Of a stretch of 64,000 bases of DNA, positions 1 to 64,000 are shown piece by piece. The notes under the pieces are model-generated. The model was not told the origin of the DNA. It searched no databases and worked only from the letters and a program-made list of their open reading frames with translations. Made by a program: the position numbers and the translations under genes. The DNA is from an uncultured Verrucomicrobiae bacterium (GTDB lineage Bacteria; Verrucomicrobiota; Verrucomicrobiia; Chthoniobacterales; JAFAMB01): positions 416,001-480,000 of the forward strand of contig CAWEXO010000013.1 of the NCBI GenBank assembly GCA_963813025.1, written 5' to 3'. The stretch's first letter is position 1, and each line of letters begins with the position of its first letter.

Positions 1-813
1 TTTGTCCACGGCGATATCTGTGACATCAAGCTTGTTCGCGAAGTCATGGACGGTATCGATATTGTCTTCCACGAAGCGGCCATTCGAATCACGCAATGCG
101 CCGAGGATCCGCGATTGGCTCATGATGTGCTGGCGACCGGCACATTTAATCTCCTGGAAGCCGCTGTGGCAGCTGACGTGAAACGATTCGTCTATGCTTC
201 CTCCGCTTCGATCTATGGCCAAGCCGAGGCCTTTCCGACCGATGAGATTCATCATGGTTATGGCAACCGAACCATCTATGGAACAGTCAAACTATATGGA
301 GAAGGCCTCCTCCGCAGTTTTTATGAGATGTACGGTCTCAATTATGTCGCGCTCCGCTACTTCAATGTGTACGGCCCGCGGATGGACGCTTTCGGCGTCT
401 ACACCGAGGTGATGATCCGTTGGATGGAGCGCCTGACTAAGGGGCAGCCCTGTTTGATTCTCGGCGACGGCAGTCAAACGATGGACTTTGTGTATGTTGA
501 CGACGTCGCTCGAGCCAATACGATGGCCGCTAACTCCTCGATTACGGACGACGTGATCAATATCGCGAGCGGAACGGAAACAAGTTTGACTCAATTAGCC
601 ACGACTTTGGGCAATGTGATGGGAGTGAACCTGACACCTGAATATGGTCCGGCGCGGAAAGCTACGCCGATGTGGAGGAGGCTCGCTGATGTGCAGAAGG
701 CACAGCGCCGACTCGGTTTTAAGGCCCAGGTGTCATTGGAGGAGGGGCTCCGGCGGCTTGTCCACTGGTGGTTGGACGCACGCAAGGCTCAACTGGCCAA
801 CGCATCGGCCTGA
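1..813 (+). CDS. NAD-dependent epimerase/dehydratase (extended SDR), 5' end outside window
   Basis: Open frame from base 1 (FVHGDICD...); motifs ASSASIYG, YGTVK (YxxxK), LRYFNVYGPR, GDGSQTMDFVYVDDVA. Confidence 0.9.
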   Translation, partial: FVHGDICDIKLVREVMDGIDIVFHEAAIRITQCAEDPRLAHDVLATGTFNLLEAAVAADVKRFVYASSASIYGQAEAFPTDEIHHGYGNRTIYGTVKLYGEGLLRSFYEMYGLNYVALRYFNVYGPRMDAFGVYTEVMIRWMERLTKGQPCLILGDGSQTMDFVYVDDVARANTMAANSSITDDVINIASGTETSLTQLATTLGNVMGVNLTPEYGPARKATPMWRRLADVQKAQRRLGFKAQVSLEEGLRRLVHWWLDARKAQLANASA

Positions 814-871
814 GCGGTGTCGAGGCACCGTCCAGCCGGGTGCATCGTCAGGGCTGCCAAGAGTTTTCTCT

Positions 872-2014
872 ATGATTCCAATTGCAAAACCTTCATTGGA
901 TGAACGCGAGGCCGATGCGGCGCGCCGGGTTATTCTTTCGGGCTGGATCACTCAGGGCCCGGAAGTCGCTTCGTTTGAGCGTGAGTTCGCGGCAAGCGTA
1001 GGGGCGCGCAATGCCTGCGCGGTTTCTAACTGTACCACGGCGTTGCATCTCGCGTTGCTGGCGGCCGGGGTCGGCACCGGCAATGAGGTGATCACCGTCA
1101 GCCATTCTTATATCGCTACCGCTAACAGCGTTCGTTACTGCGGCGCGACACCTGTGTTCGTCGACATCGAGCCGTGGACCTACAACATCGATCCGGACCT
1201 GGTCGAAGCGGCGATAACGCCCAAAACCCGGGCAATCCTTTGTGTGCACCAGATCGGAATGCCATGCGATCTGCGACGCCTGGTACAGATCGCCGCAAAA
1301 CACTCGCTGCCCCTTATTGAAGACGCTGCCTGTGCGATTGGCAGCGAGATCCAATCGAACGGAGTCTGGGAACGGATCGGCAAACCTCATGGTGACGCCG
1401 CGTGTTTTTCCTTTCATCCCCGGAAGATTCTATCCACGGGCGATGGTGGAATGATCACCACGAAACACCCCGACTGGGACGCGAAGTTTCGCTTGTGGCG
1501 ACAACATTCCATGTCGGTTCCGGATACGGTCCGTCATGCGGCTAACACGATCATCTTCGAGAGCTACCCGGAAATGGGGTTCAACTATCGGATGACTGAC
1601 GTGCAGGCGGCGATCGGGCGAGAACAGCTCAAACGTCTTCCGGAACTCGTGGCAGTTCGGCGTAAGAAGGCGGCAAGGTATCATGATCTGCTCTCCGAAA
1701 TTCCTGGGCTTCGAGTTCCCATTGAACCATCCTGGGTGCGAACCAACTGGCAAAGCTATTGTGTGGGCCTTCCTTCGGGCGTCGAGCAACGCCGAGTGAT
1801 GCAGTCCTTGTTGGATGACGGCATTGCCACGCGTCGCGGCATCATGTGCGCACATCGCGAACCGGCCTACCCGGCTTCGACCTGGAGAGCGTTTGGATCG
1901 CTCACGCAAAGTGAGGGCGCGCAGGATGATTGTATCCTCCTGCCGCTTTTCCATGATCTCACCCGGAAACAGCAGCAACATGTAGTTTCTCGGTTAGAAG
2001 CTGCCCTCTCTTGA
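872..2014 (+). CDS. DegT/DnrJ/EryC1/StrS family sugar aminotransferase
   Basis: Start MIPIAKP at 872; motifs SNCTTALHLAL, IEDAAC, FSFHPRKILSTGDGG, GFNYRMTD. Confidence 0.92.
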   Translation: MIPIAKPSLDEREADAARRVILSGWITQGPEVASFEREFAASVGARNACAVSNCTTALHLALLAAGVGTGNEVITVSHSYIATANSVRYCGATPVFVDIEPWTYNIDPDLVEAAITPKTRAILCVHQIGMPCDLRRLVQIAAKHSLPLIEDAACAIGSEIQSNGVWERIGKPHGDAACFSFHPRKILSTGDGGMITTKHPDWDAKFRLWRQHSMSVPDTVRHAANTIIFESYPEMGFNYRMTDVQAAIGREQLKRLPELVAVRRKKAARYHDLLSEIPGLRVPIEPSWVRTNWQSYCVGLPSGVEQRRVMQSLLDDGIATRRGIMCAHREPAYPASTWRAFGSLTQSEGAQDDCILLPLFHDLTRKQQQHVVSRLEAALS

Positions 2015-2124
2015 GCCCGGCCGGAGCCTGCGCAATCGCAAATCGTAAATGACAAATCGCACAGAGAGCATTTGGCCCTGAAGCGACTACTCTCCTGCAG
2101 CCGCTTAAATGCTTCAATTGCCGT

Positions 2125-3735
2125 ATGACCGAGATCGGATCCCCGAGCACCACACGTGCGCCTTGCCCTGAATTAGCGGAATCAGACTCCTCCGCGAACG
2201 TTCTGAAGGCCGAGCCTTTTCCGAGGGACAGTGACTCCGAAGCGCCCTCGCACGGAGAAGCCCTGAAATCGACCTCGATCATCGGTGGATCGACCGCGAT
2301 TGTCATGCTGATCCGGATCGTGCGGACTAAAGTGCTGGCGCAATTACTGGGTCCCGCTGGAATCGGGCTCGAAGCAATTTACGATTCGGTCGTGAGTGTG
2401 GCCAGAACTGCGGCCGATCTGGGGATCAGCAGTTCGGGCGTACGCCAGATCGCGGCAGCCGTCGGTGCGGGCAGCGATCTCTTGATCGCCACGACCGTCT
2501 TCACGCTACGGAGGACTTGCCTGCTTCTTGCCGCGATTGGAGCAGGCGGCTTTTTCCTTGGACGTGAACCAATCAGCCGGCTCGCGTTGGGGAACACCGA
2601 TCACGCCTCTGATATAGGACTGCTTTCGCTCATGCTCTTTTGTGGAGTTTTGGTGGGCGGCCAAGGCGCTCTTTTGCAAGGCATGCGCCGGATTGGTGAT
2701 CTGGCAAAGATGAACATCTTTGGCGCGGTGATCGGCGCCGCGGTGAGCATTCCAATTGTCTTTCTCTGGGGTCGCGCCGGGATTCCGGTTTACATGGTGC
2801 TAGCGGCAGCTGTTGGTGTACTGATTTCCTGGTTTTACGCTCGCCGTGTTCGATTAGAGCAAATAAGAATTTCGCTACGACAAGTTTCGACAGAAGCGCG
2901 CGCTCTGCTGAGTTTGGGATTCGTATTTCTTGCTTCAGGTCTTATGACCACCGGCGCACTGTTTCTGCTTCGCGTCTTTGTCATTCACCAGGAAGGTTTA
3001 ACTGGCGCCGGTCAATTTCAGGCGGCCAATGCGCTTTCTATGGTCTATGTGGGGTTTGTCCTACAAGCGATGGGAACGGATTTCTATCCGCGGTTGACCG
3101 CGGTGGCGGGTGACAATCGCAGGTGCAATCGCCTGGTAAACGAGCAGGCAGATGTCTCGATTCTTTTGGCGCTGCCCGGGATTCTGGCGACGATCGCGCT
3201 CGCGCCCTTAGTAATCCAACTCTTTTACTCCAGTAAGTTCGACAAAGCGGCAGAAATCCTTTGCTGGCAGGCGGTCGGGATGTATCTCCGAGTAAATTCG
3301 TGGCCAATGGGGTTTATCATTTTAGCCAAAGGTCGCGGCACCGCCTTCTTTTGGACGGACGTGGTTTCTTACAGCGTTTATATTGGCTTAGGATGGCTCG
3401 GCTTAAAGGTGTTCGGTCTGGCTGGAACCGGGATGGCTTTCCTGGGCCTCTACCTGTTTCATTGGTGCGTCGTTTACGCTGTGGTGCGGAAGATGTCCGA
3501 CTTCCGGCTCTCCCGGCAAAACATGCGGCTTTCGCTGCTCGGCGCGGCGACCTGCGCCATTACGTTGTTTGCACGTCTAACGTTTGCCGATCCTTGGGCG
3601 ACAACAATTGGCTGTACTCTGGCGATCGTCACGGGGGTGTACAGCCTGGCGACGTTAATTCGCCTGGTCGGCCGGGAAAAATTCGATCGTTCTCTCCGTA
3701 AAGTTGGCTTGGGGCGACTTGGAGCTAGGAGCTAG
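2125..3735 (+). CDS. wzx: O-antigen/polysaccharide flippase (Wzx, MOP superfamily)
   Basis: Multiple TM helices; RTKVLAQLLGPAGIG and MGTDFYPRL motifs typical of O-antigen translocases; true start may be later. Confidence 0.85.
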   Translation: MTEIGSPSTTRAPCPELAESDSSANVLKAEPFPRDSDSEAPSHGEALKSTSIIGGSTAIVMLIRIVRTKVLAQLLGPAGIGLEAIYDSVVSVARTAADLGISSSGVRQIAAAVGAGSDLLIATTVFTLRRTCLLLAAIGAGGFFLGREPISRLALGNTDHASDIGLLSLMLFCGVLVGGQGALLQGMRRIGDLAKMNIFGAVIGAAVSIPIVFLWGRAGIPVYMVLAAAVGVLISWFYARRVRLEQIRISLRQVSTEARALLSLGFVFLASGLMTTGALFLLRVFVIHQEGLTGAGQFQAANALSMVYVGFVLQAMGTDFYPRLTAVAGDNRRCNRLVNEQADVSILLALPGILATIALAPLVIQLFYSSKFDKAAEILCWQAVGMYLRVNSWPMGFIILAKGRGTAFFWTDVVSYSVYIGLGWLGLKVFGLAGTGMAFLGLYLFHWCVVYAVVRKMSDFRLSRQNMRLSLLGAATCAITLFARLTFADPWATTIGCTLAIVTGVYSLATLIRLVGREKFDRSLRKVGLGRLGARS

Positions 3736-5978
3736 GAGGTGCAGTGAGTCAGAGCCTCGTTGAGTGACTTGTTTAATGCGATGATCGGCATTCTTATATC
3801 TCCAGCGGAAGGGTGTGGCGGTTTTGTTGTACTGCCTGATGTAGCGAATCAGCTTTCTGGAGAGGTCGGTTGTAGAAGTGAAGATTCCGCGAGCGATGAC
3901 ATCGCGTTGGATTTTGGAAAACCAGATCTCGACTTGATTGAGCCAACTGGAATAGGTCGGGGTGTAGTGGATCCGAACCGTTGGATTGGCCTGGAGGAAC
4001 TCGAAAACATGCTTGGTTTTATGTGCGCTCAAGTTGTCGGCGACGATGTGAATCTCTCGGCCATCGGGCTGGCTGGCGACGATCTGGCCGAGAAAGCCGA
4101 CAAACTCAGCACTGGTATGCCTAGCGGTGGTCTTTCCCATAACGTCGCCGGTGCGAGTGTCGAGCGCCGCATACAGTGAGAGGGTGCCGTGACGAAAATA
4201 CTCAAAGCCATGTCGTTCAGCTCGGCCGGGGGAAAGAGGCAAAACTGGGTCAAGTCGATCGAGCGCTTGGATAGCGCTCTTCTCATCGACGCAGAAGACC
4301 GCGGCGTTTACCGGTGGCTCAAGATACAAGCCAATGATATCTGCCGCCTTCTCTTCAAACTCAGGATCATCGCTGGCCATGTAACCACGCAGCCGATGAG
4401 GCTGAATGCCGAAATGGCGCCAGACACGGCTCACGCTCGACTGGCTAATGCCCAGATCTTTTGCCAGCCGATAGCTGCTCCAGTGGGTCGTACCGTCCTT
4501 GGGACCCTGACGCGTGAGTTCCAAGATACGCGCCTCGGTCTCAGCTGTACGGGTTCGGCGTGGACTACCGCGATAACGCGAATCGAGTCCCGCCAACCGC
4601 TCCTCTTGAAAGCGCTTCTTCCACTCCCGGATATACTCATCACTGCAATCCAGCCGCTGCCGAACTTCCCGGTAAGAATGACCTGATGCCAACATCAAAA
4701 TGACCTCTGCACGTTTGACTAACTCCATCGCCAGAGACCGTTTCCGCGCCCTGCGCTTCAATTCACGCCGCTCAGGCGGCGCCAACACAATTCTGCCTAA
4801 ACTCACGCCAGATAGCGTACAACATAATCGCACAACTAGTGCGGCGTAGCGTTTAAACCTGATACGGGATTGATACGACGCTCTGCTGATCGGTAGGTCC
4901 ACTTAAAGGGTTTGGCCTTCATGTTATAGCGTCGGATATAGGTCATGAGTTTTTTAGCCAAGTCTTTGACCGAACGGAAGATTCCGCGGGCGATGACGTC
5001 GCGTTGGATCTTGGAAAACCAGATCTCGACTTGGTTAAGCCATGAAGAATAGGTCGGTGTAAAATGGATCCGCACGTGGCGATGACGATCGATAAACTGC
5101 CAGACTCTGGAGGTGCGATGTGCCGAGAGATTATCTGCGATAATGTGGATCTGCTGGCCCTCGGGAAAGCTGGCGACGATCTGTTCAAGAAAAGCAACAA
5201 ACTCGGCACTGGTGTGACGAGGCACAGTTTGGCCCAGCACCTGGCCGGTTTTGGTGTTGAGCGCTGCGTAGAGCGAAAGCGTGCCGTGACGGTAGTACTC
5301 AAAACCGTGCCGCTCGGCTCTTCCGGGCGAGAGCGGCAACACTGGATCGAGCCGGTCCAGCGCTTGGATGGCGCTCTTTTCGTCGACGCAGAAAACTGCG
5401 GCATTGACCGGAGGCTTCAGATACAAACCAATGATATCAGCAGCCTTGGTTTCAAAATCCGGGTCGTCGCTGGCCATGTAGCGGCGCAGGCGGTGCGGCT
5501 GCAGTCCGGCTTTGGCCAGAACACGGGCGACTCGGGTATGGTTGGTGCCAAGTTCGGCCGCCAACTTCCGAGTACTCCAGTGCGTCGAGCCATCCGTGGG
5601 TTTATGTCGGGCCGCGGCCAAAATCTGAGCTTCGAGCTTGGCGCTCTGTTGGCTGGCTACCTTGCCACGATGACGACTGAAAAGACCTGCCAAACGTTCC
5701 TCCATAAAGCGCTTCAGCCAAAGTCGCACGGTGTTGATGCTGCATCCCAGTTGCCGACTTACCGCCCATTGCGATCTGCCGCTAGCAATCAAGAGGACAA
5801 TCTTGGCTCGCTGCACCTCCTCTGCTCGCCCGCTACGGGATCGGACCCGCTGCCTAAGTCGTCGACGTTCTGGCGGAGAAAGAACCAATCGTTTTAACAC
5901 TCCTTTTTGCTATCAGATCATCATATCAGAAGTCAATGCTACAATGCACTAGTCACCGACTTATTGCACCCCCCCTAG
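3732..5978 (-). mobile_element. IS630 family element A, with element B nested in its left end
   Basis: CTAG-flanked imperfect IRs GGTGCAGTGAGTC / GGTGCAATAAGTC; transposase from GTG 4806 with VFCVDEKS, IVADNLSAHK, SWLNQVEIWF; ORF reads past the right end to 3655. Confidence 0.88.
4836..5952 (-). mobile_element. IS630 family element B, intact transposase 5900-4836
   Basis: IRs TAGTGCATTGTAGCATT / TAGTGCGGCGTAGCGTT, CTAG at both ends; DDE motifs; stop codon lies in the terminal CTAG. Confidence 0.93.
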
Positions 5979-6184
5979 ATTCTAGCTCCTAGCGGCTCCA
6001 AGTCGCACAAACCTTCGCGCAGGGGGCTAATCCCTCCGGAGTAGTCAAACAAAACAAATCAGTACAGTCGACCGTTGAAGAGTCGTTCTGTCAGGGACGG
6101 GATAACGAGCGCCGAAATCACACGCCCGCCCGGTAGCAGCCTGCGCTGAGCCAGGTGGATTATACACAGAGATCTATAACAAAA

Positions 6185-7489
6185 ATGGATAAAAGTTTAA
6201 ACCCAACAATCGGAGTAGTGGGTCTTGGCTACGTCGGGCTGCCTTTGTCACTCCAGTTCGCCCGAAGCGGAACGCGAGTGCTTGGCTTCGATATTGACCC
6301 GGAAAAGGTAAACGCAATTAACGCGAGTCGAAGTTACATCAGACACGTTCCGTCCGCGACAATTGCAGAACAGGTAGAAAAACGTCGTCTGGCGTCTACC
6401 ACGGACTTCTCTCGGGTGAGAGAAGTGGACGCGGTGATTATTTGTGTGCCGACACCGCTCAACAAGAATCGCGAGCCGGATATTTCGTTCATCTTAAAGA
6501 CTGGTTCGGCGATTGCTCCTCATCTCCGACCGGGGATGCTAGTCGCTTTGGAGTCCACCACCTATCCCGGGACAACCGACGAGGATTTACGCGCAGTGCT
6601 GGAGGATGGATCGGGTCTGAAGGCTGGATTGGATTTCCATCTCGCTTTTTCGCCGGAACGCGAAGATCCAGCCAATCCGGCGAGCAAAGTAGGAGAGGTA
6701 CCGAAGCTTGTTGGAGGCCTGACACCAGCCTGTCTGGAGAAGGCTGTTCAGGTGTACGGCTGGGCGATCAAGACGATTGTACCTGTTTCATCCTGCCGAG
6801 TAGCCGAAGCGGCCAAACTACTCGAAAATATTTTTCGCAGTGTTAATATCGCTCTGGTGAACGAGCTGAAGCTCGTCTATGCCTCGATGGGAATTGATAT
6901 TTGGGAGGTAATCAGCGCGGCCAAGACCAAACCGTTTGGCTTTATGCCTTTCTATCCCGGGCCTGGGCTGGGTGGCCATTGTATTCCAATCGATCCGTTC
7001 TATCTGACTTGGAAGGCAAGGGAGTTTAATCACTCGACCCGGTTTATCGAGTTGGCGGGAGAGATTAACACCTCCATGCCCGCCCACATCGTCGAACGAG
7101 TTGGGGAAGCGCTGAACGCAGCTCGGAAATCGATCAACGGATCTAATGTGCTGGTTTTGGGACTTGCCTACAAGCCAAATGTCGATGACGAGCGCGAGTC
7201 GCCGAGCTACCGGATCATGGAGTTGTTGAAGCACCGCGGCGCGCAGGTAGCCTATCACGATCCTTACGTGCCGATCATCCGACAGACGCGGGAGCACTCA
7301 CAGTGGGCGGGCACAAAGTCCATTCCCTGGAAGGAATCTGTGGTAAGGTCATTCGATGCAGTGGTAGTTGCTACGGCGCACGCCAGCGTAAATTATGATG
7401 AACTTGCCCGTTGGGCTCATTGCATCGTGGACACGAGAAATGCGATGGCCACTATCGGGGAAGCAATCGGAAAAGTCTGGAAAGCCTGA
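6185..7489 (+). CDS. UDP-N-acetyl-D-glucosamine 6-dehydrogenase (WbpA/TviB-like nucleotide sugar dehydrogenase)
   Basis: GLGYVGLPL, ICVPTP, ESTTYPGTT, FSPEREDP, GPGLGGHCIPIDP, GLAYKPNVDDERESP. Confidence 0.92.
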   Translation: MDKSLNPTIGVVGLGYVGLPLSLQFARSGTRVLGFDIDPEKVNAINASRSYIRHVPSATIAEQVEKRRLASTTDFSRVREVDAVIICVPTPLNKNREPDISFILKTGSAIAPHLRPGMLVALESTTYPGTTDEDLRAVLEDGSGLKAGLDFHLAFSPEREDPANPASKVGEVPKLVGGLTPACLEKAVQVYGWAIKTIVPVSSCRVAEAAKLLENIFRSVNIALVNELKLVYASMGIDIWEVISAAKTKPFGFMPFYPGPGLGGHCIPIDPFYLTWKAREFNHSTRFIELAGEINTSMPAHIVERVGEALNAARKSINGSNVLVLGLAYKPNVDDERESPSYRIMELLKHRGAQVAYHDPYVPIIRQTREHSQWAGTKSIPWKESVVRSFDAVVVATAHASVNYDELARWAHCIVDTRNAMATIGEAIGKVWKA

Positions 7490-8175
7490 TGTTGAGCTGG
7501 CCTTTGCGCTTACAGCTGGCGAAGCGCTGCACCACTTTATGGCCAACCCGATGCGGCTGGCTCTGTCTGATCGTGGTTACCTTGATGCCTGCGCTTTGGT
7601 TGGCGTTCCAAGGCGAATCCTTTTTGTCCAAAACAGACCGCTTATCGGCCGACGTGCTGGTGGTTGAAGGCTGGATCGGGAGGAATGCAATTCAGGCTGC
7701 TGCGCAGGAATTCAGGCAGCGCCACTATACCTATCTTGTGGCGAGCGGTGGCTTGACTTCCGCTGAGCATTGGCAGAAAGGCGGGGATAGTTATGCCGAC
7801 CTGGCGGCAAACGAGCTAAAGCGCGCCGGAATTGCTTCTGAAAACATCGTTGTGGCGAGCGCGACGTCGCCGGAACGACAGCGGACTTTTGAGTCCGCAT
7901 TTGAAGCAAAAGTGGCCCTCTCCAAGAGAAACATCCACCCAAAATCGATCAATGTGTTTACCTGGGGTCCGCATGCCCGGCGTAGCCGGCTAGTGTTCGC
8001 GAAAGCCTTTTCAAATGAAACTGCAGTCGGCGTGATCAGTTGGACACCACCCAGTTATTCGGATCAGCCATGGTGGAGTTCCAGCGAGCGCGCGAAGGAT
8101 TTTCTCACAGAATCCGTGGGTTATCTGTTTGAGGTTGGGTTCAACTCTGGTCGCCATGACAGCCCGCATACATGA
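7489..8175 (+). CDS. YdcF/ElyC-like (DUF218) envelope protein
   Basis: TGATG overlap with the upstream stop; N-terminal TM; ADVLVVEGW, RTFESA, HARRSRLVF. Confidence 0.75.
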   Translation: MLSWPLRLQLAKRCTTLWPTRCGWLCLIVVTLMPALWLAFQGESFLSKTDRLSADVLVVEGWIGRNAIQAAAQEFRQRHYTYLVASGGLTSAEHWQKGGDSYADLAANELKRAGIASENIVVASATSPERQRTFESAFEAKVALSKRNIHPKSINVFTWGPHARRSRLVFAKAFSNETAVGVISWTPPSYSDQPWWSSSERAKDFLTESVGYLFEVGFNSGRHDSPHT

Positions 8176-8194
8176 TGACAAATGCGCACGCAGG

Positions 8195-8292
8195 GTAGGA
8201 CGCGCGTCCCCAGCGTATCGGACCTTGGCCGATAAGATCGGGCGACGCTCACAGCCTGGAAGAGTCTTACGGTAAGACGGGCATCCTGCCCA
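8195..8292. repeat. GTAG-type REP-like palindromic cluster
   Basis: GTAGGAC...GTCTTAC arms, palindrome GTCTTAC-G-GTAAGAC (8264-8278), hairpin GGGCA-TCC-TGCCC; lies between convergent genes. Confidence 0.45.
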
Positions 8293-8460
8293 AAGCGAAC
8301 TTCCGAAGGGTGACCTGGAGCGATTTTTGGTTTTGACCCGGCTTGCTCTCCTTCCACCCGCGAAAAATCCTTTCCACAGTCGATGCCGGCGGCCGCCACA
8401 GCCGCTGGGGCATGTTCGCTTCGGCGATTTCGATCGTACGAGGCCCATCAGCCCGGGACC

Positions 8461-9053
8461 TTATTCGGGCCTAGCCCTTTGGGAGCCGCTTTCGCCGCGT
8501 AGTAGATACGGTTCAACGAGTTCGCACAGCAGGTGAATAATGACTTTGTGTGCCTCCTGGATTTGTGCCGTGACTTGGTGAGGGACCAGGATTTCGACCG
8601 TTCCGAGGCCGCGGCAGGTGCCGCCATCTCGGCCTAACAGGGCGATCGACTGGAGGCCGGTGCTTTTCGCTTGCTCGAGGGCGCGCTCCACGTTGCGTGA
8701 CTTGCCGCTGGTTGTGATTGCGACAAGTATATCGCCCGGTTGCCCAAACGCGCGAATCTGCCGGGCAAATACCTCTTCGAAAGCGTAGTCGTTGGCCGTG
8801 GCCGTTGCAGAGCGCCGTCCGCCGCCAGGCCGATGGCCGAGTAAGGACGACGATCCGAAACGAACCGGCAGGCGAATTCGCTCGCCAGATGGGAGCGGTC
8901 AGCTGCGCTTCCGCCATTGCCACAAGTCAGGAGCTTGTGCTCGCCCAATAAAGCCGACCGCAATAACTCCGCACCTGCCTCGATCTGCGTCTCGAGGCCG
9001 AACACCATTCGGATCGCTCCCAGGGATTCATTCAGACTCTCATGAATAGACAT
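8461..9053 (-). CDS. gmhA: D-sedoheptulose 7-phosphate isomerase, frameshift near 8805 (error or pseudogene)
   Basis: CGNGGSAAD, then after the shift NDYAFEEVFARQI, TSGKSRNV, IQEAHKVIIHLLCE. Confidence 0.85.
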
Positions 9054-9074
9054 CACTATCCGAAATGCTCTCAA

Positions 9075-9250
9075 CGTCATTGCGCGATTTCAAGCGGGAA
9101 GGTGACAGCCAAACAGAGAAACCTAAACGCATGGCCAACCCAAAATCGACCCGATTTTGCCTGTAGCTTCCCTGATCCGCATTGCGGTCGATAAACCTGT
9201 AGCCGAGCGATGCCGTGATTGTTCGAGACAGCGTCCAGCTTGAATCGGGC
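9075..9250 (-). pseudogene. C-terminal remnant of an outer-membrane beta-barrel (EPS-export associated)
   Basis: WTLSRTITASLGYRFIDRNADQGSYRQNRVDFGL, an amphipathic beta-strand pattern. Confidence 0.4.
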
Positions 9251-9904
9251 CTCAGATGTTCCTCAGCCCAGAGCCGGCCTTGGTGAGAGCCGGTGATCGA
9301 GCGGCAGGATCGGACGAAGCCGGAACTCATGGCCCATTGGATGGCCTCCCGGGGTCTCAACATGGTCTCGATACTCGCAGAGAGCACCGTTGATCTGAAA
9401 ACTGTGGGTTCCTATCAAATCAAAATGAAGGCGAAATGAATGGACAGGTTTACGACATTTGCGTGAGCGGAACATACGAGAAAGTGGTCTCCACGGAAAG
9501 GTGCTGGGCTGATTTTTACGCGCTCCGGGACTCTCAGAAAGAAAGTGTTCGCCCGAGCGTGGAAGATTTTTAGGGAAAACCCCTTTGATGCGCGCTTGGG
9601 CACCCAAGATCAATCAGCTCAGCGCCCACTACGGCAAAACTATCTATTCCGTGGTCGTTGAAGGTGATCTGTGAGTGTTGTTCTACGTCGTACTATGCAG
9701 GCATGCCTTCGCGGCGGTCGACGCAAATAGCCGGCACCAAACTCTTTCGCGCAGGTACCCGCAAGATTCAGCGGTCTTCGACGCCACAAAGACGTTCGAT
9801 GACTTTGCGCGGGAGATTAAGGAAATACCAGCCTTCCGCGTGATCATCGTGGACTTTGAAGACTTTGCCAGCCACGTTCTCCCCAATATCAACCTCGTTA
9901 AAAC

Positions 9905-10999
9905 CGCTCTTCGGATAATTTAATGGATAATGGGGCATAGATCGAGCTTTCCGCAGAAGAACAGGATCCGGATTCTGAAGTTAGCAAAAGTACGAAAGCC
10001 CCGAGCAGCATGCTTGAGGCTTTGAATCTTGGAGTTAAAGCCCTCAGTCATGGCATTACAGATAGCATGAGTGAAATAGGTCAACAGATTTCCCAGATGG
10101 ATTTTGAGCATCCGGGCGACTGCCTTAACTGGAACCAACCGGCAGCGACTTGCCCAGCTATACCAGCGATCAAAGAAGCTTTCAGCCTCTGCCGGGTCAG
10201 AACAACTCCAGAAGTCTCTGAAGAGTTCCTTGATTTGCCAGGCTCTGGCGACCTTACATCCGGAGTAGCGCAGAGCTTCAAACTTTAGTCGATCGGCCTC
10301 ACGCCAGTTCTCGGGATTTTTTAACCACACGTACTTGCTGCCGCTGAGCAGATCATTTCCTTCGGAATGCAGCTGCCGATTCTCGGCCCGCCGCACCCGA
10401 TCGACCGCTTCGTTGAGATGCTCGGCAACATGAAACTTGTCATGGACAATCCGGGCTTGGGGTGCTGCCTGGGCCGTAGCACTCAGGTAAGGCTCCCACA
10501 TGTCGATACTGACTGCTTCGACTTTAAGATTCTGCTCGGGACCGAGACGTTTCCAGAGTTCCTGGCATGCTTCGCTAGTCCGGTCCGGTACCACCTCCAA
10601 AACCCGGCTCTGTTCCAGATCAGTCATCAGGCTGATGTAGTCTTGCCCAGAGTTTAACCGCCTCGACCACCCAGGGCTCTTCCAGTCCCAATAACCGCCG
10701 ATAATGCTGCTCCAAACTCTCTGCCATCCATCCCTTTTAGTCTTCGCTTTCCGCATCGCAAACCCGCAATTAAGCGGTGACTAAACAGCCCGGCCGCCCA
10801 CATTCACCTTTGGCAAAGCAACCGCTTTTCGCCAGAAGCCATGGTTCCCATCCGCGCAAGGCCGTAGCGCAGTGCAAGAGAAAAACGGAATAAGTGCCGA
10901 AGGCCGAGCGTCAGCGAGTTATGCCGGATTTTCTCTTGCACGAAGCGGAGTCCTTGCGCTACCAAGGCGGCGACTATCCACGAAATTATCCGAAGAACC
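9905..10999 (-). mobile_element. ISL3 family element with internally deleted transposase
   Basis: IRs CGCTCTTCGGATAATTT / GGTTCTTCGGATAATTT; AT-rich duplication TTAAAAC / TTAAAAAC; N-terminus MAESLEQHYRRLLGLEEPW (ATG 10727) joined out of frame to GQDYISL...DMWEPY...DKFHV...EGFNSKIQ. Confidence 0.88.
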
Positions 11000-11329
11000 T
11001 TAAAAACAAGGTTGCGCGACCCGCCGGACTGCGGACAGAAACGCACGATCCTTTCCTACTCAGCGAGAGGTGGATCTTAGTGGAGATCGTCGCAGTTTAC
11101 CTAGTGGCCCGCAAAGAAGGCAAGTCCTCTCTGGATCCTTGATTTTACACGTTAACGGCAATTATGGCGCGACGAACCGATATCATGACGGATCCCCCTA
11201 ACTTACAGAGTAGGTGACATCACAATAACTCGGGTCCGGGAAAGGCTCATCGGCGACTTCACACCGGAATATCTGATTTCAGGATGGGATCCAGCCGCCG
11301 CGCAGGAGCATCAGGAATGGATGGCTCAA

Positions 11330-11655
11330 GGCTGTTGGGACGAGGCACATGACCGGTCTTCTGCAGTTAGCGGCATTACCCTCTATCGAGCCATGGCGTT
11401 CTTGGGCGAGGAGATCGAACCCAAGGGCCAAAAGAACTTGAGTACACCACGCTGCCTCAAAGATTTGATTGAGGAAGAGTTTTCGAACGCCGACGCGATT
11501 TGTTTACCGAAGTGGACCTGGTCTTTTTCGACACCACCTCCCTCTACTTTTTTCGGCGCCGGTGAATCTCGACCCGGCGGAGAAGTCTGCGGCGGAGAGT
11601 CCATCGGTAAACGCGGCCACAATAAGGACCACCGGCCCGATCTTTACCAGATGGT
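11330..11655 (+). pseudogene. IS1634 family transposase fragment
   Basis: YRAMAFLGEE, PRCLKDLIEE, RRDLFTEVDLVFFDTTSLYF, KRGHNKDHRPDL. Confidence 0.75.
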
Positions 11656-11776
11656 GCTAACATCAAAATGACCTCTGCACGTTTAACTAACTCCGCCGTC
11701 AGAGACCGCTTCCGCGCCCTGCGCTTCAAATTCACGCCGCTGAGGTGGCGCCTACACAATTCTACCTAAACTCACG
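11656..11776 (-). pseudogene. 5' fragment of an IS630-A-like transposase
   Basis: Near-identical to 4690-4807 (KRRARKRSL..ELVKRAEVILMLA). Confidence 0.8.
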
Positions 11777-12944
11777 CTAGTGTACTGACTCTTAAGTCTC
11801 TTTAGGAAGTGAGGGATTTGTTGCTGCTTCCCAGGCGCGTTGAATTTTATTGAGAACTTCTTGGCCATCGGCGTGCCAGACGTAGCGTTTTGGTTCCAGG
11901 TTATGCTGCAAAAGGTAGAGGTTAATGGTATCGACCAGTTCGGCGACTGAGCCGAAGCTGCCGGGCAAGATGGCTCGTTGGCTCAGATCTCGGAAGAAGC
12001 GCTCCACCATGTTCATCCAGGAAGCGCTGGTGGGGGTGAAGTGCAGGTGGAAGCGTGGATGACGTTCCAGCCAACGGCGGAGGCTTTGGTGTTTGTGCGT
12101 TGCGTAGTTATCCACGATGAGGTGAATGCTTAAATCGCCCGCAATCTGGGCAGCGAGTTTCTTCAAGAACTTGAGCCACTCCGTATGCCGGTGGCGCGGC
12201 GCCACCTGACTGATGACTTTACCGCTGAGGTAATCGAGCGCAGCAAACAGGGTAATGGTTCCATGTCGGTAGTAATCGTGGGTGACTGTCCGCACATGAC
12301 CTTGGCCCAGTGGTAAGCCGGGCTGGCTGCGCTGCAAGGCCTGACACTGACTTTTTTCATCGCAACAGAGCACCACGGCCTTATCGGGGGGATTGAGATA
12401 AACTCCGATCACGTCCCAGAACTTGGCTTCGAACTCTTCGTCGCACGACAATTTGAAGACCCGCGTCCGGTGCGGCTTAATGTCGTTAGTCGACCAGAAG
12501 CGCTGCACCGTCGCTTTTGACACTCCCAGATGCCTGGCCATCGAACGGGTGCTCCATCGTCCCAGGCTCGCTGGCGGCCGGACTACCTCGCTCAAGATTC
12601 TGCCCTTGAGCATCGGCGCAATGCGTTCTGGGCGCCCGCTGCGGGCCAAGTCGGCCAAACCTCCAACGCCTTCTTGGAGGAAACGACCCCGCCAAAGCGT
12701 CACGGTTTGTTCGGTTGTGCCTAAGCGTTGGGCGTTCTCGACGTTGTCCGCGCCGGTCGCGCTTTCGAGGATTACCCGCGCTCGGAAGACCAGCCGTTTT
12801 TGACTAGTGCCAGCTCTGGCCATGCGCGCTAACTCCTGCCGCCGCACTTCGGTGAGCTCCAATTTTGCTTTCGGTCGACCTGCCATCCATTGATCATACA
12901 GCAGATCGCATCATATTAAAGACATTTAAGAGACACTGCACTAG
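11777..12944 (-). mobile_element. IS630 family element C, intact transposase 12886-11792
   Basis: IRs CTAGTGCAGTGTCTCTTAA / CTAGTGTACTGACTCTTAA; CCDEKSQ, IVDNYATHK, SWMNMVERFF. Confidence 0.93.
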
Positions 12945-13058
12945 TGTAGCATCCTGTAATTCTCTTTAATAAGGTGCGATTTTCTGTAGACTGCAGGGAT
13001 GACAGGTCGGCCGAAGGCAGATTTGGAGCTCACCGAAGTGCAGCGGCAGGAATTAGAA
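12941..13058 (+). pseudogene. Left end and first 20 codons of an IS630-D-like element
   Basis: Homologous to the left end at 29967-29850 (MTGRPKA.LELTEVQRQELE); truncated and in frame with wza. Confidence 0.8.
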
Positions 13059-13085
13059 AGCCGCTATTTATCCAGTTTGGAGCAA

Positions 13086-13739
13086 GTGCTAAGACGAGTT
13101 TTGTTTTCATTGTTTCACAGGAACGAGGTCAACCGAGTTTTCGTCCTGTTCTTGGCGTGTGCTTTTGGTTGCCTGTTCCTTTTAAGCAGTTTCGGATGCA
13201 GCGGCACCCCGCCGACACCCTTCCCCGGTGCGTTGACCGGCCAGAACGTTGTCGCACTTTCGAGCGGTGACGTGGTAAAGGTTTCTTTCACAGGCGCTCC
13301 GGAGCTCAATCAGGCTCAAAGGATTGCCACTGATGGGAAAATCAGCTTGCCCTTGATCGGGGAAGTCACGGCGGCTGGCAAGAGTTTGCTACAGCTACAG
13401 CAGGAGTTGAGTGGTCTCTATAAAACTCAGCTCCAGAATAGCGAAGTCATCGTAACTTTGGAAACTCGAGCGCTGCCGGTCGTGGTTTCCGGCGCAGTGC
13501 AAAAGCCGGGCAAAATTACTTTTGAAAGACCGGCTACTATACTGGAGGCGATCATGGAGGCGGGCGGCTTTACGCCGGAAGCGAACTTGAAGAAAGTCTC
13601 GCTTATTCGGATTGTGCGCGGACAGCATTACAGCAAGATTTTTGACCTCCGCGCGGTGTTGCAGGGAAAACCGACCCCCGCTGTCTACGTCAGTAGTGGC
13701 GACGTGATCTACGTGCCGGAGAAACTGCTTAATTTTTGA
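13086..13739 (+). CDS. wza: Polysaccharide export outer-membrane lipoprotein (Wza/OPX, Poly_export + SLBB); start uncertain
   Basis: Lipobox-like LSSFGC; GDVVKVSF, DGKISLPLIGEVTAAG, VSGAVQKPG, GDVIYVPE. Confidence 0.85.
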   Translation: MLRRVLFSLFHRNEVNRVFVLFLACAFGCLFLLSSFGCSGTPPTPFPGALTGQNVVALSSGDVVKVSFTGAPELNQAQRIATDGKISLPLIGEVTAAGKSLLQLQQELSGLYKTQLQNSEVIVTLETRALPVVVSGAVQKPGKITFERPATILEAIMEAGGFTPEANLKKVSLIRIVRGQHYSKIFDLRAVLQGKPTPAVYVSSGDVIYVPEKLLNF

Positions 13740-14423
13740 CCGGTCCAAAACAAATTGAAGCTTCGGCTGAATCCGGGAAGCATAGAACCCGGGGGTGCAA
13801 GCTTGTTGGTTCAGTACTGAGGCTGCTGCCAGATCGTTCCCGTATGAGACGACCCGCTCGTGCTGAAAGGCATTGCCCCGTGGCCAGCGTGTTATCTTGA
13901 CGTTTCAGGCCTCGCGAAATCTTTCGGCGCGGCTCTACGCTAGGCAACGATTTTTGCCAGACGAGCCAGTCGTTCTCACAAGAATGCGCGCTGCCACGAA
14001 CCGGAGGTTAGCAACGGCGCCGAAAACACTATTCAACCTAACGCGCTCGCAATACATGTGTTCGGCAGCAATCCTTCCCAAAGCACACTCTCGCCGGCCG
14101 ATCGTTGGACTTTGGAATTACCTCTTGCCGCCAATCCGTGCTTCCTTGCCGTCTCTTCGTCGGACGTTGCTGAGTCCGACGGCAGCGAAATCGGTGACGC
14201 CGTAATTAGCTTGGAGTATCGCATGGATATGCAGTGACCCTCGCCCGAAAATCTCCCAACGAGATGGTAATGCCGGGGACTAGCTGAGCTGAGCAGGTCG
14301 AAGGCGTAGTAGACGAGCAGAGTTCGCTTACGAGAGGACTGGATTACAATCGGAGACAAACAAAATTCACGAGCTTCTCGTTTGCCCAGCGTTCGACGCA
14401 ACCGTTAAGTTAAAGCGGAGCCG

Positions 14424-14620
14424 ATGATAGCCAAAAGCCCCAAGAATGACAAAAACGTAGCGAGGTTAGGCATCATCGTCGCTGGCTCGGCCCCTCCGAT
14501 TGAGGGCTTCAAGGCGGGGCTCGCCGAACTCAGGTGGCGAAGAACGGAACGTCAATTTCGCGATTCGCGTTGCACAAGGTCAAATCGATCGACTTGCCGG
14601 AATCGCCGCCGCTGGCGGCG
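14424..14620 (+). pseudogene. ABC substrate-binding protein N-terminal fragment
   Basis: ARLGIIVAGSAPPIEGFKAGLAEL...NVNFAIRVAQGQIDRL, across a frameshift. Confidence 0.5.
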
Positions 14621-14663
14621 ACAACAACCAAAACCGCTATAAGAAAGGAGGAATTACTCAGGC

Positions 14664-15890
14664 GTGTACGCTATTCCGAACCCGAATGGAGCGACTGAAA
14701 ACGACCGCTGGTGGCATATGTCGGACTCACTTCTTCATGCGGTCTCCACGGGGAAAATAGCTGCTGCCGCTATCATCTATGGAGATCTGATCGACGCTTA
14801 TCGAAACAACAACCAGGGCGGATTCAATCGCATCATTCAAGAGTACAACCAGTATCTTGCCCAAACGGTTCCAGAGCAATTGTCCCGGCCTCGGCGCGAA
14901 TTCTTCTTCAACCAGGCGCAGCCGTTCCTTCAGGCAATGGTTCTGTACGTCATCGTCCTTATATTCGCTCTATTCTCGTGGTTGAAATGGCCGAAAACAC
15001 TCGGAAAGACCGCTGCTATTCTTCTCGTCTTCGCGTTCCTCCTGCATACGTTCGGGCTCTTGTTCCGCATGTATTTGCAAGGACGACCGCCGGTTACGAA
15101 TCTCTACAGTTCGGCGCTCTTTGTCGGCTGGGGTTCGGTTCTTCTCTGCCTTTTCCTCGAACGTTTTTACAAGAACGGCATCGGGAGTGTGTGCGCTTCA
15201 AGCATCGGTTTTGTTACGCTACTGATTGCCCACAATTTGCAGTTGGATGGCGATTCGCTTGAAATGCTTCGAGCGGTGCTAGACACCAATGTCTGGTTAG
15301 CGACTCATGTGGTCATGGTGACTCTTGGCTACTCGTCGGTGGCCTTGGCCGGTTTCCTGGGCATTATCTATATCTTCCGCGGCCTTTTTACCACCTCGTT
15401 CAACGAAACGACGGCGACTTCACTCAGTCGAATGATGTACGGTATCATTTGCTTTGGTACGTTATTCAGCTTCGTTGGCACCATCCTGGGCGGAATCTGG
15501 GCCGATCAATCCTGGGGGCGCTTCTGGGGATGGGACCCGAAAGAGAACGGAGCGCTTCTCATCGTATTGTGGAACGCCATAATTCTTCACGCCCGCTGGG
15601 GTGGGTTCATTCGCGAACGCGGCCTTGCAGTCATGAGCGTGTTTGGCAATATCGTGTTCAGTTTTAGCTGGTTTGGCGTTAACATGCTTGGTGTCGGGTT
15701 GCACTCCTATGGTTTTATGGATCGGGCATTCGGTCCTCTGATGGCCTTCATTGCCAGCCAACTGGCAGTGATGGCGCTGGGCATGGTGCCTCTGAGACAT
15801 TGGCGCGGGATTCAAGCTCGAGAGAGGCAAGTTTCCACGGATCGCGCAGAGCCGTTACTGACGCGCAGCGCAGCGACAAAGCAGGGATAG
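14664..15890 (+). CDS. ccsA: Cytochrome c biogenesis protein CcsA/ResC (system II), probably 5'-truncated from a fused CcsBA
   Basis: WWD motif WADQSWGRFWGWDPKE; GRPPVTNLYSS; GLHSYG; no ccsB part upstream. Confidence 0.85.
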   Translation: MYAIPNPNGATENDRWWHMSDSLLHAVSTGKIAAAAIIYGDLIDAYRNNNQGGFNRIIQEYNQYLAQTVPEQLSRPRREFFFNQAQPFLQAMVLYVIVLIFALFSWLKWPKTLGKTAAILLVFAFLLHTFGLLFRMYLQGRPPVTNLYSSALFVGWGSVLLCLFLERFYKNGIGSVCASSIGFVTLLIAHNLQLDGDSLEMLRAVLDTNVWLATHVVMVTLGYSSVALAGFLGIIYIFRGLFTTSFNETTATSLSRMMYGIICFGTLFSFVGTILGGIWADQSWGRFWGWDPKENGALLIVLWNAIILHARWGGFIRERGLAVMSVFGNIVFSFSWFGVNMLGVGLHSYGFMDRAFGPLMAFIASQLAVMALGMVPLRHWRGIQARERQVSTDRAEPLLTRSAATKQG

Positions 15891-16004
15891 CTGATCAATA
15901 AGTGCTCGAATACTTGGGGGGAGCGCCCTTTTCATCTACGGCGCTTCCTGTGAGTAAATAAAGGCATGGGTCCCAGGTGAGGATTCGCGGCCGGGCTTCG
16001 CGAT

Positions 16005-16175
16005 AGATAGCCATTGGTCCGGCGGACCGGATTCAAATTCCTGACGGAGCGCAAGTCGTCAATGCCAGGAAAAGACAATAATCCCGGGACTGATCAGCGC
16101 GCATAGTCATCTCGGCTTGTGCGAAGGAGCCCTGGGTCCAAGCCCTAAGCATTACAATCGCGACAATGTCCCCAT
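16005..16175 (+). pseudogene. Amidohydrolase N-terminal fragment
   Basis: IAIGPADRIQIPDGAQVVNA...KTIIPGLISAHSHLG (HxH metal motif). Confidence 0.55.
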
Positions 16176-16225
16176 CAACTTGAGCAATACGAGCGTTATG
16201 GCGTCCAGAGTGTGATGGCGCTTGG

Positions 16226-16751
16226 ATGCAACAAGGACGTGGCCCAGCCCCGGATATTTTGCCCGACTTCGCCAGCGTAAACTTTCATGAATTCGGCGCA
16301 GTGCAAGTTGCTCTGCTTCTGCTCGAAAAGGGCGTTGCCGTGGAAGCTGGAATCTGGAACGCCGAAGCAGCGACTGTTTCGGCAGAGCGGCTTGTCGGAT
16401 CGCTGTCTGCGCATCCTAATTGAACCGGGTCAAGAACCTGGAAACGCTAAGGCTCATCTCGACGACATCGAATCCGGTTTGCAAGAAATTCAATGTCCGC
16501 GCTTGCTGCATGGCTTTGAAACGTCAAGCTGGGAGTTCATCGCGTTAGCGGCACGTCGTGGCTATGATACACGCATCGACTTCGAAGACACGCTCACGCT
16601 TCCGCAAGGTCGCCGCGCAAAGGACAATGGCGAACTCGTAGCGGAAGCCTGGAACATTGCGCGTGCGTCTGTGACGATTAAGTCCGCTCCCGATGCGACC
16701 CGCGAGCGGGAAAGCTTTTGTCTGCATCCTCGCTTGTTCCGACACGGTTAG
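16226..16751 (+). pseudogene. Beta-keto acid cleavage enzyme (DUF849) C-terminal part, frameshifted
   Basis: PDFASVNFHE, GVAVEAGIWN, RLLHGF, GYDTRIDFEDTLTLP..NGELV. Confidence 0.75.
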
Positions 16752-17147
16752 GCGGCTATCCGATCAATAAACAAATACTAACAGTTCCGGAGACCGCTAC
16801 TAACATTGAACCGTTTCGAACGCCGGCTTGTCCATGCCAGAAAGAATTCTTTCAGCGGATTGCATTTACAGCCCTCAATTCAAACAGAGAAGCTGCCGCC
16901 ACCAAATGCCGATCGCTGCGGTAGATCTCGGGCGAAACCGGTCTCCGCGACAGTGGGCAAATGTTGTACAGGTTTTCGGGAATAAAGACATCGGCAGTCC
17001 CATCTCAACATTATGTTGAAAATCAGTTTGTGTTTGCGCTTGCGAGTGATCCCCGGCGTTTAGAAAGTAACCAGCCATGCTGCCATTGGTCAATGTGATG
17101 GCAAGGAAATGCGTCCTGTTTCAACTACAGGCCGGGAGAGCGATTAT

Positions 17148-17763
17148 ATGAGAACAAATCCGATTCTAGATGTTTTAAAATTCCTCACTCAGAGTGGCTG
17201 GCCGACCTATATTTTCTGGTTGCTGGTCATTGCAAGCATTGTGATTGCGGCAGTCAATCTTCGTCGCGACCCAAGTCAACGCTCAGGTCTGCACGTGTGG
17301 AACTGGTTGGCCCGACTACTGATCGGCGCGATGTGGTGGCAGCAGTCGTTGTGGAAACGCCTCCCTCTTACGGGGGTCTGCGTTACTGGATAGAGCAAAT
17401 GATAAAGGGGCCAGTACAGAGCTGCAGCGGCACTTTGTAAGCGATATAGTGCTTCCGCATTTCTACTTCTTTGCCCCACAGGTCTATTTCTCAGAAGTGC
17501 TGATTGCCTTAACCCTGATTCTTGGGCTGTTCAGCCGCTTAGGAGCTTTTATCGGTACACTGATGGCCCTCAATCTTTGGCTAGGCCTTTATCGTTCCCC
17601 GACCGAGTGGCCTTGGACCTACTTCTTCCTCATTATGATCCAGATCATGCTCCTGGTTCAACGACCTGGACGCAGTCTGGGCTTGGATGCTATCTTGCTG
17701 CGACGGGAGCAGGAGTCTTTCCACCGTGGTCTTCTAGGGCGCCTGGTTCGACTCCTGTCCTGA
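17148..17763 (+). CDS. DoxX/DoxD-like membrane protein, frameshifted near 17360-17430
   Basis: RLLIGAMWWQQSLWK; EVLIALTLILGLFSRLG; EWPWTYFF; RSLGLD. Confidence 0.7.
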
Positions 17764-17897
17764 CCCACGCAGGTTTTACTTGATGACACGAGGGTGCAAG
17801 CGCCATCAACTTGTTTTCGATGCCGGCGGCCTTAAAATGAAGGCTCCGGGGCGAACCAAGATTGATCGAAAGCCGGGCGGTTCGTCGCAGCACGCGT

Positions 17898-18934
17898 ATG
17901 CAGGCCAAAGTGAATATTGAGCTCGATGCTGGAATCAAGTCGTTTGCTACAGGCCTGCTGCCTGAGCTTATTGCTGCATTGCGCCGATGTCGCCCGGGCG
18001 ATCTCTTGTGGTCGTGAGCGCCAAGCGGACCTTGGCGCAGACCTTGAGACTTGGTGCCGCTTCACGCGCAACACTTTGGTCGAAACGATTGTCGAAGCGG
18101 GACCGCACGCGGTGGCTGATCCGTTGCGGGGAGGCTCCGGCAAATGGAGACGCCGATCGCCCCGTCGGCTCACGTCTTTGGCTTTACACGAATTTCGACT
18201 GCAACTTGCATTGCGACTATTGCTGCGTGCGCTCCTCGCCCAAAGCGCCGCGGCGGGAGCTTGGCCTAGCGCGGGTGCGAGCGGATCGCCGTCGAAGCAG
18301 CAGAACTCGGCGTCCGCGAAATTTTCGTGACCGGCGGCGAACCGTTTCTGCTCGCGGACATCGGCGAGATCCTGGCTGCGTGCTGCGCTGCCGCGCCGAC
18401 CACGGTACTCACCAACGGCATGCTGTTCTCCGGACGGCGGCTCCAAACGCTGCGTTCATTGCCGAGCGATCGCTTGACGCTGCAGATCAGCCTCGACAGT
18501 CCGACGCCCGAACGACACGACCGCCATCGTGGAAAGGGCACATGGGCGCGCGCATTGGAGTGGTATTGAGCGCGCTCGCGCCGAAGGGTTCCGGGTGCGA
18601 TTGGCAGCGACCGTCTCCACTGATGCTGAGGCCGAGGAGTTCCGTCGCTTCCTCGATGACCGGCAGATCAAGGAAGAGGACCGGGTGATCCGCCGCATTG
18701 CGCTGCGGGGTTTCGCCACAGAAGGGCGTCGCACTTGCACGCGCCGATCTGGTGCCCGAGGTCACCATAACGGCGGAAGGCGTCTATTGGCATCCGGTGG
18801 GTGCCGAGGACGCGATCTGCTTGTCACCACCCGAGATCTTTCCGCTGGCCGAGTCCTTCGCTGCAGTGCGTCGTGCCTTCGAACGCGAAAGCGAGCATCG
18901 GCGCCGATTGGCGACGATCTTCAATTGCGCGTAG
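17898..18934 (+). CDS. Radical SAM enzyme with N-terminal TusA-like domain (resembles mycobacterial Rv1681), several frameshifts
   Basis: MQAKVNIELDAG...GLLPELIAALRRCRPGDL...DLETWCRFT; LWLYTNFDCNLHCDYCC (CxxxCxxC); TGGEPFL; VLTNG; LQISLDS. Confidence 0.8.
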
Positions 18935-18939
18935 ACGTG

Positions 18940-19838
18940 CGGCGAGAGAAAACCGGGTCTCAACCGGAACCTGTTTCACGGCCGGTCTACTTCGCCATCG
19001 CGGGCGATTGAAGAAACCCTGTCGCGCGGCTGCCTGGCGCAGGGAATCGTACCCATCGAGGTGCGGCGACTCCCAGCGGCGAAGCCCTTCGGCTTCGAGC
19101 ACGGCACGGTGGCTCGGATTGTCGTAGTTCATCCCGGACAGGGCTTCAGCGAACTGTTGCTCCAATGATGGATCGAGATCGGGTCGAGCAGTAAACATGC
19201 AGTGATTGTAGGGCGGCGACGTCCAGATCTCGGTGAGCGCGCCTTCCGGCACCAAGCGCTCGCTGTGCAACGTCTTCCAGAACGGACTGCCGATTGCGCC
19301 GGCATCGGCGCGGCCGTCGAGGACGGCGCGAACGACTTCGGCCTCGCTTGTGCCAGTGTCGCCATGCTTGCCGACGTCGTTGTTGAAGCGCAGCGTGCGG
19401 TAGTGCTGTCCCTCGACCAGGCCTTCGCTGCTCCAGAAAATAAACCGGCAGGATCGCGGCATGGCCACTGTCGCGGCTGCCGAGGGCCAAGGTGCGATCT
19501 CTAAGATCGGTAAGCGCAGTGACCGGGCCGCCGCTGACCGCGACGATCTTAGTGGTCCAGCCGATATCGGTGTCACGCATGGCGATCGGCCGGCAGCGAT
19601 GGTCGCTCCACGCGTCGGCCTGCAGATACGCAAGGTTGGTATTCCATGCGATGTCAATGCGCGGCATAGGATCGCCGGGTGCGGCCAGAAGGGCGCTTAC
19701 CTGCGTCTCGTAACTCTGGAACAGCACGACCTCGACTGGCAGGCGCGCCTCCTCGTGAAAGTAATGTCGCATGCCTTCCCAGATCGTGACCACCTTCGGA
19801 TCGTACGCAACAGCACCTACCCAGATTGTTCGGCTCAT
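18940..19838 (-). CDS. PhnD/SsuA-fold substrate-binding-like protein without signal peptide (resembles Rv1680); frameshifts, 3' end uncertain
   Basis: VGAVAYDPKVVTIW, IDIAWNTNLAY, LALGSRDSGHAAILP, DVGKHGDTGTSE, PYNHCMFT. Confidence 0.75.
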
Positions 19839-19940
19839 GAGTGCCTTTTATCTTAGAATGATTTGCGATTGAATGAGAATCTTTCGGCAAATGGTGAACT
19901 ATCGGCCCACGAGATCTGGTTATTGCTTGTGCACATACGG

Positions 19941-21090
19941 TCAGAAGAGCGGCATTCCCAGGAGCGCCCTTGGCAATGAATTCCCGCAGGACGTCGCCGG
20001 TCGGCGCCATCACGGCGCCCGCATGAGCATCACGGAACAGTCGCTCGATGTTCATGTGCTTCGAGAACGCCGCACCGCCGCACACCCGCATCGCGGTCGA
20101 AGTAACTCCGATGGCTGTGTCGCCCGCCGCGGCTTTGGTTTCGAGCACGCGTAACAGGGTCGTATCGCGAGGCCGCTCAAGGTGCTCAACCAAGTCGTCG
20201 ACACGCGCCGAAAGGCCATCAGTATCGATCTGCATCGTTGCGAGCTGCGCGCGCAGTGTCGGTAAGCTCTCTCCCAGGCTCTGGCCAAGATGCTCGAACC
20301 GAGCGTTTTTGAGATGCGCCGCTGTTGCTGCGACCGCGGCGCGACAGAGACCCAGGGCTACAGATGCCGTCCCCAAGATTAAACTGCGGCAGAACCACCT
20401 CCATCATGGCTTGGAAACCTGCGCCGTCGTTCGTGAGTTGGAGTTCATACGGCACCTCGCAATCGTCGAGCGTCATCGGAGCGGAAGCGTTGGCCCGCAG
20501 CCCTAGGCCGTCCCAGGAGCCTTGCTACTGAAAGCCCGCGCGCACCCGCCGGAACCAGGTAGAGTGTCGAGTCAGTAGGACCTGCCCCTTCGGGCGCCAG
20601 CGACGAGACCACGTAGCTTTGCGCGCAGCCAGCGCTCGTCACCCACGACTTCTTCGCCGTAATGATGCACGCCCGCGCCGTTCCGGCGCGCACGGGAGAC
20701 TGGCGCCCAAAAGTGACTGCGCGAGCCAGACTCACTGAAGGCAAGGGTGGACAGATGCTGGCCGGATGCGATCTCTTTCAGAATCTTGGACACGGCGGCC
20801 TCTGGCCGGGCCGCCGCGATCGTCGCGGCTGGCACAGATATGCATCAGATAGACCATTGCGACCGATGCGTCCGCCTCGGCAAGGTCGCGTGACCGCCGC
20901 AAACGTGCGTAGTCCCGAGACCCGCGCCGCCGAACTCTGCTGGGAGCGTCAGCCCAAGGAGCCCGGCTCGCCCAAGCGTGTCAACAGCCTCAGTCGAGAA
21001 CCGACCTTCTTTATCGTTCTGCCTGGCGGCAGGGGCTAGAACACGAACTGCTATTTCTGTTGCTTTCGAAAGCGCTGTCTCATGATTCAT
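19941..21090 (-). CDS. Acyl-CoA dehydrogenase family protein (FadE16-like), several frameshifts
   Basis: GLLGLTLPAEFGGAG, LAFSESGSRSHFWAP, KKSWVTSAG, GGAAFSKHMNIERLFRDAHAG, ends LLGMPLF. Confidence 0.8.
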
Positions 21091-21621
21091 AGTGCACTCA
21101 ATTCCAAAAGTGTCGCAGACGTTGCATTGCATTGAATCGATCAGGCATCGATCCATGGCCTATTAAAGAACTCGGCGACTGTTATATCAACCTGAGGTCT
21201 CGAATCCAGTCGCATTCCCAAAAAACTATATTCTTTTCGGCTTATAGATCGCTCCCGGCAGGTTGAATCCTTAGCTGATTGAGTACCGCGGTGGCTTCGT
21301 GAATAAACTGAATAGAGCGCTCCAAGCCCAAAATGAGAGTCCGGTAACTCTTATTTGGCTGGTACAGAGGGTTCAGGAGACCGGACACGTTACGAGAACC
21401 GAATGCCGGCTATGGAACCGAAGAAAGAGCACAGTGAACACGAGGATGCAGGGACCAGGGTCGAGCGCACGACGTACGACAATCCCGACACCAGGACGCA
21501 CGCCGAAGAGGTCAAAATAGAAAAGACAGACGGAGAAAAGAGAGGATAAGTAAGGTCGTAGCCGCTAGATTTACGGTAAGGCCCGAAGCACCTCACAAGC
21601 CCAGCTATGAAGCCGGTGTGC

Positions 21622-22809
21622 TTACACCTGATATGACATGTACTCAGGAGTCCATTGGCTTTCGACAACCTCTCGGCGGAGTGCTTCAGGTTCGCACGCG
21701 GGAGCTAATCCCTCTTCTTGTGCTTTTAGCGCGACCGCATAAGCGATCTCGCGCGCAACCTCCCGGATGTCTGTGACGCTTGGTAGCAGGGAAGCAGACG
21801 GATCCCGTAGGGCGGGGGAATGATCGCCAAGAGGTTTTGCCCCGGCCAGCATCATCTTATCCGTTACTCTCCGGGCCTGTGAGGCTAACAACCCGAGACC
21901 GACTGCCGGAAAGATAAAGACATTGTTGCATTGAGCGATCTCGATGCTTCTTCCGGCATATTTCACGGGCGCGAATGGTGATCCGGTGGCAACGAGAGCT
22001 CGACCTTCGGTCCAGGCCAGGAGATCTGAAGGCTCGGCCTCCGAACGGCTGGTGGGGTTCGATAAAGGAAAGATGATTGGCCGCCGGGTTTTTCCGGCCA
22101 TTTCGCGAACAATCGACTCGGTGAAGATTCCTTTAACGGTAGATAAGCCGATCAATACCGTTGCGTCGACCTTGCTGATCACTTCTGCCAAGTCGATTTG
22201 ACCCTGTTGGTTACGAGGCCAATCCGCAATTTCGTTACGAGCTCTGGCGTAAGTTCTTTGCTCATTCGAGAGGTCTCGCCGATCGCTGTCTAACAGACCG
22301 TCTTTATCGACGATCCAAAAGCGAGCACCGGCTTCATCTTCGGAAAGACTCTCTCCAACCATCGCAATGCGAAGGTAGTCCGCAACCCCGATGGCAGCCG
22401 AGCCGGCACCGACGAAAACTATCTGGTGTTCTTTGATGCTTTTCCCCGCAACTTTAGACGCACCAACGACTGCTCCAAGCACTACTGCAGCAGTCCCCTG
22501 GACATCATCATTGAAGGTTAGAAGCTCGTTCTGGTAACGCACCAGTAAGGGACGGGCATTCGGCGTTGCAAAATCTTCCCACTGCAGACAGGTATCGGGT
22601 AGCTCCTGTTTCACTGCCTGCACGAAGCGATCCACGAAATCGAGATACTCCTGCCCTCTGACTCGCTCGTGCCGCCAACCCAGATACTCCGGATCGTTCA
22701 AGCGCTCCTGGTTGTTCGTGCCCATATCCAGAATAATCGGGAGGGTTCGCGATGGATGAATTCCCCCGATCAAGGAGTAAAGCGAAAGCTTGCCGATGGG
22801 AATTCCCAT
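21622..22809 (-). pseudogene. maeA: NAD-dependent malic enzyme, N-terminal part missing
   Basis: Begins at the internal motif GMGIPIGKL; QWEDF, FNDDVQGT, GAGSAAIG, FPLSNPT, QCNNVFIFP. Confidence 0.85.
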
Positions 22810-22813
22810 GCCA

Positions 22814-23100
22814 CTATCGAACCAGATTGCTTACTGCCAGATCGATTACCTCGTCGCCACGACCGTTGAGCACCGCTTGGAGCGCCCACAGGTTAAACCC
22901 GACTGCCTGATCGAGCTTAATCGTCGGCGGCATGGAGAGCTCTGTCCGGTTGACCACGGCGTCGACCAGGGCCGGTCCGTCGTGCTGAAACGCCTCTGTC
23001 ACAGCTGTCTTTAAATCGGCCGGATCTTCCACCCGCACCCCGAACATGCCCGCCGAACGGGCCAGCGCGACAAAGTCTGGATTCAGCAGCTCGGTTCGTT
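22814..23100 (-). pseudogene. poxB: Pyruvate dehydrogenase (quinone) C-terminal fragment
   Basis: TELLNPDF...HDGPALVDAVVNRTELSMPP...GRGDEVIDLA. Confidence 0.8.
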
Positions 23101-23149
23101 GCTAAACTGGATACCTGCTGTCCCGCCGATTTGCGTGGTGGTTGGCTTA

Positions 23150-24104
23150 TCAAGAGAAGGTAAGCACCTGCTTGGCTCGTCCATGACCGCTGGCGGTTCG
23201 TTCATAGGCTTCGACCGCTTTTTCAAATGGCACAGTCTCTACCGCGGGAGGTTTGAGAAGATTAGCCTCAAAACCTGGTTGTAATTCTTCGGCGATTGCT
23301 GCCACATCATGCGGCGTGAACTTCATGCTATCGACGCCGATCAGGCGGGAAAGATTGTGATAGAAATCAACCAGATCGAAACTTACTCGCCTCTCGCCTG
23401 TGCTGGTGATTGCGACTTGTCGTCCGCCAAGCCGTAGCGAACGCAACGCCAGCTCGAACATCGCTCCGCCGACGGTATCGAAGACAGCGTCAGCCCCCTT
23501 ACCATTTGTTAGGTCGAAAACACGCTTACGCAGATCCTCCGTCGTTGTGTTGATGGCTGCGGCAACACCCGGAATAGGATCCGAACTGCGGCCAGCGCCG
23601 AGCACGCGTGCTTTTTTCCAGTTGGCTATCTGCGTGGCAGCTTGTCCGACTGCACCAGCAGCGCCGATAATGAGGATCGTTTCTTCAGCTTGAAGCTGCG
23701 CCGCATGCATGACCGCGAACCAGGCAGTAAGAAAGGGAACACCGATTGCTGCTGCTTGCTCGTACCTTAGCATCCGAGGCTTCAGCGACAGCGCTTCTTC
23801 TGGGATTAGCACGTACTCAGCGTGTGCGCCATCCCGCGTGATACCTAGACCAGGGCCGCTGCTCCACACCTCCTGGCCTAGATACTTTTTGCCTGCAACA
23901 ACAACTCCTGAGAAATCACGTCCCGGGATGCGCGGCAAAGTTGTCCTCCGCGAAGTGACCCGAGACATTCTTTACGTCACTCGGATTTATTGCCGCCGCC
24001 TTGCCCTGAACCAGCGCTTCACCATCGCGCGGCTCGGGCCGCCCGACTTCTTCGATGGATAGGACGGACGGCGGACCAAATTTGCTAAAGCGTAGAGCCT
24101 TCAT
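23150..24104 (-). CDS. Zn-independent MDR / quinone oxidoreductase, frameshift near 23965
   Basis: MKALRFSKFGPPSVL, AAINPSDVK, PRIPGRDFSG, IGAAGAVG, VFDTVGG. Confidence 0.82.
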
Positions 24105-24141
24105 GATCATCTCCTTTCGAATTGCTTTCGAGTAACGCGCA

Positions 24142-24425
24142 TTAATAAGTTTCGCCGAAGTCGGGATCAATCTGGATGTCAATCACCGACGGTCCCTCGT
24201 TCGTGAGTGCCTGCCGAAGTGCGGGATAGATGTCGCCGGACCGGGTGACTTCCACACCTTCCGCGCCAAATCCCGAGCAAAGTCCAAGAATGAGATTCCC
24301 GCGAGCCGGACACCGGGAGGCTTTCCCGGTTCCCAGCAGGCGGCTGAAGGAGAGCATGGCACCGTGGTCGTGATTGTTCAGCACGGCCTATTAATGGAAG
24401 CTTGTGCTGAGCGGCGGTCCAAAGC
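24142..24425 (-). pseudogene. ThDP-dependent decarboxylase (benzoylformate decarboxylase-like) C-terminal fragment
   Basis: LWTAAQHKLP, VLNN, GFGAEGVEV, EGPSVIDIQID. Confidence 0.55.
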
Positions 24426-24610
24426 AATGGCTCCTTCGAACATCTTGTTGATCCGCTCGACATTGGGTTTGTTGATCAGGGGGCCCATTTCGCTGCTCCG
24501 GTCGGAAGCTGGACCTACTTTCAATCTTGTTAGTCGCTGAGCGAGAGCTGACCGGAACCGATCGATAATTCCGTGTTGCGCAGCGCACCCGGCGGACATT
24601 GCGGCAGCTA
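24425..24610 (-). pseudogene. Aldehyde dehydrogenase internal fragment
   Basis: LTRLKVGPASDRSSEMGPLINKPNVERI. Confidence 0.6.
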
Positions 24611-24704
24611 ATCTCACCATGATCGTGGGGCCTTTGACACGCGAACGCATTCCCACTGTTTTGCCGGAGTTGTTACAAAGCAATACAGAGCATGGTGAAC
24701 GAAT

Positions 24705-25661
24705 ATGATCTCTATTCACCCGCACGAACATAAGGCTCTGCTCTGCTCGCTGGCCGCAGTTCATCAGGCGATGACCATCGGCCGGATCGCTTCATATGCC
24801 CATCGGGCGGTGCTAACGGAAGTATTGCTGACGCCGAAGCCGGGTTTGGTGGACCAGCGCAATTGCGGCGCCCACCGCGATATGGATCTACAGACGTTTC
24901 TAGCGAGCGCGCGCGCCATTCTGCCTTCGTGGTCGCGTTTCGTCGAAATCGGCTATGCATGCGGGCATATTCCTGCAGGCGATTTCCTTCCTGTCGCGCG
25001 CCCCGCCGGCCTCCTGTGCGAAAGGGCAATGTTGGAAGCAACGCGTGGCGTCAACACACATAAGGGTGCCATTTTCTCGCTCGGCTTGCTCTGTTCCGCC
25101 GCAGGCCGTCTTTTCGCAAAAGGGATGGGGTTGAACCGCGAACGCATTTGCTCGGAAGCGGCCCGCATTTGCGTCGGCCTGGTGGATCTGGAACTGAGCC
25201 GCACACACGCGACCAATACTGCTGGTGAACGTAGCTTCAGACGCTACGGAATCACCGGAGCCAGGGGCGAAGCGGCCTCAGGATATGCCATGGTGCGCAC
25301 GATCGCGCTGCCCGTCTACGACCGCTTGCGACTGGACGGGGTCGGCGAAGACCTGGCTCTCTTGCATGTTCTATTGCACCTGCTCGCGGTCAACTTTGAC
25401 ACCAACCTTGTCTCACGCGGCGGGCTCGCCGGCCTGAACTATGTCCGCGATTACTCCGGAAGACTCCTGCGGGAAGGAGGCGTGCTGGCGCCGGAGGGCT
25501 TAAACAAGATGGAGGCGTTTGATGATGAACTGATTGCGCGCCATCTCAGCCCGGGCGGCAGCGCGGATTTACTGGGGGTCACTTGGTTTTTAGCTCGGTT
25601 TCCCGCGTCAGACGACGGACGTAGAGGCATGATTGAAACAGGAACAACACAGAGGTACTGA
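24705..25661 (+). CDS. citG: Triphosphoribosyl-dephospho-CoA synthase
   Basis: EVLLTPKPGLVD, GAHRDMD, GVNTHKGAIFSLG, GARGEA, DTNLVSRGG, LSPGGSADLL. Confidence 0.92.
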   Translation: MISIHPHEHKALLCSLAAVHQAMTIGRIASYAHRAVLTEVLLTPKPGLVDQRNCGAHRDMDLQTFLASARAILPSWSRFVEIGYACGHIPAGDFLPVARPAGLLCERAMLEATRGVNTHKGAIFSLGLLCSAAGRLFAKGMGLNRERICSEAARICVGLVDLELSRTHATNTAGERSFRRYGITGARGEAASGYAMVRTIALPVYDRLRLDGVGEDLALLHVLLHLLAVNFDTNLVSRGGLAGLNYVRDYSGRLLREGGVLAPEGLNKMEAFDDELIARHLSPGGSADLLGVTWFLARFPASDDGRRGMIETGTTQRY

Positions 25662-26294
25662 CACAGCATCCGTAAGCAACCCGGGACCAGTATATGCCTC
25701 TCCCAAATGAGGGAGCGCTGACTAGCTCGCGCGACTTAGTACTCACGTTCGAAATTATGGTGACGTATTCCGTCAGGCTGCGGGAGCCAGCCGTTTGGCG
25801 GCGATCTTGGCCAGAAGAGCATGGAGATCGCGGCGGGTGAAGGTCCAGTTGAAGGGCAATGCCGACCGCGCGTAATGGGACTGAAAGGCACGCAGGCGCT
25901 GTTCGAGTTCCTCCAGAGATGAGAAGTCGTTGGGCGTGAGGATCTTTCTCTGAACGATTGAGAAATAGATTTCGACCTGGTTGAGCCAGCTGGCGTGGAT
26001 CGGTGTATGAATGAGGATTAGGTTGGGCCACCTGTCACGCAAGCGGTTGGCGGCCTTCTGCCCTCGATGAGCAGAGCAGTTGGCCATGATCCAAAAGACG
26101 CGGCGAGCAGATTTATAAGGCTCTTGCCCCATGACTTCGCCCACAGGCCGATTGACGGGAGCAATTCCACTTTTGACTTCACAGCGGCCGAAGACTCTTG
26201 CTCGATGGACATCCCAGGCTGCCAGATAGGTCCAGGGTATCCGTCTTACTAACCCCATCTGGTCGGCGACGTCGGATTTTGCTCAAGTGGGTGG

Positions 26295-26657
26295 ATGAGC
26301 GAAGACGAGGAAATTAAGCGACGGCGGCGGCGTAGCAGCCAGGAAATCCAGCGACTGGTGGCAGAGTTTCGGACCAGCGGGTTGCGACAGAGTGAGTACT
26401 GTCGAATCCACGGGCTGACGCATGGGACGCTGCAGCGAGGCCTCAGGAGAGAGCGGATAGCCTCAGGCTCGCAAGGGGAAGTCAAAGGGCTGGTGGCGGT
26501 AGAGCTAACCGATGGCGACGGGTTAGTCCGAGGCAGACCACAGGAGGGTTGCTGCGGATTAGAAGCGATTTTAGCCAAGGGGCGGCGAATCGAACTGAGC
26601 CGGGATTTTGACGCGGTGCAACTGCGTCGTGCGGTCGAGGTGCTGGAAGGATTTTAA
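26295..26657 (+). CDS. tnpA: IS66 accessory protein TnpA
   Basis: FRTSGLRQSEYCRIHGL HTH; first ORF of the IS66. Confidence 0.8.
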   Translation: MSEDEEIKRRRRRSSQEIQRLVAEFRTSGLRQSEYCRIHGLTHGTLQRGLRRERIASGSQGEVKGLVAVELTDGDGLVRGRPQEGCCGLEAILAKGRRIELSRDFDAVQLRRAVEVLEGF

Positions 26658-26661
26658 GCCT

Positions 26662-27024
26662 GTGTTCGGACTTGGACCGGCGACCCGGGTTTACCTCGCC
26701 GTTGGAGCGACCGATCTGCGCAAGGGTTTTGAGGGGCTCTTCGGGCTGGTGAAGGATCGGCTGGGGCTTGAACCCTTGAGCGGGCATGTGGTGTGTTTTT
26801 GCAATCGGTCCCGAAGCCGGATCAAGATACTGTTCTGGGACGGGAGCGGGCTTTGGCTTTGCAGCAAACGGCTGGGAAAAGGGCGCTTCCGCTGGCCCTC
26901 GGCGCAAGATGAATCGGTAGCTCTCAGGCTAAGCCAGGAAGAACTGACGCTCTTACTGGGAGGGATAGATCTCAAGCAAACCAAGAGCCGGAACTGGTAT
27001 CGGAAAACGGTTTTCGGAGAGTAA
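26662..27024 (+). CDS. tnpB: IS66 accessory protein TnpB
   Basis: TDLRKGFEGL, IKILFWDGSGLWLCSKRL.KGRFRWP. Confidence 0.9.
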   Translation: MFGLGPATRVYLAVGATDLRKGFEGLFGLVKDRLGLEPLSGHVVCFCNRSRSRIKILFWDGSGLWLCSKRLGKGRFRWPSAQDESVALRLSQEELTLLLGGIDLKQTKSRNWYRKTVFGE

Positions 27025-27559
27025 AAAAGTACAAAAAAAGCTGGTAATTAGCACTTAATTTTTGTTAGTTATTATCGCATATTGAGCATAGCTTTTAACC
27101 CGCTTCCAGAGCGGGATCAGTCAGTACTTGAGGAGATCAGACGGGCCGTATCGGAGGCGATATTTGAAAGGCTCAATCAATCGATTCGCCGCAATCAGGA
27201 GTTGCTCGACCGCCTTCAAAGAGAGAACAAACTATTGCGCGAACTGAGGCGCTTGGACTTGTTAGAAAAATATGGTCCCTCGGCAGAGACACTCTCCGAT
27301 GAGCAACTGGAATTGCTCGAATTAGAACCCGGGGTTAGCAAAACCGAGGTAGAGGCCGAGAGTCAACGGGCACAACTATCGCTGCCACTGAAATCGGCGC
27401 CGACACGCAAACATCCCGGCCGGCAGCAACTGCCAGCCGAGCTGCCCAGAGAAGAACAAGTCATTGCCTGCGCTCCGGGTCAGTGTGTCTGCGGCAACTG
27501 TGGCAAAGAAACGACGGTGATCGGCTACGAAACTGCTGAGCAACTCGATGTCGAGCCGG

Positions 27560-28687
27560 CTAGTGCATTGTAGCATTTGACTTCTGATATGATGATCTGC
27601 TAGCAAAAAGGAGTGTTAAAACGATTGGTTCTTTCTCCGCCAGAACGTCGACGACTTAGGCAGCGGGTCCGATCCCGTAGCGGGCGAGCAGAGGAGGTGC
27701 AGCGAGCCAAGATTGTCCTCTTGATTGCTAGCGGCAGATCGCAATGGGCGGTAAGTCGGCAACTGGGATGCAGCATCAACACCGTGCGACTTTGGCTGAA
27801 GCGCTTTATGGAGGAACGTTTGGCAGGTCTTTTCAGTCGTCATCGTCGGCAAGGTAGCCAGCCAACAGAGCGCCAAGCTCGAAGCTCAGATTTTGGCCGC
27901 GGCCCGACATAAACCCACGGATGGCTCGACGCACTGGAGTACTTCGGAAGTTGGCGGCCGAACTTGGCACCAACCATACCCGAGTCGCCCGTGTTCTGGC
28001 GAAAGCCGGACTGCAGCCGCACCGCCTGCGCCGCTACATGGCCAGCGACGACCCGGATTTTGAAACCAAGGCTGCTGATATCATTGGTTTGTATCTGAAG
28101 CCTCCGGTCAATGCCGCAGTTTTCTGCGTCGACGAAAAGAGCGCCATCCAAGCGCTGGACCGGCTCGATCCGAAGTGTTGCCGCTCTCGCCCGGAAGAGC
28201 CGAGCGGCACGGTTTTGAATACTACCGTCACGGCACGCTTTCGCTCTACGCAGCGCTCAACACCAAAACCGGCCAGGTGCTGGGCCAAACTGTGCCTCGT
28301 CACACCAGTGCCGAGTTTGTTGCTTTTCTTGAACAGATCGTCGCCAGCTTTCCCGAGGGCCAGCAGATCCACATTATCGCAGATAATCTCTCGGCACATC
28401 GCACCTCCAGAGTCTGGCAGTTTATCGATCGTCATCGCCACGTGCGGATCCATTTTACACCGACCTATTCTTCATGGCTTAACCAAGTCTAGAGATCTGG
28501 TTTTCCAAGATCTCAACGCGACGTCATCGCCCGCGGAATCTTCCGTTCGGTCAAAGACTTGGCTAAAAAACTCATGACCTATATCCGACGCTATAACATG
28601 AAGGCCAAACCCTTTAAGTGGGAACCTCACCGATCAGCAGAGCGTCGTATCAATCCCGTATCAGGTTTAAACGCTACGCCGCACTAG
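27560..28687 (+). mobile_element. Second copy of IS630 element B, with many small insertions
   Basis: Near-identical to the reverse complement of 4836-5952; CTAG at both ends. Confidence 0.93.
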
Positions 28688-28798
28688 ATACTTTGTGCGA
28701 GTAACCAAGCGCGAGAAACGTGCCTGCAAAGCTTGCGAAGAACTGGGAGTTCAGTGCGCGCGGTTGCCAGCGAGGATCATCGACGAAGGCTTGGCTAG

Positions 28799-29967
28799 CT
28801 AGTGCACTGTCTCTTAAATGTCTTTAGGAAGTGGCAGGATTTGTGGCGGCCTCCCATGCCCTGTGGATTTTGTTGAGAACTTCCTGGCCGTTGGCATGCC
28901 AGACGTAGCGTTTTGGTTCTAAGTTATGTTGTGCCAGATAACGATTGATTGTGTCGACCAGTTCGGCGACCGAGCCGAAGCTGCCTGGCAGGATGGCTTG
29001 TTGGCTCAGATCGCGGAAGAAACGTTCGACCATGTTCATCCAGGAAGCGCTGGTGGGCGTGAAGTGGAGATGAAAGCGCGGATGACGCTCCAGCCAGCGA
29101 CAAACCTTTTGGTGTTTGTGCGTCGAAGAGTTGTCCACGATTAGATGAATGCTTAAGTCCGCAGCGATTTCGGAATCGAGTTTCTTCAAGAATTTGAGCC
29201 ACTCATTATGCCGATGGCGTGGTGCCACTTGGCTTATGACTTTGCCACTGAGGTAATCGAGTGCGGCAAAAAGGGTCACAGTGCCATGCCGATAGTAATC
29301 GTGAGTGATCGTCCGGATATGGCCTTGGGCTAAGGGCAAACCGGGTTGGCTGCGCTGCAACGCCTGACACTGACTTTTTTCATCGCAGCAGAGCACCACC
29401 GCATGGTCTGGCGGATTGAGATAGACCCCGATCACGTCCCAGAACTTGGCTTCGAATTGCTCGTCGCACGACAATTTGAAGATCCGCGTCCGGTGCGGCC
29501 TAATGTCATTGGTGGACCACAGACGCTGAACGGTTGCCTTGGATACTCCCAGATGCCTGGCCATCGAAGGGGTACTCCACCGCCCCAAGGTCGCTGGCGG
29601 CCTGACGGCTTCACTCAAGATTCGGCCCTTGAGCGCCGGCTTAATACGCTCTGGGCGCCCACTGCGGGCCAAGTCCGCCAAACCTCCTATGCCTTCTTGT
29701 CGGAAACGACCCCGCCACAACGTGACTGTTTGTTCGGTCGTAGCTAAGCGCTTGGCCACTTGCACGTTATCCGCTCCAGTAGCGCACTCGAGGATCAACC
29801 GCGCTCGGAAGACCATCCGTTTTTCGCCCGTGCCAGCTCTCACCAGACGTTCTAATTCCTGCCGTTGCACTTCGGTGAGCTCCAAATTTGCCTTCGGGCG
29901 ACCTGTCATCCCTCCAGGCTACAGAAAATCTCACATTATTAAAGCGAATTACGAGACGCTACACTAG
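28799..29967 (-). mobile_element. IS630 family element D, intact transposase 29909-28824
   Basis: CTAG-flanked IRs; paralogue of element C. Confidence 0.93.
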
Positions 29968-31862
29968 TGATCGAGGCATTATTGATACGGTGGTGAGCAA
30001 GTATGCCGACCATGTTCCGATCTATCGCCAGAGCGCGATTCTTGAACGGGAGACTGGGATCGAGCTGTCTCGGGCCACCATGGATGGTTGGGTGATGCGA
30101 GTCGGAGAGCTGCTCACTCCGATCGTATCGGCCATGGGTCGGGAACTTTTGGCGGGCGACTACATCCAGGCCGATGAAACTCCAGTCGGCGTCCAGATGC
30201 ACGATGGCCGAGGAAAGAACCGGCAAGCTTACCTCTGGCAATACAGTCACTCGGCTGGATCGGTCGTGTTCGACTTCCGGCTCGGGCGTGAAAGGGAAGG
30301 TCCCAAACGCTTCTTGGGCAATTTCGAAGGGGTCCTCCAAAGCGACGGCTACGGTGCCTATGATCGAGTAGGCGGACCCGGAATCGTGCATGCAGGCTGT
30401 TGGGCGCATGCGAGGCGCAAATTTTTTGACGCGGTCAAACTCAATCCCAAAGATCAGGCCGCCATTGGGATCGTGGCGCAGATGGACCAACTTTTTGCCA
30501 TCGACGCCCAGGCTCGGGCTCAGAAATTAACCCACAGTGATCGTCACCTTCTGCGAGAGCAAAAAGCGCGGCCGCTGCTGGAGCAGATTAAAGGGGCAAT
30601 CGAAACGGCGCGGATGCAAGCCTTGCCCGGCAGCGCCCTGGCCAAGGGCTGTAATTACACCCTGACGCTTTGGAGTCGGCTGACCCGCTTCCTGGACTAC
30701 CCGCAATTGGAGTTGAGCAATAACCTGGCTGAAAACGCGATACGCCCCGTGGCACTTGGCCGCAAGAATTGGATCCACATCGGCAGCAAGGAGGCGGGCC
30801 CTCGAGTTGCAGCGATCGTATCGGTCGTTGAGACCTGCCGACGGCTCAACATCCCCATCCGCGACTATCTGGCTTCGGTCCTGCCGGGATTGGCAGATCG
30901 CCCAATCAGCCAAATCACAGAACTAACCGCCGTCGCTTGGGGCAATCGAAACCGATCGTCGCCGCCGCCGCCACCGCCCGCGGTGTAGTTAGTAAGACGC
31001 TTACGGTCCAGGCACCCACGCGGAAGTGCTCATGCTCGACGTACGTCGGGCGGTTGGGCGCCGGCGGCAGCGTCGGTTGTTTTCGGCGGCGGGCTTGAAT
31101 ACTGGTCTTTTCGTCTGCGCAGATAACGTAATCATCGGCACCCAGTGGAGCGCCCTCCCAGACACGTTGGTAAAGATCGAGGATGGGTCCGGCTTTTCCG
31201 GCAAAGTTCGGATCGCGGGCGAAGATCCAGCTTCGATCTTTCCAGGGGCGAAGGGCATCGCTGCTCTAGCCAGCGCCACAAAGTAGCGCCGCTGATCTCA
31301 GCGACGAGGCCTTGCGAAATGACGTGCTGGCGGATTTCCTCAACCGAGAGCCGAGACAATGGGAGCCCGAGGGTGTAAGGAAGCTCGCAGGCGAGTGCCT
31401 TAACCTGAACGACGAGACCGGGGGGAAAAGCGGGCTTTACGCCCGCCTCGAGGCTGCGCCTCAAGGCCAGGCAATCGGGCAAAGGCGAATCGCTTACGCC
31501 ACTTGCTGACAATCTGACGCGGGGTATCCAGCCGGGACGCGATCACGTCATTGGAGAGTCCTTCATCTGCGAGGAGGATGATTTTGGAACGGATCACATC
31601 ACAATACGATGACGTATATTTCCATGCCATTGATTCCCGCGTCTGTCGCTCCTCGCTGGAAAGATTCACATTAAACGGGCTTTTTCCTGGCATCAGAGAC
31701 ACTATTCCTCTGATGCAAGCCTATCAGATTACGTTATCGATTCGACTCTTAAAATACGTCATCGTATTTCCGAATAATTGTACTTAGCTACAAATCTTAC
31801 AGTCGCGCAGTAGCGGCCGATTCACCCAAAGCCGTACCGTTCCGCCATGCGTCACATCGATC

Positions 31863-32432
31863 AAAGCTATAACCGAATTTTGTGGATGAGGAGATAAAAA
31901 AAGGCGCATCCTTTCAGCAAGAAAAAGAACCGGCGGCGGCCTCACTCGAGGGCGCCGAAAAAGAAAGGATGCCGGAGAATAAAGTGGTCTCGTTTGATGA
32001 GCGAGCAAAAGATCAAGAAAAGCCGTTCCTGGAGCAGTTGCTGCAGGAAGGAGCCAGGAAGCTGTTACAGACGGCCATTGAGAATGAGGTGGTCGATTAT
32101 ATCCAGTTCCACAAGGATCGAAGGGATGAGCATGGAAAACGATTGGTGGTGCGCAATGGGCGCTTGCCGGAGCGGGAAGTGATTAGTGGAGTCGGTCCGA
32201 TCCGGGTTCGCCACGGGTCCGACATCCTGACAAGGGTCGATTTTCCAGTGCGATTCTGCCCAAGTACATGCGGCGCGCTCCCAGCATTGATGCGCTGATT
32301 CCAGCCCTTTACCTCAAAAGGATCTCGACCGGAGATTTCAACGAAGCGTTGACAGCGATTTTGGGCGAAGGAGCCAGTGGGCTCTCAGCCACCAATATCG
32401 TCAGACTCAAGAGCAGTTAGGAAGCCGATTAC
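31863..32432 (+). pseudogene. IS256 family element 1, left end and 5' transposase part
   Basis: Homologous to the IS256 element 2 left end; MPENKVVSF...VVRNGRLPER; truncated at 32432; a matching right end is at 38081-38125. Confidence 0.8.
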
Positions 32433-32452
32433 TGTAGCGCCTCACGTTATTT

Positions 32453-34124
32453 CCGGGATTTTTCTCAGATTAATTGCGACGGATTTCTCACGCTGTTCAC
32501 GGCTCTAGGAGCCGTGACGTAGCTGGTCACGAAGGGTTCTAACCCGCTTTTTGCACCATGTAACGGTTTACGCAGAGGAAAGAGAGAGCCCGGGTTAATG
32601 GTAGAGTGTTTTTCCAAAAGCGGGCTAGATGATGCCGCGGAAGCGGCATCTGGGGACACCGCAGGTATGCCGCCGTTGTTTTTCGGGTGCCGGGGTCAGC
32701 ACCTCTGTAGGAGCACTAGCCATAGAAGCAAACCAAGCAGGAGCAAAAGAGCTGCTGAAAGGGAAAGCTCGAACTCAACCACAAGCGAATGCGGCGAGTG
32801 TTTCGGGTGATGACCGCCCCAATTTTCAGCAGACGCAAGCGAATGGTTCCCACCTGAGCGCGGGCCAGTTCAGAACCGCTTAAGCCCAGACGACGGAGCG
32901 CTTCTAAGAGCACATAGGCCGAGGAGGAGAGCAAGAGCCGGAACTGATTCGCCCACCAAGCATGGCAGCTGGTGCGATCACTAAAGAGACCAAGCTGTTG
33001 TTCCTTGATGCGATTTTCTATCTCACCCCGGGCGCAGTAAATCCCATCATAGAGCGCCTGGGCAGACCCTTCCAGATTGGTCAAAACATAACGCGGATTA
33101 GCCCCTTTTGGGCTGTGTTCGGCCTTGGCAATTACCCGTCGCTTCCGGTCCCAAGTTTTGGCCTTGTATTTAAATTGCGTGAACAGTCGCACCTTTTCTC
33201 CGCTCATTTGGTGTTTGCGTTCCGCCCGTTTCTGTAACTTAGCCGAGAGTGCCGCCAAGCGCTCATTCTTGGCCAGTCCGACCAGGTAGTTGACTCCCGC
33301 TCCCTCGCACCAGCGCAGCATCTTCCACCGGCAAAAGCCGCTGTCGGCGCGCAGGGTAATTTTGACCGCCGGCCAGTGTTGGCGCAGCGCCTTTACCAAT
33401 AAGGCCAGGATCGCCCAGGCATGTTTGGCCGAATCGATATTACTCTCGCGCAGATAACTCACCAGCAACCGCTCGCCGCAAAAGACGTACAGCGGTAAAA
33501 AGCAGAAGTCGTAGTAATAACCGTGAAAGTGTCGCCCTTCTTGCAGGCCATGCACCCGATCGTCGGTGCAATCAAAATCCAACACCAGTTCAGCCGGTGC
33601 TGATTCGAAGCTGCCCACGAATTGCTCGAACAACACTTCGTGCATCAACCAAGCTTCCCGGCGTCCAGCACGATTTTCTAAGCGGCACAACGTCGAACAA
33701 CTCGCCAGTTCCTCGGTTCGCTCACTGGCCGTTTGCCAAAGCAAATCTTTGCGCAAAAAATCATGGTCGTTGAGATCTTCGTACCCAAGGGCCAAAGCGT
33801 AAATGCGCTGCCGCAGCATGCTCTCCAACGAATGCTCGATCTTGTCGGGATCGCGCGGGTCGGGTAACCGCTGCGCCAACCCTTTGGTTAATCCAATCCA
33901 GCGATCCACTTGGCGCAGCAAAACCACTCCGCCGTCGCTGCTGACATTTCCTCCTTCGAAATTTCCTTCGATTTTTCTCCCACTAAAGCCTGGCAATTCA
34001 AATCCGAACTCAGTACATTCTGTCATTAGCGAAGTCTCCTGTTGGTTTGTTTGTAACTGATTCATTCCTAACAGGTTCCATAAAAGACTTCGCTACTTTT
34101 TTGTCCTTATGGTGCAATTTCCGG
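32453..34124 (-). mobile_element. IS1380 family element, intact transposase 34026-32716
   Basis: CCGG-starting ends; SSDGG, GYEDLND, LDFDCTDD, LRADSGF, YCARGEIENRIKE. Confidence 0.9.
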
Positions 34125-34506
34125 ACTAAGCTCATCGATGATCCTGTTGCGTTGCTCTTCGTTTATGAGGGGAAGTGGAGTTGCCTTAGGCGTCGGATCT
34201 GGGGGCTGAGCTGCGGCCTTCAGACGCGTACGACTGATATTCAAGTCCTCCTCGAAGCGATCCAGTTGTAGGAGATTGGAAAGTTTCAGTGCGCCGATAT
34301 TCCGGCGCGTGGCGCGTATTTCCTTTTGGAGATAGGCGATGACTCGCCTCAAATCAGCAGCGTTAACTAAAGTCGGCCCGGAGGAACTCATACCAAAGCC
34401 GCTCACGGTCGAAGCGCAGGCTTAAATTCTGACCGGTGCACTGGCAGTAAAGCTCGTGGAGCTCGCGCACCAGTTGAGGGCAGTTTTGGATGATGGGCTC
34501 TGTCAT
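34125..34506 (-). pseudogene. Hypothetical protein downstream of the AAA ATPase, frameshifted and truncated by IS1380
   Basis: MTEPIIQNCPQLVRELHELYCQCTGQNLSLRFDRERLWYEFL continues after a shift as AADLRRVIAYLQKEIR...LKLSNLLQLDRFEEDL. Confidence 0.5.
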
Positions 34507-34532
34507 GGGGAGGATAGCTCCTCTGGTTGAGA

Positions 34533-34990
34533 TCAGACAGCGCCCTGCTCCTGCAGCAGGTTAACCAGCCATGGCAAGCGATCGATTCCAGCTTGAACAT
34601 GGACGGCAGTGACATCGACACTGCTTTCAGCGGCTGCGGCTTCCATTGAGCGTTGAGCCAAGTGATTGATGGTTCGGGGCATCCCGCCGCCAGCTTGGAT
34701 TAATAGTTCCAAGGCATCAGGCTGGAACGGGCTAGCGTGGATGCTGGCGCTGCGCAAGCTGTGTTCGACGTATTGGCCACTTTGTTGGGCATTGAGCGCT
34801 CCCAGTTGCAGGCAGTATTCCAGCCGGCTGCGCAGCGGGGCATGAACTCCGAGCTTGAGGTTGGCCAAAAGCCCGTCGTCACCGACCAACATAAGGCTGA
34901 AGGGAACCTTATCAAGCTTGGCACAGGAGAGCAGACGCAGTTCTTCGAGGGCTGCCGCCGAGAGATTTTGGGCATCTTCGATCAAGACTT
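34533..34990 (-). pseudogene. ExeA/TnsC-like AAA+ ATPase, C-terminal half
   Basis: Walker B VLIEDAQNL, LEELRLL, LMLVG, PLRSRL, GGGMPRTINHLA. Confidence 0.75.
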
Positions 34991-36326
34991 TCATTTCAAC
35001 AAGGGGAGATATTGTCAAAAGTTGTGTATCGGGTTACTGGCGCATCCTTCGAAAACGATCGCGTTAAATGATGGTTAGGCTGCCTGTTGGGTTTGTTCTT
35101 CGCCATCGACGAATCGAACACCGGTAACTACCTTTGGGATCAATTCGAAGCCCTGGAGCCGGCGCCAATGCTTTTGGGCTTCCAGGCCGAGCTTGAAGAC
35201 CATGGTCAGTGTGGCGATGCGTGAACCGGAACCCTTGGTTCGATGAGTTCGAAGCCGAACGGTAGCGAAGGTTGATTCGATGGGGTTGGTGGTGCGTAGA
35301 TGCGGCCAATGTTGGGCCGGGAAATCGTAAAAAGTGAACAGAACTTCTTTATCTTTCTCCAAGCATTCGCAAGCTTTTGGGAATTTCTTTTGGTAACTGG
35401 AGAGGAACTGATCATAGGCAGCCAGAGCGGCTTTGCGGGTCGGCGCCAGGTACATTTCATGGATCAGTTGCTTGGCTTTGCCCTGGACGCTCTTGGGCAT
35501 TTTATCCAGGATGTTGGCTGTCTTATGCACCCAGCAACGTTGCTGGGCAACGGGGCCATATTCTTCCTGCAACGCGATCCAGGAGCCAAGCGAACCGTCT
35601 CCAATGGCCAGCTTGGGCGCACTGGACAGGCCCTGGCGTTTGAGCTGCCCAAGCACTTCACGCCAGCATTGAGAGCTTTCCCGGTACCCATCGACAACGG
35701 CTATCAATTCCTTGGTGCCATCCTCGGTGGCTCCAATCAAGATCAGCACGCAGGTGCGTTCCTCATCGAGCCGGACGTTGAAATAGACGCCGTCGGCCCA
35801 CCAATAAACGTAGCGCTTCTGGCTCAAATCCCGCTGACTCCATGCCTTGTAAGCGGCTTCCCATCCGGCCTTGAGTCTGACAATGTTCGTGGCCGATAGA
35901 TCCGCTGGCTCCCTCACCCAGGATCGCCTCCAGGGCTTCCGTAAAATCTCCAGTCGAGATCCCTTTGAGGTAAAGGGCTGGGATTAAGGCGTCAACGCTG
36001 GGAGCCCGACGCATATACTTAGGCAGAATCGCACTGGAAAAGCGATCCTTGTCGCGATGTCGGACCCGTGGCTGACGAACCCGGATCGGACCCACTCCGC
36101 TGACTACCTCCCGCTCCGGCAAGCGCCCATTGCGCACCACCAATCGTTTTCCATGCTGATCCCTTCGATCCTTTTGGAACTGGATATAATCGACCACCTC
36201 ATTCTCAATGGCCGTCTGTAACAGCTTCCTGGCTCCTTCCTGCAGTAACTGCTCCAGGAACGGCTTCTCTTCATTTTTTGCTCGCTCTTCAAGCGAGACC
36301 ACTTTATTCTCTGCCACGGGTGCATC

Positions 36327-36670
36327 CTGATACGGCTTCCATAGTTATGCACCGGCGCCGGCAGAAGGACCATTGCAGGCCACATTATTCATCGGAGCCG
36401 GTACATAACTTGCCCACGACTCGACTTGGGGTTGTTAATAACTCCAGGCAGTGTCAGAAGGTGATTGGCAGCTTTGCCTGCGGACCGGTACGGTCCGGTG
36501 CATCCCGCTCTACGAGAGCTCAAGAAAGATTACCGGCCGGTTCGGAGGCTTCCGTCCCAAAGTCTGAGAGAACGACATCCCAAGAGGATCCTGTATCAGG
36601 TCGACTCAGGACTGAGGCCAAGGCTGATGCTGCGCGATACAGCTCCCAAACCTCCAAACGGAAATGCGCA
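36327..36670 (+). ncRNA. IS110 bridge RNA candidate in the non-coding left end
   Basis: Target guides GGTGCATC (36497-36504) and AAGAAAGAT (36522-36530); donor guides AGAGAAC (36567-36573) and GTATCAGG (36593-36600); each pair flanks a small hairpin; transcript ends unknown. Confidence 0.82.
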
Positions 36671-37917
36671 ATGTCTTCTCCTGATTCCCTTGTAGCTCAC
36701 TTTGCCGGTCTTGACTGGGCGAAGCAGCATCATTACGTCGTCGTCGTCAACGCTGGTGGCCAGATCGTGACCGAGTTTAGTTTTTCCCATACGCTCGAAG
36801 GCTGGCAAGAGTGGCGCCAGCAAGCAGCCCGCTTTGCCCCTTTAGCAGTGGCAGTCGAAACCAGTCGAGGTGCCGTCGTCGACCAACTGCTTCAGACACC
36901 CGATTGCACGATTTATCCGCTGAACCCCAAAGCCGCTCGAGCGTACCGAAATCGCAAAGCTCCGAGTGGCACCAAGAGCGATCATTTAGATGCGTGGAGC
37001 TTTGCCGACGCCCTTCGTCTTGATGGTTCCACCTGGAAGCCGCTCTCAAAGCAAGATCCCCTTTTGGAGCAGTTGCACCTGCTGTGCCGTGACGAGATCG
37101 CCTTGATTGAAGAGCGCACGGCCTGGTCAATCAACTGATCGCTGCCCTGCATGAATATTATCCTACTGCTCTGGCGGCTTTTGAGGACTGGACGCTGCCC
37201 GCAGCGTGGGCCTTTGTGGAAGCCTTTGCCACGCCACAAGCCTTAGTCAACGCCGGCAAACGCCGATGGGAAAAGTTTTTGCACACCCATAAGCTGGCTC
37301 GACCCAATACCTATCAAAAGCGTCTGGAGCTCTTCGCTAAAGGTACCGAATTTGGTGCTTCGGAGGCTCTCACACTGGCTAAGAGCCGTCTGGCCGTGAC
37401 GCGTGCCAGGCAGCTACGGGTGCTGCAAACGCAGCTGGAGGACTATCGTCAGCAAATCGAAAAGCTCTTTGCGCACCATCCCGATCACGAACTGTTCGGC
37501 TCCTTGCCGGGAGTCGGCCCCAAAATCGCACCCCGCCTATTAGGCGAGCTAGGGGAGGACCGTCATCGGTTCGAGTCCCCTCAGGCTCTGCAATGCTACG
37601 GGGGGACTGCTCCGGTCAGCTATCAATCCGGTCCCGTCCATCAAGTCAGACTTCGCACCCAGTGCAACTTAGTCCTGCGATCTACCATTCACCTCTGGGC
37701 TGACCGAAGCCGACACGCCTGCCCTTGGGCCGACACCTATTACCAGAGCCTTCGAAAAAGGGGCAAAACTCACGCCTGCGCCTTACGGTGCCTAGGCCAG
37801 CGCTGGCTCAAAATCCTCTGGAAGATGTGGCAAACCCGGACCCGCTATGACGCGGAGCTGCATCAGAAACATCAGATCCAACACGGCTCCTGGGTGCTCA
37901 AACTGCACAACGCCTAA
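36671..37917 (+). CDS. IS110 DEDD recombinase, one frameshift near 37120
   Basis: GLDWAK, AVETSRG, KSDHLDA (DEDD); SLPGVG; GTAPVSYQSG (Tnp-domain serine). Confidence 0.9.
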
Positions 37918-38171
37918 CCTTCTATTTCCCATGTCAATAGCTTCACGCACAAATCAACTTGTAAACCAGAGAACATCTTTCTTTTTGGCGTCCTCGAGTG
38001 AGGCTGCCGTGTTTCTTTTTCTTACTGAAAGGATGCGCCTTTCTTTAGCTCCTCATCCACAAAATTCGGTTATAGCTCTCAACAAGGATGCGCCAGCCCC
38101 AATACACAACTTTTGACAATATCTCGTCAGGGTGCCTAAAAACCTACAGACAAAAATTGAGGTCAACCAGT

Positions 38172-39475
38172 TCAGGTGCTCCCCATCGTCTGGACAGGTT
38201 CGATGGGTTTGTTAGCTATAAATTTCCTTCAAAAGGAGCGGGGAAAACCAGCCGATTCTTCCGCGCTACCTTTTGTCGGAGTTTTGTAGGGATTCTGTTA
38301 TATACGGCAGCAGGCGACCGATTGGCAAGACTGCTGTGCGGCCGCTGATCGTTGTAGAAGGAGAAGTAGCGACCGATACTCCGCCAGGCCTCGGTGACGG
38401 AGTCGTACTCACGCAAATAGACCTCCTCGTATTTCAGGCTGCGCCAGAGTCGTTCGACAAAAATTTTGTCATAGACTCTACCACGACCGTCCATGCTGAT
38501 AGCAATCTGGTGCTCGGTGAGGACCCCGGTCCACTCCAGACTGGTAAACTGAACTCCTTGATCGGTGTTACTGATCTCTGGTGGCCCGTACTTTTTCAAG
38601 GCCCGGCGGAGAGCCCGCACACAGAAGTCGCTTTCCAAGCTGTTGCTCAGTTCCCATTCCAAGACGTAACGGCTATAACAGTCCATTAAGGCGAAAAGAT
38701 AAACAAAGCCTTCGGCTAACCCGATGTAAGTGATGTCGCTACACCAGACCTGATTGCGGTGCTCGATGAGCAGGCCTTTGAGCAGATAGGGAAAACGCAG
38801 GTGTGCGCCGCCGTTGGAGCTCAGGCGAGGCCTAGGATAAACGGCTTCCAGTCCCATTAGGCGCATCAAGCGGCGGGTTCGCTTGTGGTTGACGGACCAA
38901 CCCTGGTCGTGCAACGCAAGGGTCATCCGGCGTACCCCGTAAAAGGGCCAGCGGGTATAGATAGAGTCGGTCCAGGGCGCTCATCAGCACCAGATTAGCG
39001 CTACTCTCTTCCTGCGCTTGGTAATACCAGCTGCTGCGGGCCACCCCGAGCAAGGGCGCATTGCTGCACGAGGCTCATTTTGTCGGCTGGGCCGATCAGC
39101 TGCCCGCCGCTGCTGGAGCGTAAAGCCCCGTACTTTTTTTTAAGCCACTCCAGTTCCATTTTGAGCCGTCCAATCTGCTCGAACAATTCGCTCTCCTGAC
39201 GTCTGAATTCCTGGTCGCCCACCCGAATCTCCCCGTCGAAAAACCCGCTCAGGCTTTCGACCGCTTGGCGTTTCCACGCCGAAACTTGCGTCGGGTGCAC
39301 GCCGTATTCAGAGGCGATCTCGTTGAGGGTCCGACGTTCTTGAATGGCCTCCAGGGCCACTTGTGCCTTTAGGGTCGCGCTATGCTGTCGTCGGCGCCTC
39401 ACGCCAGCTTTCTTGCCGTTCATCTCCAGGTCTTTTTTCTATCTTAGCGACCTGTCCAGATTGGGGAGCAATTCA
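38172..39475 (-). mobile_element. IS3 family element (orfA from 39423, orfB ending 38216), with extra indels
   Basis: IRs TGAATTGCTCCCCAATCTGGACAGG / TCAGGTGCTCCCCATCGTCTGGACAGG; LKKK slippery site; WCSDITY, NTDQGVQF, ERLWRSLKYE. Confidence 0.9.
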
Positions 39476-39749
39476 GTACTCTGTCAGTGGACAGCTCAGA
39501 GAAGCTGAGTAAGTCTGCGCGTCAAGAGGCAGGTTCGATGCTAAGGCGCTGACAATAAAAAGAGAGTAGCTTTGGAAAAATGTTTATACATTTGCCGTCG
39601 GACAAGGCAGAATGGTTTTATTAGTAGAAGCAGGCTGGATCACCTCTGAAGAATTGCTTAATTTGTCGAGTTTGCGGCCGAAACTGCATGCTTGATCATT
39701 AACGGTCACAGAAAATTGTTGTTGACACCGCATGACTACTCTGCTTGAA

Positions 39750-39981
39750 GGGCGTTGTTGCGGCGGTCCCAGGCACGAAGGTGAAGGGTATTGCGCGGCG
39801 GGTGCTGCGCAGGGAGGCCTACGGTAACGGCGGAAACAGATTTTTGATTAGACCCAGGTCGTGAGAAAACGACCGAGGTAAGTGGGACCAGGAAAATCCT
39901 GAAGCCTAACCGCCCGAACCTCGAAACGACTGACGCGGTTAAATACCAGAAGGGAACGAAACGAGTGCGTTTGCACTCGTT
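39750..39981 (+). promoter_or_regulatory. Highly structured 5' leader of the wzc operon (candidate cis-regulatory RNA)
   Basis: Nested stems GGTCCCA/TGGGACC, TGCGCGGC/GCTGCGCA, GGTCGT/ACGACC, AGGA/TCCT, AACGAGTGC/GCACTCGTT; TTGACA at 39722. Confidence 0.5.
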
Positions 39982-40007
39982 GGGCGTGGAGTCTGCAATG
40001 TGTCCGC

Positions 40008-42086
40008 GTGAATACGAAAATACAATCTGCACAGTTAAACGATGCTCAAGGGCTAAACCTTGATTTCTCTCATTTGTGGCACCTACTGCTGGGCAAGTCC
40101 TGGGTAATTATTCTGTTTTTCGTTTTGAGCCTGGGCGTGGCAATTGCGTATTTGCTCCGGACGCCAAAAATCTACGAGTCGCGTGCGGTGATCCAGGTCG
40201 AACAGGAGGCGCCGAAGATTGTCAAGATCCAGGAGATTAACCCTGAAGACTACACGTTGCCCGAAGCCCTAAAAACGGTCGAGCAGGCTTTAATGAGCGA
40301 CACACTGCTTGTGCGGGTGGTTAAAAGCAGCGGGCTGGAGAAGGACCCCTCGTTCGCTCCGCCGAGAGCCGATGGTGCACTCTATTTGGATAGCGAACTT
40401 GCGCAACGCTTTAAACGGAAACTTTCCGTCGGGCTCCGGCGCGGAACGCGACTGATCGATATCGTGATCCAGGACACCGACCCAAAGCGAGCCCAGCAGT
40501 TAGCGCAGTCCATGGTTGACGAATTCGTCGCCCAGAGTTTCGAGCAGCAGACCAGTGTGGCCAAAGCTGCCAATGACTCTCTCCTGCAGGAAGCCGAACG
40601 TCTCAAGGAAAAGCTCCACAACTCCGAGCAGGCACTGCAACAATACCGGGAAGAGCACCACGCGGTTTCCCTAGAGGACAAACAGAACATTATCGTCGAG
40701 AAACTCAAAGAACTGAATTTGAAGGTGATCGAAGCCAAAGGCGCACGCCTCAAATTGGAGTCCGATCTTGGGACAATCCAGCAAGGCAGAGCAAAGACTC
40801 CGGAGAAGCTGCTGCAACTAGCCAGTGTGACAGCGCTTCCAGAGGTTGCGGATCTGCGCAAGCAGATCGCGCTCAAGGAAGGCGAGTTCAAGGCGCCTGG
40901 TCCAATCGGCGGACTGAAGGAAACGCTAAATCGGACGCTGCTCAATGCCGGAGCACTGTTGATGAAGTCTTATGAAGCCGCTAAAACCACTGAAGCCAAG
41001 CTGACGGCAGCGCTCAAAGAGCAAGAGGAAGCCGCGCTCGAGCTCGACGGGATTGCTATTCCCTATCACGCCCTCCTCCGGGATGTTGAGACCGACCGGG
41101 TCCTCTATGAGTCCGTTCTGTCGCGCATGAAGGAGACCGGTGTGACCAAGAGTTTGGGGGAAAACAGCATCCGTCTCATCGAATCTCCGCTCGTCGCGGC
41201 CAGGCCGGTTAAGCCGGCCAAGTTAAGAATTCTGGAGCTCGCGGCTTTGGCCGGTTTCATCGTCGGGATTGGCATGGTGATAGGCATCGACATGACCGAC
41301 AGCTCCATCCACAGTATCGACCACGCGGAAAAGTTGTTAGGTCTGCCGGTGCTGACCTCGGTCCCCGAATCCAAACGCAAAGATCTTGTCAAAGAATCCG
41401 CTCTCATCGCTGACCCGGCGTCCCACGAGGCAGAAGCATTCCGTTCACTCCGAACAGCGCTCTCTCTCATTGGGCAGGATAAAGGCACTAAAACCATCCT
41501 TTTCACGAGCGCGAATCCCGCCGAGGGTAAAAGTTATTGCGCCTTCAACCATGCAGTATCCCTGGCTCAGTTGGGATTTCGAACCCTCCTGGTGGATGCC
41601 GATCTCCGTCGGCAGAATCTAAGCAAACTGGTCCTCTCAGGAAGGAAAGTTCCAGGACTTACTGCTTGTCTCACCCGGCGCCTCGCCATCGTGGATTGTT
41701 GCAAATCGAACGGCGTCGAGAATCTATTTATTCTCGGCACAGGCCAGCGTGTAGCGAAACCGGCCGAACTGCTTGCTTCCAGTGACTTTGCCCGCCTGCT
41801 TGAAGACGCTTTGCGTCACTTCGATCGGATCGTGCTCGACAGTGCCCCGATCAACCCGGTGAGCGACACTCGGCTTATAGCCAAGAGCATTCAGTCGGTC
41901 TGTCTCGTCGTCCGGGCGGGCAAGACTCCAAGGCGGGCGATTGTTAGGGCGTGTTCGCTCCTTGGCCAAGCGACCCATGACCCCGAAGGAATTGTCTTGA
42001 ACCGGATGGCGAGGAAATCCCCCGATAATTACTACTTCTCTGAATACGGTCAGGAGTACAGAGAGGCCGGCGTGAATGCGAGCTGA
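40008..42086 (+). CDS. wzc: Polysaccharide co-polymerase / BY-kinase (Wzc)
   Basis: Two TMs, coiled coil, EAFRSLRT, SANPAEGKS, LLVDADLRR, IVLDSAP, C-terminal Tyr cluster. Confidence 0.92.
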   Translation: MNTKIQSAQLNDAQGLNLDFSHLWHLLLGKSWVIILFFVLSLGVAIAYLLRTPKIYESRAVIQVEQEAPKIVKIQEINPEDYTLPEALKTVEQALMSDTLLVRVVKSSGLEKDPSFAPPRADGALYLDSELAQRFKRKLSVGLRRGTRLIDIVIQDTDPKRAQQLAQSMVDEFVAQSFEQQTSVAKAANDSLLQEAERLKEKLHNSEQALQQYREEHHAVSLEDKQNIIVEKLKELNLKVIEAKGARLKLESDLGTIQQGRAKTPEKLLQLASVTALPEVADLRKQIALKEGEFKAPGPIGGLKETLNRTLLNAGALLMKSYEAAKTTEAKLTAALKEQEEAALELDGIAIPYHALLRDVETDRVLYESVLSRMKETGVTKSLGENSIRLIESPLVAARPVKPAKLRILELAALAGFIVGIGMVIGIDMTDSSIHSIDHAEKLLGLPVLTSVPESKRKDLVKESALIADPASHEAEAFRSLRTALSLIGQDKGTKTILFTSANPAEGKSYCAFNHAVSLAQLGFRTLLVDADLRRQNLSKLVLSGRKVPGLTACLTRRLAIVDCCKSNGVENLFILGTGQRVAKPAELLASSDFARLLEDALRHFDRIVLDSAPINPVSDTRLIAKSIQSVCLVVRAGKTPRRAIVRACSLLGQATHDPEGIVLNRMARKSPDNYYFSEYGQEYREAGVNAS

Positions 42087-42177
42087 GAAAGAAAGGATTT
42101 AACAGCTGTTAGAAAGCATCTATCAGTTTAAGGGTAGTAGGCTTGCACTGACCAAGACCGGGGCGAGCCGGGCGGAT

Positions 42178-43602
42178 TTGGGATTGACTGATCAATCCAG
42201 GCAATTGCCGCATCGGATCGCTTTCCTCTGCTTCGCTGGAGATGCGGTCATCGTTGGGGTGTGCCTTTTAGTGGCGTTCTGGCTGCGGTTTGACACCGGT
42301 CTCCGCACGTTGGGTGTAGAGGCGCCGGGACTTGGCCTCAGCGATTATTACAGTTATATTGGCTGCGGTTCGATCTCGTTGCTGCTCGTGCTTGCGCAGA
42401 AGCGGATGTATGACAGCAATTGGCTGCTGCACCGGTATTCGAGGCTCAAGCATGTCATCGTAGCCTGCCTGATCTGGGGCGCAGGTTTTCTGGGCTTTTC
42501 GTTGCTCTTTAAATTCCAACCCCCCCTGTCCCGTGTCTATGTCGCCTTGGCAACGGTTTCCGTAATGACCGGCCTTTACGCCTGGCGAACCTTCTTCTCG
42601 GGCTACGTGCGGCAGGAAGCCGTCGCTCGCAAGCTCCGGCAGCGAATCCTCGTGGTCGGCTGGACTCCGTATGCCCAACGACTGAAAGACATCATCGACC
42701 ATGATCCGTCGCATCCTTACGAGGTGGTTTGCTGCGTTCCCGCCCCGGACGGTGATTTCCAGCAGGAACCTTCGAGTGGTGTAATGCGGGCTGACAGTTA
42801 CAACGAGATTCGCCGTCTGGTCGAGACCCTGGCGCTCGATATCGTTCTAGTGGCCGATGTCAACGTTCCGGTGAAAGATTGGGAGGCCTTGGCCTCTTTT
42901 TGTGAGAAGGAATTGGTTCAGTTTAAGGTAGTTCCTTCGTATTTCAGCGTCCTTGTCTCTGGACTCCATTTGGAAATGATCAGTGGTATTCCCATCCTCG
43001 GGGTATCCCGCTTGCCCCTCGACTGCATGTTTAACAAGCTGATAAAGCGTCTCATCGACATCGTTGGCGCCAGCGTCGGTTTGCTCCTATCCGCCCCGCT
43101 CATCGTCATCTTTGGCGCGCTAGTCTATCGCGAATCGCCCGGGCCGATCTTTTACAGCCAGCGACGCCTTGGTAGGAATGGCAAGATGTTCAAGATGTTC
43201 AAAATTCGCAGTATGCGGCTGGACGCGGAGAAAGACGGGAAAGTCGGCTGGTCCACGAAAGACGACCCGCGCCGGCTTCGAATCGGCGCGTTTATACGAA
43301 AATGGAACATCGACGAAGCGCCACAATTCTGGAATGTTCTCAAAGGAGAGATGAGTCTGGTTGGGCCGCGGCCGGAACGTCCGGAGTTGATCCACAATTT
43401 TAAGCACGACATTCCGCACTACAATGCCCGGCATACAGTGAAACCAGGGGTCACTGGCTGGGCCCAGGTGAACGGTCTCCGGGGTGACACTGACCTGGCC
43501 GAGCGAATCAGTTATGACCTTTATTATGTTGAGCACTGGAATGTATTTTTTGATCTCCAGACCATGTTCCTGACATTCTTTAAACGTCAAAATGCTCATT
43601 GA
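42178..43602 (+). CDS. Undecaprenyl-phosphate hexose phosphotransferase (WcaJ-like)
   Basis: N-terminal TMs; [40 protein letters not shown]. Confidence 0.92.
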
Positions 43603-43893
43603 AGATGCGGCGCAGGTAAACACTCTCTTGGCCGACGCGATCTGGGAGCAGGTCATCGTTGGCAGGATCGGCATCCTGCTGGTCAAGGATTAGTACACGC
43701 TAGAAGCTTGCGACCTCGAGAGTTGGGTGCTACACGTCGCTTCGGAAGGTGCGGCCAATGGAGAGCAGCGGTCGTTCGAGACGGCGGTGATAGTTGAGAA
43801 AATGAACGGAAGTATCAATCCAACCGGAATGGTTGCGACCAAGGGCGGCAGCTTGCCGGTATTGCTCGTTCACTTCTGGCGAACGAAAAAGCT

Positions 43894-44445
43894 ATGCTAC
43901 TGACTGTCTCCGAACTTTGGCATTGCTCGGTGAGAGATCGGTGGTTCTGTCTGAGGGCTCAGCCCAAACGGGAGCATATCGCAGCGGCTTGCCTGCGGCA
44001 GATCTCAGAAGTGGAGGTTTTCTGTCCTCGGGTACGTTTTCGCAAATCCACAACCCGTGGGCTCGTCTGGTTCGTCGAATCCATGTTCCCAGGGTACCTT
44101 TTTGCCCGATTTGATTATACAGTCTTCAATCGGCAAGTCAGGCAGGGGCCGGGCGTTAGCGGTTTCGTCCAATTCGGGGAACGTCTTGCGCTGTTGCCTG
44201 ATGCGCTAATCAACGAAATTCGAACCCGCACTGGTCCGGATGAACTTGTAGAGTTAGCGCCAGCGCTGGAGCCCGGACAAGGCGTCCGGATTACCCAAGG
44301 CCCATTCCAAGGCTTGGAGGCCTTGGTTACTCGACTCATCACAGCCAGGGAGCGCGTCGAAATTCTCATCGAATGGATGGGCCGCGGTCTCTTTGCCGAA
44401 GCCAGCGTCGCAGACCTGGTGCCTCTCACCGATCCGAGAGCGTAG
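43894..44445 (+). CDS. NusG-paralogue antiterminator (RfaH/LoaP/UpxY-like); start uncertain
   Basis: WFCLRAQPKRE, SMFPGYLFARF, GVSGFVQFG, KOW motif GQGVRITQGPFQGL. Confidence 0.88.
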   Translation: MLLTVSELWHCSVRDRWFCLRAQPKREHIAAACLRQISEVEVFCPRVRFRKSTTRGLVWFVESMFPGYLFARFDYTVFNRQVRQGPGVSGFVQFGERLALLPDALINEIRTRTGPDELVELAPALEPGQGVRITQGPFQGLEALVTRLITARERVEILIEWMGRGLFAEASVADLVPLTDPRA

Positions 44446-44603
44446 TCCAGTATTCGTTTTTAACGCAGTCAAATCGTCCTTCGAGACGCGAGATATAGAC
44501 TGAACCGCCCCTCAGGAAACTACCAACAGATTGGAAAAATTATAACTGAGTCCTATCCTCAGCGTACCTCTGCGTGACTTTGCGCGAGGCCGCCTAATAC
44601 CTA

Positions 44604-45418
44604 ATGCACGAACTTATAATCGAACCCGGCCGCACCGAGAAAAACTATTGGCGCGACCTCTGGCGCTATCGCGAGCTTTTTTACATCCTCGCCTGGCGAG
44701 ACCTTAGCGTTCGCTACAAGCAAACGTCATCAGTGTGACTTGGGCGATTCTTCGCCCCTTTCTCGCGATGCTGATTTTTACGTCGTATTTGGCCGGATCA
44801 CCAAGATGCCTTCCAATGGGATCCCTTATCCCATCCTGGTCTTCGTCGCGATGCTGCCGTGGCAATTCTTCGCCAATTCGCTCTCGGAAGCCAGCCAGAG
44901 TCTGATTGTCAATACCAACCTTATATCGAAAGTTTACTTCCCGCGGTTGATCATTCCGGCCGGCGCAGTTATTACCAGTCTGGTGGATCTCCTGATCTCC
45001 GCCGCGCTCCTGGGGGTCCTGATGGTGGTTTCACTTCCTGCCGGACTGGCGGCTGCTTACCCTTCCTTTCTTCACGCTGCTGGCCTTTCTCGCTGCGCTC
45101 GGTCCGGGCTTGTACCTGACGGCTCTCACCGTCAAATTTCGGGATTTTCGTTACGTTCTTCCGTTTATCCTACAATTCGGACTCTTTATTTCGCCGGTCG
45201 GATTCAGCAGCGATGTTATCCCGGACAAATGGCGCCTGCTCTATTCCCTTAATCCCATCGTTGGAGTCATCGATGGGTTCCGTTGGGCCGTTTGTCGCGG
45301 CCTGCCGGGAATTTACTTGCCGGGCTTCGCTCTCTCGATGGCAACTATCATCGTCTTCCTCTGGCTCGGTATCTGGTATTTCCGCAGGACGGAGAAGGCT
45401 TTCGCGGATGTGATCTAA
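44604..45418 (+). pseudogene. wzm: ABC-2 permease Wzm, copy 1, frameshifted (possibly error)
   Basis: DLWRYRELFYILAWRDLSVRYKQT, NLISKVYFPR, LNPIVGVIDGFRWA, EKAFADVI. Confidence 0.85.
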
Positions 45419-45483
45419 ACGCAGATCGCTCACTACGGAAAGCGTCGGTAATCCGAAATTCACATTCCGCAATTGGCAATTTT

Positions 45484-46160
45484 ATGTCTGACACAGTGAT
45501 CTCGGTCGAAAACCTCGGCAAGCTCTACACCGTGATCCACAAGGGCAACGGCGAGCGCTACACGACGTAATTGCCCGGCAAGCTGCTGCGCCCTCAGGGC
45601 AATTGGTGAGAAATTGCGGGGGCGAAGCGGGCCGAATGGTTCAGCTCCCCACGGTTCTGCTTCCAAAAACTCGGTTGACAACCTCTGGGCGCTTAAAGAA
45701 GTGTCGTTTGACGTTAAGGAGGGGATATGCTCGGTATCATCGGACGAGATGGCGCCGGTAAATCCACTCTGCCGAAGATTCTGAGCAGAATCACGGAACC
45801 AACCGAAGGCCGCGTAGCCAGCCTGCTGGAAGTCGGCTCTGGCTTTCACCCGGAACTGACCGGACGCGAGAACATTTATCTGAACGGTTCGATCCTTGAG
45901 ATGAGCCGGGCCGAGATCGAGGCCAAGTTCCGAGATCGTGGCTTTCGCTGAAGTGGAAAAGTTTTTGGATACCCCAGTCAAGCGCTACAGCAGCGGTATG
46001 TAGTGCGCCTTGCCTTTGCGGTCGCGGCGCATCTGGAGCCGGAAATTCTAATCGTGGATGAAGTACTCGCGGTAGGGGATAGCTGCATTTCAAAAAAAGT
46101 GCCTGGGAAAAATGAAACAAGTGAGCCGCTCAGAAGGAAAAACAGGGATCAGCGCCCTAC
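45484..46160 (+). pseudogene. wzt: ABC ATPase Wzt, copy 1, degraded
   Basis: [28 protein letters not shown]; in-frame stops, short deletions versus copy 3, no C-terminal domain. Confidence 0.85.
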
Positions 46161-46289
46161 GGAATTATGGTTTTTGCTGCCATTCTGCCTTGACAGTTCT
46201 TTGCGGATGCAGTTTCCGACTCCAGCCAGAGCCCGGTCGGCAATGCGAAGCTCATATCCGAGATTTATTTTCCTCGGCTTATCGTTCCA

Positions 46290-46712
46290 GCAAGCTCCGT
46301 AGGAGCATTGCCAGCGGATAAAACGCTCGCGGCCATCAACAACGCCGATATCTTTGTGCTCTGCAGTAAAACCGGAAGCAATGATGAGGCCGAAGGCACG
46401 CCCACGGTGATCATCGAAGCGCAGGCAATTGGCCTGCCCTGCGTCAGCACCACTCACGCCGGAATTCCCGAAATGATACCTCCTGAAAACCACTGGCTGC
46501 TCGCACCCGAAGGCAAGGTTGACGAAATCGCCGAACGGATGCAGTGGCTGCTTCAATGCCCAAAAGCAACTGTGCTGGAGTTAACCACTCGGGGACAGGA
46601 TTTCGTCGGCAAACATTTCGATCTGTCCACGGAAGCATCTAAATTTATGTCCCTTTACTGCGACATCACTGCCAAAAGAGCGCCTGCGCTTCCGCGGAGA
46701 ATCCTGGCATGA
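46290..46712 (+). pseudogene. GT4 glycosyltransferase C-terminal fragment (WcaL-like)
   Basis: ADIFVLCS...EAEGTPTVIIEAQAIGLPCVSTTHAGIPE; N-terminal domain absent. Confidence 0.75.
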
Positions 46713-48157
46713 GCTTGCTTCGGCATACTTTTAGCGCCGTCAAATGGACTACCGGGGCGAAGATCGCCCAACAGGGCCTGCAGTTCGTGATGTTTACAGT
46801 TCTCATGCGGCTGCTCGGCCCCGAAGCGTTTGGCCTCATAGGCATGGTGCTTGTCTTCTCCGGGTTCGCCGGCATATTCACCGAAATGGGCTTTGGTTCC
46901 GCCCTGGTGCAACGTGACAATCTCACCGAAGCGCAACGCTCGACCATTTTCTGGTTCACCACCGGGACCGGCGCGTTGCTGACTTTGGTCTTCGCCATCG
47001 CGGCGCCTTTCATCGCGGCTTTTTACAAAGAGCCTTTGCTGAAACCAATGACGATCTGGATTGCCCTAAGCTTCGTCTTCAGCGCGCCGGGAATCGTGCC
47101 ACGATCCCTGCTTATGAAGGCGCTTCGTTTCGATGTGCTGGCAAAAGTGGATGTGACCGCCATGTTAATTTCCGGGGTTGTGGCTGCGGCAGTGGCCGCG
47201 ACCGGCGGTGGAGTGTGGAGTCTCGTGGCGCAACAATTGGTGAGCGCGGGCGTGACCACTCTCCTCCTTTTTTGGTTCGGCACGTGGCGTCCTTGCTTGC
47301 TTTGGTCCTCCCAGGGCCTCCGCGAACTTTTCGGCTACGGCGCGGGTCTGACCGGTTTCAACATGATCAATTATTGGGCGCGCTCGGCGGACAAAATGCT
47401 CATCGGCAGTATGCTTGGCACCATCGCGCTTGGTCTGTATTCGCGTGCCTATTCGCTAATGCTCCTTCCACTGACGCAAATCGTGAGTGTCGTGACGCCG
47501 GTTATGTTTCCCGCCATGTCCACCATCAAGGACGACAAAGCGCGCGTCCGTCGGGTTTTCCTGCACATGACGACCTTGCTCACGTTTATTATTTTTCCCA
47601 TGATGCTTGGACTTATCGTCGTGGCCGACCCGTTTGTGAAAGGGCTTTTCGGCACACAATGGATAGGCGCCATTCCGTTAATTCAGATTCTCGCAGCCGT
47701 CGGGATGGCCCAGACACTTTGCAATCCGGTCGGCCTGATTTACACCTCTCAAGGTCGGACGGACTGGCTGTTCTGGTGGGGAATCGGAGGTTCGGGAGCG
47801 CTGGTGATTTCCATCCTAATCGGCGCTTTCCTCGGGAGTGTCAAAGACGTGGCCATCGCCTATTTCATCGGCAACTTACTTGTTACGGGGCCGTGTTTGG
47901 CCATTCCTGGACGATTGATAGGAATGACTTGGCGGGATGTATGGCAGGCCATCGCCGGAAATTTGGCATGCGCCTCTGGCATGGCGGTTGCGGTGTGGGG
48001 AATCTCTTGCGTTCTGCCCAAAGGCATGGCGCCGCTCTTGCAACTGTTGATTTTGGTGCCGTTTGGAATTCTCGTTTTCGGAGCTTTGGCTTACGTTTCG
48101 AAGCTCACGGTTCTGTCTCAATTGGCTCAGATGCGTTTGCGGCTCGCTTCAGCCTAG
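46709..48157 (+). CDS. wzx: Polysaccharide flippase (WzxC-like)
   Basis: RLLGPEAFGL, GFGSALVQ, GGGVWSLVAQ, LGLYSRAY; many TMs. Confidence 0.88.
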   Translation: MSLLRHTFSAVKWTTGAKIAQQGLQFVMFTVLMRLLGPEAFGLIGMVLVFSGFAGIFTEMGFGSALVQRDNLTEAQRSTIFWFTTGTGALLTLVFAIAAPFIAAFYKEPLLKPMTIWIALSFVFSAPGIVPRSLLMKALRFDVLAKVDVTAMLISGVVAAAVAATGGGVWSLVAQQLVSAGVTTLLLFWFGTWRPCLLWSSQGLRELFGYGAGLTGFNMINYWARSADKMLIGSMLGTIALGLYSRAYSLMLLPLTQIVSVVTPVMFPAMSTIKDDKARVRRVFLHMTTLLTFIIFPMMLGLIVVADPFVKGLFGTQWIGAIPLIQILAAVGMAQTLCNPVGLIYTSQGRTDWLFWWGIGGSGALVISILIGAFLGSVKDVAIAYFIGNLLVTGPCLAIPGRLIGMTWRDVWQAIAGNLACASGMAVAVWGISCVLPKGMAPLLQLLILVPFGILVFGALAYVSKLTVLSQLAQMRLRLASA

Positions 48158-48167
48158 ACGTCAAATC

Positions 48168-48830
48168 ATGATAGTAACCATTGAGGACTCCGGTATCGGT
48201 TACAAGGCATATTACCAAAAGTACTATGCTGACCGTGCTCTGGAGCACTATAGCTGGCTCTTATCGGACATCGTTCATTATGGCCGGGCTGGAAAAATTC
48301 TCGACCTCGGATGCGGGACGGCGCTGTTTGTTGAACTGGCATGCAAATGGGGATTGGACGCAATGGGATGTGATGGTTCTGAAGAAGCCTTGGAAATCGC
48401 CCGACGCCGTAATCCAAAATTGAATTTGTCCCACTTCAAATTGAGCTGCGACCTGCCGTTCGATGACACGTCCATTTCTAATGTGCTGCTAAACCAGGTA
48501 ATTGAGCACTTGCCGCCCGCCGTGCTGTCTCGCTTGTTGCTGGAATGCAGACGCGTGCTGCTCACCGGCGGCATGCTGTTTATTCATTCCCCGAACAAGG
48601 CGAACAAACACGAGGTCTCAAAAGATCCAACTCACATCAATCCGTTGTATCCCTCCGAACTGCGCGATTTACTCAATGCCGCCGATTTTGAGGTCATGGC
48701 CGAACCAAATGGACTGCGATTCTCCTGCGGAAACTTTTTGCCTTCGAGGATCAGCGGACTGCTTTTGCGTGGCCCACTCCAAAATTGGTTAAGCTCGACG
48801 ACCAATGCCTACGCCCGCAAGACCGAATGA
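48168..48830 (+). CDS. Class I SAM-dependent methyltransferase
   Basis: ILDLGCGT, LPFDD, VIEHL, DPTH. Confidence 0.85.
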   Translation: MIVTIEDSGIGYKAYYQKYYADRALEHYSWLLSDIVHYGRAGKILDLGCGTALFVELACKWGLDAMGCDGSEEALEIARRRNPKLNLSHFKLSCDLPFDDTSISNVLLNQVIEHLPPAVLSRLLLECRRVLLTGGMLFIHSPNKANKHEVSKDPTHINPLYPSELRDLLNAADFEVMAEPNGLRFSCGNFLPSRISGLLLRGPLQNWLSSTTNAYARKTE

Positions 48831-49600
48831 GAAAGGAAGCTTTTTGGACAGAAAGGTTGCGCACGCACGGCCATACCGGCTGGGCTGACCCGGTGATTTA
48901 TCCTTACGATCAACTTGAACGTCTCGCCTTGGTTGAAGCCACAATTTCCAAGTCTCATGTCGCCCGCGGGGCCGCGCTCGATTTCGGATGCGGTACCGGC
49001 GATTTTTCCAGATTGTTATTCAGACTTGGATTCGATGTTTTCGGTTACGATCCATTTGTGCGCCCCAATATTAATTCTGAAAATTTCAAGTATTCAAATA
49101 CCTATGAAGGCATCCCTTTGGAAAACAATACTGCCGCGCTTGTGGTTTCGATAACGACACTCGATCACATTCTGAAAGAACAAGACCTCCTCGAAGCCCT
49201 TGGGTTTATTCGCCGCGTGCTAAAAAAAACAGGCATTTTTTTACTTTTGGAATATGCGGTGGATTCGACTGCCGACCGGGAACGTCTTGGTTTGAAAAAC
49301 AGTTATCAGTCATTTCGGACACTGGCCGAATGGAGGACTTTGCTGGCTCAAACAGCTTTCAAAATTAATGACGTCCTCTCTGTTCCTCATCCGTTGTTTA
49401 GCCCTTCGCCTGGTTATTCAGCCTATATGCAGACCCCGATCGCACGATTGAGAAAACGCTGCGGGCGCCTCCCGTTGGCCAGGCATTGGTATGATCCGCT
49501 TCTCTGGCGGCGCGCGGCAAAATTGATCGAAGAATATCCGCCTGCATCGGATGCCAATGTCTCCACGCCGCTGAAGTTGCTTGTTTGTTCCGCGGCGTGA
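48827..49600 (+). CDS. Class I SAM-dependent methyltransferase
   Basis: ATGA overlap with the upstream gene; ALDFGCGTG, TTLDHI, RVLKKTG. Confidence 0.85.
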   Translation: MRKEAFWTERLRTHGHTGWADPVIYPYDQLERLALVEATISKSHVARGAALDFGCGTGDFSRLLFRLGFDVFGYDPFVRPNINSENFKYSNTYEGIPLENNTAALVVSITTLDHILKEQDLLEALGFIRRVLKKTGIFLLLEYAVDSTADRERLGLKNSYQSFRTLAEWRTLLAQTAFKINDVLSVPHPLFSPSPGYSAYMQTPIARLRKRCGRLPLARHWYDPLLWRRAAKLIEEYPPASDANVSTPLKLLVCSAA

Positions 49601-49649
49601 ATCCTTTTCATCAACTTCCGTTATGGACCGTGGTCCACAACCAATCTGA

Positions 49650-50192
49650 ATGGCCGCGCACGACAGTTTTTTGAATCCCACCTGCTCGCGTTCGACGCTG
49701 GACCTCTATCAATGGCGAAAGTCAATCTTGCATGCGCTGGTTGAGCAGCTTCCTGGTTTTGAAGGCACTTTCCTGGACGTTGGCTGCGGTCGGATGCCCT
49801 ATAAGCCTCTCGTCCTCGCCCCGCCCAGCTGCGTTCAAAAGTATATCGACATGGATTTGGGAATGGACAAATACGGCCAACCGGATTTGAAGTGGGATGG
49901 GCAAACGATTCCGTTGGAAGGAGGCCTGGTCCAATGCGCCATGGCAATAGAGGTGCTCGAACACTGTCCAGAGCCGGAAATGGTCTTGCGCGAAGTGGCA
50001 CGGGTACTCGCGCCAAATGGATTGTTCTTTTTTACCGTCCCCTTTTTATGGCCGCCGCACGATGCGCCGTATGACGAAAACCGTTACACACCTTTCGCCC
50101 TGGAGCGTCATCTTCGCAACGCCGGATTTGAAAACATCAAATTGAAATCCCTGGAACGCCAGCCTGGCTGGTCGCGTGCGTTGATTTCCTAA
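49650..50192 (+). CDS. Class I SAM-dependent methyltransferase, probably 3'-truncated
   Basis: FLDVGCGRMPY, EVLEHCPEP, RVLAPNG, TVPFLWPPH. Confidence 0.8.
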   Translation: MAAHDSFLNPTCSRSTLDLYQWRKSILHALVEQLPGFEGTFLDVGCGRMPYKPLVLAPPSCVQKYIDMDLGMDKYGQPDLKWDGQTIPLEGGLVQCAMAIEVLEHCPEPEMVLREVARVLAPNGLFFFTVPFLWPPHDAPYDENRYTPFALERHLRNAGFENIKLKSLERQPGWSRALIS

Positions 50193-50199
50193 TTTCCTC

Positions 50200-50512
50200 T
50201 CTGACCCGGATTAGTCGTGACGGCTTTGAACGTCAAATTCTAAGACTTTCGATTTGTGATCCCTTTCCTGGTTCAGTTCGGTCTATACCTTTGTCCGGTG
50301 GGATTCAGTAGCACCGTAGTTCGAGAGAAACTTGGGGATACCATTTTCATGCTCCACTCACTGAACCTATGGTCGGCATCATTGACGGCTTCCACAATCC
50401 GAGTATCTACCTGGCCGGCTTCTGCGTGTCCATATTTATTGCTGCGGTGTTCCTGATCGTCGGTATCTGGTACTTCCGTAAAACCATAGCGAACGTTTGC
50501 GGACATTATTTA
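50200..50512 (+). pseudogene. wzm: Wzm copy 2, 3' remnant
   Basis: TALNVKF*DFRFVIPFLVQFGLYLCPVGFSS...GIWYFRK...FADII, with stops. Confidence 0.75.
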
Positions 50513-50557
50513 GCCGCCACAAATTATTTGATTAAGAGTAGTAAATAGCCGACCGCT

Positions 50558-50745
50558 ATGGCCTCGGACGCCGTCATTAAAGTCGAAAACCTTTCGAAGA
50601 AGTACACCATCCGGCGCCAGACTGGTGGGTCCGGGAACGGATTACGTCATGTGGTTGAGGCTGCCAGTGGCGGCACCATTTAAAGCGTCGGGTCGAAAAT
50701 TGCGGAAGCACATGCGTCTTCTCTCAAGCGTCGAGTCAAAAAGCT
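50558..50745 (+). pseudogene. wzt: Wzt copy 2, 5' remnant
   Basis: MASDAVIKVENLSKKYTIRRQ...APFK, homologous to the copy 3 N-terminus. Confidence 0.65.
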
Positions 50746-50760
50746 GATCCATGCGTAGCA

Positions 50761-51918
50761 GTGCGATATAATTACTTAGTTTTCGGCCAACCGCTGATTG
50801 AAGAGGCGGAAATCGAAGAGGTGGTCAAGAGCCTGCGGGCAGCGTGGCTCGGGACCGGGCCCAAGGTCGCAACGTTCGAAAAACTCGTCGCCAAATACAA
50901 GGGCGTGCAGCACGCAGTCGCCGTCAATTCTTGCACTGCCGGGCTGCACTTGGGTTGTCTAGCGCTTGGCCTGCAGCCGGGAGACGAGGTGATTGTGCCG
51001 GCGATGACGTTTTGCGCGACGATCAACGCGGTCATTCATGCCGGTGCAACGCCTGTGTTGGTCGATGTTGAACGCGACACGTTCAACATGGATCCTAAAC
51101 AAGTGCGCCGGAAGATTTCCCCGAGAACGAAGGCTCTCATGCCAGTGCATTTCGCGGGTCGTGCCTGCAACATGGATGCATTAAGCTCACTCGCTCGTGA
51201 ACACAATTTGAAGATCATTGAAGACTGCGCTCACGCCATTGAAACGGAGTATCGGGGAAAGAAGGCCGGCGCGATTGGCGACTGCGGTGTGCTTAGTTTT
51301 TATTCTACAAAAAACATCGTCACCGGCGAAGGCGGCATGGTGTTAACCAACAGCGCCGAGGTAGCCGCTCGTGTCAAAATGTTGGCCTTGCATGGGATGT
51401 CGCAGGACGCCTGGAGGCGCTTTTGCGACGACGGCTACAAACACTACGAAGTCCTAGAAGTGGGGTTCAAATATAACATGATGGATTTGCAGGCGGCGAT
51501 CGGGATGCACCAAATCGAGCGCGTGGAGAAATACTGGCAAAGGCGGCTGGAAATATGGAAAAAATACAATTCGGCATTTGCCGGCCTGCCCGTGCGACTT
51601 CCTGCACCAAACGAAGCCAGCTCCCGGCACGCGCTGCATCTTTACACGGTCTTGATAGATGAAAAGAGAGCGTCTTTGAAGCGGGATGAGTTTATCACTG
51701 CCCTTCATCGGCGCAATATCGGCACGGGAGTACATTACCGGTCCATCCCGGTTCACCCCGTGTATCGGCACCGCTTTGGGTGGAGACCGGAAGATTATCC
51801 GAATGCTGGAGCCATTGGGCAGAGGATTGTATCACTGCCGCTTTCAGCTAAGTTAACAGATCAAGACGTTGAGGATGTGATTAGTACCGTCAGCGAAGTC
51901 TTGAACGCCGCTGGATGA
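50761..51918 (+). CDS. DegT/DnrJ/EryC1/StrS family aminotransferase
   Basis: NSCTAGLHL, IEDCAHA, SFYSTKNIVTGEGG, GFKYNMMD. Confidence 0.92.
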   Translation: MRYNYLVFGQPLIEEAEIEEVVKSLRAAWLGTGPKVATFEKLVAKYKGVQHAVAVNSCTAGLHLGCLALGLQPGDEVIVPAMTFCATINAVIHAGATPVLVDVERDTFNMDPKQVRRKISPRTKALMPVHFAGRACNMDALSSLAREHNLKIIEDCAHAIETEYRGKKAGAIGDCGVLSFYSTKNIVTGEGGMVLTNSAEVAARVKMLALHGMSQDAWRRFCDDGYKHYEVLEVGFKYNMMDLQAAIGMHQIERVEKYWQRRLEIWKKYNSAFAGLPVRLPAPNEASSRHALHLYTVLIDEKRASLKRDEFITALHRRNIGTGVHYRSIPVHPVYRHRFGWRPEDYPNAGAIGQRIVSLPLSAKLTDQDVEDVISTVSEVLNAAG

Positions 51919-53105
51919 ACATGACGCATACAACCATGCGAGTGCTGCACTCAGTCGCCACTTATCTGGGTCTTTCGGAGAATTGGATTTATCCGCAGAT
52001 TGTTCATGTTCCGGGCGTTGAAAGCCGCGTGATCTGTAGTTCGCTAACGAACCTCCAAGCTTTTCCCATCGACAGACGAGAACTTATAGTAAATCCGCCA
52101 CCGTGGAATTCGACATTCGGAATTCCTCGAGCGTTGAATGCGTTGGGGAGGCGTTTAGGTTTTGGTGGGTACGTGTCCAGATTGAAAATGCGCGTATGGC
52201 GTCCACAGATAATTCACGCCCATTTTGGCACGCGCGGAGTAAATTGTTTGCGTCTGGAAAGATTACTCAAGGCTCCGCTAATAACTTCGTTTTACGGATA
52301 CGATGCGTGGATGCTGCCGCGACTCGAACCGGTTTGGCTGGAGCGATATCAACAACTATTCACCACTGGCGACACATTTCTTGTAGAAGGACCAGCCATG
52401 CGTGATCGTTTGATCCATTTGGGATGTCCGCCAGAGAAAATTCGGGTTCACAGAATAGGAGTCGATATCGCTGCGCTTCCTTTTGCCCCGAAGGCGATCT
52501 CTGCCCCGCTTCAGATCGCAATGGTTGGACGGTTTGTGGAAAAAAAGGGGCTGACAGACGGCTTGCATGCTTGTCTTCTCGCGCGTTCGCGTGGTGTCGA
52601 TCTTAGGATAACCGTGATTGGGGATGCTTCAAACGGCGACAATGCTGGCCGCCAAATCAAGGAGGAATTAGCCAAGCTGGCCAGCGAGCCTAAATTGTCC
52701 GGACGTGTCGAGTTCACCGGGTTTCTGCCAATGGAGATAACCAGAGAAACCATTCGAGCGCACCAGATATTCTTGTGCCCGAGTAAACACGCGAGCGATG
52801 GAGACGCAGAAGGAGGGTCGCCAGTCGTCCTGACAGAAGCCATGGCGGCCGGCTTGCTTTGTATCGGTACACGGCACTGTGACATCCCAGAGGTTATCGT
52901 TGATCGCAAAACTGGTTATCTCTGCTCAGAAGGTGACGCCTCCAAAATGGCAGACGTTCTTTGCCAGTTGGCAGATGATTCCACTGGCGTAACTACGCTG
53001 GTCGCGCAGGGTCGGAAACATATCGAGGAGCATTTTTCTCTGAAGGCTCAGTTGCAAAAACTACGTCAGATGTATGGTTCACTTGTTGGTTGCCAATTGG
53101 TTTGA
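51915..53105 (+). CDS. GT4 glycosyltransferase (WcaL-like)
   Basis: IIHAHFG, TSFYGYD, GRFVEKKG, DGDAEGGSPVVLTEAMA. Confidence 0.88.
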   Translation: MNMTHTTMRVLHSVATYLGLSENWIYPQIVHVPGVESRVICSSLTNLQAFPIDRRELIVNPPPWNSTFGIPRALNALGRRLGFGGYVSRLKMRVWRPQIIHAHFGTRGVNCLRLERLLKAPLITSFYGYDAWMLPRLEPVWLERYQQLFTTGDTFLVEGPAMRDRLIHLGCPPEKIRVHRIGVDIAALPFAPKAISAPLQIAMVGRFVEKKGLTDGLHACLLARSRGVDLRITVIGDASNGDNAGRQIKEELAKLASEPKLSGRVEFTGFLPMEITRETIRAHQIFLCPSKHASDGDAEGGSPVVLTEAMAAGLLCIGTRHCDIPEVIVDRKTGYLCSEGDASKMADVLCQLADDSTGVTTLVAQGRKHIEEHFSLKAQLQKLRQMYGSLVGCQLV

Positions 53106-53109
53106 ATGC

Positions 53110-53560
53110 CATTTGTGTAGAGGCGCGATGAAAGAAGTCCAATCGTAATCCAATGTTAGCGCCTGTCTGGAAAGTGGTCGTGGGGTAATGCATTTTCCTC
53201 TTGGGGTATAATTGCGGGCTATGATCTTGGCACGTTATCCGACTGATTTGGCCGATATTGCTCCAGTCGGTATAAGTGAGATTCCGGCGCACTTTGTCTT
53301 AAAGGGAGAATTGCCGAGAATGGTCTGGAAAACTAATTCGTCCGGGCAATTGGTATTTACGAAGAACTTCATGATACGCGGATTGCGGGCAACGAAATTC
53401 CGGATATGGGTCCAGGCATCGTGCGTCAGCGCCCACCCATTCGCTGCCCGCGTACGCAGTGAGCGCGCCAAAGCATGTTTTGTAGGTGGCACGCGCGTAA
53501 AAATGACCATGGCGAGAAAAGGGCGAAGAACGGACGCCCCCTCCACGCGAACTGACTTTC
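53110..53560 (-). pseudogene. GT14 (core-2/I-branching) glycosyltransferase remnant, inverted relative to the operon
   Basis: WALTHDA...FFVNTNCPDELVFQTILGNSPF...NLTYTDWS. Confidence 0.65.
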
Positions 53561-53570
53561 GTGCTTCTCC

Positions 53571-56108
53571 ATGAGTTCGAACACTATTATTTGCGTCGAA
53601 AACGTCGGCAAACGCTACACCCTGCGCCATAAGGGCAAGGGCGAGCCATACACTACTTTCCGCGAAGTGATTGCCCGACACGCCGCAGCGCCATTCAAAG
53701 CAATCGGTGAGAAAATGCGAGTCCGGATCGGTTTGAATGGTTCGCATTCCAACGGTTCCACCTATCCTCCGTCCAACGAATCTTTTGAGAACGTTTGGGC
53801 GCTCAAGGACGTGTCGTTTGAAGTCAAGCAGGGGGAAGTGGTCGGCATCATCGGGCGAAATGGTGCGGGTAAATCCACCGTGCTTAAGATTTTGAGCAGG
53901 ATCACGGACCCAACCGAAGGTCGGATCCGCATCAGGGGGGGCGTTGCCAGTTTGCTTGAAGTTGGCACCGGTTTCCACCCGGAACTTACCGGGCGCGAAA
54001 ACATTTATCTGAATGGTGCAATCCTTGGGATGAGCCGCTCCGAGATCAAGGCGAAGTTCGACGAGATCGTAGCGTTCGCCGAGGTTGAAAAATTCCTTGA
54101 TACGCCAGTGAAGCGTTACAGTAGCGGTATGTATGTGCGGCTCGCTTTTGCCCATCGCTGCCCATTTAGAACCCGAAATTTTGATCGTGGATGAAGTGCT
54201 TGCGGTCGGCGACGCGGAATTTCAAAAGAAATGTCTCGGGAAGATGCATGGCGTTGCGGAACAAGAGGGGCGCACTGTCCTATTCGTGAGCCATAACATG
54301 GGCGTTGTGAGCACGCTCACCGAGCGGTGTATTTATTTGCAAGACGGACTAAGGTTCCCCCGTTTTGACGGACAGAGATTTTGGGCGCAACAGAGTGACC
54401 AGGAATGGAAAGAAGCTTATCATTGAATGCCGTGCCCAAGAAATACGATGAAGCCTTTAAGCGCCAGGCCGTGGAGCTGGTTCTGCAGGGCGGAAAGACG
54501 GTCAGGGAAGTGGCCGAGGATCTTGGGGTGAGCCAATACTCGATCTACCAGTGGAAGAAGAAGTTTTTCCCGCTGGCCGCCGTGGCGGGAGCGCCGGGAA
54601 AGCCGTCAGGTTGGGCCCGGATCGCCTGAGGATGTCGAAGCACTCCAGAAGCTGGTTCGCGAGCAACAGCGCCAGATCGCTGATCTGACGCAACAGCGGG
54701 AGATACTAAAAAAAACGCTGGGACATTGTCTGCGAGGGGCCCTCGGGCGCTACAAACGGATCGAAGAAATGAAGAACGGTTACTCGACAGAGGTGCTCTG
54801 CTCTGGCCTTCTGCGTCAGCCGGAGTGGTTTTTATGACTGGCTGGAGCGGCGCAGTAATCCCAGTGCTCGAGCCAAGGAAGATGTGCAGCTAGCTGAACA
54901 GATCAGTGAAGTTCACCAACAAAGTCGTGGTACCTATGGAACGCCGCGGCTGCATGCAGAGCTACGGGATCGAGGGCACAAGCACAGCCGGAAACGGATC
55001 GATCGGATTCGGCGCAAGCTCGGGCTTAGTGGCCGAGCAAAGCGGCGTTACAGGCCTCAGACGACCGATAGCGGCCATGATGAACCGATCGCTCCTAACC
55101 GGCTTGCCCAGCTGCCCAAGGGGAGCCGGCGCGACCAGATTTGGGTGAGCGATCTGACCTACATCCCAACCGAGGAAGGCTGGTTGTACCTGGCCGTGAT
55201 CATGGATCTGTACAGCCGGCGAATCATCGGGTGGGCTTTCGCGCATCACCTGGGCACCGAGCTAGTAGCCGCGGCCTTGGCGATGGCCCTGGTGCATCGC
55301 CGGCCGCCGGAGGGACTGATCCATCATTCCGATCGCGGTGTGCAGTATGCCAGCGCCGCTTACCGCCAGGTGCTCAAGGCGCACGGCGTGGTGGCCAGCA
55401 TGAGTCGTAAGGGGTGCTGTTACGATAACGCGGCGATGGAAGCGTTCTGGCAACTAACCAAACAAGTAACCATCAATAGAGAAATCAGCCCAAAATCAGT
55501 GTCCGGAAAATCGGGGCAAGCGCAGACAGATCGCGGCGTCCGGAGATTCGCGCGACATCGTGCAGATGTATTTGATGAAGTCGGTCGAAACGCAAAGTAC
55601 ACGCACGAAGGGCATCGAAACTTGCAGGCGCAACCAGAATAGCGATGCCCCTGTGAAAATTACGAGCATTGGGGTGAATGGGTGCGGGAGCCATTCGGGA
55701 GCTCTACCGAGTATCGAAATTGGCGCTGACTTCACCATTGATGTCGAACTCGAGCTCAGAAAAGTGCTACACGGTACAATGCTGGAAATATTGTTAAAAA
55801 CATCACACGGCGATCGTGTTGCGGTGCTGTTCTCCGTGGATCAAGGTTTCATTTTGTCTCTCGCTCCGGGACGGCATACGGTGACAGTCAGAGTTAGCAA
55901 CTTGCCTCTGGCCCCGGGGCATTACTTTGTTGACGTGGGTATTAATCAATCCGAGCAGACTATTGCTTATGACGTTATTGTTGATTTTCCCTTTTTCAAC
56001 GTCGTGAACAACGGACAAGTCACGCGCTGGCTGGATCGTGCGTGGGGACTATTGCATAGCAATTCCGTTGTCTGGAATACAGCGTCATCGTGCGGACAAG
56101 ATGAATAA
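53571..56108 (+). pseudogene. wzt: Wzt copy 3 with C-terminal carbohydrate-binding domain, interrupted by IS3
   Basis: [30 protein letters not shown]; removing the IS3 restores LQDG-QIAASG...LPLAPGHYFVDV. Confidence 0.88.
54350..55524 (+). mobile_element. IS3 family element, integrase C-terminus deleted
   Basis: IRs TAAGGTTCCCCCGTTTTGACGGACA / TGCGCTTGCCCCGATTTTCCGGACA; GAC duplication; YDEAFKRQAV, WVSDLTY, HSDRGVQY; ends at DNAAMEAFW. Confidence 0.88.
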
Positions 56109-56878
56109 CTTATCTGATTTCTGGAATGAGAGACTGGTCAAGTTCGGTCATACCGGATGGGCTGATCCAGTCATTTACGCTTATGATCAGCAAGAGCGAC
56201 TGGCCCTCATCGGAGCAGCCATAACCAAGTTGTCAATTAAGCGTGGTAGTGCGCTCGATTTCGGTTGCGGCGCTGGGGACTTCTCGAAACTCCTGCTTTC
56301 AAATGGATTTAACGTATGCGACTACGATCCTTACGTACATCCTATCATTAACTCCGCAAGCTTTACTTACGCGGACTCATTTCAACAAATCGAACTCACA
56401 GACCAATCTAAGGATTTGGCAACTAACAATTACAACATTAGATCATATCCTTGATGAGCACGAGTGTTCGATACTTTGTCTAAGATCCGTGCCTGCCTTA
56501 AACCTGCCGCTTTTTTTTAATGCTCGAATACGCTCTTGATTCTGCTACAGACCGTAAAAAGTTTGGGCTAAAAAAACAGGTACGAGTCTTTTTGACTGCT
56601 TCAGAATGGTTGGATTTGCTTAGCAAGAGCTACTTTCGTGTGGAGGAAGTTTTGCCAATGCCTCATCCACTTATAAGCCCGTTGTTTGGCTATGCCACTT
56701 ACAGCCGTAATTATCTCGCTCGGATTCGGCGGCGGTTTTCAAATTTGCCTTTAGCAAGATTCTGGTGTGATCCCGCTTTGAAATTGGTATGCAAACACAT
56801 TCGTCAAAGGGCCTTTGACAGCCCTTAGCCCCCATACCGACTCGCCTTTGAAGTTGATTCGCTCGCGCGCAGTATAGG
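56101..56878 (+). pseudogene. Methyltransferase paralogous to 48827-49600, frameshifted
   Basis: FWNERLVKFGHTGWADPVIYAYDQQERL, ALDFGCG, LEYALDSATDR. Confidence 0.8.
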
Positions 56879-57330
56879 TGACAAACTCAGCCCGCTAGCA
56901 GATCCCAATTTTCCCACGTCGGCGATGACGTGCTGGCAAACAGCGGAAAAACGGTAGCAGCTTCATTTTTTCTCGAAACTTGTAAAGTCAGCAAAACAAG
57001 TCTGGCTACAATTCGCGGCGAATTTGACGCACCGGAAAAGCCATGATTCTGAGCCTTGTGATATCACTATACAGAAAAGCGTGATAACTAGAGTCGGTGT
57101 GGTAGCAATAACCTCACTCCGCCGTGCTTGTTGATACTATAGTGAGTAATGCTTTGGACACCGAGAGTACTCAAGTCGGTATTAGTGTAGCTCGTCTGCC
57201 CCCTCGCTGGGACAGCAATAGTAGGCAAATTAAAGTTTATATCTTAAGAAACCATCAAAACTCTCCAACCCATGGGGAACACCTCAGAGCCCAGGCCTTG
57301 CAGCCGTGGCCGACCAAAGAGCAGAAAGAG

Positions 57331-58077
57331 ATGAAGATCCTGAAGTCCGTAGCCAAGAGAGTCATCGCCTACGATCGTCTGCTACACGGCAAACGATGGA
57401 TACATTTCGGCCTTGCCCGCTTCTGTCCCTGCTGCAAGGCACGTGTCCGCAGGTTCATACCATTCGGGCTTGTTAAAAGGCCAGAAGCAAGATGTCCCGT
57501 ATGCGGGTCACTGGAAAGGCACCGTCTCATGTGGCTTTACATGACCCAGAAAACAAGCTTGTTCGACAGGAATCAGAAGAAAATGCTTCATGTTGCTCCC
57601 GAGCCACAGCTATCTCCATTGATCCAGCAAGCGAATTATATCAATTATCTCTCTGCTGATCTGTCCGCTCCCAATGCAATGGTGAAAATGGACATCACAG
57701 ACATTCAATATCCAGATAACACCTTCGATGTTATCTACTGTAGCCATGTTCTTGAACACGTTCAGGACGACAGAAAGGCGATGGGTGAATTTTACCGTGT
57801 TCTCAAGCCCGGCGGCTGGGCGATCCTACAGGTTCCGATCACAGCCGATACAACCTTCGAGTATCCGACGGTCATCAGCCCTAAAGAAAGGGAGCGGTTG
57901 TTCGGACAAGACGATCACGTCCGTCGGTACGGGCCCGACTATAAGGATCGGCTTAAGGAAGCAGGCTTCTCGGTTACGGTTGATGGTTTCGTGCGCGAGT
58001 TAGATAATCGCGCTGTCAGGCGTTTTGGTCTGATGCGGCGCGAAGATGTGTATTTCTGCCGGAAAGAGGCAACATGA
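57331..58077 (+). CDS. Class I methyltransferase-like protein with two N-terminal CxxC motifs
   Basis: CPCC...CPVCGSLERHRL, LHVAPE, CSHVLEHV, RVLKPGG, FGQDDHVRRYG. Confidence 0.85.
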   Translation: MKILKSVAKRVIAYDRLLHGKRWIHFGLARFCPCCKARVRRFIPFGLVKRPEARCPVCGSLERHRLMWLYMTQKTSLFDRNQKKMLHVAPEPQLSPLIQQANYINYLSADLSAPNAMVKMDITDIQYPDNTFDVIYCSHVLEHVQDDRKAMGEFYRVLKPGGWAILQVPITADTTFEYPTVISPKERERLFGQDDHVRRYGPDYKDRLKEAGFSVTVDGFVRELDNRAVRRFGLMRREDVYFCRKEAT

Positions 58078-58233
58078 AGGTTTTTGAGTCGTTCTTTATC
58101 GGCTTTCCAGAAGACGCCGGTTGAGGGGTGCTCGGGGTTGGCTGTGAGCGCGCCAGCAGCAGCGAGCAAAGTGAAATGCACCTATTTTAGGACTAGAGGT
58201 AGTGGAAAAGCTGTCAAAAAACATGCATGAACC

Positions 58234-59407
58234 CTAGTCACATGTCTCTTAAATAATAGTGACATTTATTTCTCCTCAAGAGCGGCCTGCCAAGCGCGCT
58301 GGATCTTGGCCAGAATCTCTTCTCCTTGAGCCCTCCAAACATAACGCTTCGGAGGGAGATTATGTTGAGCCAGGTATTGCATGATCGCCTCAACCAGTTG
58401 GCCGACACTGCCAAAGCTGCCGGGCAGGATCGTCTGCTGGCTCAGATCGCGGAAGAAGCGCTCGACCATATTCATCCAGGAGGAACTGGTTGGGGTATAA
58501 AGTGCAGTTCGAAACGCGGATGGCGTTCCAACCAATTCCGGACGCTCGGATGTTTGTGAGTGGCGTAATTGTCCAGAATGATGTGGATGTGTTGGCTCAC
58601 GGGGATCTCCCGGTCAATGCGCTTGAGGAATTCGAGCCATTGGCGGTGCGTGTGTTTGTGAGCGGTGTGGGCGATTACTTTTCCCTGCAGGTAGTCGAGC
58701 GCGGCAAAGAGGGTGACCGTGCCATTGCGATAGTAATCGTGGGTTTGGGTACGAATATGCCCTTTGCCCAGCGGCAGACCGGGTTGGCTGCGTTGCAGCG
58801 CTTGGATCTGGCTTTTCTCGTCACAGCAAAGCACCACCGCATTCTGGGGCGGATTGAGGTAGAGCCCGATCACGTCCCAAAACTTCGCTTCAAAGTCCGG
58901 ATCGGTCGAAAGCTTAAAGACCCGTGTCAGATGCGGCTTGATTTCATTCTCGCTCCAAACCCGCTGCACGGTTGCCTTGGACAGTCCCAACTCCCGAGCC
59001 ATTGCTCGACAAGTCCAGCGCGCTTGACCGTGCGGAGGCCGGGTGGCTTGATCGAGGATCTGCCGCAAGACAGCGGCTGCAATGCGGCCCTTACGGCCCG
59101 AGCGCGGCTGATCCTGCAAAGCGGCCAGCCCGCCTTCGCTGAAGCGCCTTCGCCACTTCCTGACTTGGTTATAGTGCATATCGACCTCTCGGCCGATGCT
59201 CCGATCCCTTTTGCCTGCTGCCGCCAACTGGATCACTCGCGCCCGTTGGGCCAAGCCATGAGGAGTGCTTTGGGCGCGCAGCAATTGCTGCAGTCGCTGC
59301 TCTTCAGCCGAACTCAATTCCACTTTTCGCCGCGCCCGCTTAGCCATGCAGCCAGCGAAGCATTTTTCCCTTAGAATGTCACTATTATTTAAGAGACACT
59401 AGACTAG
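58234..59407 (-). mobile_element. IS630 family element F (transposase 59347-58266, frameshift near 58490)
   Basis: About 33-bp IRs CTAGTC...TGTCTCTTAAATAATAGTGACATT; CCDEKSQ, ILDNYATHK. Confidence 0.92.
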
Positions 59408-59689
59408 TTGTTTTTTACGATCCGCCACGAACCATGGCTAAAGGCGACTTACTCATATTCGTGGATGACGACAATGTACTCCACACCTTGCGTTCCTTAA
59501 GCAGTTTAGCAAATCAGCGGAGGACAAACCCGAAGTATTTGGTGCCTTAATCGGGTGCGGTTTAGTGCTTATGCGCCAAATCTACGTGAGGAACTGGCTG
59601 CGGTCGCAGACCTTGAATACGTCGCGCGCCTTTCTCATCGGTCGTTCAACGGGGAAAGAAAATGCCAGAGTCCTTGCGGCTTCCCGACA

Positions 59690-60565
59690 ATGAGCATCAT
59701 GTGTGCAAGAGCGAAATCAAAGCAACTAGGGATCGGCATCACCACGAAGGACCGGTGGGATGATCTTGCTGTAACCCTGTCTAACCTGAGGATGAAAGGA
59801 TATGAGGACGTGGCGACCGTCGTCATTGATGACGCCTCTAAAGAGCCATTGCCACCGGGTCTCCGGGAGGTATTCCCGAAAGTCCGTTTTGAAAGAGTGG
59901 ATCACTCTCTTGGATACGTGGTTCAGCGAAATCGCTTGGCGCAGATGCTAAGTTCAACTTATTACTTAAGCCTGGATGACGACTCCTTCCCGGTGGCTGG
60001 TGACATTAGCGATGCCGTCATTTGGCTTGAGGATCACCCCTCCGTAGCCGCTCTGGCGTTCCATATCGTAGAGGGGGATGATACTATTCCCGGCGCCGAA
60101 ACGCCGGGAGAACCATTCCCTGTGCAGTATTTTATCGGCTGTGGGCATCTGGTGCGGCGGAAACAGTTTCTTGAGTTGGGCGGTTACCTGGAGCGATTGC
60201 ATCATTTTGCCGAGGAAAACCAATTTTGTCTGGACGCTTTACTCCAAGGCTTCAGCACCTATGCCTATCCGGCAGTCGTCATTCGCCATAATCGGACGCC
60301 GGTGGCGCGCAATTCGGCTAAAGCGTGCCGCTATTATATTCGCAACCAGGCAATTCTCGGGTTGCTTTATTTCCCCTTTCCCTTTTCCATTCTCCGTGTC
60401 TTGAACTGCCTGCGCCTTCTCAGGAATCCAGAGTGGAATCTTCATCCGAGCAGACTACTGCTGGGATGGCTGGAGGCACTGGTTTGTGCAATCAGCTGGC
60501 GAAAACTGCGTCGGCCGTTATCCCTGGCGCAGTTTCGCGCTTGGAAAGAGTTGCCCTTGCCTTGA
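59690..60565 (+). CDS. GT2 glycosyltransferase
   Basis: ITTKDRWDDL, VVIDDAS, LSLDDDS, FIGCG, LGGY. Confidence 0.85.
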   Translation: MSIMCARAKSKQLGIGITTKDRWDDLAVTLSNLRMKGYEDVATVVIDDASKEPLPPGLREVFPKVRFERVDHSLGYVVQRNRLAQMLSSTYYLSLDDDSFPVAGDISDAVIWLEDHPSVAALAFHIVEGDDTIPGAETPGEPFPVQYFIGCGHLVRRKQFLELGGYLERLHHFAEENQFCLDALLQGFSTYAYPAVVIRHNRTPVARNSAKACRYYIRNQAILGLLYFPFPFSILRVLNCLRLLRNPEWNLHPSRLLLGWLEALVCAISWRKLRRPLSLAQFRAWKELPLP

Positions 60566-61887
60566 ACAGCACCAGCACGTTTACGAGTTCAATAAAGGGC
60601 CTTCCCGGCTGGTTTATGCCCCTCTGGTGCACCGTGATGCCGCTGACCTCGTTTCTCCTCATCCCATCCATCCAGGGGACCATTCCGGCGTATCTGCTGG
60701 CATTTGCCTCCGCACTCTTTGTGATGCTGGGTCGCAACGACAAGGGGGAAACCAACATCCAGCGAAATCGTTACCTCACGGTAGCGTTCTCAGTGGCGGC
60801 AATCTGGCTTCTGCTATTGTGCGGCAGCCAACTGGGACACCTTCTCTCAAATCGGCACGACTTTGGCGACATGTTCCTGATCAACACCGAGGACACACGT
60901 GTTGCGTTCCGCTCGGCCCTATTTACCCAGAGTCTGTATCTGGCTGCTTGCCTTTGCATCGCGTTGTTCTTTCGCTTTTTCTTTCGGGAGGAGTGGATGT
61001 GCTATGTCCTCTGGGGAGGATGGTTCCTGGCGCTCTACGGAATTTATGAATGGCTTTTCTTTTTAATCTTCAAACATCCAGGCGATTTCATTGTGAACCG
61101 CAGCTACGGAGAGCACACGGCGAGCTGGTCGCAGGTAGTCCAGGTGGGGTCTCTCAGCTTGTTACGCATAAAATCTACGTTTGGGGAGCCATCCTGGTTT
61201 GCCGCCGGGGTCATCCCCTATTTTTTTCTTGCTCAGGAATACAAACGGAAATGGCTCTTCGCCGCCCTTCTTTTTTGTCTCCTTTTTTCTATGTCCAGCT
61301 CGGCATTCGTCGCCTTTCCGCTTGCTTTGATTTTGCAAAGTTTATTCCAACGCAAACTGAGCCGCGCGACGGCTATTACTGTTCTTCTGTTCGCCGCGGC
61401 CTTTGCGACCCTTTATTACGTTTTCCCCGACACCTATAACCAAATGTTCACCGCCAAGATGAACGGCGAGAACGATTCCGGCCAAGTCCGACAAGAAGCC
61501 GGGGAAGCGATGACCGACACCGCAAAAACGTTTACGTTCATGAACCGCGTCTTCGGGATAGGTTTCGGGTACTGTTATTCAGGGGTGTTCTATGCCGTTC
61601 TGGTGAATACCGGCTGGATCGGCATGATAGTGTACTTTTACGCGTTTTTGAAACCCGCAATATTCTTACGACCAGAGTATGGAGCCCTTGCTTTTAAAGT
61701 AGCAATGGCATCGCTTTTCTTCCTCTTCTACGTTTCTGTGTCGGAGCTTTTTTTGCCGACGACATGGATGTTCTTAGGGCTCGCTTATTGGCGACTTGAT
61801 CAGCAAAAGGACAGGAAGAGGACAGCGCAACTTGGAGGTATCGGCTCTTCCCTCGATGGCAGCCTTCTGCACGCGGGGAAGAGATAA
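60562..61887 (+). CDS. wzy: Probable polysaccharide polymerase Wzy (multi-TM)
   Basis: About 10 TMs; RIKSTFGEPS, large loop with SGQVR, FGIGFG, NTGWIG; TTG start overlapping the upstream stop is inferred. Confidence 0.7.
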   Translation: MNSTSTFTSSIKGLPGWFMPLWCTVMPLTSFLLIPSIQGTIPAYLLAFASALFVMLGRNDKGETNIQRNRYLTVAFSVAAIWLLLLCGSQLGHLLSNRHDFGDMFLINTEDTRVAFRSALFTQSLYLAACLCIALFFRFFFREEWMCYVLWGGWFLALYGIYEWLFFLIFKHPGDFIVNRSYGEHTASWSQVVQVGSLSLLRIKSTFGEPSWFAAGVIPYFFLAQEYKRKWLFAALLFCLLFSMSSSAFVAFPLALILQSLFQRKLSRATAITVLLFAAAFATLYYVFPDTYNQMFTAKMNGENDSGQVRQEAGEAMTDTAKTFTFMNRVFGIGFGYCYSGVFYAVLVNTGWIGMIVYFYAFLKPAIFLRPEYGALAFKVAMASLFFLFYVSVSELFLPTTWMFLGLAYWRLDQQKDRKRTAQLGGIGSSLDGSLLHAGKR

Positions 61888-61953
61888 ATCCTCGGCATTC
61901 GAAAAAAGGGCCTACGCATCTTTGAAGACGGAAGGGCGAGGCGAAAGGTCGAA

Positions 61954-62889
61954 GTGCGAATGAAGGGAAATTTGTCCGTCTCGGTCATTATACCGAGTTT
62001 CAATCGTCCTCAACTTACATTGCGGGCGGTCAAAAGCGTCCTGGCCCAGACGTGGCCCAATTTCGAGATCTTAGTGATCGACGATGGTTCTCGTGAGGAC
62101 CAAATCTACCCAAGCGAGCTCTTCAATGATGAGCGGGTGAGAATGATTCGCCATCCGGCTAATCTGGGAGTTTCAGCAGCTCGCAATACGGGAGTGAAAG
62201 GGTCCCGCTTCCCGCTCATTGCTTTTTTGGACTCTGATGATCACTGGCTACCAGAGAAACTCGAGAGGCAACTCGCAGCGTACGACAGGCACCGCTCGAA
62301 ACACAATATCTTGGTCTTTTCTTCCTATTATGGCGAGCAGGGTGAAATGCGGACAATCTATCCCTTGAGTCCATGGAGAAGGAACCAAGCCTTAAGTGAC
62401 TTCATCTTTCTGGGTTGCGGCAGTCTAGCTACCTGCACCTGGCTAACGAGCCGGACGCTGCTTCAGCAATTTCCATTCGATGTCCATCTTTCGCAGTGCG
62501 AGGATTACGACCTGCTCTTGCGGATGGAGGCGGCAGGCGTGGAGTTTGTCTGGTGCAAAACCCCGGACACCGTGGTCCATTATGATCTAAGGGAAGATCG
62601 GCTCAGCAGTCGGTTGCGCACGAAATTTTACTCTAAATTTCTGGAACAGAACAGCAAACGTCTAACTCCAATGTCCTATGTGGTCCTGGAATCGATCATT
62701 TTGAATGCGACGGATGAGGCTTCGTCGGGAAGAAAGCTGCAAAATCACATTCGCCGTTTTCTCTCTAGCCCTCGTTTGAATTGGCTGGCAAGGGTACGTT
62801 TGGTGCTGACCTATATTATTCGACGCTCCGCTGCAAGAATGAGGCTAAGGCTCAAGCTCAGGGTGCAGAACAACAGCGTGCTTTGTTGA
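61954..62889 (+). CDS. GT2 glycosyltransferase
   Basis: VSVIIPSFNR, VIDDGS, GVSAARNTG, AFLDSDD, EDYDL. Confidence 0.9.
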   Translation: MRMKGNLSVSVIIPSFNRPQLTLRAVKSVLAQTWPNFEILVIDDGSREDQIYPSELFNDERVRMIRHPANLGVSAARNTGVKGSRFPLIAFLDSDDHWLPEKLERQLAAYDRHRSKHNILVFSSYYGEQGEMRTIYPLSPWRRNQALSDFIFLGCGSLATCTWLTSRTLLQQFPFDVHLSQCEDYDLLLRMEAAGVEFVWCKTPDTVVHYDLREDRLSSRLRTKFYSKFLEQNSKRLTPMSYVVLESIILNATDEASSGRKLQNHIRRFLSSPRLNWLARVRLVLTYIIRRSAARMRLRLKLRVQNNSVLC

Positions 62890-63291
62890 TAGCATATCTC
62901 AAGCAGGAGGGACTGTTTTCGGGCATGGCCCTGGCAATCGTCGACGTCGGATGGAACAAAAATCTTTAGGGTTCGCTCAGTATTGTCCTAAAGCAGGAAG
63001 GTTGCAAACCGACAGGCACTTTCGATGTGGGCTCGAACGATCGCGAGTCTGGACCGAAGACTGGCGATCGTAAGGCACATCTATTTGGCCTCGATCCTAC
63101 CTGGAGGCTGCCAATCCCGCTGCCGCAGATTGAGCTTATCGTTGCCAAGCAAGGGCAGTCAAGGAGTATGTGAGCTGGATAACTTCAGGCAATAACCAAG
63201 GTGCAAAAGTTGGAGCAAGTAGATGTTAAGGATTTGCTCATGGAGATGTTTTTTCAACCAAGCATCGGCAAGGTTATGGGTTATCCTGATG

Positions 63292-64000
63292 CTGACCTGA
63301 CCCCCAAAAAAGTAGAGATGTGAAAAAATGCAGTTCTGCCCGATAAGAAGGAGCAGAACCAATGAAAAGAAGTCGATTCAGTGAAGAGCAAATCATCGGA
63401 GTGCTGAAGGAAGCTGGAGCAACGACAGTCAAGGGCACGTGCGCCAAGTACAACATCAGCGATGCGACCTATTACAACTGGAAGCGCAAATACAGTGGGA
63501 TCGATGTGGATGCAGCGCGGCGATTGCGAGCGCTTGAAGACGAGAATGGACGGCTGAAGCGATTGGTGGCCGAGTTGTCGATCCAGAATCAGATCCTCAA
63601 AGAGGTCAATTCAAAAAAATGGTAAGTCCGTCAAGCCGGCGACGGGCTGTAAGCTACATAGTCGAACAAGGCTTGGGCAGCGCCGCCCAATGCTGCCGAG
63701 CCCTTGGGTTGGCGCGTTCGAGCTATTATCGCAGGAGTCGAGTCAGTACAAAGCGAGTGCTCATGAAGCAACGGATTATCGAGTTGAGTGAAGCGCATCC
63801 CCGGTATGGCTATCGACGAGTCAGGGCGTTACTGCGTCGAGAAGGCCAACGGGTCAATACCAAGTGTGTACAGCGGATTCGGCGCCAGGAAGCTTACGGG
63901 TACGCAAGAATCAACGCGCGACTCGACGGGTTGGAATCTCGACGGCGCTTCGCCAACGAGCCGAGCGTGCCAATCAGGTCTGGAGTTGGGACATCATTCA
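63292..64000 (+). mobile_element. IS3 family (IS407-like) element, runs off the window; orfA 63362-63625
   Basis: Left end TGACCTGACCCCC; MKRSRFSEEQII...SKKW with A7 slippery site; orfB HPRYGYRR, NQVWSWD. Confidence 0.9.

What the first reader, a model, noticed from the sequence alone, without database searches (positions are those of the whole stretch)
36323..37977. Decodable IS110 bridge RNA that appears programmed to hit an IS256 transposase start region
Seen: removing the element gives target GGGTGCATC-TTTCTTTTT, and joining its ends gives donor CCAGAGAACATC-CTGATACGG, sharing CATC. Within 105 nt of the non-coding left end, four segments match these in order. GGTGCATC (36497) equals target left. 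AAGAAAGAT (36522) is the reverse complement of target right ATCTTTCTT. AGAGAAC (36567) equals donor left. GTATCAGG (36593) is the reverse complement of donor right CCTGATAC. Each pair surrounds a small hairpin (GCTCT/AGAGC; ATCC/GGAT) inside a closing stem. Established: this is the target-loop plus donor-loop layout of IS110/IS621 bridge RNAs. Inference: this is a divergent member with a core other than CT, whose guide specifies another IS, so it parasitises IS256 and separates that transposase from its left end. The mechanism class is known; this particular system may not be described.
Basis: partly seen in the sequence, partly recalled or inferred. Interest (0 to 1): 0.9.

Follow-up and report, generated by a model that had tools for sequence, protein, structure and literature searches.

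The report
Bridge-RNA jumping gene aimed at IS256
A small RNA-guided jumping gene (IS110 family) carries a guide RNA that spells out the ribosome-binding region of another jumping gene's transposase (IS256 family) and has landed there repeatedly; the mechanism is already known, and this is a clear new natural example of it.

Summary
Ten uninterrupted IS256 copies show the empty site is GGTGCATC-CT-TTCTT, so the core is the canonical CT, not CATC or ATC.

The element (window 36327-37976) is an IS110-group insertion sequence. It has a two-loop bridge RNA upstream of a DEDD/Ser recombinase. The recombinase is frameshifted in this copy and intact in a sister copy.

Across 38 distinct target loops from relatives, guides covary with their flanks: right arm 4.50 of 5 against 1.48 for mismatched pairs, left arm 5.84 of 7 against 2.54. 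22 of 32 predicted RNA pairs show compensatory changes.

The 14-nt target lies 2 nt upstream of the IS256 transposase start codon. All 9 perfect copies in the genome lie in IS256. 4 of 5 junction-bearing copies or fragments sit there. One copy with identical loops sits in a REP-like hairpin with no guide match, which is unexplained.

A 57%-identical paralogue targets the IS256 terminal repeat.

Verdict: new member of a known kind. The scan has noted IS110-in-IS256 cases before on other DNA.

The parts
36327..37976 (+). IS110-family element (1650 nt including its left CT core). The second CT core copy is at 37977-37978.
   Evidence: Junctions compared with 10 empty IS256 sites. A metagenome contig joins 36326 to 37977, skipping 1650 bases. 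Sister copies are 99% identical.
36479..36619 (+). Bridge RNA core: target-binding arm 36479-36546 and donor-binding arm 36547-36619.
   Evidence: MFE and centroid fold. Consensus structure of 49 relatives has 22 of 32 pairs with compensatory changes. No Rfam family matched at E up to 10.
36497..36505 (+). Left target guide GGUGCAUC plus C. It is identical to the target top strand up to the first core base. The second core position is C, not U.
   Evidence: Its register is shifted one base towards the inner hairpin relative to most relatives, as in locus L019.
36507..36519 (+). Inner hairpin of the target loop (GCUCU-ACG-AGAGC).
   Evidence: The stem covaries in relatives (columns 49-52 with 59-62).
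36522..36530 (+). Right target guide AAGAA-AG (reverse complement of CT+TTCTT), followed by handshake bases AU that pair with donor positions 6-7 (AT).
   Evidence: The first handshake base pairs with donor position 7 in 38 of 38 distinct loops.
36567..36576 (+). Left donor guide AGAGAAC-GA-C. It matches the donor left arm AGAGAAC-AT-C except at positions 6-7.
   Evidence: Family-wide this region reads GAGAGAAC plus two variable bases. ACAUCC belongs to the covarying hairpin, not to the guide.
36577..36589 (+). Inner hairpin of the donor loop (AUCC-CAAGA-GGAU).
   Evidence: Columns 123-126 pair with 132-135, with compensatory changes.
36593..36601 (+). Right donor guide GUAUC-AG (reverse complement of CT+GATAC), followed by handshake bases GU. 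The G pairs with target position 7 (C).
   Evidence: The first base pairs with target position 7 in 34 of 38 loops; the control with other loci's targets gives 0.31.
36671..37917 (+). IS110 recombinase gene, a pseudogene in this copy. One T is missing after 37123, which splits it into 36671-37138 and a second frame ending at 37917.
   Evidence: Pfam PF01548 (2.4e-25) and PF02371 (6e-17). Frameshift. The intact 415-aa sister copy is shown. Its profile matches the IS621 and ISCro4 recombinases.
36320..36326 (+). Left half of the target (GTGCATC), now the left flank of the element.
37979..37983 (+). Right half of the target (TTCTT), now the right flank of the element.
35006..38125 (-). Host IS256-family element (about 1468 nt without the nested IS110), with 24-nt perfect terminal inverted repeats.
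   Evidence: IR alignment. About a dozen further copies lie elsewhere in the genome.
35075..36317 (-). IS256-family transposase gene, itself split into two overlapping frames (35763-36317 and 35075-35917). Its start codon lies 10 nt from the IS110 insertion point.
   Evidence: Pfam PF00872 on both pieces. Intact copies have a 431-codon open frame whose first ATG lies 2 nt after the 14-nt target.
38103..38116 (+). Unoccupied perfect target (TACACAA-CT-TTTGA) of the 57%-identical IS110 paralogue, inside the IS256 terminal repeat. The mirror copy is at 35015-35028 on the minus strand.

Best explanation
This is an insertion sequence of the IS110 group that moves by bridge-RNA-guided recombination.

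Its left non-coding end encodes a bridge RNA of about 140 nt with two internal loops. The target loop pairs with both strands of the 14-nt site GTGCATC-CT-TTCTT. The donor loop pairs with the element's own joined ends, AGAACAT-CT-GATAC. A DEDD/Ser recombinase exchanges strands at the shared CT. Two handshake bases in each loop pair with the partner DNA after the first strand exchange.

The programmed site is the Shine-Dalgarno and spacer region 2-16 nt upstream of the start codon of an IS256-family transposase gene. The element therefore lands inside a multi-copy mobile element and cuts that gene off from whatever lies upstream in the IS256 end.

The copy in the window is non-autonomous because its recombinase gene is frameshifted. 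Its RNA region and ends are intact, and an intact recombinase is encoded by a sister copy.

Shown in silico: anatomy, core, guide-target and guide-donor complementarity, family covariation, repeated occupancy of the site, and the catalytic residues.

Inferred: that the RNA is made, that a circle forms, and that IS256 expression is affected.
For: Domains and catalytic residues:
- The recombinase has PF01548 plus PF02371.
- A profile of 16 family members hits IS621 recombinase 8wt6 (E 5.4e-21) and ISCro4 9t56 (8e-18).
- The family-invariant D15, E63, D104, D107 and S320 align with the residues the IS621 paper names as catalytic: D11, E60, D102, D105, S241 (sections 8 and 11).

Core and target:
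- The CT core is shown by 10 empty sites and by a metagenome joint.
- The guide layout equals that described for IS621 (section 7, sections 11-12). The handshake bases AU and GU are the same as in IS621.

Family covariation:
- 75 aligned upstream regions gave 58 loci with unambiguous ends and 38 distinct target loops.
- Right arm: 4.50 of 5 cognate against 1.48 non-cognate.
- Left arm: 5.84 of 7 cognate against 2.54 non-cognate.
- Handshake rule: 38 of 38 and 34 of 38.
- RNA structure: 22 of 32 pairs have compensatory changes in 49 sequences.

Occupancy:
- 4 of 5 junction-bearing copies or fragments lie at the same IS256 position.
- All 9 perfect 14-mers in the genome lie in IS256 copies.
- The IS110 copies are 99% identical, while their host IS256 copies are only 82-90% identical to the window's. 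This indicates separate recent insertions.
- A soil run from another study holds a 1687-nt contig with both junctions.

Natural retargeting:
- The 57% paralogue has the same donor arms but a different target loop (UACACAACC / UCAAAAG). That loop matches its own flanks in the IS256 terminal repeat.
- The 77%-identical elements of a related genus carry other target loops that match other flanks.
Against: - One full copy with the same target loop lies in a REP-like hairpin. Its fit to the guides is at chance level: 2 of 7 and 2 of 5, with longest shared words of 5 and 6.
- The left target and left donor guides do not pair with the second core base.
- The left donor guide mismatches donor positions 6-7.
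- No sigma-70-like promoter was found in 36250-36720.
- No Rfam family matched.
- Nothing here shows the RNA, the circle or recombination directly.
- The genome is a metagenome-assembled one, 80% complete, so copy counts are minimum figures.
Confidence: 0.87

Rival explanations
1. The element entered one IS256 copy once. The several IS256-borne copies arose because the composite (IS256 with IS110 inside) was moved or duplicated by IS256 transposase supplied in trans. On this reading repeated occupancy says nothing about RNA guidance.
For: The nested IS256 keeps both terminal repeats. Intact IS256 transposase genes exist elsewhere in the genome: 4 of the 9 copies with a perfect target have a 431-codon frame. 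Two right flanks (L004, L005) are identical over the 40 nt shown.
Against: The IS110 copies are 99% identical. The IS256 sequences around them are only 82-90% identical to the window's host copy. The hosts are therefore much older than the guests. The guides fit the site perfectly, and relatives with other guides sit at other matching sites.
Confidence: 0.05
2. Target choice is not set by the element's own target loop alone. A second route places IS110 elements at the CT of a REP-like hairpin loop. That route could be a target loop supplied in trans by another element, recognition of DNA structure, or replacement of a resident paralogue by donor-arm ('half-match') recombination.
For: Two unrelated IS110 elements of this genome sit at the same base of that repeat without a guide match: the L002 copy and a 41%-identical paralogue. 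Both are flanked by a clean CT duplication, so the recombinase made the junctions. In IS621 the two loops in one synaptic complex come from two RNA molecules (Fig. 1 legend). A preprint reports half-match and no-match off-target insertions (section 8). Another reports a target stem-loop as an extra determinant (abstract only).
Against: No target loop for this repeat was found in the genome. A metagenome pattern scan gave 15 hits, none followed by a donor loop. The site matches neither donor arm (and direct reading), so it is not a half-match as that preprint defines it. There are only two cases.
Confidence: 0.3
3. The matches between the RNA region and the flanks are fortuitous, and the site is chosen by the protein.
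For: Single-sequence fold energy is not unusual (z -1.05). Short matches are common: 186 of 2000 random CT sites share a 7-mer or longer on the right arm.
Against: Guides covary with flanks across 38 distinct loops, as do the handshake bases. The structure covaries. Two paralogues with the same donor arms but different loops sit at the two sites that their loops spell.
Confidence: 0.02

Closest known systems
IS621 (Escherichia coli) and ISCro4, IS110-group bridge recombinases with bridge RNA (PMC11208160 and PMC11208158; passages read)
   Same: - The bridge RNA lies in the left end, upstream of the recombinase gene.
- The two internal loops are in the order left/right target guide, then left/right donor guide.
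- The core is CT.
- Left guides are identical to the top strand and right guides are complementary to it.
- The handshake bases AU and GU are the same as in IS621.
- Donor positions 6-7 are AT.
- The DEDD and Ser residues align.
   Different: - The recombinase is 415 aa against 326-341 aa. It is found only by a profile search, not by a single-sequence search.
- The right target guide is 7 nt rather than 4.
- The second core base is unpaired in both left guides.
- The natural target is an IS256 ribosome-binding region rather than a REP sequence.
- The host is a soil member of the Verrucomicrobiota.
[quoted passage not shown]
   Same: A DEDD-recombinase insertion sequence whose fixed target lies inside another mobile element.
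   Different: - They belong to the IS1111 group, with the guide RNA downstream of the gene and subterminal inverted repeats.
- Their target is a transposon end, not the translation-start region of a transposase gene.
ISEc11 / ISXne4 natural reprogramming of the seekRNA (PMC11187229, section 10)
   Same: Related elements keep the RNA scaffold and swap the target-matching segments. The same is seen here between the window element, its 57% paralogue and the 77% relatives.
   Different: Here two diverged elements in one genome are aimed at two sites of the same IS256 family.
IS900 and relatives of mycobacteria (IS110 family), said to insert between ribosome-binding site and start codon. This is recalled, not seen in any call.
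   Same: The target lies between or over the Shine-Dalgarno sequence and the start codon.
   Different: Those targets are host genes. Here the gene is another element's transposase.

Membership tests
IS110 family, IS110 group (bridge recombinase elements) | N-terminal RuvC-like DEDD domain (PF01548) and C-terminal Tnp domain (PF02371) with a conserved serine | tested here: met
   Pfam hits on both halves. D15, E63, D104, D107 and S320 are invariant in 16 relatives. They align with the catalytic residues of IS621.
IS110 family, IS110 group (bridge recombinase elements) | Element flanked by a CT core dinucleotide that is also present once in the empty target | tested here: met
   10 empty sites compared with both junctions. 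A metagenome joint has a 2-base ambiguity. 58 related loci have ends CT-GATAC... and ...AGAGAAC-NN-CT.
IS110 family, IS110 group (bridge recombinase elements) | Long non-coding left end upstream of the gene that folds into two internal loops | tested here: met
   The non-coding left end is 342 nt (36329-36670). Fold. 22 of 32 consensus pairs have compensatory changes in 49 sequences.
IS110 family, IS110 group (bridge recombinase elements) | Loop segments complementary to target (left/right target guides) and donor (left/right donor guides), covarying across relatives | tested here: met
   cognate 4.50 of 5 and 5.84 of 7, against 1.48 and 2.54 for non-cognate pairs, over 38 distinct loops.
IS110 family, IS110 group (bridge recombinase elements) | Handshake bases that pair with the non-cognate DNA and not with the cognate one | tested here: met
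   The target-loop base pairs with donor position 7 in 38 of 38 loops, and with its own target in 2 of 38. The donor-loop base pairs with target position 7 in 34 of 38, and with its own donor in 1 of 38.
IS110 family, IS110 group (bridge recombinase elements) | Bridge RNA is transcribed; a promoter is rebuilt at the circle junction; a circular intermediate forms | not testable with these tools
   No sigma-70-like site was found in situ. The joined ends were not scanned. Only assembled contigs of sequencing runs were on hand.
Rfam RNA families | Match to a curated covariance model | tested here: not met
   0 matches at E up to 10 in 36200-38100. I did not check whether Rfam 15 holds a bridge RNA model at all.
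IS256 family (the host element) | Mutator-type transposase (PF00872) between terminal inverted repeats | tested here: met
   PF00872 on both gene pieces (4.8e-14 and 2.9e-43). 24-nt perfect inverted repeats at 35006 and 38125. No target duplication is evident at this copy by direct reading.

The most novel reading that the evidence does not exclude
In this soil Verrucomicrobiae genome, IS256 acts as the landing pad for at least two long-diverged bridge-RNA elements (57% identical recombinases). Each was reprogrammed to a different conserved IS256 site: the ribosome-binding region of the transposase gene, and the terminal repeat. This would be an RNA-guided 'parasite of a parasite' relationship that could silence IS256 copies and let the guests ride along when IS256 is moved in trans. 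Alongside it runs a second insertion route, not specified by the element's own guide, into the loop of a REP-like hairpin, used by two different IS110 elements.
Probability: 0.2. Interest if true: 0.6.

Novelty: new member of a known kind. Interest (0 to 1): 0.4.

Why it matters
This is a clean, fully decodable natural bridge RNA from a little-studied phylum. It comes with a ready-made family alignment of 38 distinct target loops. That alignment confirms the IS621 rules, including handshake pairing, in a branch whose recombinase is about 90 residues longer.

It also shows natural retargeting within one genome: two diverged elements share donor arms but aim at two sites of the same IS256 family. 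This is useful for asking how target loops evolve and why mobile elements choose other mobile elements as safe, multi-copy landing sites.

The two guide-unmatched insertions at one REP hairpin position give a small natural data point for the current debate on off-target and half-match recombination by bridge recombinases.

None of this changes the known mechanism.

Tried and rejected
- Rfam scan of 36200-38100: no match at E up to 10.
- Consensus promoter and terminator scan of 36250-36720: none found. The consensus may not suit this phylum.
- Single-sequence search of the recombinase against solved structures: no hit at 1e-3. A profile was needed.
- I first read ACAUCC (36575-36580) as a discontinuous left donor guide with a 3-nt bulge. 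I rejected this because the segment is the 5' arm of a hairpin that covaries in relatives.
- Expression: one metatranscriptome run (X18) gave three contigs. They cover only parts of the recombinase gene at 90-95% likeness, with no cover on 36328-36711. These are contigs from a relative and show nothing either way about the RNA.
- REP copy, search for a guide in the genome: only the known loops and one further loop of a broken paralogue (C5:279147) appeared. The first pattern in that script was too loose and gave 1758 meaningless hits.
- REP copy, metagenome pattern scan: 15 hits, 0 followed by a donor loop.
- REP copy, half-match test: comparing the REP site with the donor arms gave no arm match (and direct reading).
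- The predicted target of the 41% paralogue (CAGCCTG-CT-ATTTC) has no perfect site in the genome: 44 sites at exactly 2 mismatches, none at 0 or 1.
- Flanks of 41 related loci (123 flanking frames): 0 carry an IS256-type transposase. 8 loci have another mobile-element gene nearby: L030, L034, L035, L040, L048, L070, L076, L093. IS256 targeting was therefore not seen in the sampled relatives.
- One search failed on wrong coordinates and was corrected.
- A ten-copy IS110 family at 29% identity was aligned, but its ends were not resolved.
Full report
**What is there**

Window 36327-37976 is a 1650-nt element. It has a 342-nt non-coding left end, a recombinase gene (36671-37917) and a 59-nt right end. 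The gene carries the two Pfam domains of IS110-family recombinases, PF01548 and PF02371. In this copy one T is missing after 37123, so the gene is split. Two sister copies in the genome and contigs of three soil runs have the T.

The sister copy L002 encodes an uninterrupted 415-aa protein. A single-sequence search against solved structures found nothing. A profile of 16 relatives hit the IS621 recombinase (8wt6, E 5.4e-21) and the ISCro4 recombinase (9t56, 8e-18). In that alignment the family-invariant D15, E63, D104, D107 and S320 fall on the residues that the IS621 structure paper names as catalytic: D11, E60, D102, D105, S241.

**The core is CT**

The element lies inside an IS256-family element. 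That host spans 35006-38125, has 24-nt perfect terminal repeats and carries PF00872 on both pieces of its own split transposase gene.

The genome holds about a dozen further IS256 copies. I read the site in ten uninterrupted ones. Nine have GGTG-CATCC-TTTCTT and one is divergent. Comparing this with the two junctions in the window gives:
- shared dinucleotide: CT;
- target: GTGCATC-CT-TTCTT;
- donor (joined ends): AGAACAT-CT-GATAC.

A soil-metagenome contig that joins 36326 to 37977, with a two-base ambiguity, agrees with CT.

**The RNA**

The IS621 papers describe the following layout (section 7, sections 11-12):
- a left target guide identical to the top strand of the left target plus core;
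- a right target guide complementary to core plus right target;
- the same pair of guides for the donor;
- two 'handshake' bases after each right guide, which pair with positions 6-7 of the other DNA after strand exchange.

Read with the corrected junctions, the window fits point for point:
- left target guide GGUGCAUC-C (36497-36505);
- right target guide AAGAA-AG (36522-36528), followed by AU, which pairs with donor AT;
- left donor guide AGAGAAC (36567-36573);
- right donor guide GUAUC-AG (36593-36599), followed by GU, whose G pairs with target C7.

The handshake bases AU and GU and the donor AT are the same as in wild-type IS621.

There are three departures:
- the second core base is not paired by either left guide;
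- the left donor guide mismatches donor positions 6-7;
- the left target guide sits one base closer to the inner hairpin than in most relatives (also so in L019).

**Is it more than chance?**

A scan of one genome per species returned 80 related loci. They come mostly from Verrucomicrobiota and Planctomycetota metagenome bins and are 49-69% identical in protein. Their upstream regions align cleanly over both loops.

Of 75 aligned rows, 58 had exactly one left and one right end with enough flank. These reduce to 38 distinct target loops.

| Measure | Cognate | Control |
|---|---|---|
| Right guide vs own right flank | 4.50 of 5 | 1.48 with other loci's flanks |
| Left guide vs own left flank | 5.84 of 7 | 2.54 with other loci's flanks |
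| Target-loop handshake base pairs with donor position 7 | 38 of 38 | 2 of 38 with own target |
| Donor-loop handshake base pairs with target position 7 | 34 of 38 | 0.31 with other loci's targets |

These loci are relatives, so the counts are not independent events. However, the loops differ almost completely between them.

The consensus structure of 49 sequences has 32 pairs, 22 of them with compensatory changes. This includes both closing stems and both inner hairpins. The single-sequence fold shows the same two internal loops, but its energy is unremarkable (z -1.05). No Rfam model matched.

**The target**

In IS256 copies with an intact 431-codon frame, the first ATG lies 2 nt after the 14-nt site. 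In transposase sense this reads AAGAA-AG-GATGCAC-CA-ATG. The site therefore covers the AGGA ribosome-binding motif and the spacer, and the crossover is 10 nt from the start codon.

All 9 perfect 14-mers in the genome are in IS256 copies. The two one-mismatch sites elsewhere are empty.

Of the five loci that show a junction of this element, four are at this IS256 position:
- the window copy;
- a full copy later interrupted by an IS3-family element;
- a 3' fragment;
- a 5' fragment.

The IS110 copies are 99% identical to one another, whereas their host IS256 sequences are 82-90% identical to the window's. The guests are therefore younger than the divergence of the hosts. This argues for separate insertions rather than copying of one composite. 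A soil run from another study holds a 1687-nt contig spanning both junctions with 76 differences.

**Natural retargeting**

A paralogue on contig 3 has a 57%-identical recombinase and the same donor arms. Its target loop reads UACACAACC / UCAAAAG. It sits at ATACACAA-CT-TTTGACAATATC, which is the IS256 terminal repeat. All 16 perfect copies of that site are IS256 ends, two of them in the window.

The nearest relatives elsewhere (77% nucleotide identity, another genus of the same family) carry other loops that match other flanks. Among the flanks of 41 related loci, none carried an IS256-type transposase and 8 had some other mobile-element gene nearby.

**The exception**

Copy L002 is intact and has the same loops; only 36562 differs in the RNA region. 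It lies with a clean CT duplication in a REP-like hairpin repeat. The empty form of that repeat, GTGGCACAGG-CT-TCCAGCCTGTCAGTGG, occurs about 23 times. Its fit to the guides is at chance level (2 of 7, 2 of 5).

A 41%-identical paralogue sits at the same base of a variant of this repeat, again without any fit to its own loop. Relatives of that paralogue in other genomes do fit their flanks.

I found no loop for this repeat in the genome or in a metagenome pattern scan. The site is not a donor half-match in the sense of the 2026 preprint.

I treat it as an unexplained off-target or second route, not as a refutation, because of the weight of the covariation evidence.

**Comparison and novelty**

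The mechanism class is known: IS621 and ISCro4 bridge recombinases, and the seekRNA of the IS1111/IS110 types. Targeting of another mobile element's conserved sequence is known for IS4321/IS5075 (a reference title seen), and natural reprogramming is known for ISEc11/ISXne4. No paper in the library holds IS110, IS256 and 'bridge RNA' together. Earlier notes of this scan report IS110-type elements in IS256 terminal repeats, and at ribosome-binding sites, in other genomes. I did not test those notes.

This is therefore a new member of a known kind. Two modest points of interest remain: the pair of diverged elements aimed at one IS256 family, and the REP exception.

**Not shown here**

Transcription of the RNA, the circular intermediate, recombination activity and any effect on IS256 expression were not shown.

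Noticed in passing
G000 contig C13:18499-20151 (locus L002) and C13:99208-100809: Two different IS110 elements (the intact sister copy and a 41%-identical paralogue) sit at the same CT of a REP-like hairpin repeat. The empty form GTGGCACAGG-CT-TCCAGCCTGTCAGTGG occurs about 23 times. Neither element's target loop matches the site.
   Followed up: partly
G000 contig C3:~82890-84520 (loci L009/L014); its empty targets at window 38103-38116 and 35015-35028: A 57%-identical IS110 paralogue has the same donor arms. Its target loop spells the IS256 terminal inverted repeat, where it is inserted. All 16 perfect sites in the genome are IS256 ends.
   Followed up: yes
G000 contig C13:351496-352939 (locus L003 1-1500): A 1.44-kb IS3-family element (106-aa orfA and 340-aa orfB with an integrase core) interrupts another copy of the IS110 element within its recombinase gene.
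   Followed up: partly
G000 contig C5:276306-278909: A further IS110 paralogue is broken by an inserted IS256 copy (C5:277053-278357). The two families therefore interrupt each other in both directions. Its target loop (C5:279147) reads ACUGGCCCGCU / AAGCAAAAG.
   Followed up: no
window 35075-36317 (minus strand): The host IS256 transposase gene is itself split into two overlapping frames (184 aa and 280 aa). Four other copies in the genome have an intact 431-codon frame.
   Followed up: partly
window 38216-39423 (minus strand) and 32716-34065 (minus strand): Right next to the IS256 lies an IS3-family element whose orfA and orfB look disrupted (HTH_Tnp_1, rve). On the other side lies a 449-aa DDE_Tnp_1_4 transposase. 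The region is a nest of insertion sequences.
   Followed up: no
G000, ten places (e.g. C13:132032-133225, C11:76365-77558): A ten-copy IS110-family element only 29% identical to the studied recombinase. Its ends and target were not resolved in my alignment.
   Followed up: partly
loci L034 and L093 (other genomes): Two related elements sit at the same kind of site (GGTTCAAC-CT-TCTATC) and have the same right guide, but their left guides differ (UUUCAUCCU against GUUCAACCU). Each has another IS110 gene in its flank. This may be a loop caught in the course of retargeting.
   Followed up: no
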